Assembly (NCBI GenBank): GCA_019233825.1
Contig: JAFAMB010000026.1
Coordinates: 1 to 39,769, forward strand
Origin: Verrucomicrobiota bacterium
GTDB taxonomy: Bacteria; Verrucomicrobiota; Verrucomicrobiia; Chthoniobacterales; JAFAMB01
DNA length: 39,769 bases
Direction: 5' to 3'
Part shown: positions 1 through 39,769 of the stretch, one piece after another
Layout of the letters: every line of letters begins with the position of its first letter
How positions within the stretch are numbered: the stretch's first letter is position 1
Notes under the pieces: model-generated
The model's input: only the letters and a program-made list of their open reading frames with translations
Told to the model about the DNA's origin: nothing
Databases searched by the model: none
Position numbers and translations under genes: made by a program

Positions 1-33
1 GTGCATCCGAGCCAAATCAGACGAAACTAGATC

Positions 34-255
34 ATGTCTCTCACCGAGCGAGCGGCGAAAGCGGCGAAAATCGCTGAGGAACCGCACCTTTACAAGGTTT
101 GTGAGGCGTGTGATTCGATCGTGACCAGGCGTGTTGCGACCTGCCCGAGCTGCCACGGCTACCGTTTCAATGAGGATCCAAAAGTAGTCGTTCAACAGGC
201 CAAAATCCTCGGCTCCCGCGAGCAGCGCAGCGTAGTAACTGAGGATCTCCTGTAG
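34..255 (+). CDS. small zinc-ribbon-like hypothetical protein
   Basis: 73-aa ORF with ATG start and two CxxC motifs (CEAC, CPSC). Confidence 0.7.
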   Translation: MSLTERAAKAAKIAEEPHLYKVCEACDSIVTRRVATCPSCHGYRFNEDPKVVVQQAKILGSREQRSVVTEDLL

Positions 256-272
256 GATCGATCCCTTCCAAC

Positions 273-363
273 CGGTAGAGTCGCGCTCCTGCGCGACCAA
301 GGGTCGCCCGCGTAACCGTCGCCGGTCGCTCACGCCCGGTCGCGCGGGAGCGTGACTCTACCG
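273..363. repeat. inverted pair of GTAG-type REP palindromes (REPIN/BIME-like)
   Basis: 273-298 CGGTAGAGTCGCGCTCCTGCGCGACC and 338-363 GGTCGCGCGGGAGCGTGACTCTACCG are reverse complements with 2 mismatches; each arm is GTAG plus an internal hairpin (GTCGCGC-TCCT-GCGCGAC); lies between convergent genes. Confidence 0.8.
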
Positions 364-388
364 CCAAGCGCATTGCGCGGCTAAAAAG

Positions 389-1333
389 CTAGGTCGGCCG
401 GAATTCGGATTCGAGAGCGAGTGTCGCCGCGCCGATAATCCCGGCATCGTTGCCGAGTGTCGCCGGCAAGACCTCAAGTTTTTCCCAAAACGTTTTTTCG
501 CAGCGGGACCTGATCGTTTGCCGGATGTACCCGAACAATCTCTCTCCGGCATTGGCAACACCGCCTCCTATGACAATGCGGTCAGGATTGACCAGCCAGA
601 TCACATTCGTGAGGCCGACTCCAATCTTGAGCCCTATGTCGGCCCAAAGCCTATCAGCGAGTTCGTCCCCTTCATCTGCCGCTCTTGCCAGGTTCTCCAG
701 ATGTGCTTCTTCATCGGACAAGGTTTTCCCGGCTTCCTTATAGATCTCTTTGGCTCGCGCCGAGATCTGGCGATGCCCGACGTAAGCCTCGAGAGCCCCT
801 TTATTGCCATAGACGAAGTCGACACCCGCATAATCGATTGACATCTGACCGATCTCTCCGGCTACCCACGTTCCTCCACGGTATAGTCGGCTGTTTAAAA
901 TCAGCGCCCCACCAACCGCTGTCCCCAGCGTCACACAGATAACGTTTGGCACCGACTGCCCAGCCCCATGTTTCCACTCTGCGTACGCCATTGCCTTGGC
1001 ATCATTTTCCAGGTTCCCGACGAGGCTGGTGCGTTCCATGATAACCGACCGCAAAGGGACGTTGTGCCATCCTTTTACATTAGTGAGATTCACCACAACC
1101 CCTTCGATCGGATTGATGATCCCGGGAACTCCAAACCCGACGGCATCGGCATCGGGGTGTATCTCTTTCAGACGCAGAATCTCTTCAACGAAAGCGTCAA
1201 TTAGCGCCGCGGTGTTCCCATCCTGCCGGGTCGGGATGACTTCGCCTCTTGTGACGATCTTGCCATCCTTAACAACGCCCGTCTTGGTACTCGTGGCGCC
1301 CATGTCAAAACCAATTGCTGTAGGGGTTTTCAT
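389..1333 (-). CDS. ROK family sugar kinase (glucokinase-like)
   Basis: GFDMGATSTK, GVPG, ENDAKA, LGTAVGG, AGEIG, IGGGV and LGNDAGIIGAA motifs. Confidence 0.9.
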   Translation of the reverse strand: MKTPTAIGFDMGATSTKTGVVKDGKIVTRGEVIPTRQDGNTAALIDAFVEEILRLKEIHPDADAVGFGVPGIINPIEGVVVNLTNVKGWHNVPLRSVIMERTSLVGNLENDAKAMAYAEWKHGAGQSVPNVICVTLGTAVGGALILNSRLYRGGTWVAGEIGQMSIDYAGVDFVYGNKGALEAYVGHRQISARAKEIYKEAGKTLSDEEAHLENLARAADEGDELADRLWADIGLKIGVGLTNVIWLVNPDRIVIGGGVANAGERLFGYIRQTIRSRCEKTFWEKLEVLPATLGNDAGIIGAATLALESEFRPT

Positions 1334-2064
1334 GACTTCAAATTTCTTAGCGCGATCAGACGCAATCCTTCCAGAGTGAGATCCAAATCGACGATTTGCA
1401 ACTCCGGAAGTTTAGCTGCGATCAGATCGGCATAACTCCCCGTGGCGACGATTCTGACTTTCCCCTCCAGTTTCGCGACAATTTCCGTTACGATCTGGCG
1501 AACCAAGCCACGGTAACCATAAATCGCGCCCGCGAGCATCGCGTCCTTTGTTGTTTTACCAATCACAGTCACCGGCTCTTCGAGATCGATTTTAGGCAAG
1601 AGTGCAGTGCGTTGGAACAGGTAGTCCGTCATCACCCTGAGTCCGGGGGCGATTACTCCCCCTTCGTACACGCCCTTACGGGAAAGAATGTCAAACGTCA
1701 CCGCTGTTCCGAAGTCAACCACAATCGCGGGACAGCCGTAGCGGGCAGCCACCCCCACGGCGTTGGCTAGCCGGTCCGCACCGATCCCGCGCGGATCTGA
1801 GAAATCGATCCCGATCCCGAGATCAAGGTCGGGAGTAAGTTCCTTCATGCGAACACGGAGCAAACTCCGAAAAATCGAGGTCTTTTTGGGAACGACCGAC
1901 GCGATAAGCGTGTGGTCAAAACTCCATTGCCGGATGGCACGGCTGACCGCTGGGATCGACAGCGTTTCGGTGCGAATCACCTTTTTAGCGAGCAGCCTTT
2001 CCTCGTCGGCGAGAGCCAGCTTGGTTGAAGTATTGTTCAAATTGACCAGAAGAAATCTTTGCAT
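1330..2064 (-). CDS. coaX: type III pantothenate kinase
   Basis: ASVVP, GADR, VDFGTAVTFD, GGVIAPG, LTLEGL motifs; ATG at 2064 preferred over upstream TTG; 4-nt overlap with the ROK gene. Confidence 0.9.
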   Translation of the reverse strand: MQRFLLVNLNNTSTKLALADEERLLAKKVIRTETLSIPAVSRAIRQWSFDHTLIASVVPKKTSIFRSLLRVRMKELTPDLDLGIGIDFSDPRGIGADRLANAVGVAARYGCPAIVVDFGTAVTFDILSRKGVYEGGVIAPGLRVMTDYLFQRTALLPKIDLEEPVTVIGKTTKDAMLAGAIYGYRGLVRQIVTEIVAKLEGKVRIVATGSYADLIAAKLPELQIVDLDLTLEGLRLIALRNLKS

Positions 2065-2244
2065 AGCGAAGGGGGGAGCCGCGGTGGCGTTCAACTATAG
2101 CGCAGGGCAACGTCCGGAACAGGTTAAAGAGGGCCCGCTGAAGGGAGAACGTTCTCCTCTGCGGCCTTCCCCCCCATCTCCCCCATCTCCGGACCCTCTT
2201 AAGTCGAAGTTGCCGCACGCATGCATTCTCCGCTAACATTCAGG

Positions 2245-3237
2245 ATGCTTCACCTGATACATCGGCCGCGCCGGCTGCGTTCGACCGACCCAATGAGACG
2301 GATGATTCGGGAAACTCGCCTGGACGTTCACCAGCTGATCTATCCTGTCTTTGTTTCCGAAAAGATCCCCGGCCGATTTGACATAGCGAGTATGCCGGGC
2401 GTCGCTCAGCTCTCTTTGAGCACCCTGAAGGATGAAGCTGAATCGATCGCTCAGCTCGGGATTACTGCCGTACTATTGTTCGGGATTCCCGAACAGAAAG
2501 ATGAACTTGCATCCCAGGCGTACGCGGAGAGTGGAATCGTTCAACGGGCCATCCACGCGATTAAGCAGGCCGCGCCTGATTTGATCGTCATTAGCGACGT
2601 TTGCCTCTGCGAATACACCTCGCACGGACATTGCGGCGTGATCGGCAAAGAAGGGGGGCACTATCATGTCCTGAACGATGCGTCCGTTGAGCTCCTGGTT
2701 AAGACTGCGATCAGCCACGCCCGTGCGGGCGCAGATATTGTGGCTCCAAGTGACATGATGGACGGTCGGATAGGCGCTATCCGGACCGCGCTTGACAGCC
2801 ATGGATTTACAAACGTCCTGGTCATGAGCTACGCCTCAAAATTCTGTTCTGCATTTTACGGCCCGTTCAGGGAGGCTGCTGAGAGCGCGCCTCAGTTTGG
2901 CGACCGTCGCACCTACCAGATGGACCCGGCGAATGCGTTGGAGGCACTGCGCGAAGTGGCTCTGGACGTCGAAGAAGGTGCGGATCTGATTATTGTAAAA
3001 CCAGGTCTGCCCTATTTGGATATTCTCTGGCGCGTGAAGGAGCGCTTTGAACTACCCACTGCTGTCTATAACGTCAGCGGTGAATATGCGATGGTTAAAG
3101 CCGCTGCTAAAATGGGCTGGCTGGACGAGAAACGCGCCGTCATCGAGATAATGACAGGGTTCCGGCGGGCCGGCGCCGATATGATCATTACCTATTGGGC
3201 AAAAGATCTGGCAGTTTGGCTGAAAGAAGATTCTTGA
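2245..3237 (+). CDS. hemB: porphobilinogen synthase (delta-aminolevulinate dehydratase)
   Basis: RPRRLR, DVCLCEYTSHGHCG, APSDMMDGR, FYGPFREA, VKPG, YNVSGEYAM; start 2245 or 2221. Confidence 0.97.
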   Translation: MLHLIHRPRRLRSTDPMRRMIRETRLDVHQLIYPVFVSEKIPGRFDIASMPGVAQLSLSTLKDEAESIAQLGITAVLLFGIPEQKDELASQAYAESGIVQRAIHAIKQAAPDLIVISDVCLCEYTSHGHCGVIGKEGGHYHVLNDASVELLVKTAISHARAGADIVAPSDMMDGRIGAIRTALDSHGFTNVLVMSYASKFCSAFYGPFREAAESAPQFGDRRTYQMDPANALEALREVALDVEEGADLIIVKPGLPYLDILWRVKERFELPTAVYNVSGEYAMVKAAAKMGWLDEKRAVIEIMTGFRRAGADMIITYWAKDLAVWLKEDS

Positions 3238-3319
3238 TTCAGAACCCGGTTTGGATCTGAGAATGCGGCACTTGGCGGGGCGTTTAGGGCTGCTCGACGG
3301 GGCGCGGAATCCCGAAAAG

Positions 3320-4537
3320 CTACTTTCTATCCAGTTCTACAGGATAGCGCTTCTCAATCGCTGCCGGCTCCTGCCCGCGCAAAGTAGTCGCCAAACCAAA
3401 TGCCAGGGCGATGATGACTCCACCCACCAGAAACGGCGTGTTGCCGTATTGGGCATTTGGACGCAGGTGATCCCCGGCCAGCAGGAATCCAGCGAGGACC
3501 GGACCGAAGACGCGTCCCAAGCTTCCAGCTGATTGGACGACACCCAACACCCGCCCTTGGAGAGCCGCGCTGGCACCTTTGGAGGCCAGGGCGTTAACGG
3601 TCGGCTGTGACAAGCTGTTGCCAATCGCCAGGCCGACACTGAATAAAAGGAAAATTGGTACTGACCTTGCGAACGGCATCACTATCATACTGGCTGCCAT
3701 CAGAGCAAAGCCGATGATCGCCAAGTTGGCATCTCCGAAACGTTTGGAGAGCCTCCCAATGCCGCCACCTTGAATCGCAGCCCCGATGAGACCCATCATT
3801 ACGAAAATATAACTGATCTGGCTTTGATTTAGTCCGAATCGCCGATTACTGACCTGCGGATAAATGACCGTCACGATCGCAAAGCCGGCGATGGCGATGA
3901 AGTAGGTGATCGTGATGACTCCGAGGCGCCAGCTGCCGGCCTGCTCGAATAATGCATACAAATTCAACGGGCCTTTTTGGCGCGCCGCATGCCTTTCCGG
4001 TTCCGGAAGCACAATCCACATCAGAATTGCATTCAGAACCGAGAGGATCGCCGCGAACCAGAACGGTGCGATTACCGAGAAGTGGCTAAGAATACCGCCG
4101 ATCGCGGGACCGAGAACGAAACCGACCCCAAAAGCAGCACCGATCAATCCTATCCTCTTTGAACGGTTTTCGGGCGGCGTGATATCGGCGATATAGGCTG
4201 AAGCCGTACCGACGCTGGCACCGGCTACGCCGGCAAGAATTCGCGCTAAAAATAGCATAGTAAGCGATGCGGCATTGGCCATCAGGAAATAGCCGGCAGC
4301 CGACCCGGCCAGGCTGCAAAGCAGAACCGGTTTACGACCATAACGATCGGAAAACCAACCTAACACCGGCGACGCTAGAAACTGCATGAAGGAATAAGAA
4401 GCAAGCAGGATCCCGATTTGCCATTCGGTTGCCTGAAAGCGTTGCGCGTACAAAGGCAGGATCGGTATGATCATGCCAAATCCGATCAGGTCAATGAAAA
4501 CAATCGAAAGAATGCTTGTGAGCGGTGATTTCTTCAT
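3320..4537 (-). CDS. MFS transporter, TetA/DHA1-like
   Basis: multiple hydrophobic helices; motif A GWFSDRYGRKPVL, AYIADIT, motif C GFVLGPAIGG. Confidence 0.92.
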   Translation of the reverse strand: MKKSPLTSILSIVFIDLIGFGMIIPILPLYAQRFQATEWQIGILLASYSFMQFLASPVLGWFSDRYGRKPVLLCSLAGSAAGYFLMANAASLTMLFLARILAGVAGASVGTASAYIADITPPENRSKRIGLIGAAFGVGFVLGPAIGGILSHFSVIAPFWFAAILSVLNAILMWIVLPEPERHAARQKGPLNLYALFEQAGSWRLGVITITYFIAIAGFAIVTVIYPQVSNRRFGLNQSQISYIFVMMGLIGAAIQGGGIGRLSKRFGDANLAIIGFALMAASMIVMPFARSVPIFLLFSVGLAIGNSLSQPTVNALASKGASAALQGRVLGVVQSAGSLGRVFGPVLAGFLLAGDHLRPNAQYGNTPFLVGGVIIALAFGLATTLRGQEPAAIEKRYPVELDRK

Positions 4538-4595
4538 GCTGTCAAAACTTGAAAAACCGTCGGGACCAAACACAAGAACAGTGCCACGGTCGACT

Positions 4596-7088
4596 TCATT
4601 CCAGGCTTCCCTTCGTCACTCCCAATTGAAGATGCACCTTCAAATCGCGCCAGACTTCCTCCCCAGGAATCTTTCCCTGGAGTAGCCGTCGGTACAAGCG
4701 GATTAAGCGACGGGCTTCGGAACGGTTTTCGGTCAGGAACTCAATCCGGAACCGCCGCAAGCCCGCTCCCAGCAACGCTTGGGCGTACTGAGCGCCGGTC
4801 TGCGCTCGGGCGTTGAATAACGTGTTTCGGCAACCCACATCCGCCTTCAGAAGATGTTCGGAGCCGACCCGGTCACGCAACTTCACCACGTGCCGATCGC
4901 AAGGGCGTCCGCAATTTGTGTAATCGGTGCCATTAGAAAGGAAGGCAGCGAACACACAATGCTCCATATGAAACATTGGCATGTGTTGGTGAATCGTGAG
5001 TTCAAACCGGCTCGCCGGGTCGTACCGGAGTAACGATAACACCTCTTTAACGCTCAAATCATAGGAAACCGTGAGCTGTTCAAGGCCCTGCTCCAGGAAA
5101 AAGCGCGCCGTCAAAGGATTTGCGACATTCAGTGAAAAGTCTCCGTGCAATCGGAAATCCTTTTCGCGAAAGAAGGAAATTGAGCCGAGGTTTCGAATCA
5201 GCACGCCGAACGGCCGAGCGTTTTCGATCAACCGAAAAAAACCCTGTTCGCCGGGTTTCTGAATCCGCGGGGTAGCAAGAAAGACCTGCGCACGATCGCC
5301 TGTTCGCTCGATCGCTTTCTGGTAGAGCCGGACATCCTCAAAGTCGACGTAGACCGTTTCGATCGCCTCTTCGATCGCCGCCTCGATCTGCTCGAAGGAC
5401 CGGCAGAGCGTGATGAGTTCTGGAGACTTGTTTCCGAGGGCCGGCGTTTCGACGAGAAGGTCTGCTAAAGCTGACTCTGGCGAGCGCCGCGGTCGGCCCG
5501 AGATGACCCGATCTTCCGCCGCTACCAGGGACGGTCGGAACGCCTTGTTCAGGGCAGATTGTGGAGCAGCAGTTGCGGCCACCAACCTGCCGATCGCATC
5601 GCGTCGGAGCTGGTTAATGTAACGGATCGCGATAAATACGTCACCCTCCAGTTTTGCATTAAAAGTCCGTAATACGTACCCGGTATCACCCAAGCGACCC
5701 AACTGCTCGCGCAAAATCGACTCGGTGAGAACCGATGTTCGTGCAAGGCTCAGCCTTACTTCTGAATCCGCCTCAGCGGTATGCTCCCCTGAAATTACGC
5801 GCAGCCTCAGCGGTTCACCGTCCCGGCCTGACACTTCCATATCTACCGGGGTCCGTGCCGGCTCAGGATCACGCGCGAAAGTTTGCCGTAACCGCCTGTT
5901 TAGAGCAGGATCATCCGTTTTCCACAAACGGTGACCAACTTTCAACCGCTGAAAATCGATCCGGCCGTTTTGGAAATAGAGACGGCCGAATCGAAACTCG
6001 TAGATCCTGCCGCCTTGCTCTTGTTCGGTATCATCTCCGGTATCAAACACCACGCCATCGCCGGGTTTGAGCTGTGCCTCCGGGTCCACCTCGACGTAAT
6101 CTTTTCCAACTCCCCGGACGAGCCCGATAAACGGTCCCCGCTTCTTGCCGCATCGCGCGTTCACCAGCCGCTGATGGTTGACGCCCCGAAGCCAGCCAGA
6201 GAAAAGACCGCGTGAAAAAGTCATCTCCAGACTGTAACGATCTCCGGCCGAAACCTTGGCGACCTGCTCTTCGGAGCGAAGCGCTGCCATCGCGCGATCA
6301 ATCGCATTCCGATAGACTTGGGTTACCGCCGCTACATATTCCGGTGACTTCAGCCTTCCTTCGATCTTGAAACTTGCGATGCCGAGACGTATCAACTCCG
6401 GGATCTCATCAATCCCCGCGAGATCTTGCGGCGAAAGAAGATATCTTTTGTCGCCGAGATCCTTCGGCCGGCCATCAACAATGAGTTGATACGGCAGTCG
6501 GCAGGCTTGAGCGCATTCACCGCGGTTGGCACTGCGCTGGCCTAGTGACTCGCTGGTCAAACACTGGCCGGAGTACGCAACGCAAAGCGCACCGTGCACG
6601 AAAACCTCAACGGGAAACTCGCTGGTTGGAAACCGCTTCAGCTCGCGCAATGAAAGTTCCCGCGCGACAATAGCACGAGTGATGCCTAGTTCCCTTGCTA
6701 ACTCCAGACCCTCCGGAGAACTGATGGTCATCTGCGTTGAAGCGTGCAACTCAAGGTCTGGAGCAACCTCGCGAGCAAGACGAGCTAAGCCCGGATCCTG
6801 CACGATGATCGCGTCGACGGCCGCTTCGGCCAATCGGACCAGCATGTGCCCGGCATCTTGAAGCTCATTTGTAAAAATCAACGTGTTCAGCGTAACGAAG
6901 CCGCGTACCCCATACCGATGAAGGTATCCCATAATTTCCGGCAAATCTTCCTCCTGGAAATTATCCGCACGGAGACGAGCGTTAAACCGGTCCAAGCCGA
7001 AATAAACTGCATCGGCTCCATTCGCAACGGCCGCACGAAGACATTCCCAGTTGCCTGCGGGGCTAAGTAGTTCTGGCCGTCGAATCAT
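4596..7088 (-). CDS. U32 family protein, long DUF3656-type (RlhA-like rRNA hydroxylation protein)
   Basis: PELLSPAG, GADAVYFG, LHASTQ, EVFVHGALCVAYSGQC, NRGECAQACR, KIEGRLK; degenerate second U32-like half with further Cys residues. Confidence 0.88.
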   Translation of the reverse strand: MIRRPELLSPAGNWECLRAAVANGADAVYFGLDRFNARLRADNFQEEDLPEIMGYLHRYGVRGFVTLNTLIFTNELQDAGHMLVRLAEAAVDAIIVQDPGLARLAREVAPDLELHASTQMTISSPEGLELARELGITRAIVARELSLRELKRFPTSEFPVEVFVHGALCVAYSGQCLTSESLGQRSANRGECAQACRLPYQLIVDGRPKDLGDKRYLLSPQDLAGIDEIPELIRLGIASFKIEGRLKSPEYVAAVTQVYRNAIDRAMAALRSEEQVAKVSAGDRYSLEMTFSRGLFSGWLRGVNHQRLVNARCGKKRGPFIGLVRGVGKDYVEVDPEAQLKPGDGVVFDTGDDTEQEQGGRIYEFRFGRLYFQNGRIDFQRLKVGHRLWKTDDPALNRRLRQTFARDPEPARTPVDMEVSGRDGEPLRLRVISGEHTAEADSEVRLSLARTSVLTESILREQLGRLGDTGYVLRTFNAKLEGDVFIAIRYINQLRRDAIGRLVAATAAPQSALNKAFRPSLVAAEDRVISGRPRRSPESALADLLVETPALGNKSPELITLCRSFEQIEAAIEEAIETVYVDFEDVRLYQKAIERTGDRAQVFLATPRIQKPGEQGFFRLIENARPFGVLIRNLGSISFFREKDFRLHGDFSLNVANPLTARFFLEQGLEQLTVSYDLSVKEVLSLLRYDPASRFELTIHQHMPMFHMEHCVFAAFLSNGTDYTNCGRPCDRHVVKLRDRVGSEHLLKADVGCRNTLFNARAQTGAQYAQALLGAGLRRFRIEFLTENRSEARRLIRLYRRLLQGKIPGEEVWRDLKVHLQLGVTKGSLE

Positions 7089-7138
7089 TTCCTTACCCTA
7101 GCGCGATACCGGCCAGCCCGCAAAAATCAGGAAGGCCA

Positions 7139-7166
7139 GTAGGGCGAGGCGGAGCGCGTCCCTACC
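7139..7166. repeat. solitary REP-like palindrome
   Basis: GTAGGGCGAGGCGGAGCGCGTCCCTACC: GTAGGG...CCCTAC ends; first 12 nt identical to the rpsQ repeat unit. Confidence 0.6.
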
Positions 7167-7222
7167 ACAGAGCCGGAGAATGTGGACTTGCCAGTTTTCT
7201 TCTCTTTTGCTTCATAGGCGCC

Positions 7223-8032
7223 GTGCGATTCCGTCCAACTGCGACCATCTGGTTTATCATGCTGGCACCGTTCCTGACGTTTATGTTGGTAGCAGCCGGG
7301 CGTATCTGGGGATTGTGGATCTTGTTTGTTTCTCATTTGTTGCTGCTGATGGTGACCTTGGTGCCGTCACTGCAGGGATTCGGGCCGGTCCTAACGAAAT
7401 ACTGCACCAAGGCTAAAACGGCTTGGCTGACGATCGATGACGGGCCTGATCCCAGCACCACACCACAGGTTATTGCTTTGCTAGAAAAATACGACGCTCA
7501 CGCCACCTTCTTTTTGATCGGCGAAAAAGTAGCCAAATATCCCGAGCTAACTCTTATGATCTTGGCTGCCGGTCACGCCATCGGCAATCATACTCAGACC
7601 CATCCTCAATTCAGTTTCTGGCGACTCGGCCCGAAGGCTCTTGCACGGGAAATTGACGGATTCGAAGGAACGATCACTTCTCTCGGGATTGCTACTCCGC
7701 TCTGGTTTCGTGCGCCGGCAGGCATGAAGAACCCGTTTCTGCATCCGATTTTGGCAACCCGCGGTCTCCGGCTGGTCGGATGGAGCGCCCGAGGCTATGA
7801 CACCCGGATCGCTAATTCTGGGAAAATCGTTTGCCGGATCAAACGCTCCCTCGTTTCAGGCACAATCATTTTGTTTCACGAAAGAAAGCAATCGGAAATC
7901 TGCCTGAAGGCGCTCGAGCAGCTATTGCGCGAACTTACCGTCGACCGTTTCAGCTTGATTGTTCCTACAGCGAAAGAGCTTCTGACCGGCAATGAATCTG
8001 TTGGGAAACATCTTGAACGCGGCTCAGCCTGA
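7223..8032 (+). CDS. membrane-anchored polysaccharide deacetylase (NodB/CE4)
   Basis: N-terminal hydrophobic helices; LTIDDGP, ATFFLIG, IGNHTQTH, FRAPAG, ILFHE. Confidence 0.9.
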   Translation: MRFRPTATIWFIMLAPFLTFMLVAAGRIWGLWILFVSHLLLLMVTLVPSLQGFGPVLTKYCTKAKTAWLTIDDGPDPSTTPQVIALLEKYDAHATFFLIGEKVAKYPELTLMILAAGHAIGNHTQTHPQFSFWRLGPKALAREIDGFEGTITSLGIATPLWFRAPAGMKNPFLHPILATRGLRLVGWSARGYDTRIANSGKIVCRIKRSLVSGTIILFHERKQSEICLKALEQLLRELTVDRFSLIVPTAKELLTGNESVGKHLERGSA

Positions 8033-8048
8033 GTGACATTTTGCAGGC

Positions 8049-8291
8049 ATGGATGAGTACTACGGCACACTCGCGAAGGCGTTGCGGGACCGGCTGCAAG
8101 TTATTGCGGATAGCCAGCTTCGGGAGCAGGACCCGACAGGGCACCTGACAAAACTGAGGCAAGCCTCTGAACGGATAGAGGAACTGAAGAAAAGGTTGCC
8201 GTCCGATACCGATCCGATGCTCGCCCACTACTTGGATCGAATGAGCCTGAGCAAAGCGCTCGAGTTTGTTCAAAATCACTACCTCAGGTAA
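8049..8291 (+). CDS. small helical hypothetical protein
   Basis: 80-aa ATG ORF fitting the gap between co-directional genes; protein-like composition. Confidence 0.7.
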   Translation: MDEYYGTLAKALRDRLQVIADSQLREQDPTGHLTKLRQASERIEELKKRLPSDTDPMLAHYLDRMSLSKALEFVQNHYLR

Positions 8292-8303
8292 TCTTGTGGT
8301 CCG

Positions 8304-9200
8304 ATGCGAATCGCCGTGCTCGCGGACATTCATGGAAATTTGCCGGCTCTCGAAGCGGTCGTGGCGGATATCGAGCGGCGAAGTCCCGACCTCGTATTCG
8401 TGGCAGGCGATTTCCAGAATCGTGGTCCGAATCCTCGCGAAGTCACGAAGTTCGTCGCCGAGAGCGGTTGGACGCTGCTACGCGGAAATCACGAGGATTA
8501 TGTGATCAGGCAGAGCCAGGATTCTCGAGTCCTGGATATTTCCGACTACTACAATTGGCTGCCTGCACGGTGGACGGCTAATCTGACACACGATTCCGTG
8601 CATTGGATCAAACAGTTGCCCATCGCGACGTCATTGACGGGTCCAGACCAACTTTCTATCACGATCGCCCACGGTTCCAAGCGGTCGAACGACGAAGGGT
8701 TTTTTCCTACCACTTCGGAGGCTAAGGCTAAGGAAATGATCGGTGCCGACCCGCCTGGCCTTCTTTGCGTCGGACACTCTCATCTCCCTCTTGTCCGCAG
8801 GATCAGTGCCACGCTGCTAGTCAATGTTGGCTCAGTTGGATTTCCATTCGATGGCGACCAGCGCGCCTGTTACGGGCTCATCACGTGGAATCGAAATCAT
8901 TGGGAAGTTGATATTCGCAGGATTGAGTACGCGGTCGACAAAGTCGTCGCCGAATTCGAGCGAGTGAAATTCTATCATGGCGCGGGGCCCCTCGCCTACG
9001 TGATCCGGAGGGAGTTAGAGTCTGCCCGCCCTCACCTGACGCCTTTTCAGTACCTGTTCGGACCGCCGCTGCGGGCCGGCAAATTGTCAATCCTCGACGC
9101 CGTTGGAGCGTATCTGGAGATGCCGCAGAAACATATCGAGGACCAATTCATTCGGGTATTCAGTAGCCTGCATCCCTCACAAATCTTCAGAGATTTGTGA
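8304..9200 (+). CDS. metallophosphoesterase (calcineurin-like)
   Basis: ADIHGN, AGD, RGNHE, AHGS, GHSH, NVGSVG motifs. Confidence 0.92.
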   Translation: MRIAVLADIHGNLPALEAVVADIERRSPDLVFVAGDFQNRGPNPREVTKFVAESGWTLLRGNHEDYVIRQSQDSRVLDISDYYNWLPARWTANLTHDSVHWIKQLPIATSLTGPDQLSITIAHGSKRSNDEGFFPTTSEAKAKEMIGADPPGLLCVGHSHLPLVRRISATLLVNVGSVGFPFDGDQRACYGLITWNRNHWEVDIRRIEYAVDKVVAEFERVKFYHGAGPLAYVIRRELESARPHLTPFQYLFGPPLRAGKLSILDAVGAYLEMPQKHIEDQFIRVFSSLHPSQIFRDL

Positions 9201-9211
9201 GCGATGCAGGC

Positions 9212-9823
9212 TCACCGGGAATAAAGCTCAACGACCAATTGCTCGTTCACGATCGGCGCGATCTCTTCGCGCGAAGGAATTCGCATCACTTTACCTTGGA
9301 ATTGGTCCTTATCCACGACCAGCCAGTCTGGCACCGGCTGAATCTGCGTAAGCTCTAGATTGCGCGTGACCAGGCGCCGAGAACCCGGCTTGTCTTTGAT
9401 CGCGACAGCATCGCCGGCCTTCAGATTGTAAGAAGCGACATTCACCTTTCGATTGTTCACAGTGACATGTCCGTGAGATACCAGCTGGCGAGCCGCGTTA
9501 CGAGAATTCGCGAATCCGAGGCGGTAAACTATGTTATCGAGTCTGGTCTCCAGCATCTGCAGCAACGTCTCACCGGTGACGCCGCGTTTCCGCAGTGCGG
9601 TCTCAAAGTAACGACGGAACTGCCGTTCGAGCAAGCCATACTGGTGGCGCAGTTTCTGTTTCTCGGCCAAAGCAGTAGCATAATCCGATTGCTTCCGGCG
9701 CGATCCCTTTGGGCCATGCATACCGGGCGGGTAATTCTTCCTCTCCAGGGCTTTGCTCGGACCAAAAAGCGCGATTCCGTACCGACGACTAATTTTCGAT
9801 TTGGGACCAGTATAACGAGCCAT
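9212..9823 (-). CDS. rpsD: 30S ribosomal protein uS4
   Basis: MARYTGP, LAEKQKLR, LETRLDN, ARQLVSHGH, VELYSR; no zinc Cys motif. Confidence 0.98.
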   Translation of the reverse strand: MARYTGPKSKISRRYGIALFGPSKALERKNYPPGMHGPKGSRRKQSDYATALAEKQKLRHQYGLLERQFRRYFETALRKRGVTGETLLQMLETRLDNIVYRLGFANSRNAARQLVSHGHVTVNNRKVNVASYNLKAGDAVAIKDKPGSRRLVTRNLELTQIQPVPDWLVVDKDQFQGKVMRIPSREEIAPIVNEQLVVELYSR

Positions 9824-9845
9824 GATAAAGTTCTTCCTCGCGAAA

Positions 9846-10436
9846 TCAGACGCGACGCTGTTTCGGCGGGCGACAACCGTTATGCGGCACCGGTGTTACA
9901 TCCCGGATAACCGAAATATCAAGACCGATCGCTTGAATTGCGCGAACGGCGGACTCACGCCCTGCGCCCGGGCCTTTGACAAGCACTTCAACTTCTTTCA
10001 GGCCATGCCCCATGGCTTGGCGGCACGCATCCTGGGCGACCAACTGCGCTGCGTAAGCGGTGCTCTTACGGGATCCCTTAAAACCCACTTTGCCCGCGCT
10101 CGACCAACCAATGACACTGCCGTTTAGATCGGTGATCGAGACAATCGTGTTATTAAAAGTTGCCAGGATGTGAGCGACTCCTGCAGAGACGTTTTTGCTG
10201 CCCTTCGCTTTGATGATCTTCGGCTTATCGGCATCTCCGCTCTCAAGCGAAAGACTCACTTTGGCCGTCTCCGGGGCAGTCGCCTCCTTTTTCGACTTCA
10301 CTTTGGGAGCGCGCGTTGCTTTCGCCTGTTCACCACTCGGAGCCGGTGTCGACGCCTCGCGGGCGCCCGCCGGAGGCGCAGTAGGCGCCGAATCCTTTTT
10401 CGGAGCGGGTGTTGGTGTCGTGGTTTCGTCGGCCAT
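9846..10436 (-). CDS. rpsK: 30S ribosomal protein uS11 with N-terminal extension
   Basis: [39 protein letters not shown]. Confidence 0.97.
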
Positions 10437-10453
10437 TTCGAAGCTACCTTGGA

Positions 10454-10849
10454 TTAGACTTTACCTGCCTTTGCATCTTTGTTGCGTTGCACGCCGACAG
10501 TCTTCCGCGGACCTTTCCGAGTGCGAGCGTTTGTCGAGGTCCTTTGACCACGCACGGGTAGACCGCGAATGTGTCGGATCCCGCGGTAACATCGAATGGC
10601 CTGCAAACGTTTCAGATTTCCTTGAATGTCTCTGCGCAAATCGCCCTCGATAAGTAATCCGCTGGCATTGATGGCATGACCAATTTCACCCAGCTGTTCG
10701 GGTGTCAGGCTTTTGGCGCGTAGATTCGGATCGATGTTCGCTTGCTCAAGGATCTTCTTCGCCGTTCTGGGGCCGATGCCATAAATATACGGCAAGGAAG
10801 CTTCAATCCGCTTTTCTCCGGGTATATCAACTCCAAGTAATCGAGGCAT
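10454..10849 (-). CDS. rpsM: 30S ribosomal protein uS13
   Basis: start reassigned to [10 protein letters not shown]; [25 protein letters not shown]. Confidence 0.97.
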
Positions 10850-10910
10850 ATTTAGTATGCGGGCCCTCCGGGTGATTCCAATCAGCCGGCGCTGATTGCA
10901 ACCAGCCGGC

Positions 10911-11024
10911 CTAGCCCTGTCGTTGTTTGTGCCGTGGGTTCTTACAAACCACGCGGACCACATTTCTTCTTTTTATAATTCTGCAGCTCTCACAGAGCCG
11001 CTTAACCGAAGGTCGTACTTTCAT
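10911..11024 (-). CDS. rpmJ: 50S ribosomal protein bL36 (zinc-binding C+ form)
   Basis: hand translation [37 protein letters not shown]; GAGGA SD upstream; below the ORF-track length cutoff. Confidence 0.97.
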
Positions 11025-11045
11025 CCAAATTCGTCCTCAGGGGAC

Positions 11046-11085
11046 AAAAAAACGCAACCCGAGAGATACCCTCTCAGGAGCGTTT
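11046..11085 (-). terminator. intrinsic terminator-like hairpin after infA
   Basis: minus strand AAACGCTCCTGAGAG-GGTAT-CTCTCGGGTTGCG followed by T7. Confidence 0.6.
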
Positions 11086-11091
11086 CTGACC

Positions 11092-11310
11092 TTACTTTTG
11101 CCGGAAGGTGATTCGACCTTTCGTCAAATCGTAAGGCGACATCTCTACCATAACTTTGTCTCCTGGCAAGATCCGAATGAAATGTAATCGCATTTTTCCG
11201 GAGATATGCGCCAAAATCCGATGTCCGTTTGGCAGTTCGACGCGGAACATCGTATTCGGCAACAACTCTACTACCTTGCCTTCAACTTCGATGACGTCTT
11301 TTCGCGCCAT
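11092..11310 (-). CDS. infA: translation initiation factor IF-1
   Basis: [31 protein letters not shown]. Confidence 0.98.
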
Positions 11311-12047
11311 GTCAAAATCTCCGGTTCACCTTTCGTCACTAAAACCGTGTGTTCAAAGTGCGCGGATGGAGAGTGATCGGCTGTGACGACCGTCCAGTCG
11401 TCATCCAATACTTTGACTGCGGCACGACCCATGTTGACCATCGGTTCAATCGCCAAAGTCATCCCGGCTCTTAGTTTCGCAGTAGCCCCGGAGGTGCGAT
11501 AGTTCGGTATCTGCGGTTCTTCGTGAAGGTGGCGACCCACTCCGTGACCCACGAATTCTTTGACCACGCTGAATCCGTTCAACTCCACTTCATCCTGGAT
11601 CGCCGCGCAGACGTCCCCGAGACGGCGACCTTCGCGAGCATTTTCAATCCCCTTGTACAGAGCGTCCTCGGTGACGCCAAGGAGTCGCTGCACGTCATCG
11701 CTGATCACCCCGACCGGTATCGTAGCTGCGGTATCACCGACGAAGCCATTGAGAATGACGCCGATATCCAGCTTCACTATATCCCCATATTGAATCCGCC
11801 GGGAGCTTCCGATCCCGTGAACAACCTCGTCGTTCACCGAGATGCAGATATGCCCGGGAAATTGCCTGTAACCGAGAAAGGCGCTCCTGCAACCGGCCAA
11901 TTCCATCAGTTTCGCGGCAGATTGATCCACATCTCTCGTCGTGATCCCTGGACACAGCATAGAGGAAAGCTCCTCTAGAATATTGCTCGCCAGCCTGCAA
12001 GACGCTCGCATCCGATCGATTTCCTGTGGTGTTTTGATCGGGATCAT
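11271..12047 (-). CDS. map: methionine aminopeptidase type I
   Basis: [44 protein letters not shown]. Confidence 0.97.
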
Positions 12048-12126
12048 TCCATTATCAGTCGGCTCAAATTATTAATAACCAATCGTCTTGCCCTAGAAGA
12101 ATGATTCGTTTCTTCACCCTGATGCG

Positions 12127-13629
12127 CTATCTCTGGTTGACAAATATCGAGACGGCCACCCCGGCCACAGCCAAAACCGCGAACACCAACCACATCCACA
12201 GCAAAACGCTCTCCTTGACTACTCTCCCGGTTCCGCCTACGGCGCGCTCAAAGCGGCCCCGGATGCGACCCTTGCGCAAGAAACCATCATAGTGCCGTTG
12301 AATCAGGTGAGTCTCGACCTGCCGCATCGTGTCCAGGAGGACGCCCACGATGATTAGAAGACTCGTTCCTCCAAAAAACCGCGCCGTCATTCGCGGAACT
12401 CCAAGCAGGGTAATCATCGTTTCCGGAATCACGGCGATAACAGTCAGGAAAAGAGCTCCTGCAAAAGTCAATCGAGTCAACGTGAACTCCAGAAATTCAG
12501 CCGTCGGTTTTCCCGGGCGATATCCGGGAATGTATCCGTTGTACTTTTTCAGATCATCAGCGATTTGAGTCGGTTGGAACTGAATTGCGACCCAGAAGTA
12601 GCTAAAGAAAAAGATCAGCGCCGCCGTCAAAACGTAGTGCCAGACGCCGACCGCCAAGGCATTGGAGAGGATAACCGCCCATTCCTGGTTCCGGAACGCC
12701 ATGCTCAGGATCGTAGAAGGAAAAAGCAGAATCGCCTGGGCAAAGATCAGTGGCATCACCCCGACAGAATTGACCTTCAGGGGCAGAAACTGCGTCTGGC
12801 CGCCATAGACTTTCCGGCCCACCACTCGTTTGGCGTATTGGATGCTGATTTTCCGCTGCCCTTGCGTCAGGGCGATCACCGACGCAACAACCAAAACCAG
12901 GAACGCGAGCATTACCACCAGCACTATCGGGCTTACCCGGCTAGGAGCTCCGCCGGAAGGTACGAAAGTATTCCAAACCTGCACCAGCGCGCCCGGTAGT
13001 GAGGCGACGATCCCTACTGTGATGATCAGCGACGTTCCATTGCCAATCCCGCGATCGGTAATCTGGTCGCCAATCCACATGATAAACATCGTTCCCGCGC
13101 TCAAGGTGAGCGTAGCAATAAACTGAAAGCCAAACCCGGGGTTCTCGACCAACGGGCCGAGGCGCGCCGTTATTGCGTCGATTCCCTGCAGGAACGGATT
13201 TGAGGAAGGATTCTGCATAGAGACGGCCAGCAGATATCCCTGAAAGATGCACAAGCCGAGGGTCACATACCGCGTGTATTGAGTAATCTTCTGCCTGCCG
13301 CCATCTTCCCGAGCCAGCTTGTTCAGACGCGGAATCACCGCAGTCAGCAACTGCATCATGATCGACGCGCTGATGTACGGCATAATACCCAGGGAGAAAA
13401 CCGCGCAATGCTCCAGGGCGCCTCCGGCAAAAATATTGAAAAGCGCGGCCACGCCGCCGCCAGTCGACTTCGCCATGGAGCTTTGGAACCACTCGTTCAA
13501 GACATGGGCATTCACCCCCGGGATCGTAATTGCAGCGCCTGCTCGAATAATGACAAACATCGCAATCGTGAAGAGGATGCGCTGGCGCAATTCCGGAATT
13601 TTAAAGATATTCGTGAATGCAGAAATCAT
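12127..13629 (-). CDS. secY: preprotein translocase subunit SecY
   Basis: FSLGIMPYISASIMMQLL, GIGNGTSLII, GYIPGYRPGKPT, FGGTSLLIIVGV. Confidence 0.98.
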   Translation of the reverse strand: MISAFTNIFKIPELRQRILFTIAMFVIIRAGAAITIPGVNAHVLNEWFQSSMAKSTGGGVAALFNIFAGGALEHCAVFSLGIMPYISASIMMQLLTAVIPRLNKLAREDGGRQKITQYTRYVTLGLCIFQGYLLAVSMQNPSSNPFLQGIDAITARLGPLVENPGFGFQFIATLTLSAGTMFIMWIGDQITDRGIGNGTSLIITVGIVASLPGALVQVWNTFVPSGGAPSRVSPIVLVVMLAFLVLVVASVIALTQGQRKISIQYAKRVVGRKVYGGQTQFLPLKVNSVGVMPLIFAQAILLFPSTILSMAFRNQEWAVILSNALAVGVWHYVLTAALIFFFSYFWVAIQFQPTQIADDLKKYNGYIPGYRPGKPTAEFLEFTLTRLTFAGALFLTVIAVIPETMITLLGVPRMTARFFGGTSLLIIVGVLLDTMRQVETHLIQRHYDGFLRKGRIRGRFERAVGGTGRVVKESVLLWMWLVFAVLAVAGVAVSIFVNQR

Positions 13630-13647
13630 GAGCAGAATGACTGGAGA

Positions 13648-14094
13648 TTAACTACGAATAACCACTGCTCCCCCAGCCTTCTCGATGCCCTGGCGCGCCG
13701 TTTCGCTGAACTTGTCGGCTTCGACTGTCAACTTCCTGGTTAATTCGCCTCGGCCCAGAATCTTCAGACCGTCAAAACTTCCGTTAACGAGCCCCTTCTG
13801 ACGCAGGAGCTGTTCGGTTACATGAGTACCGTCTTCGAACTGCTCCAAGTCGCCAATATTAACAATTGCCAGAGAGGTTCTGAATGCGGCATTGTTGAAC
13901 CCCCGTTTCGGCAGCCGCCGGATGAGCGGCATTTGACCACCTTCAAAGCCGATTCGGATACTGCCGCCAGAACGCGCCTTTTGTCCCTTATGGCCTTTTC
14001 CACTGGTCTTGCCGTGACCTGAACTTTCACCGCACCCGAGCCGCTTGACCCGATGCTTCGCTCCAGGACGAAATGCTAATTCGTGTAACCGCAT
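13648..14094 (-). CDS. rplO: 50S ribosomal protein uL15
   Basis: GKTSGKGHKGQKARSG, GFEGGQMPLIRRLPKRGF. Confidence 0.98.
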   Translation of the reverse strand: MRLHELAFRPGAKHRVKRLGCGESSGHGKTSGKGHKGQKARSGGSIRIGFEGGQMPLIRRLPKRGFNNAAFRTSLAIVNIGDLEQFEDGTHVTEQLLRQKGLVNGSFDGLKILGRGELTRKLTVEADKFSETARQGIEKAGGAVVIRS

Positions 14095-14175
14095 AAACTA
14101 TAGATTGCTAGTAGCTAGAGACGCGCTCGTGCACTTCCAGGTTCTTTGGTCGGCCGGAAGCGCAGGAGCAGTTCC

Positions 14176-14703
14176 CTATCTCGTTTCCTTGCCCCGCAGC
14201 TTCAGGACATCCTGGCGGCGCCGGAGCCCGCGCAATGCTTCAATAGTAGCTTTGACCACATTGGCGTGATTACTCGAGCCGAGCGACTTGGCCAGCACAT
14301 CTTTTATGCCCGCAGCTTCTACCACAGCCCGGACGCCCCCACCCGCGATCACCCCGGTACCTGGAGAAGCGGGCCGCAACAGGACCCGTCCACCGCCAAA
14401 TTCTCCGATCACTTCATGAGGGATGGTATTTTCCTGGACAGCTACTGAAACCATCGATTTGCGCGCGGAATCAGATGCCTTGCGAATGGCCTCCGAAACT
14501 TCGTTCGCCTTGCCGAAGCCATAGCCCACGCGGCCCTTATGATCCCCAGCGACGATCAGGGCGCTGAAACTGAAACGGCGCCCTCCTTTCACCACCTTTG
14601 CACAACGATTGATGAAGACCACTTTCTCCGTCGTGTCGCTCTTCTGGGCATTCCGATCACCAGATGAACTATCACCGCGACGACTTCTTACTTCCGTTGC
14701 CAT
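14176..14703 (-). CDS. rpsE: 30S ribosomal protein uS5
   Basis: [23 protein letters not shown]. Confidence 0.98.
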
Positions 14704-14743
14704 AATGTTTCTATAATAGCGCCCAGCCTCCAGGCCTCCGAAA

Positions 14744-15100
14744 TTAAAACTCTAATCCTCCGGCGCGAGCCGCCTCGGCCAACGCCTTCACTTTCCCGTG
14801 GTAACTAAACCCTCCGCGGTCAAATACCACAGTCTTTATGTTTTTTTGCAAACTTCTTTCGGCAACGAGCGCACCAAGTTTTTGCGCCATAGCCACATTT
14901 GCATTTGTCCGCCGATTTCCCTTCACAACCGCCTCGACGGTCGAAGCAGCAGCCACGGTTTTCCCAACAGAATCGTCGATCACTTGCGCATAAATATGCC
15001 GTCCGGAGAAGTGTACTGCGAGACGAGGGCGCTCAGCCGTGCCAACAACCCGCCGGCGAATTCGTTGATGTCGAACCTTTAAGTGATTTATCGTTGCCAT
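14744..15100 (-). CDS. rplR: 50S ribosomal protein uL18
   Basis: [31 protein letters not shown]. Confidence 0.97.
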
Positions 15101-15144
15101 TTCTATCAGGAGACGGATCAGACCTGCCTCTACTCGGATAGTTG

Positions 15145-15684
15145 CTATTGGACCGTTTTGCCTTCCTTCCGGAGAATCTGTTCGCCGACATACCGGATGC
15201 CCTTACCCTTATATGGTTCCGGCGGATAATACGATCGAATGTCGGCGGCCACCTGACCGACCACTTGTTTGTCGATGCCTTCGATCAAAATCTTGGTGTT
15301 TTCCTGCACTGTGATTTTGATAGCATCCGGAATCGGGAAGGCGACCGGATGCGAGAACCCGATATTCAAATTCAGAAACTTCCCCTGCACCTGCGCGCGA
15401 AAACCCACACCGTGAATTTCTAGTCCCTTCTGAAAACCCTGGCTCACACCTATCACCATGTTGTTGATCAAGCTACGGGAGAGCCCGTGAAGCGCCCTTA
15501 CAGCCCTGGACTCGGTATTCCGATCCAAAACTGCCTGCTTTCCTTCCACCCGGAGTTTAATCTGTTTTGGCAAAACCCACTCCAGCTTACCCTTTGGACC
15601 TTCCACCTTGATCGCACCCGAATCGGTAACAGCCATTTTTACTTTTTCAGGAATTTCGATCGATTTCTTGCCAATACGCGACAT
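15145..15684 (-). CDS. rplF: 50S ribosomal protein uL6
   Basis: start reassigned to MSRIGKK; GPKGKL, PEPYKGKGIRY. Confidence 0.97.
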   Translation of the reverse strand: MSRIGKKSIEIPEKVKMAVTDSGAIKVEGPKGKLEWVLPKQIKLRVEGKQAVLDRNTESRAVRALHGLSRSLINNMVIGVSQGFQKGLEIHGVGFRAQVQGKFLNLNIGFSHPVAFPIPDAIKITVQENTKILIEGIDKQVVGQVAADIRSYYPPEPYKGKGIRYVGEQILRKEGKTVQ

Positions 15685-15697
15685 ACCCAAACCTTCC

Positions 15698-16096
15698 TTA
15701 CCACACCAGAGCCAGCAACTCGCCGCCCACATGCTCTTTGCGAGCCTCGCGGCCCGTAATAATCCCTCGTGACGTCGAAAGAATTGCGACACCCATTCCG
15801 CCGAGTACCCGCGGAATATTGTGCGAGCCCACATATTTTCGGAGCCCGGGCTTGCTCATTCGTTTCAGACCGGTCAACACCGGGGTGCGATTCACAAATT
15901 TCATCGTCACTTTGATCAACGCAGGCTTGCTTTGCGTATCGACCTCGAATTCAGAGATATATCCTTCCTGTTTCAGGATCCTGGCTATTTCCTCTTTGAT
16001 TCGAGAGTAAGGCACCGATACGTCGCTCCGGTGCGCACGCGCCGCATTACGCAGCCGTGCCAGAAAATCCGCGATTGGATCTGAGAGGTTACTCAT
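15698..16096 (-). CDS. rpsH: 30S ribosomal protein uS8
   Basis: DPIADFLARLRNA, SKPGLRKY, LSTSRG, GGELL. Confidence 0.97.
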   Translation of the reverse strand: MSNLSDPIADFLARLRNAARAHRSDVSVPYSRIKEEIARILKQEGYISEFEVDTQSKPALIKVTMKFVNRTPVLTGLKRMSKPGLRKYVGSHNIPRVLGGMGVAILSTSRGIITGREARKEHVGGELLALVW

Positions 16097-16680
16097 TTAT
16101 CATTCTCCTGCGACTGAGTCCTGGTGAGCTGCTTCTTATCACTGAACGGAACACCCAGTTCGATCAAAAGAGCTTTGGCTTCTTCATTCGTTTTCGCCGT
16201 GGTGACAATCGTAACGTCAAACCCGACATTGTGCTTAATTTTGTCCAGTTCTACTTCGGGAAAAATCGACTGATCATGGACACCCAGTGTGTAATTGCCC
16301 TGACCGTCAAATGCCTTGGGAGAGACTCCCCGGAAATCGCGGATTCGCGGCAATGCCATCTTAATCAGGCGTTCAAGGAATTCGTACATGCGGTCCCCGC
16401 GCAGAGTCACTTTCGCGCCAATCGCCTGACCCTTGCGAAGTTTAAAATTGGAAATGCTCTTTTTCGCTTTTGTTTCGGCCGGCTTCTGGCCGGTGATCAA
16501 TGAAAGCTCCCTTTTCGCATCTTCGAGCGCTTGTTTGAGGTCGCTGCCTTGAGCCGAAATGCAGGTGTTCACCACGACCTTATCCACCTTGGGCACCTGA
16601 AGAATATTTTTGTAACCCAGGCTCTTGCGAAGCGCCAACACTACTCGCTCCTGATATTCTTTGTACAGTTCGGCTTGCAT
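16093..16680 (-). CDS. rplE: 50S ribosomal protein uL5
   Basis: ITGQKP, KVTLRG, LPRIRDFRG, FDGQGNYTLG. Confidence 0.98.
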   Translation of the reverse strand: MQAELYKEYQERVVLALRKSLGYKNILQVPKVDKVVVNTCISAQGSDLKQALEDAKRELSLITGQKPAETKAKKSISNFKLRKGQAIGAKVTLRGDRMYEFLERLIKMALPRIRDFRGVSPKAFDGQGNYTLGVHDQSIFPEVELDKIKHNVGFDVTIVTTAKTNEEAKALLIELGVPFSDKKQLTRTQSQENDK

Positions 16681-16683
16681 CCT

Positions 16684-16956
16684 TTATTCCTCCCGATTTT
16701 TTTTCGCAGGCTTGGCACTCCGAGTCTCGATCAGCTTCACATTCGAAATATGAATCGGACCCTCCCGGGTAATAATGGCCCCGTTGGGATTATCCTGCGA
16801 CTTGCGCCGAGTCTTCTTGATGAGGCGGACTCCCTCGATCAATACCTGCTGTTTGCTTGGTAAAACCTGCAAGACTTTGCCCGACGCTCCGCGATGGTTG
16901 CCGGAGATCACCTCCACTTCGTCGCCCTTTTTTACGTGAAACTTTGGCTTGTTCAT
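16684..16956 (-). CDS. rplX: 50S ribosomal protein uL24
   Basis: KOW motif [12 protein letters not shown]; EGPIHISNV. Confidence 0.96.
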
Positions 16957-17318
16957 AACACTTCCGGAGCGAGCGATATGATTTTCATGAAATTCTTCTC
17001 GCGCAACTCGCGAGCAACCGGCCCGAAAATGCGGGTGCCCCTGGGGTTCAGATCCTTATCGATGATGACAATGGCGTTGTTATCAAACCGCAGGTACGAC
17101 CCATCATCCCGTTTCACGGGCTGCTTCGTTCGGACGACGACGGCGCGAACAACCTCCCCCTTTTTTACGGTGCCATTCGCGGCGGCTTCTTTCACGTTGC
17201 ACGTGATCACGTCGCCGACCGAAGCATAAGGAGTTTGCTTCCCGATGACACCGATCATGGTCGCCATCCGGGCGCCCGTGTTGTCGGCCACATCTAATCT
17301 GGAACGAATCTGAATCAT
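16953..17318 (-). CDS. rplN: 50S ribosomal protein uL14
   Basis: [32 protein letters not shown]. Confidence 0.98.
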
Positions 17319-17337
17319 GGTCTTGCCCCTCCTGCCG

Positions 17338-17835
17338 TCAATGTTTCAATACTTCGACCAGTTGCCACCGTTTCAGACGGCTCAAAGGGCGGGTCTCTTC
17401 GACACGCACCAGATCCCCGATCGCACACTGATTGTGCTCATCGTGCACGTAAAACTTCTTGGTTCGTTTGACGATCTTCCCAAACTTGGTGTGTGGAACT
17501 CGACGAACAACCGCGACCACGATCGTCTTGTTCATTTTGTTGGACACCACCTCGCCGACACGCGTTTTCCGAAGATGCCGCTTCGGAGTCTCAGACTGCT
17601 GCGGTTGAGCCGCCGGAGCTCCCGCCAAAGGGGATTCCGAGGTTGAAGTGTGTTCGTCGGATGAACCGGCGCCCTCGACCGCCGCGGTAGGGCGAGGCTC
17701 GGTAGGGCGAGGCTCGGTAGGGCGAGGCTCGGTAGGGTGAGGCTCGGTAGGGCGAGGCTCCGTCCGAGCCGCGGCGCCTGACGTCACCAAAGGCAGTTCC
17801 TCCCCGCCTTCAGCCTTTACAGTCTCTTCACTCAT
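17338..17835 (-). CDS. rpsQ: 30S ribosomal protein uS17 with long repeat-containing N-terminal extension
   Basis: core [29 protein letters not shown]; start at 17835 is the only in-frame ATG upstream of the core. Confidence 0.93.
17686..17770 (+). repeat. 5 x 15-bp tandem repeat derived from a GTAG-type REP, inside rpsQ
   Basis: GGTAGGGCGAGGCTC x5 (4th copy GGTAGGGTGAGGCTC) at 17686-17760, then CGTCCGAGCC completing the GGCTC/GAGCC hairpin. Confidence 0.9.
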
Positions 17836-17884
17836 CTTTTCACTTTCTTATTCCTACAAACGGCTGGAAGCTCGTCCGTCCGGG

Positions 17885-18085
17885 TCACACGCCGGCTTTC
17901 CGGGTGCGCTCAGTCAGGATCGTTTCAATCCGGGCAACCTCTCTACGGTTGCTCCGGATCACGCTCGGCTTCTCCGTCGCCCCCGTCTGCTGTTGCAGTC
18001 GGAGGTTAAACGCATCTTTCCTCAACTCGTAGCGGCGAGCGAGCAGTTCATCGTTACTTAATTCGCGTAATTCTTTTATCTTCAT
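17885..18085 (-). CDS. rpmC: 50S ribosomal protein uL29
   Basis: ELRELS, FNLRLQ, RREVARIETIL; synteny. Confidence 0.95.
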   Translation of the reverse strand: MKIKELRELSNDELLARRYELRKDAFNLRLQQQTGATEKPSVIRSNRREVARIETILTERTRKAGV

Positions 18086-18104
18086 TAAACCAGCCTCCGA
18101 TCAT

Positions 18105-18530
18105 TCAAGCAGCCGCAGCGTGCTGCCGGCTGATGAATCGCGTTCGAACCGGGAGCTTCGTTGCAGCCAGCCGCAGAGATTCCCGCGCGACCGATTCCGT
18201 GACGCCGTCCAATTCGAAAAGGATGTTCCCGGGGCGAACGACCGCGACCCAGTATTCGGGGTTACCTTTGCCTTTACCCATTCGGGTTTCCGGCGGCCGC
18301 TGCGTGACTGATTTGTCCGGAAAAATTTTTATCCATAGCTTCCCTTTTCTTTTCATATTGCGCGTCAACGCAATGCGCGCTGCTTCGATCTGCGTGTTCG
18401 TGATCCAAGCCCGCTCGAGCGTTTGTAACGCGTATTCACCAAACGCTATACTGATATTCCGCGAAGCGCTGCCCGCCCGACTGCCGCGCTGCGTCTTACG
18501 ATATTTTACCCTCTTCGGCAACAAAGGCAT
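18105..18530 (-). CDS. rplP: 50S ribosomal protein uL16
   Basis: [25 protein letters not shown]. Confidence 0.98.
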
Positions 18531-18551
18531 AAGTTGTCTGCCTCCTAAAAA

Positions 18552-19238
18552 CTATCTGGAACCAGGCACGGCCTCATGCCCGGTCTCTTTCCTTGGCGGC
18601 TGCTGATCAGCCACCGGCTCCGGTTTACAAATCCAGCATTTCACACCGATTTTTCCGTATACGGTGTCCGCTTCAGCAAACCCATAATCGATCGGCGTAC
18701 GGAGTGTATGCAGGGGAATCTTCCCCTCGCGATACCATTCTGCCCGTGAGATCTCCGCGCCTCCAAGCCGGCCCGAACAACGAATTTTGATGCCCAATGC
18801 CCCAAAATCCATAGTGGTCTGAACCGCTTTCTTCATCGCCCGACGAAACGAAATACGGCGCTCAATTTGCAACGCTACGTTTTCTGCGACTAGCTGCGCA
18901 TCCAACTCAGGTGTCTTGATCTCCTGGATATCAATCTTGACCTGCTTGCCACCCGACATTCGGGTGATCTCTTCAGTCATTTTCTCGATTTCCGCACCTT
19001 TACGCCCGATCACGATCCCAGGGCGAGCCGTATAAATGGTGACCCGGATGCTATTCCAGGCCCGTTCGATCACAATCTTCGCGACCGCGGCCATGGCGAG
19101 TTTTTGCTTCACGAACTGGCGTATCTTCAGGTCGGCATGCAAGAAATCTGGAAATTCTTTCGAAGACGCATACCAGCGTGACCGCCACTCTTTACTGAGC
19201 GCGAGTCGGAACCCGATCGGATTAACTTTCTGTCCCAT
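18552..19238 (-). CDS. rpsC: 30S ribosomal protein uS3
   Basis: [38 protein letters not shown]. Confidence 0.98.
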
Positions 19239-19240
19239 GC

Positions 19241-19780
19241 TTATTCTTTCTCTTCGGCCGGTTTGGTCTCGCTCACCGTTTCAGGCGGCTGCACCGGTTC
19301 CGTAACCTTCTGGGAAGCGCTCTCGCGCGAAGCGGGCGAGTCCAGCGTCTCCTTGACTGAATCACGATCCGCCTTCGGTTTCTGCGCAGTTGATCCTTCG
19401 CGACTGGCCAAACGCCGTTTAGCGCGTTTGATTGGTGCTTTCGGAGTTAGCTCGTCACTCAATACGATCCGGATATGGCTCGTCCGTTTGCGGAGTGGAC
19501 TCGCACTCCCCCTGGCGCGCGCACGGAACCGCTTGAACGTTGGCCCTTCACCGACCACAGCCTCCTTCACGAGCAAAGTGTCCACTTTGAGTTCTGCATT
19601 GTTTTCGGCGTTGGCGATCGCACTCTTCAATGTCTTCTTAACCAATAGGGCGGCTTTATTCGGGCTGAACGCCAACACGTCCAAGGCATCAGACGCTGAT
19701 CGGCCCTGAATCTCCCGCGTCACCTCGCGCGCCTTGAACGCCGAGATCCGTGCAAATCGATAGGTCGATGTTACCTGCAT
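19241..19780 (-). CDS. rplV: 50S ribosomal protein uL22 with C-terminal extension
   Basis: [28 protein letters not shown]. Confidence 0.97.
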
Positions 19781-19807
19781 GACTCTTCCGTCAAATTCAG
19801 ACGCTCC

Positions 19808-20086
19808 TTACTTGGCAACCTTAGCCGTGTGGGCACCATGTTTTTTGAAGCTTCGGGTCGGCGAAAACTCGCCAAGCTTGTGCCCTACCATATTCTCAGT
19901 CACAAACACCGAGTTAAATATCTTGCCGTTGTGCACCAGAAAAGTGTGACCGACGAAATCGGGCGTAATCATTGAGCGGCGCGACCAGGTTTTGATCGGC
20001 TTCTTTGGGCCGGCACCGCTCATCTTCTCAATCTTGTCGACCAGCTTGACGTCAACAAAGGGACCTTTTTTCAGCGATCTACCCAT
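19808..20086 (-). CDS. rpsS: 30S ribosomal protein uS19
   Basis: [30 protein letters not shown]. Confidence 0.98.
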
Positions 20087-20089
20087 ACA

Positions 20090-20941
20090 CTATTTCGTCT
20101 TTTTCCTGCTTTTCCGATGCTCCACTATAAATGAGTCGCTGGTCTTATGAGTGCGCCGAGTTTTGAACCCTTTGGCCAGCTGTCCCCACGGACTCACCGG
20201 GTGATGTCGCCCGCCACCGCCTTTGCTTTTGCCTTGGCCGCCACCCATCGGATGGTCGATTGGGTTCATTGCCATACCGCGGACGTGCGGACGCCGGCCC
20301 AGCCAACGACTTCGTCCTGCCTTGCCGCTGGAAACGTTCATATGGTCAACGTTCCCAACTTGCCCGATCGTCGCATACGCATTCTCATGGATTCGACGAA
20401 TCTCCCCGGAAGGCAGACGCACAAGCGCGTAACCGCCCTCGCGGTTGCTCAAAATCGCCTGTTGACCGGCGCTGCGGGCCACCTGACCGCCTCTGCCAGG
20501 AATAATCTCAATGTTGTGAATGGCTGTCCCTAGCGGGATTGCCTTTAGCGGCAGCGCATTTCCAAGTTCTGGTGCAACGTTATCCCCGGCCACAATCCTC
20601 GAGCCAACCGCCAGCCCATTCGGCGCCAGAATGTAGGCTTTTTCCCCTCTCGGATATTGGAGAAGAGCAATGCGCGCCGAACGGTTCGGGTCGTATTCAA
20701 TCGCTTCTACCGTGGCCTCGACATCTCGAAGCCTTCGCTTGAAATCGATGACGCGATACTTTCGTTTGTGGCCCCCGCCAATGTGCCGCGCAGTCAAGCG
20801 CCCTTTGTTGTTGCGTCCACCGCTTCGTTTGAGCGGCTCCAGCAGAGACTTCTCCGGCTTGTCTTTGGTGATCTCGTCGTATGCCGGCGTTTGCTTGAAA
20901 CGCTGTGTCGAAGTGAGCGGCCTGAATTTCTTTAGTGCCAT
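20090..20941 (-). CDS. rplB: 50S ribosomal protein uL2
   Basis: [39 protein letters not shown]. Confidence 0.98.
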
Positions 20942-20958
20942 TGCTTCCGGACTCCTCC

Positions 20959-21243
20959 CTAAACGAGATCGATTTTCTCCCCTTCAGCGAGCGTCACGAT
21001 CGCCTTCTTCCAGTGGGCTCGCCTGCCAAAATCAGCCCGGCGTTCACGTTTCTTCTTCCCAGCGTATTGGCAGGTGTTCACCCGAACCACTTTCTTGCCA
21101 AGAATTTCCTCGATTGCCCGCTTGATCTGCAGTTTGTTCGCTCGAGGATCGACACGGAAAACGTACTGATTATTCTTTTCGCCAAGCAGGCTGGCCTTCT
21201 CCGTCAGTCGAATGTTGTGAATCAAATTCGTCGGTTCGTTCAT
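20959..21243 (-). CDS. rplW: 50S ribosomal protein uL23
   Basis: [24 protein letters not shown]. Confidence 0.96.
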
Positions 21244-21848
21244 GCCAATCTCTCCGCTAGTTCGACCAATGCTTCGCTGGTCACCACAATCTTCTGGAAG
21301 GCGAGCAGTTGTTCGGTATTCACCTCGGCAGCGGTATTCAAAAGCACAGGCCGGATATTACGAGCGGCCCGGTACGTGTTTTCATCAAAACGCGTTGAAA
21401 TGAAGAGCACCTTGTGTGCGGCGGTCTGCGACCTAAGAAAAGCCATAAACTCCTTGGTCTTCGGTGCCGTAACCTTGATCTCCTCGGTGACCAGAACGTC
21501 CCCCGCAACGATCCGCGAACTGAGCGCCTTCAGCAAAGCGAGTCGCTTAACATTCTTTGGGACCTTCTTCGAATAGTCCCGCGGTTTCGGGCCAAAGGCC
21601 ACACCGCCACCGGTCCATACAGGAGATGACGTATAGCCTGCACGCGCGCGGCCGGTACCTTTTTGCCGCCACGGCTTTTTGCCAGAATAAACGACCTCCG
21701 CCTTAGTCTTGGTGTTTGCCGAACCGCTCCTGCGATTTGCCCTCATTGCGACCACGACATCGTGGACCGCCTGCGTGCCGCGACCATTTTCGATTACGTC
21801 AATCTTTGCTTCCTTGGCAGCTGCAATCGTCAAAACTGTTGCACTCAT
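21240..21848 (-). CDS. rplD: 50S ribosomal protein uL4
   Basis: KKPWRQKGTGRARAG, GGGVAFGPKPRDY. Confidence 0.97.
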   Translation of the reverse strand: MSATVLTIAAAKEAKIDVIENGRGTQAVHDVVVAMRANRRSGSANTKTKAEVVYSGKKPWRQKGTGRARAGYTSSPVWTGGGVAFGPKPRDYSKKVPKNVKRLALLKALSSRIVAGDVLVTEEIKVTAPKTKEFMAFLRSQTAAHKVLFISTRFDENTYRAARNIRPVLLNTAAEVNTEQLLAFQKIVVTSEALVELAERLA

Positions 21849-22501
21849 TCGGTCTTGCCTCCGCCGGCCGCGCTTTTCTTCTTCGCCGGGCGCACCACGA
21901 CGTAGCTCCCGTTCGACCCCGGAACTGCGCCACAGACCAGGATAATGTTTTCCTCCGGGCGCACCTGAACGATCCGCAGGTTTTGAATCGTCACCCGGTC
22001 ATCGCCCATGTGACCCGGCATCCCCATATTTTTCCAAACTCTGCCCGGAGTGGAACGGTTTCCGATGGCGCCGTTCCGGCGATGCATCTTGGACCCGTGC
22101 GCGGCTGGCTGACCGGCAAATCCGTGCTTTCTCACGACACCTTGGAAGCCCTTGCCCTTCGAGCGGCCGATCACGTCGACAAATTCGCCCGCCTCAAACT
22201 GGTTAACACTTAAATTCAGGTCCCCGTCCAGCGGTGTACCGTCAGGCAGGCGGAATTCTCTCACAAATTTTTTGGGCTCAGCATTCGCTTTCTTGAAATG
22301 TCCGAGCAATGGCTTCGGAACACGCGATTCCTTCTGCGCATCAAAACCTACCTGAACTGCGTTGTAGCCATCCTGCTCCTGGGTCTTAATCTGGAGGATC
22401 GTATTGCCACCGGCATCGATGACCGTAACAGGCGTGGCCTTTCCGCTCGCGTCATAGACACGCGTCATTCCGATTTTTCGACCTAGTAGACCGATCTTCA
22501 T
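21845..22501 (-). CDS. rplC: 50S ribosomal protein uL3
   Basis: GRKIGMT, DGYNAVQ, SKGKGFQG, MPGHMG. Confidence 0.98.
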   Translation of the reverse strand: MKIGLLGRKIGMTRVYDASGKATPVTVIDAGGNTILQIKTQEQDGYNAVQVGFDAQKESRVPKPLLGHFKKANAEPKKFVREFRLPDGTPLDGDLNLSVNQFEAGEFVDVIGRSKGKGFQGVVRKHGFAGQPAAHGSKMHRRNGAIGNRSTPGRVWKNMGMPGHMGDDRVTIQNLRIVQVRPEENIILVCGAVPGSNGSYVVVRPAKKKSAAGGGKTE

Positions 22502-22519
22502 GCTCTATTGGGCCAACGG

Positions 22520-22831
22520 TTAAATCTTAATGGTGATATCTACCCCGGCGGGCAGATTGAGCTTCCGTAGCTCGTCTACCGTCTTAGCGGTCGGCTCGAT
22601 AATATCGAGCAACCGCTTGTGAGTGCGCATCTCGAACTGGTCCATCGACTTCTTGTCGACGTGAGGTGAACGGTTCACCGTGAATTTTTCGACCTTTGTC
22701 GGCAATGGAATCGGCCCGGCCACTTTGGCGCCCGTGCGCTTTGCCGTCTCGACGATCTCGACCGCAGATTGGTCCAGCATGCGGTAATCGAAACCTTTAA
22801 GGCGGATCCGGATGCGTTGACCATTCGTCAT
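22520..22831 (-). CDS. rpsJ: 30S ribosomal protein uS10
   Basis: [28 protein letters not shown]. Confidence 0.98.
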
Positions 22832-22834
22832 AAT

Positions 22835-25018
22835 TCAGACTCCTTTCTGATCCAATACCGCCGCGACGATCTGAGCTGGGACCGGCTCAAAATGAGACGG
22901 CTCCATCGAATAGGAGGCGCGTCCTTTTGAAAGGGACCGGATTGCCGTCGCATAACCAAACATCTCGGCGAGCGGCACTTCAGAATGAATGATGGTCGCG
23001 AAATTCTTTGCCTCAATGCTCACGATGCGGCCACGACGCCTGTTCAGATCACCCATTATGTCGCCCTGGTACTCATCCGGGGTAACACACTCCACCTTCA
23101 TGATCGGCTCGAGCAGGATTGAATTCCCCTTTTTAAAGGCATCCTTCATGGCGAAGATCGCAGCGAGCTTGAACGCCAACTCATTCGAATCAACATCGTG
23201 GTACGATCCATCGACGATCTCAACGTAGAAATCGATGACCTGGTACCCTCCGATCACCCCGTTCGTAAGCGATTCTTCTATCCCTTTCTTGACCGCAGGA
23301 ATGTACTCCTTGGGAATTACGCCGCCCACAATCTTGTTCTCGATCGTAACGCCTTTTCCTCGTCCCCGCGGTTCAACTTTCACCACGACGTGTCCATATT
23401 GACCACGGCCACCGGATTGCTTGATCAACTTGCCCTCGCCCGTAGCGTTTCTCGTAATCGTTTCGCGATAGGCAATTTGTGGCTTTCCCGCGTTCGCATC
23501 GACCTTAAACTCCCGCAGCATACGATCGCGGATGATTTCAAGATGCAGCTCACCCATTCCCGCGATAATGGTCTGTCCAGTGTCTTCGTGCGTGTACACG
23601 CGGAAAGTCGGATCTTCTTCGGACAACCTCTGCAGAGCGTTCGCCATTTTTTCCTGGTCGAGCTTTGTTTTCGGCTCAATCGCCATCGAAATAACCGGAT
23701 CCGGAAACGACGGAGGCTCCAGGAGGATCGGATTCGATTCATCACAAAGCGTGTCGCCGGTTGTGATGTTTTTTATCCCCACAATGGCAGCAATATCGCC
23801 CGAATAGCAGGTTTGAATGTCCTCCCGCTTGTCGGCCTGAATCTGGATCAGACGGCTGATACGTTCGCGCTTGCCGGTGCGGGGATTGTAGACCGTCTCA
23901 CCCTTCGAGAGGCTTCCAGAATATACCCGAAAAAAGACGAGTTTCCCCACAAACGGATCACTCCATAGCTTGAACGCCAAAGAACAGAAATCTCCGTTAT
24001 CATCGGTGGGAGCGCTTTTTTCCTTATGCGTATCCGGGTCAATCCCTTTGGCCGGCGGAATATCGAGCGGGCTTGGAAGATAGTCGACTACGGCATCAAC
24101 CAGATACTGAACACCTTTGTTCTTAAACGCAGAACCGCCGGCGACCGGGATAAACAGATTTGCAATGGTCAGCCGACGGATTGCAGCTTTCAGATCTTTT
24201 GGCGTTACCGGCTTTTCTTCGAGGAAGAGAGTTCCGACTTCGTCGTCAAGGTTGGCTACTTGTTCTACCAGGTCGTTGTAGGCCTGATCGATCATCTCTC
24301 TATGCTCTTCCGGCACGGGAGTGACCTCGTACGTCGATCCGAAGGCATCGCTGTCTGAATAAATGATCGCCTTTTTGTTGATAACATCGAGCTGTCCCTT
24401 CAGATGATCTTCCTTACCTAGCGGAATCAAAATCGGCCACGCATTCGCACCGAGCTTGGTACGAATTTCCCTCACAACGTTGTCGAAATTTGCGCCGACC
24501 TTGTCCATTTTGTTAACAAAACAGATCCGAGGAACATGATATTTGTTGGCCTGGCGCCAGACGGTTTCGGTCTGAGGTTGAACACCAGCCACGCTATCGA
24601 AGACCAGGATCGCCCCGTCCAGAACGCGCAATGACCGCTCGACCTCCGCCGTAAAGTCGACATGGCCGGGGGTGTCGATAATGTTGATCCGCTGCTTCTG
24701 GTTTTCAAAGAGCTTGAAAACCCCTTCTTCCCTTCGCTGATTCCAGAAACAGGTGGTCGCAGCCGATGTAATCGTTATGCCCCGCTCTTTCTCCTGCTCC
24801 ATCCAGTCGGTCACCGTGTTGCCGTCATCCACATCGCCGATCTTGTGAATCATCCCGGTGTAGAACAGGATACGTTCGGTCAGCGTCGTCTTGCCGGCAT
24901 CGATATGGGCGCTGATGCCGATATTTCGAGTACGTTCCAGGGGGTAGGCGCGGTTTGGAGAATTAGGGTTGGTCGTCATAATACTGGCCTTCTCTATCTC
25001 TAAAACAGATGTAGACAT
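22835..25018 (-). CDS. fusA: elongation factor G
   Basis: [38 protein letters not shown]; start may be the second Met (MTTNPNSP). Confidence 0.98.
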
Positions 25019-25024
25019 ACCGGT

Positions 25025-25495
25025 TTACCACCTGAAGTGCGCAAAGGCTCGGTTGGCCTGCGCCATTTTATGCGTGTCATCACGCTTCTTGATCGCGTTC
25101 CCCTGACCCAGCGCGGCGTCTTTTATCTCCGTTGCCAGATTATCCACCATGGTCCCTCGGCGGTTCTTTGCAAAATTAACAATCCATCGCATGGCCAGTG
25201 AGACCTGTCGCTCCTGCGGCACTTCGACCGGGACTTGGTAAGTTGCGCCACCCACTCGCCGGGATTTCACTTCCAAACGTGGCTTGGCGTTTTCCAAGGC
25301 CTTGTGCAGCGTATCGAGTGGATCGACAGAATCCGAACCTTCCCGACTCCTTTCAATTGCCTCATAAACAATCCGCTCGGCAACAGATTTCTTGCCGCTC
25401 CGCATGACAGTACTGATCAGACGCGCCACCACCGGGCTGCCGTATCTGCTGTCTACTGATTCAATCTTATGAATGACTCTGCGACGACGTGACAT
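25025..25495 (-). CDS. rpsG: 30S ribosomal protein uS7
   Basis: [30 protein letters not shown]. Confidence 0.98.
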
Positions 25496-25544
25496 AAGTT
25501 TCCTTCGCCACGGAAACGGGTCTCAGACCCATCTCCGCTGAATG

Positions 25545-25958
25545 TTACATCTTCTTCGCCTTGCCGGCTCCGGCCGCTTCCGTTCCCTCCTTCGGACGTT
25601 TCGCTCCATATTTCGACCGGCTGCGGCGACGACCATCTACGCCGAGGCTGTCCAGGGTTCCCCGGACGACGTGATAACGAACACCAGGCAAATCTTTGAC
25701 ACGACCGCCGCGAACCATCACGATCGAGTGCTCCTGCAGATTGTGACCTTCGCCAGGGATGTAGGCGATGACTTCGTAGCCGTTCGTCAAACGAACCTTG
25801 GCTACCTTCCGCAAAGCCGAGTTCGGCTTTTTCGGCGTACGCGTCATCACCTGCACGCAGACTCCCCGTCGCTGCGGACAGTCGGCGAGGGCTGGTGATT
25901 TTGATTTCACCGCCATCTTCCGGCGACCCTTTCTTACGAGCTGGTTAATCGTTGGCAT
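25545..25958 (-). CDS. rpsL: 30S ribosomal protein uS12
   Basis: [32 protein letters not shown]. Confidence 0.99.
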
Positions 25959-25996
25959 TTAACAAAATCCGGTTTAGTCCCAATCGTTCGGAGATT

Positions 25997-26048
25997 AAAA
26001 AAGCCGCTCTGGCAGCATCACCCTCATTTCCGCCAGACGCGAGGGAGC
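25997..26048 (-). promoter_or_regulatory. candidate structured rpsL leader (pseudoknot/attenuator)
   Basis: interleaved helices CCCUCG/UGAGGG and UCUGGCG/UGCCAGA followed by U6. Confidence 0.5.
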
Positions 26049-26052
26049 GTGG

Positions 26053-26080
26053 ACTATATTAGTTTTCCTATTCCGCGCAA
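26053..26080 (-). promoter_or_regulatory. putative sigma70 promoter of the ribosomal superoperon
   Basis: TTGCGC-N16-TATAGT on the minus strand, just upstream of the structured leader. Confidence 0.5.
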
Positions 26081-26232
26081 GAGATTTTTCCTGAAAGCCA
26101 ATGCCAGAATCCCCTGGGAAATGGACGAAAAGATTAGCACAGATTTCGCGAGTTTCACTATATAAAATCAAAGCGAAGCGCCCTTACCCTGCAGAGGGGC
26201 GCGTCCCCACCGGGCGGGACGGTAGCACTGGC

Positions 26233-26261
26233 TGGCAAACGGGCTCGCTTCATGCTATTCT
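26233..26261 (+). promoter_or_regulatory. putative rnpB promoter
   Basis: TGGCAA-N17-TATTCT with extended -10 TG; ends 7 nt before the P1 5' strand. Confidence 0.45.
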
Positions 26262-26268
26262 ACAGGCC

Positions 26269-26783
26269 GTGGCGGGCGATCGCTGGCTTGACACCCGTTT
26301 TGCCAGAGGAAAGTCCGAACACCGGAAGGCGGCATGCCTCGTGAAATCGAGGGCGCTCGAGATGCAAATCCCGGGCGACGGAGAGTGTCACAGAAAATAC
26401 ACCGCCCAGCACTACCTTCGCGCCATTGAATGGACCGGGAGGGCACTCGAGTCAAAATGGCGCAAAGGTGGTGCTGGGTAAGGGTGAAAAGGCGGGGTAA
26501 GAGCCCACCGGACCTTCGCGTAAGCGTAGCCGCACGAAAAACCCCATGTGGTGCAAGACAAAGCAGAGGGAGGGTTGCCTGCCCCTTCTCCTGCGAGTGC
26601 GGGAGGAAACCCTCGGGTCATAGTCGCACCCAGCACCACCCAGCCCCATTTTCAGATCCGGCAGTAAGACCCGCCGAGGTCGGACCTGAAAGTGGGGCTG
26701 GGTGGTGCTGGGCACTTGGGAAACCGAGTGAGATAAATGATCGCCATCTCGCGAAAGCGAGAACAGAATTCGGCTTATGCCAC
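26269..26783 (+). ncRNA. rnpB: RNase P RNA, bacterial type A, with inserted helices
   Basis: conserved GAGGAAAGUCC, ACAGAAA, GGGUGAAA, GGUAAGAGC, AGAUAAAUGA, ACAGAAUUCGGCUUA; P1 GUGGC/GCCAC, P2 GGCGAUC/GAUCGCC, P18 CACUUGG-GAAA-CCGAGUG, P19 UCUCGC-GAAA-GCGAGA. Confidence 0.96.
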
Positions 26784-26822
26784 AAAAGCGAGGCCCGTCC
26801 GGACTTCCCGAAACGGGCCTCG
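26784..26822 (-). terminator. terminator hairpin between convergent rnpB and phhB
   Basis: perfect 10-bp stem CGAGGCCCGT/ACGGGCCTCG, followed by CTTTT on the minus strand. Confidence 0.7.
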
Positions 26823-26828
26823 ACCGCT

Positions 26829-27110
26829 TCAGGCTAGCTTATCAATCTTTGTGGCCAGCATGAAATCCAGATCGGTCAACCCCCCCGCGGAATGCGTGGA
26901 TAACACCAGTTTTACCTTGTTCCATCGGATGTCGATGTCCGGGTGATGGTTCATTCCCTCGGCTTCCTTCGCCAGTCTGTTTACGAATTCAATCGCGGGT
27001 TGGAACCCGTCGAATTCGAAGGTGCGTTCGATATTGTTGTCGCCGAGCTTCCATTTTGGGACTTCGTCTAACAGCACCTGAACTGTCTCTGGCTTTAACA
27101 ACTCCGCCAT
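26829..27110 (-). CDS. phhB: pterin-4-alpha-carbinolamine dehydratase
   Basis: start reassigned to MAELLKPE; AEGMNHHPDI, LSTHSAGGLTDLD. Confidence 0.93.
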   Translation of the reverse strand: MAELLKPETVQVLLDEVPKWKLGDNNIERTFEFDGFQPAIEFVNRLAKEAEGMNHHPDIDIRWNKVKLVLSTHSAGGLTDLDFMLATKIDKLA

Positions 27111-27300
27111 TGGCTTTCCTTTCTCGTTTTCATTCGATTCAGGCTCCCTCCTGAGATACCCTCTTAACAGCTTGGCATGATTGGAGGGGCGTTGCTTGCA
27201 ACCCCTTCTCATCGTACGGAATCGTTCGCGACTTGAATGGTTCTCCGGTTTGCGTATGTAACCAGTTCCCGCCTGTCCCTTAAACATAACCCCATAGGCA

Positions 27301-28275
27301 ATGCAAACGAACGGTAAACTATTTAACAATATAGTCGAGACGGTAGGTCGCACTCCTCTGGTCAAGCTGAATCGCATCACCAGAGACGTCGAAGCCACGA
27401 TCGCGATCAAGTGCGAATTCTTTAATCCACTCGGCAGTGTGAAGGACAGGATTGGCATGTCCATGATCGAAGCAGCTGAACAAGAGGGCATCATTAATCT
27501 CGATACCGTGATCGTCGAGCCCACCAGCGGAAACACCGGGATTGCCCTGGCGTTTGTCTGTGCCGCGAAGGGATACAAGCTGATTTTGACGATGCCTGAA
27601 ACGATGAGTCTGGAACGGCGCACGCTGCTGGCCATGCTGGGTGCCAAATTGATTCTCACACCGGGATCCGAAGGCATGAAAGGCGCTATTGCTCGAGCGG
27701 AGGAACTTCTGAAAACGACTCCGAACGCCTGGATGCCTCAGCAGTTCAACAATCCTGCCAACCCTGCGATCCATCAAAAAACGACCGCTGAAGAGATTTG
27801 GGCTGATACTGACGGGCAAGTCGACATTCTTGTTTCAGCCGTTGGAACGGGCGGAACGATCACCGGCGTCGCCGAAGTCATCAAAGAGCGGAAGCCGGCC
27901 TTCAAAGCAATCGCGGTTGAGCCGAAAGATTCGGCCGTGATTCTACAAACCTTGCGGGGCGAACCGTTGAAGCCTGGTCCGCACAAGATTCAGGGAACCG
28001 GAGCCGGCTTTGTTCCGAACAATCTGCATCTGAAAATTGTCGACGAGGTCATCACGGTTTCCAACGAAGATGCGTTGAACATGGCTCGACGTTTGGCCAA
28101 AGAAGAAGGCATCCTGGCAGGAATCAGTTCCGGAGCGAACGTTCATGCGGCGCTCCAAGTAGCCAACCGTCCGGAAAACAAAGGTAAACTCATCGTGACA
28201 GTCGCATGCTCGACCGGTGAACGCTACCTCAGCACCGCGCTCGCTGACGAAGCCAGAGCCGAGGTCGGCGGTTAG
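27301..28275 (+). CDS. cysK: cysteine synthase A
   Basis: [11 protein letters not shown] (PLP Lys), [35 protein letters not shown]. Confidence 0.97.
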
Positions 28276-28304
28276 TCATTCTTTTGTCCACTTACTTAGT
28301 CCAA

Positions 28305-29012
28305 ATGAGTAGTCAGCCCGCTACCCAGCCATCGCACCCGGTTTCCAGTTTCGATCCCGAGATTTTCTGGGCGCTTCATAAACAAAAAATCCTTATTGGC
28401 GCGATTGTCTTGACCGCAGCCCTGCTTGGCGGCGGTGCCTATTTCGGATTCCAGGCAATACAGACTCAGAAAGCCGAAGCAGCCTACGCCGCGGCTGATT
28501 CGGTCGAACGATGGCAGGCTGTGATTCGCCGGTTTCCCAACGCGATAGCGGCCGGTAACTCTTACCTGAGAATCGCGGCGAAGCTGAGGGACGAAGCCAA
28601 ATACCGGGAATCCGATAGCGCTTACGACTCATTTATCCACCGATATCCGAAACATCCTTTACTGATCGATGGTTACATGGGGCTGGCCGCGAACGCGGAA
28701 CTGGAGAAACTTCCGGCCAAAGCACTGGAGTATTACAAGGATGTGACAACTCAATTTGGCAATTCCTATCAGGCACCGATGGCACTATTCCATCAGGCTC
28801 GGCTGACCGAGGCAAAAGGTCAGTTTAAGGAAGCGCAGCAATTATTTGAAAGTGTCGTGCAGCGCTACCCGGACAGCATCGCGGCCGGCATCGCGGGACG
28901 CGAGGCCGGCAGATTAGCAGACAAGCTTTCCCAGCAAATCCCAAAGCCGAAAGCGGAAAAAACGGCCTCACCATCGCCAACGGCTTCGGCCGCGAAATTG
29001 CCTGAGCCATAG
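28305..29012 (+). CDS. membrane-anchored TPR protein (YfgM-like)
   Basis: FW..HK then one TM helix, then TPR-like repeats ending in FP/YP turns. Confidence 0.8.
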   Translation: MSSQPATQPSHPVSSFDPEIFWALHKQKILIGAIVLTAALLGGGAYFGFQAIQTQKAEAAYAAADSVERWQAVIRRFPNAIAAGNSYLRIAAKLRDEAKYRESDSAYDSFIHRYPKHPLLIDGYMGLAANAELEKLPAKALEYYKDVTTQFGNSYQAPMALFHQARLTEAKGQFKEAQQLFESVVQRYPDSIAAGIAGREAGRLADKLSQQIPKPKAEKTASPSPTASAAKLPEP

Positions 29013-29022
29013 ATCTTTTGGA

Positions 29023-29841
29023 TTATGCAGGAACCAACCTGAAATCCGCGCCCAGGTCGGGTTCTCTTCGCGATTCCGGCGGACGACTCGGCGCCTCAAG
29101 CAATTCGCCCTGTGTCATCTCGACATTCCCGATAGAAAGTTCGCCGAAAAACTCGCCCCCTTTCTCGACCGAGAATCCGCGACCAAACACCGCACCGGTC
29201 AGGCGGCCGGTTTTCTGAATCACTACTTTGCCGGTGGATATGATTCGCGCCGAAATAATTCCCTCGATGTTGACCAATTCTGCCCGGATCGGGCGAACAA
29301 ATTCCGCCTCGCATTTCTTATCGATGTGGACGGTCTTGGCCTCGATGCTGCCGCTGAGCTTGCCCTTCAGCTTAATGTGGACGTCGCCGCTGCAAATCAG
29401 GCTTCCACGCATAGATCCCTGGATTTCAGCCGACTCGCAGATCACTCGGTTGCTGTTCAGGTCGCCTTTGCTGGTAATGATCAGGCTACCCCGCGTCCGA
29501 ATTGAGCGGCTGTAATTACCGATTATCCGGTAGTCCTGGAGATCTATGTATGCGCCGCACTGTGGACAGATAGTCGATGTCGCGTTGCTGGGAACCTCAC
29601 GCTTTCCGGTGCATTCGAAGCAACGGGCAATAACCGTGCGCTGAACACCGAGAAGTCCTTCCAACTTCTGGAAGACCCCAGGATGTTTCTTTGCCTCCTG
29701 CGGCTCACTCGATTTTCGACCTTTACCCAGCTGAATGTAACCGCTGCATTTTCGGCAGTAGGTAGACTTCGCAAGTTCAGGCTCCAACTGAATGTTACCG
29801 CAATGAGGACATTGTACTTCGATCCGTCCTTTAGCAGCCAC
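29023..29841 (-). CDS. bactofilin-domain protein with two N-terminal zinc ribbons
   Basis: CPHC/CRKC and CFEC/CPQC pairs, then beta-helix windings (IQGSMRGSLICSG, IEGIISARI, SVEKGGEFFG). Confidence 0.82.
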   Translation of the reverse strand: MAAKGRIEVQCPHCGNIQLEPELAKSTYCRKCSGYIQLGKGRKSSEPQEAKKHPGVFQKLEGLLGVQRTVIARCFECTGKREVPSNATSTICPQCGAYIDLQDYRIIGNYSRSIRTRGSLIITSKGDLNSNRVICESAEIQGSMRGSLICSGDVHIKLKGKLSGSIEAKTVHIDKKCEAEFVRPIRAELVNIEGIISARIISTGKVVIQKTGRLTGAVFGRGFSVEKGGEFFGELSIGNVEMTQGELLEAPSRPPESRREPDLGADFRLVPA

Positions 29842-29851
29842 TCAGAACTCC

Positions 29852-30376
29852 TTAACGTGGAGCACCAACTTTTTGCGGCTCTTCCTTATGCGGGATACCT
29901 AAATCTTTGACGATATTCTTATTCGGCGTCACCTCGGACTTGCCGACGAACGTAGCACCCTCCTCGATCACCAGACGAGCCGCCTTCAAGTCTCCGATCA
30001 ATTGCGAGCGCGAATGCAGCTCGCACCGTTCTTGTACCGTGATGTTGCCGTGTACTTTGCCTTTTACAATCACGGTCTTGCTCTTCACTTCACCGCGAAC
30101 ATCTGCATTCTCGCCAACTGTCAGCACCCCGTCGACGGATGAAATCTCACCTTCAATATTTCCGTCAAAGACGAATTCATTTGCAAACTTAATCGAGCCT
30201 TTAATTTCGACGTCCTTCGAGAGGTTGTTCTTATTAGGTATATCTGCCATAACAGGTATTGGTTGTGTTACAATTTTCGGTTCAGCAGCCGGCGGAGTTG
30301 GCGAATCCTCCCCTGGTCCAGCGTCTTCCCCAGGTGGCGTTTGTCCTGGCTTTTGGGGGATAAACTTCTTCAGCAC
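29852..30376 (-). CDS. bactofilin (polymer-forming cytoskeletal protein, CcmA family)
   Basis: VEIKGSIKF, FDGNIEGEI, LTVGENADVRGEV, VKGKVHGNI, LVIEEGATFVG; start uncertain (TTG 30412, GTG 30376 or internal ATG). Confidence 0.9.
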   Translation of the reverse strand: MLKKFIPQKPGQTPPGEDAGPGEDSPTPPAAEPKIVTQPIPVMADIPNKNNLSKDVEIKGSIKFANEFVFDGNIEGEISSVDGVLTVGENADVRGEVKSKTVIVKGKVHGNITVQERCELHSRSQLIGDLKAARLVIEEGATFVGKSEVTPNKNIVKDLGIPHKEEPQKVGAPR

Positions 30377-30430
30377 GCCCGCAACTATGACGGGGGCCAA
30401 AAGCAGTGTCAACGACTTCTATCGTTCTTG

Positions 30431-30544
30431 TTTCGGGTTTCTGGTTTTTGGCATTTTACATGCGCGCCCTTTTATTTTTCTGATTCCGTGGTTGCTGCCG
30501 TTTGCACCCGGTGCAGCGAGAAACCAGAAACCGGAACCCTGAAG
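30431..30544. repeat. short inverted heptamer arrays flanking a 65-bp core
   Basis: TTTCGGG TTTCTGG TTTTTGG (30431-30451) versus CGAGAAA CCAGAAA CCGGAAC CCTGAAG (30517-30544). Confidence 0.6.
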
Positions 30545-30551
30545 CGGGCAG

Positions 30552-31943
30552 TCACGCTAATGCTTCGGCCGGATAGGTCCAGATTTCACTTAACGTCGGA
30601 TGATAGTGGGGAATTGAGGCCAGCGTAGCTGCAGTTGCATGGAAATGCATTGCGACGACAATTTCATGGATCAGCTCCGAAGCTTCCGGACCGACCACTG
30701 CACCGCCGATGATCTCGCCGCTCTTGGCATCGGTGATCAGTTTGACAAAACCTTCGGTCTCACCCCGAATAATGGACTTTCCGTGATCGTTAAAAGGGTA
30801 TTTTGCGACCCGAACTTCCAACCTTTGTTCCGCAGCTTCGCGCTCACTGATGCCCGCCACGGCGACCTGAGGCTCCGGGAACATAGCAAACATCTTGAGA
30901 CGATAATCGATCTTAGCCAGATCTTTGCATTCCAGTAACCGCCCGGCATTCCTGGCAGCCAACTCAGCTTGTTGAATCGCGATGTGCACGATTTCGTAGA
31001 GACCGATCACGTCGCCGGCGGCAAAGATATGGGATTGCGACGTCTGGAGGCTGGCGTTGACGACCACCGCGCTTTGTTTGTTTGTCTCGACCCCGGCTTT
31101 TTCCAGACCAAGTCCCTGTACGGCGGGCTTACGGCCAAGTGCATAGAAGATTTCGTCTCCATCAGCAACTTGTTCTTCGCCATCCTGTTCGTACCGGACA
31201 CGCTTACCAGTCGCGGTTCGTTCAACGCGCACCAGCTTAGTCCCGCAGATGACCTTGATTCCACGCTTCCGGAACGCCGAGACCAATGCTTCCGCGACAT
31301 CTGGATCTGCTTCCTTGATGACCTGCTTGCTCCTTTGCAAGATGGTGACCTCTAAACCGAGTGCGTTATAAAAATGAGCGAACTCGAGCGCTATCGCTCC
31401 GCCGCCTAAAATCACCACCGAACGTGGAAAATGATCGGTGTCCAGCGCCGTATCACTATCAAGAAACCCGACCTCGGAAAGCCCTGGCAGCTTTACTACA
31501 TTGACAACCGACCCGGTCGAAATCAAAAATGTCTTCCCTGCGATCTCTTCTTGGCCCCCGACCCTTAGTTGCACTTGCACGTGGTAGGGATCTCTGAATT
31601 CGGCGCGACCCCGCATAAACTCAAACTCTCCGCCGGTCAATTGGCACACTCTGTAATCGGCGAATCCGCCGATTAAATCTCGCTTCCGCTGAATAATGGC
31701 CTTCGAATCGAACGCGCTGTGTCCGGCGCTTAACCCAAACTCCGCCGCTCGCCGCAGCGTCAGAAAACGATTTGCAGATTCGATTAGCGTTTTGCTTGGC
31801 ATACAACCGCGCAGTATGCAAAGCCCTCCAACCTGATCTCCGCCTTCGATACAAACCGTTTTCAACCCTAACCGCGCCGCCGTAGTCGCCGCAAAATAGC
31901 CGGCACTGCCTCCACCGATCACCACAAAGTCATAGCTTGCCAT
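30552..31943 (-). CDS. class I pyridine nucleotide-disulfide oxidoreductase (dihydrolipoamide dehydrogenase/MerA-like family)
   Basis: GGGSAG, GGLCILRGCMPSK redox disulfide, GGGAIALE, FAAGDV, HYHPTLSE; no MerA C-terminal Cys pair. Confidence 0.9.
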   Translation of the reverse strand: MASYDFVVIGGGSAGYFAATTAARLGLKTVCIEGGDQVGGLCILRGCMPSKTLIESANRFLTLRRAAEFGLSAGHSAFDSKAIIQRKRDLIGGFADYRVCQLTGGEFEFMRGRAEFRDPYHVQVQLRVGGQEEIAGKTFLISTGSVVNVVKLPGLSEVGFLDSDTALDTDHFPRSVVILGGGAIALEFAHFYNALGLEVTILQRSKQVIKEADPDVAEALVSAFRKRGIKVICGTKLVRVERTATGKRVRYEQDGEEQVADGDEIFYALGRKPAVQGLGLEKAGVETNKQSAVVVNASLQTSQSHIFAAGDVIGLYEIVHIAIQQAELAARNAGRLLECKDLAKIDYRLKMFAMFPEPQVAVAGISEREAAEQRLEVRVAKYPFNDHGKSIIRGETEGFVKLITDAKSGEIIGGAVVGPEASELIHEIVVAMHFHATAATLASIPHYHPTLSEIWTYPAEALA

Positions 31944-32250
31944 CGCACTGGAAAGTTAGCGTGGGTGACAGTTTTTCCAAGGCCTGCCTGAATTCCGGGA
32001 TCAACTTGACGTCCCACCCACGGATCTTGCCGGGAGCGCGGGCGGACGCCCCATGCACATTCAAGGAGAAGGGAAAAATCCACCAAAACAAGATCCGAAA
32101 AGAAGGCCGAGCAACTGGCCCCGAAGCCCAAAATATTGGATAGTGCAGCAGCAGATCCACAACAAGTTGGGCCCGCTGAATGCTTGCAAATCGTTTCCTC
32201 CAGCCCTACTATTAGCTCTAAACTCTGTAGTCACCAGGTCTCATCCATGA

Positions 32251-34821
<2,571 letters not shown>

Positions 34822-34822
34822 C

Positions 34823-35028
34823 GGGTTTTGAGTTTTGAGTTTTGGGTTTTGAGTTTTGAGTTTTGGGTCTTCCGGATTCCAAGTTAAGTGCAGCGGTAAG
34901 CCGCTTTGCTTACGGTTTCGAGCAGGTCGTAGCCCATAATGAGCTCGTTGCTCCTCCCAGGAGATGATTTTGCACGCTAGGCCCCAACCCAAAACTCAAA
35001 ACTCAAAACCCAAAACTCAAAACCCAAA
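34823..35028. repeat. cassette bounded by inverted GRGTTTT heptamer tandem arrays
   Basis: 7 units G(G/A)GTTTT at 34823-34871 (last GGGTCTT) and 5 full plus partial units AAAAC(T/C)C at ~34986-35028, around a ~112-bp unique core. Confidence 0.9.
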
Positions 35029-35040
35029 GCCGGCCGCCCG

Positions 35041-37623
35041 ATGCCAATTCATCCAAATGAAAAAGTCGAACCCGTAAACGTCGCGGAAGAGATGTCGAAG
35101 TCGTTTCTCGACTACTCGATGTCGGTCATTATTTCGCGCGCGCTGCCGGACGCTAGAGACGGATTGAAGCCTTCGCAAAGGCGCATTCTCTACGCGATGA
35201 ACGGACTCGGCCTTCTGCCGAATCGGAAACATAGCAAGTGCGCCAAGATCGTGGGCGAAACGATGGGTAACTATCACCCGCATGGTGACATGGCCATCTA
35301 CCCTACCCTTGTGCATATGGCACAACAGTGGGCAATGCGAGAGATCCTCATCGAAGGCCAGGGAAACTTCGGCTCCATGGACGGTGACCCACCGGCATCA
35401 ATGCGTTACACCGAGGCACGACTGACCCCTCTCGGCGCCGTCCTCATGGAGGATATGGAAAGGGATACGGTTGACTTCGTTCCGAACTATGACGATACGA
35501 CGACCGAGCCGACTGTCTTTCCGGCCGCCTTTCCTAATCTGCTGGTCAACGGCGGGACCGGTATTGCCGTCGGCATGGCCACCAACATTCCGCCCCATAA
35601 CCTCAGTGAGGTCGTGGACGGCATTTGCGCGCTGATAGATGATCCAGACCTTGGCACCGATCGATTGTTGGGCCTGATCAAGGGCCCCGATTTTCCGACC
35701 AGATGCACAATTTATGGCACTAGCGGGATCCGGCAATACTTCGAAACCGGCCGGGGTAGCCTGAAGGTCCGCGGCAAAGCCACGATCGAAGAAACAAGGA
35801 ACGGACGCGAACAGATCCTGATCACTGAGATTCCATTCAACGTCAATCGCGCCGAACTGATCAAACGCATTGCAGGGCTCATTCAGGAAAAGGTTATTAC
35901 CGATATCAGCGATGTACGAGATCTCTCCGACGAAAATACGCGCATCGAGTTGGAACTGAAGCGGGACGCCAACGCGAAGGTCGTTCTGAACAATCTCTAT
36001 ATGCACACCGCAATGGAGAGCTCGTTTGCCGTAAACATGCTCGCCATCGACCATGGCCGGCCTAAGCTGCTGTCACTCAAAGAAGCGCTCCTTTGCTATA
36101 TTGAACATCGGCGGGATGTCGTTCTGCGCCGTACCCGATATCTCCTCCGCCAGGCCGAGGCCAGAGCCGAAACGCTCGAAGGCTATCTGATCGCTCTAGC
36201 CAACCTTGACGATTTTATCGAAATCATTCGCGGCTCCGCCAATCGTGAAGAAGCAAAGATCAAACTTCTCGCCTATGAATTTGGTCGCGAGACGGTCGAG
36301 CATATCGGCGTTCGGATCCGAAGCGAAACCAGGTTGATCGACGGACGGTATATTTTCAGCGAACATCAGGCGGAGCAGATCCTGGAATTGCGCCTCTACC
36401 AACTGACCGGCCTCGAACGCGAGAAAATCATCAGCGAGTACACCGAGATCATCCGAAAAATTGATGATCTGCTTGACATTTTGAGACGTGCAGACCGGGT
36501 GATGTCCATCATCAAGGAAGAACTCTGGCGAATAAAGGATAAATACGGATCCGAACGACTCACCGAGATTCTCCCTGACCAGGGCGAAATAGACATCGAG
36601 GATCTCATAGCCAAAGAGGGGTGCATTATTACTATTACCCACGGGGGCTACCTCAAACGGACTGCCGAGAGTGAATTCCGGGCCCAGCGGCGCGGCGGAC
36701 GCGGTGTAATCGGGATGAGCACTCACGAAGCCCAGATGGCGGGAGATCAGGGAGATTTCGTTGAACACCTGTTCACGGCCAGTACCCATGATTCTCTGAT
36801 GTTCTTCACGCAGACGGGCCGGTGCTACGTGGAAAAAGTCTATGAGATCCCCGAAATGAGTCGTGCTTCCAAGGGCCGCTCCATTGCGAATCTGCTGGAG
36901 CTGCGGCCCGAAGAAAAGATTGCTGCCACGCTCCGAATCGAAGCTATGGACCAAAATGGTGATTCAGAAGGTGTTGGCGGCACCTGGAATTCGGCCCTGC
37001 ATATCATGTTTGCAACGCGGTCCGGTATCGTCAAAAAGACGAACTTGGCCGACTTCAGCAATGTCCGCAAGGGCGGGATCATCGCGATTCAGATTGAGCC
37101 AGGGGATGAACTAATCGACGCACTTCTTACTAATGGGTCGGATGAAGTGGTGCTGATTACACGGCGTGGCATCAGTATCCGATTTCACGAAGCCGAGGCC
37201 CGGGATATGGGACGGAATGCGGTCGGGGTCTGGGGTATTCGGCCGGAAGATGGGGATGAAGTCGTCGCAATTGCCAAGGTCATTCCGGACGCTCAACTGC
37301 TCGTGGCTGGCTCAAACGGCATTGGGAAACGCACGGGCTTCGAAGAATATCGGGTCCAATCTCGTGGCGGGAAGGGCATCATCACGATGAAGACCGGCGA
37401 GCGTACGGGCAACGTCGTCGGTGCATTAACTGTCCGTGATTCCGACCAGTTAATGTTGATCACTACGGGCGGCCAAATGGTCCGAATCCGAGTCAGCGAA
37501 GTGCGCGAAGCCGGCCGGAATACCATGGGTGTGAAGCTCATGGACCTTCGAGAAGGCGAAACTCTCCAGGACATCGCACCGGTTGTCTCCCAAGAGGACA
37601 TTGAGCAGAGCGCGGATACGTGA
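35041..37623 (+). CDS. gyrA: DNA gyrase subunit A
   Basis: RDGLKP, YHPHGD, SMRYTE (catalytic Tyr), GyrA-box QRRGGRG, beta-pinwheel repeats. Confidence 0.98.
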
Positions 37624-37899
37624 GCGCCGCTCGTTCCCGACTCCGCCCCTGTCCCGCGTCTGCGGAACGACGGCGGCCGTCGTAGCAGCCACCGTGGAAC
37701 AGCTTCAGGATCCCTGAGCCTGGAGCGGAGATAGAGATACATCCGGATTTAGGTTATTGAACGATCTGTAAAGAAGTCATCGAAAACGTTACCAGAGCCG
37801 AGATCAGCGTTGAGGAGGGCACTGCGAAGACAGAGCATGCACGGCAATTTTAAAGAAACTCGACCTTCAACTGATGGCAGAGCTGGTTTCCCAAAAACG

Positions 37900-38109
37900 G
37901 TGAATTTCCGCTTCCGAAAGCGCATCCGCATATCCCCCAGCCTCTGGACGGACCTCGCCAAGCGCGGCGGCTCGCTCAGGATCGGAGACGAGAAGCGGAA
38001 CACCAGCAGCCCGGCTCGCGCACCGCACGGCGCCATCAAACCCTTGCATGTCGTGTCGGTGATCATAATTTCTCTCCTGATTATCTGGGCGCTGTCGAGC
38101 GCGCACTAA
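37900..38109 (+). CDS. small DUF4236-like protein with C-terminal TM helix
   Basis: GTG start; NFRFRKRIRISPSLWTDLAKRGGSLRIG resembles the DUF4236 N-terminus; ends VVSVIIISLLIIWAL. Confidence 0.55.
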   Translation: MNFRFRKRIRISPSLWTDLAKRGGSLRIGDEKRNTSSPARAPHGAIKPLHVVSVIIISLLIIWALSSAH

Positions 38110-38412
38110 GAACTCTTTTGCTTCAGAAAGGTTCTCCTGAGGTGCGCCCGCTCGAGACGGTACGCAACCATGCTGCCAAAACTGCGCCGCGTGAAAGGTT
38201 CGCAAAGGGAACACATCCAGGGCGCTGACCTTGCGCGAACTATAGGCAGAGTAAAACTATGGGGGCCGGTGTGCTGAGCGTGCGAGGTCCGCAGGCTGGC
38301 CGTGTTTGAATGGATGCAGGCGACCCAAGACCAAATCATCACCGCGTTAGGCACGACAGTGAATCAGAAGGACGTGTACAAAGTTTTAAGGCGATGGACT
38401 CCCTTGGAAGAA

Positions 38413-38964
38413 ATGAAAAAATCAATGATCGCCCTGGTTGGCCTCATCTCGATAGGTAGCGGAATTTTTCAGCAAAGCAGGGCCGGCACTTTAAATGGCG
38501 TTTTGATCAGTGGCAGCATGTACTTTGACGGAGGACATACAATCAGTGGCGACCAAAGCGTCATCGTCATGAGCTTAGGTACCGACCCGGAATCGCCCTG
38601 CGAGTTTCATTTTCCCGGTGACGACAGGTCCTACTGGACCTTGAGCAAATACATCACCGCGCCCACTCCGACCCCCGCGCCGACTCCCAGCACGAATTCT
38701 ACGCCAGCTCCGGCAGCGGCTGCTCCAACACCTCAACCGGTGCAGGAGCAGTACAACGACCACGCTGTCGTCGCGCAGCCTACGCCGCCGCTAAAGCGCC
38801 GGCACGCGATCAAGGAAGGCGAGCCCGATGAGGATGGCAAGATCTGGCACCGCGATGCCGAGGGGCACCTCAAATGGCTACCGGCTAACAAAGCACGCCG
38901 GGATGAGAAAGTGCCTCTCGGCGAATCGTCTGGCGCATCCGTACCCACAAATGACGGCAATTAA
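38413..38964 (+). CDS. secreted hypothetical protein with Pro/Thr-rich linker
   Basis: MKKSMIALVGLISIG...SRA signal-like N-terminus; PTPTPAPTP linker. Confidence 0.6.
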   Translation: MKKSMIALVGLISIGSGIFQQSRAGTLNGVLISGSMYFDGGHTISGDQSVIVMSLGTDPESPCEFHFPGDDRSYWTLSKYITAPTPTPAPTPSTNSTPAPAAAAPTPQPVQEQYNDHAVVAQPTPPLKRRHAIKEGEPDEDGKIWHRDAEGHLKWLPANKARRDEKVPLGESSGASVPTNDGN

Positions 38965-39099
38965 TGATTTCGCAATCGGCTCATTGGGATCGGCTATGGC
39001 CTGAACCGCAATCGATTTGTTCCGCAGCTGAGCCACTGTTGTAATCCCTGACTCCTTTGTTACGATGATCTTCTGCACGTTGAACAGTTCCGCTCTCAT
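38965..39099 (-). pseudogene. probable remnant of an ABC substrate-binding protein (PhnD/SsuA-like)
   Basis: IIVTKESGITTVAQLRNKSIAV matches the typical IxVxKDSxIxxxxDLxGKxIA motif; ORF far too short for the family. Confidence 0.45.
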
Positions 39100-39375
39100 G
39101 GAGGCACTCGTAGATGGCTACTAACTCTCTGACAAATGAATTTTAATTAGCGATGTCTTCGAAGTTAACTCCGTCGTTTACCAACAATTCTTCCTACAAC
39201 ATCCCAATTTAAACAGGCAACTGATAACTGTGCCCTAATCATATTATTCGCGTCTGCGCAATGCTGGGCTTCTGCCTAGCGTCGCCCAATATCCACGCCG
39301 TCCACTCCTTTAGTTTGCAGTGGGCTGGAATCCGGAAGACGCGACAGCATCGGCGCGGTCGATTTGCCTTAAAAT

Positions 39376-39741
39376 TTAGTGACCGACACCGCCAGACTCC
39401 CCCCTCTCAAGATGGTCAACCATCCGTTGGACAACCTCCAGATAATTCTTCTTGAAGGCACGGACAGCCTCGTCAACTTTGCCCTTCCGATAATATTCTA
39501 TGAGCACCTCTCGTTGTCGGGGCCTTGTCGCCGGATCTGGGAAGAGCTTGAGGGATAACGGGTAATAGCGAGTGGTTCGGTCGTCCAGTCGCTCGAAATT
39601 TCCCACCGTAACTACTCGTTTCACTACTAGTCGATCCGTATTGCGGCGGAGTTTCTGCCGGCGCGCCGACTTGCCAATCCCGCTTTCCTTTCTTAATATC
39701 GCGGCCGCGCCAAATTCCCGGATCAACGATTCCACCAGCAT
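39376..39741 (-). pseudogene. possible C-terminal (FCD-like) remnant of a GntR-family regulator
   Basis: helical C-terminal ~70 aa (ERLDDRTTRYY...LIEYYRKGKVDEAVRAFKKNYLEVVQRMVDHL) is FCD-like; upstream part looks unrelated and an in-frame TGA precedes the ORF. Confidence 0.35.
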
Positions 39742-39769
39742 GAAGCACCGTGGCCAAAAATACGATCAC

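What the first reader, a model, noticed from the sequence alone, without database searches (positions are those of the whole stretch)
26405..26712. RNase P RNA with two long inserted hairpins sharing 12-bp termini
Seen: P12 is a 74-nt hairpin (26405-26478, ~23-bp stem) and an 84-nt hairpin (26629-26712, ~34-bp stem) sits between P15 and P18, where type A RNAs usually have only a short linker. Both begin CCCAGCAC(T/C)ACC and end GGTGGTGCTGGG but have unrelated interiors. Inference: the same miniature inverted-repeat element inserted twice at tolerated positions of an essential ribozyme, or one helix was copied from the other. The shared arms also allow cross-pairing (26467-78 with 26629-40; 26405-16 with 26701-12), which would be an alternative fold joining the S and C domains. 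The long stems could also be RNase III-excised intervening sequences.
Basis: partly seen in the sequence, partly recalled or inferred. Interest (0 to 1): 0.76.

Follow-up and report, generated by a model that had tools for sequence, protein, structure and literature searches.

The report
RNase P RNA with twin-based expansion helices
This soil bacterium's essential tRNA-processing ribozyme carries two long outer hairpins built on the same 10-base stem unit, and related bacteria hold the same hairpin cassette at either of the two positions, so these dispensable arms are copied and swapped inside one gene instead of arriving as a roaming element.

Summary
Window 26269-26787 (+) is a 519-nt type A RNase P RNA gene (Rfam RF00010, 168.5 bits). 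It has a 74-nt P12 hairpin and an 84-nt hairpin directly before P18, and both have the same 12-nt termini.

The second hairpin is not an insertion into a bare linker. All 18 congeners with rnpB carry a hairpin there, as do 9 of 9 readable RNAs from other families of the order (Chthoniobacterales, by relatives' record titles).

The shared termini are one copy of a 10-nt stem unit, YCCAGCNCCA / TGGNGCTGGR. It occurs 1-4 times in tandem on both arms of both helices in this sub-lineage.

The hairpin-2 interior belongs to a cassette family found at that site in 10 related rnpBs and in P12 in 6, out of 35 compared. Some of these rnpBs have 363/363 identical cores. One relative has 60/65-identical hairpins at both sites.

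I found no copy outside rnpB in the window's own genome, in 18 congeners, or in a scan of 185,579 species genomes, so a mobile element (MITE) is not supported. The cross-paired fold costs about 18 kcal/mol. Excision by RNase III is untested.

Best reading: these are tolerated expansion helices that evolve by intragenic copying, replacement and deletion. This is a new variant of a known kind, of moderate interest.

The parts
26269..26787 (+). rnpB, type A RNase P RNA, 519 nt
   Evidence: cmscan RF00010, 168.5 bits, model positions 1-367. The only copy found in the genome. rnpA is present elsewhere in the genome.
26405..26478 (+). Helix P12 (specificity domain), 74-nt expanded hairpin
   Evidence: Aligned to P12 of the Rfam model. 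Folds at -48.5 kcal/mol, z -8.9. Its interior matches only P12 of G018 and L172.
26405..26416 (+). 5' terminus of P12 (one stem unit CCCAGCACTA plus CC)
26467..26478 (+). 3' terminus of P12 (GG plus stem unit TGGTGCTGGG)
26557..26559 (+). P15 5' strand (GAC)
   Evidence: Read from the sequence and from conservation of GCAAGAC...TAGTCGCA in all order-level rnpBs. This assignment is inferred.
26623..26628 (+). P15 3' strand (GUC) plus the GCA linker before hairpin 2
   Evidence: inferred, as above. The L15 GGU lies at 26616-26618.
26629..26712 (+). Hairpin 2: expanded form of the clade-standard extra helix between P15 and P18, 84 nt
   Evidence: Folds at -68 kcal/mol, z -10.3, with a 27-bp uninterrupted lower stem. 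A hairpin sits at this site in all 18 congeners with rnpB and in 9 of 9 readable order-level RNAs.
26629..26648 (+). Two tandem 10-nt stem units on the 5' arm (CCCAGCACCA, CCCAGCCCCA)
   Evidence: (family D3).
26649..26692 (+). Interior of hairpin 2, a diverged member of cassette family Y
   Evidence: Alignment A1. Interior-only scores are 25-34 against shuffle maxima of 18-24, versus hairpin 2 of G018 and L172 and P12 of G015, L157, L179 and L182.
26693..26712 (+). Two tandem 10-nt stem units on the 3' arm (TGGGGCTGGG, TGGTGCTGGG)
   Evidence: (family D1).
26713..26730 (+). P18 with a GAAA loop, directly abutting hairpin 2
   Evidence: cmscan alignment, fold, conserved in the genus.
26747..26762 (+). 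P19-position hairpin (UCUCGC GAAA GCGAGA)
   Evidence: Fold.

Best explanation
The interval lies inside the single rnpB gene. Hairpin 1 is helix P12. Hairpin 2 is an enlarged version of an extra helix that the sampled Chthoniobacterales carry between the 3' strand of P15 and P18.

In this sub-lineage the lower stems of both helices are built from one 10-nt unit (YCCAGCNCCA paired with UGGNGCUGGR, about one helical turn). The unit occurs 1-4 times in tandem, usually symmetrically on both arms. The window has one unit in P12 and two in hairpin 2, which is why the 12 terminal bases coincide.

Above the units sit interchangeable apical cassettes. The cassette in the window's hairpin 2 (family Y) occupies the same site in some relatives and P12 in others.

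Inferred mechanism: these are tolerated peripheral rods of the ribozyme. They evolve at the DNA level by three routes:
- non-reciprocal copying between the two sites, by gene conversion or template switching primed by the shared arms;
- whole-cassette replacement between strains;
- change in unit number, and deletion.

They are not needed for catalysis. They are not a dispersed mobile element, and they do not form a functional cross-domain pairing.

Shown: the anatomy, the homology across sites, the absence elsewhere in the genomes searched, and the length polymorphism on identical cores. Inferred: the copying mechanism and dispensability.
For: **Identity and structure**
- Gene identity.
- Both hairpins form in the full-length fold.

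**The hairpin-2 site is native**
- In 12 of the 18 genus rnpBs the site holds a 19-21-nt hairpin; in 6, including the window, it is expanded to 68-91 nt.
- A hairpin precedes P18 in 9 of 9 order-level RNAs whose region could be read. 3 of 12 failed my anchors.

**Stem-unit counts**
- Counts per arm range from 0 to 4 in 17 sub-lineage rnpBs.
- L182 P12 has 4+4 units. L166 P12 has three units on the 5' arm, of which only one scored on the 3' arm, and no apical cassette.

**Cross-site homology**
- 18 Y hairpins from both sites align over their full length.
- Interior-only local scores beat every one of 300 shuffles for hairpin 2 of 10 rnpBs and P12 of 6 rnpBs, out of 35 compared. Two rnpBs have Y at both sites.
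- L166 hairpin 2 against L179 P12 is 78/89 identical, while their cores are 360/362 identical.
- L073 P12 against its own hairpin 2 is 60/65 identical.
- The window's hairpin 2 hits P12 of G015 at E = 5.6e-8.

**Replacement, not drift**
- L164, L167 and L182 have 363/363 identical cores.
- Between them the hairpins are either (near-)identical or unrelated: hairpin 2 of L167 and L182 is 71/71, P12 of L164 and L167 is 68/70, while other pairs carry different cassettes.

**Dispensability in nature**
- In the genus-level set P12 ranges from 10 to 187 nt and hairpin 2 from 11 to 91 nt, on 360-371-nt cores.

**Private to rnpB**
- blastn of both hairpins against the window's own genome gives only 12-16-nt chance matches.
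- In the 18 congeners only rnpB loci are significant.
- The tandem unit pattern occurs only inside rnpB.
- A 27-nt degenerate pattern found 2 loci among 185,579 species genomes.

**DNA-level signature**
- The hairpins fold equally well on both strands.
- Sense G-U pairs number 102 and antisense 90 over 40 hairpins.
Against: - The window's own hairpin-2 interior is only weakly above shuffles when the stem units are removed: 25-34 against maxima of 18-24. Its family membership therefore rests partly on the chain through closer relatives.
- The window's P12 interior has no detectable relative at the other site. My first impression of a reciprocal swap with G015 failed: score 20, reached by 3 of 200 shuffles.
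- There is no excess of within-genome over between-genome similarity of the two helix bases, p = 0.71. Ongoing concerted evolution is not shown.
- Even the short hairpins of the sister group start CCCGGCAY, so part of the resemblance is old.
- The copying mechanism is inferred. No intermediate or event was observed.
- The G-U / A-C symmetry test uses MFE folds made separately for each strand, which is crude.
- Most sequences are MAG or metagenome contigs. The window's genome is 71% complete, so copies elsewhere could be unassembled.
- Seven of 23 consensus pairs show two-sided changes. That would also fit selection on the RNA helix.
Confidence: 0.62

Rival explanations
1. The two hairpins are two insertions of one dispersed miniature inverted-repeat or palindromic element whose terminal repeats are the 12-nt termini.
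For: - The termini are identical and inverted, and the interiors differ, as in some non-autonomous elements.
- Earlier notes of this scan report dispersed hairpin repeats in P3/P12 of RNase P RNA in other phyla (unchecked here).
- In the sister group of this genus, a genome-wide heptamer repeat does build P12.
Against: - The 12-mer occurs 5 times in the window's 1.88-Mb genome. Four are in rnpB; the fifth (C40:64-75) was printed but not folded or placed.
- Neither hairpin has another copy in the window's genome or in 18 congeners.
- The marginal extra hits that I inspected (G001:C9, G001:C2, two in G018:C78, G016:C44) do not fold as hairpins of this kind and lie in stretches with open frames.
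- The tandem unit occurs only in rnpB.
- The 27-nt pattern found only 2 loci in the 185,579-species genome collection.
- No direct repeat flanks either hairpin (sequence).
- Both sites hold a native helix in every relative.
Confidence: 0.05
2. The long perfect duplexes are processing sites. RNase III or another RNase removes the distal parts after transcription, so the mature RNase P RNA is fragmented, as for rRNA intervening sequences. This could be true in addition to the main explanation.
For: - Hairpin 2 has a 27-bp uninterrupted stem.
- The genome encodes RNase III: TIGR02191, 237.8 bits.
- Precedent: the P12 expansion segment of Thermodesulfatator indicus P RNA is excised in vivo and in E. 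coli (PMC9945441; abstract and passages read).
Against: - No RNA evidence is available. The one RNA run laid carried only conserved core pieces of other organisms.
- The T. indicus cleavage region is A/U-rich (PMC9945441), unlike these G+C-rich stems.
Confidence: 0.25
3. The shared termini exist to allow an alternative fold. The 3' arm of P12 pairs with the 5' arm of hairpin 2, and the 5' arm of P12 with the 3' arm of hairpin 2, linking the S and C domains as a switch.
For: The complementarity is real: 13/13 and 12/13 (pairs I3 and I4).
Against: - The best structure with both cross-helices enforced is -245.6 against the -263.5 kcal/mol MFE. Pair probabilities are about 0 for the cross pairs and 0.99-1.0 for the local pairs.
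- Cross pairs would be pseudoknotted with P5 and P7-P11, whose 5' strands lie upstream of P12 (topology, inferred).
- Relatives with a 10-16-nt P12 or an 11-nt hairpin 2 cannot form it.
- Any two hairpins with the same stem unit have this complementarity as a by-product.
Confidence: 0.02
4. The helices are selected functional modules, for example a docking platform for a clade-specific protein that recognises the 10-bp unit, or a folding or stability aid. This would explain why the same unit and cassette work at either site.
For: - The unit sequence is kept at both sites across the sub-lineage, at about 17/20 between any P12 and any hairpin 2.
- Family Y keeps a common rod-like apical pattern.
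- Seven of 23 pairs show two-sided changes.
- Replacing the long P12 of T. indicus impaired complementation (PMC9945441).
Against: - Natural variants with near-identical cores lack one or the other extension.
- The window's own cassette has lost 8 nt of the apical stem relative to its family.
- There is no strand bias of G-U over A-C.
- The hairpins diverge about three times faster than the core between G000 and G018: 15-17% against 5%.
Confidence: 0.1

Closest known systems
Bacterial type A RNase P RNA (Rfam RF00010; E. coli M1 RNA, Thermotoga maritima P RNA)
   Same: Full-length match to the family model, with the P4 strands, P12, P13/P14, P15-P17 and a P18 with a GNRA loop.
   Different: It is 519 nt against a 367-position model. 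P12 is 74 nt. An 84-nt helix replaces the roughly 7-nt J15/18 linker of the consensus.
STRR heptamer repeats inside P12 of rnpB in heterocyst-forming cyanobacteria (Vioque 1997, Nucleic Acids Res 25:3471). I saw only the title, in a reference list; the content is recalled and the paper is not held.
   Same: - Short tandem repeats lengthen a dispensable helix of RNase P RNA symmetrically, with strain-to-strain variation.
- The sister group of this genus shows the same pattern with (CAGTTGY)n heptamers that are also dispersed in its genomes.
   Different: - In the window the unit is 10 nt, with only 1-2 copies.
- It is found only in rnpB.
- It builds two different helices.
- It carries exchangeable apical cassettes.
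P12 expansion segment of Thermodesulfatator indicus P RNA, and the P16.1/P18.1/P19 expansion elements of Methylacidiphilum infernorum (Verrucomicrobia) P RNA (PMC9945441; abstract and passages read, figures not held)
   Same: - Lineage-specific expansion elements in type A RNAs.
- An extra helix next to P18 in a member of the same phylum.
- A long P12 that tolerates, or undergoes, excision.
   Different: - I could not verify whether P18.1 lies 5' or 3' of P18. The figure and supplement were not readable.
- No sequence sharing between helices is described in the passages I read.
P15.1 of type B RNase P RNA (Bacillus). The nomenclature is recalled; PMC12974513 calls it P18.0 and describes its contact with P5.1 (passages read).
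   Same: The same topological position: a hairpin between P15 and P18.
   Different: - Here P16, P17 and the P6 region are retained, so the RNA is type A.
- There is no P5.1 partner.
- Length varies from 11 to 91 nt within one genus.
Dispersed hairpin repeats or IVS-like palindromes occupying P3/P12 of RNase P RNA in other phyla
   Same: Long palindromic rods at the tips of peripheral helices. In some of those cases two helices of one RNA are near-identical.
   Different: Those elements were reported at other loci as well (rRNA, intergenic DNA). Here I found no copy outside rnpB.

Membership tests
Bacterial RNase P RNA, type A (RF00010) | Covariance-model score above the curated gathering score over the full model | tested here: met
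   168.5 bits against 100, model positions 1-367, E = 8.2e-53.
Bacterial RNase P RNA, type A (RF00010) | Conserved P4 strands (GAGGAAAGUCC ... ACAGAAnnCGGCUUA), and P18 with a GNRA loop | tested here: met
   Both strands align with high posterior probability. P18 is 26713-26730 with a GAAA loop.
Bacterial RNase P RNA, type A (RF00010) | Partner protein RnpA encoded in the genome | tested here: met
   PF00825, 93.8 bits, at G000:C31:25374-25697.
Bacterial RNase P RNA, type A (RF00010) | Catalytic activity on pre-tRNA | not testable with these tools
   Needs a cleavage assay or complementation.
STRR-type repeat expansion of P12 (cyanobacterial precedent) | Helix lengthened by short tandem repeats on both arms | tested here: met
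   10-nt units: 1+1 in P12 and 2+2 in hairpin 2 of the window; up to 4+4 in L182.
STRR-type repeat expansion of P12 (cyanobacterial precedent) | The same repeats are dispersed through the genome | tested here: not met
   The tandem decamer pattern occurs only inside rnpB in 3 of 19 genus genomes and nowhere else. The heptamers of the sister group are dispersed, at 16-45 matches per genome with controls of 0-2.
MITE / dispersed palindromic repeat (REP-, RPE- or Correia-like) | Multiple copies at unrelated loci | tested here: not met
   Caveat: the window's genome is 71% complete.
MITE / dispersed palindromic repeat (REP-, RPE- or Correia-like) | Target-site duplication, or an empty site in relatives | tested here: not met
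   The flanks are CCG|...|TAAGG and GCA|...|CAC, with no direct repeat. Relatives have a native shorter helix at both sites, not an empty site.
Excised intervening sequence / fragmented P RNA (rRNA IVS; T. indicus P12) | Long helical extension at the tip of a conserved helix | tested here: met
Excised intervening sequence / fragmented P RNA (rRNA IVS; T. indicus P12) | Post-transcriptional removal, with the mature RNA in pieces | not testable with these tools
   No RNA reads of this organism were available. Run X15 held only conserved cores of other organisms.
Verrucomicrobial P18.1 expansion element (M. infernorum) | Extra hairpin adjacent to P18 in a type A RNA of the phylum | tested here: inconclusive
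   The hairpin directly 5' of P18 is present in all genus and order samples that could be read. The exact position of the published P18.1 could not be read: text only, and the supplement was not searchable.

The most novel reading that the evidence does not exclude
An rnpB-private, self-copying palindromic module. Two peripheral helices of an essential ribozyme share a 10-bp unit that serves as microhomology for hairpin-templated copying. Whole expansion cassettes then hop between the S-domain helix P12 and a C-domain helix, and are reassorted among strains. The long perfect duplexes are also cut out in vivo, giving an RNase P RNA assembled from two or three pieces.
Probability: 0.15. Interest if true: 0.7.

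Novelty: new variant of a known kind. Interest (0 to 1): 0.5.

Why it matters
Expansion segments of structured RNAs are usually described as slow, site-specific accretions, or as landings of dispersed repeats. Here one genus shows 10-187-nt and 11-91-nt length ranges at two helices of RNase P RNA on nearly invariant cores. The same cassette appears at either helix, and there is no source copy elsewhere in the genomes searched.

That would be a natural series of helix-swap and helix-deletion variants. It could be used to test three things:
- what P12 and the P15/P18 junction tolerate;
- how palindromic DNA is copied between nearby sites;
- whether long duplexes in P RNA are processed.

Practically, the Rfam model mis-aligns the P15 3' strand into the second hairpin, so annotators of such genes should expect this.

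Tried and rejected
**A reciprocal swap between the window and G015.** I first thought P12 matched G015's hairpin 2 and the reverse. The hairpin 2 to P12 direction holds. The window's P12 against G015's hairpin 2 does not: score 20, reached by 3 of 200 shuffles, and no hit in the interior-only test.

**Ongoing concerted evolution of the two helix bases.** Within-genome identity is 16.8/20 and between-genome 16.9/20, p = 0.71. Rejected as a general process.

**RNA-strand-specific selection.** Sense G-U 102 against antisense 90. No signal.

**Zero-length branches for G000 and G018 in the core tree.** These suggested identical cores. Direct alignment gives 343/360, so I do not use that tree feature.

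**RNA evidence for fragmentation.** Six RNA runs were listed, with shares of 0.06-0.08. The one I laid (X15) covers only conserved core bins, and its joints at P12 carry other organisms' P12 sequences. It says nothing about this RNA.

**First genome-contig scan.** The 14-base pattern hit 120 or more mostly unrelated loci. It was useful only for the record titles of a few relatives.

**Anchoring the P15-P18 region in 30 phylum-level loci by regular expressions.** This failed for most, so I make no claim beyond the order, apart from one class-level example seen in that output.

**Assembly artefact.** I considered whether an assembler could swap interiors between the two sites through the shared arms. 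By eye, the shared exact runs are 8-19 nt in the contigs concerned (read from the sequences, not computed). That is shorter than the usual smallest k of 21, which I recall. Independent assemblies agree: G015 and L179; L163 and L164 for X; L167 and L182 for hairpin 2. Rejected.

**Double-inversion swap via the inverted termini.** This would reverse-complement the interiors, but cassette Y has the same orientation at both sites. Rejected.

**Literature.**
- Searches for 'RNase P RNA' + P12 + 'tandemly repeated', + Verrucomicrobia, + STRR, + P15/P18/'extra helix', and rnpB + Chthoniobacter (0 papers) found no description of these helices in the held library.
- Vioque 1997 is not held.
- The supplement of PMC9945441 could not be searched.
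- Butler and Fuerst 2004 and Haas and Brown 1998 were not seen.
Full report
**1. What is there**

Rfam's bacterial type A RNase P model matches window 26269-26787 on the + strand over its whole length: 168.5 bits against a gathering score of 100. It is the only RNA family hit in the window.

The gene lies between the divergently oriented rpsL-rpsG-fusA genes and, on the - strand, a pterin-4a-carbinolamine dehydratase gene. The genome also encodes the protein subunit RnpA.

- The 12-mer CCCAGCACYACC occurs at 26405 (+), 26467 (-), 26629 (+) and 26701 (-). Expected by chance: 0.18 per window.
- The arms are 23 nt (91% complementary) and 32 nt (94% complementary).
- The hairpins fold at -48.5 and -68.0 kcal/mol, with z scores of -8.9 and -10.3.
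- Both persist in the MFE and centroid structures of the 519-nt RNA.
- Their interiors are unrelated.

Contigs from two studies cover each hairpin completely with 0-2 differences, so the duplicated arms are not an assembly accident. Two of the three DNA runs may be the source sample.

**2. Placing the hairpins in the RNase P fold**

Hairpin 1 is P12.

Hairpin 2 starts three bases after the 3' strand of P15 (GUC, 26623-26625) and ends directly at P18 (26713-30, GAAA loop). The Rfam alignment hides this region as a 136-nt insert and mis-assigns the P15 3' strand into the hairpin. My P15 assignment rests on the conserved GCAAGAC...TAGTCGCA frame in relatives and is inferred.

The consensus type A RNA has about 7 nt here. 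Relatives do not.
- All 18 genus genomes with an rnpB hit (of 19) have a hairpin at this site.
- In 12 of them it is 19-21 nt (for example CCCGGCAT-loop-ATGCCGGG). In 6, including the window, it is 68-91 nt.
- In other families of the order a hairpin precedes P18 in 9 of 9 RNAs whose region I could read. 3 of 12 failed my anchors.

By the record titles of relatives, the clade is Chthoniobacterales, Verrucomicrobiota. A paper on another verrucomicrobium lists 'P16.1, P18.1 and P19 expansion elements' and calls P18.1 rare in type A RNAs (PMC9945441, passages). I could not see the figure, so I cannot say whether it is the same helix.

**3. Why the termini coincide**

I compared 35 non-duplicate rnpBs: 18 genus genomes, one further genome, and 16 of the 19 complete metagenome rnpBs, with three exact duplicates dropped.

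The lower stems of both helices in the window's sub-lineage are made of one 10-nt unit, YCCAGCNCCA, paired with TGGNGCTGGR. The unit is repeated 0-4 times per arm.
- The window has 1+1 in P12 and 2+2 in hairpin 2.
- L182 has 4+4 in P12.
- P12 of L166 has three units on the 5' arm, of which only one scored on the 3' arm, and no apical cassette.

The unit CCCAGCACCA / TGGTGCTGGG is also the base of P12 in the sister group of the genus. The short hairpin 2 of that group is a near-palindrome of a similar unit. Part of the resemblance is therefore old.

Across the sub-lineage, any P12 base and any hairpin-2 base share about 17 of 20 positions. There is no excess within genomes (16.8 against 16.9, p = 0.71).

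**4. Cassettes at either site**

Above the units sit apical cassettes. Eighteen hairpins of family Y, taken from both sites, align over their full length.

With the units stripped, two Y queries beat all 300 shuffles in hairpin 2 of 10 rnpBs (G000, G001, G007, G018, L162, L166, L167, L172, L173, L182) and in P12 of 6 (G015, L157, L164, L167, L179, L182). L167 and L182 have Y at both sites. One borderline hit, in an rnpB of another genus (L176), is disregarded.

Strong cross-site pairs:

| Pair | Identity | Core identity |
|---|---|---|
| L166 hairpin 2 vs L179 P12 | 78/89 | 360/362 |
| L173 hairpin 2 vs G015 P12 | 74/84 | 355/362 |
| G001 hairpin 2 vs L179 P12 | 78/88 | not computed |
| L073 P12 vs its own hairpin 2 | 60/65 | same gene |

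The window's hairpin 2 hits P12 of G015 in a genome search at E = 5.6e-8. Without its units, however, it is only weakly above shuffles (25-34 against 18-24), and it lacks 8 nt of the family's apical stem.

Family X occurs only at the hairpin-2 site (4 rnpBs) and family Z only in P12 (2). The window's P12 interior is shared only with G018 and L172.

**5. Tempo**

L164, L167 and L182 have 363/363 identical cores. Yet L164 carries X and L167 carries Y in hairpin 2, and L182 has a 130-nt P12 against 71 nt in L167. Meanwhile hairpin 2 of L167 and L182 is 71/71 identical, and P12 of L164 and L167 is 68/70. That is replacement of whole cassettes, not drift.

Between the window and its nearest genome (G018), identities are:
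- core: 343/360;
- P12: 62/73;
- hairpin 2: 70/84;
- flanking DNA: about 90%.

In the genus-level set, P12 ranges from 10 to 187 nt and hairpin 2 from 11 to 91 nt, on cores of 360-371 nt. This is natural evidence that the extensions are dispensable (inferred).

**6. Not a dispersed element**

- The 12-mer occurs five times in the window's genome (1.88 Mb, 71% complete). Four are in rnpB; the fifth, at C40:64-75, was printed but not analysed further.
- blastn of both hairpins against that genome gives only 12-16-nt matches.
- In the other 18 genus genomes only rnpB loci are significant.
- The marginal hits that I inspected do not fold as hairpins of this kind and lie in stretches with open frames.
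- The tandem unit is found only inside rnpB.
- A 27-nt pattern from the 3' arm finds 2 loci in the 185,579-species collection.

The long P12 helices of the sister group are different. They are built of (CAGTTGY)n heptamers that occur 16-45 times per genome in 7 genomes (controls 0-2), and not at all in the window's sub-lineage. This closely parallels the cyanobacterial STRR case (title seen; content recalled).

**7. Mechanism**

Shown: two native helices, a shared stem unit in variable copy number, one cassette family at both sites in the same orientation, whole-cassette replacement on identical cores, and no source copy elsewhere in the genomes searched.

Inferred: non-reciprocal copying between the two sites, 224 nt apart in direct orientation. 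The shared arms would act as short homology, by gene conversion or template switching at palindromes. Crossovers would delete P13-P17 and be lethal, so only conversions would survive. Added to this are exchange of alleles between strains through the invariant core, and slippage or deletion within the palindromes.

A DNA-level process fits two facts. The hairpins fold equally well on either strand. Transitions giving G-U on the RNA strand are no commoner than those giving A-C (102 against 90). That test is crude. Two-sided changes at 7 of 23 pairs fit either level.

**8.

The cross-pairing is an automatic by-product of the shared units. Enforcing it costs 17.9 kcal/mol, and its ensemble probability is about 0. 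It would also cross the P5 and P7-P11 pairs.

Excision by RNase III is open. Hairpin 2 offers 27 uninterrupted base pairs, an rnc gene is present, and a P12 expansion segment is excised in Thermodesulfatator indicus (PMC9945441). No RNA data for this organism exist in what I could lay.

**9. Verdict**

Known kinds cover the parts: expansion segments, repeat-built P12, and extra helices in PVC bacteria. What I did not find described is the combination of one rnpB-private unit building two helices in different domains, with cassettes that change site. This rests on searches of the held library. Several older RNase P papers were not available to me.

Earlier notes of this scan report look-alike P3/P12 rods in other phyla that belong to dispersed repeats (unchecked). 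This case differs in having no dispersed copies.

Noticed in passing
Relatives: P12 of G004, G006, G010, G011, G013 (loci L019, L029, L031, L033, L026), and genome-wide in G004, G006, G010, G011, G013, G014, G016: In the sister group of the genus, P12 (up to 187 nt) is built from tandem heptamers (CAGTTGY)n with the complement on the other arm. The same heptamer arrays occur 16-45 times per genome (reversed-pattern controls 0-2). There are none in the window's sub-lineage. This is a verrucomicrobial parallel to cyanobacterial STRR repeats.
   Followed up: partly
L073:358-855: This relative's rnpB has nearly the same 65-nt hairpin (60/65 identical) at both P12 and the helix before P18, with a base variant (CCCCGCACCA) of its own. 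It is the clearest recent copy between the two sites.
   Followed up: partly
L164, L167, L182 (metagenome contigs): Three rnpBs have 363/363 identical cores but different combinations of P12 and hairpin-2 alleles. This looks like reassortment among co-occurring strains.
   Followed up: partly
window 26269-26787, cmscan alignment: The Rfam model aligns the P15 3' strand to UGGU inside the 3' arm of hairpin 2 and hides 136 nt as an insert. Automatic structure annotation of this clade's rnpB will be wrong in the P15-P18 region.
   Followed up: partly
window 26829-27677 (-) and 27301-28275 (+): The 282-aa ORF downstream of rnpB has its Pterin_4a domain only at residues 193-281, and its upstream part overlaps a PALP-domain gene on the other strand. 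The real dehydratase gene is probably much shorter.
   Followed up: no
window 26789-26822: A 10-bp perfect inverted repeat (CGAGGCCCGT / ACGGGCCTCG) lies directly after the rnpB 3' end, with no T run. It may be a 3'-end or processing hairpin. No sigma-70-like promoter was found upstream by the simple scan.
   Followed up: no
G018:C78 (two sites) and G001:C2 (loci L216, L217): A 24-nt near-match to the 5' arm of the window's P12 lies in a repeated stretch of these congeners, with open frames across it. It does not fold as a hairpin of this kind, and I take it as a chance resemblance.
   Followed up: yes
Read laying, run X5 record 26 (window 26454-26744): A contig from an independent rhizosphere study carries a variant of hairpin 2 with 23 substitutions and 8 indel positions relative to the window, next to another contig identical to the window. 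Related strains with different hairpin-2 alleles co-occur.
   Followed up: no
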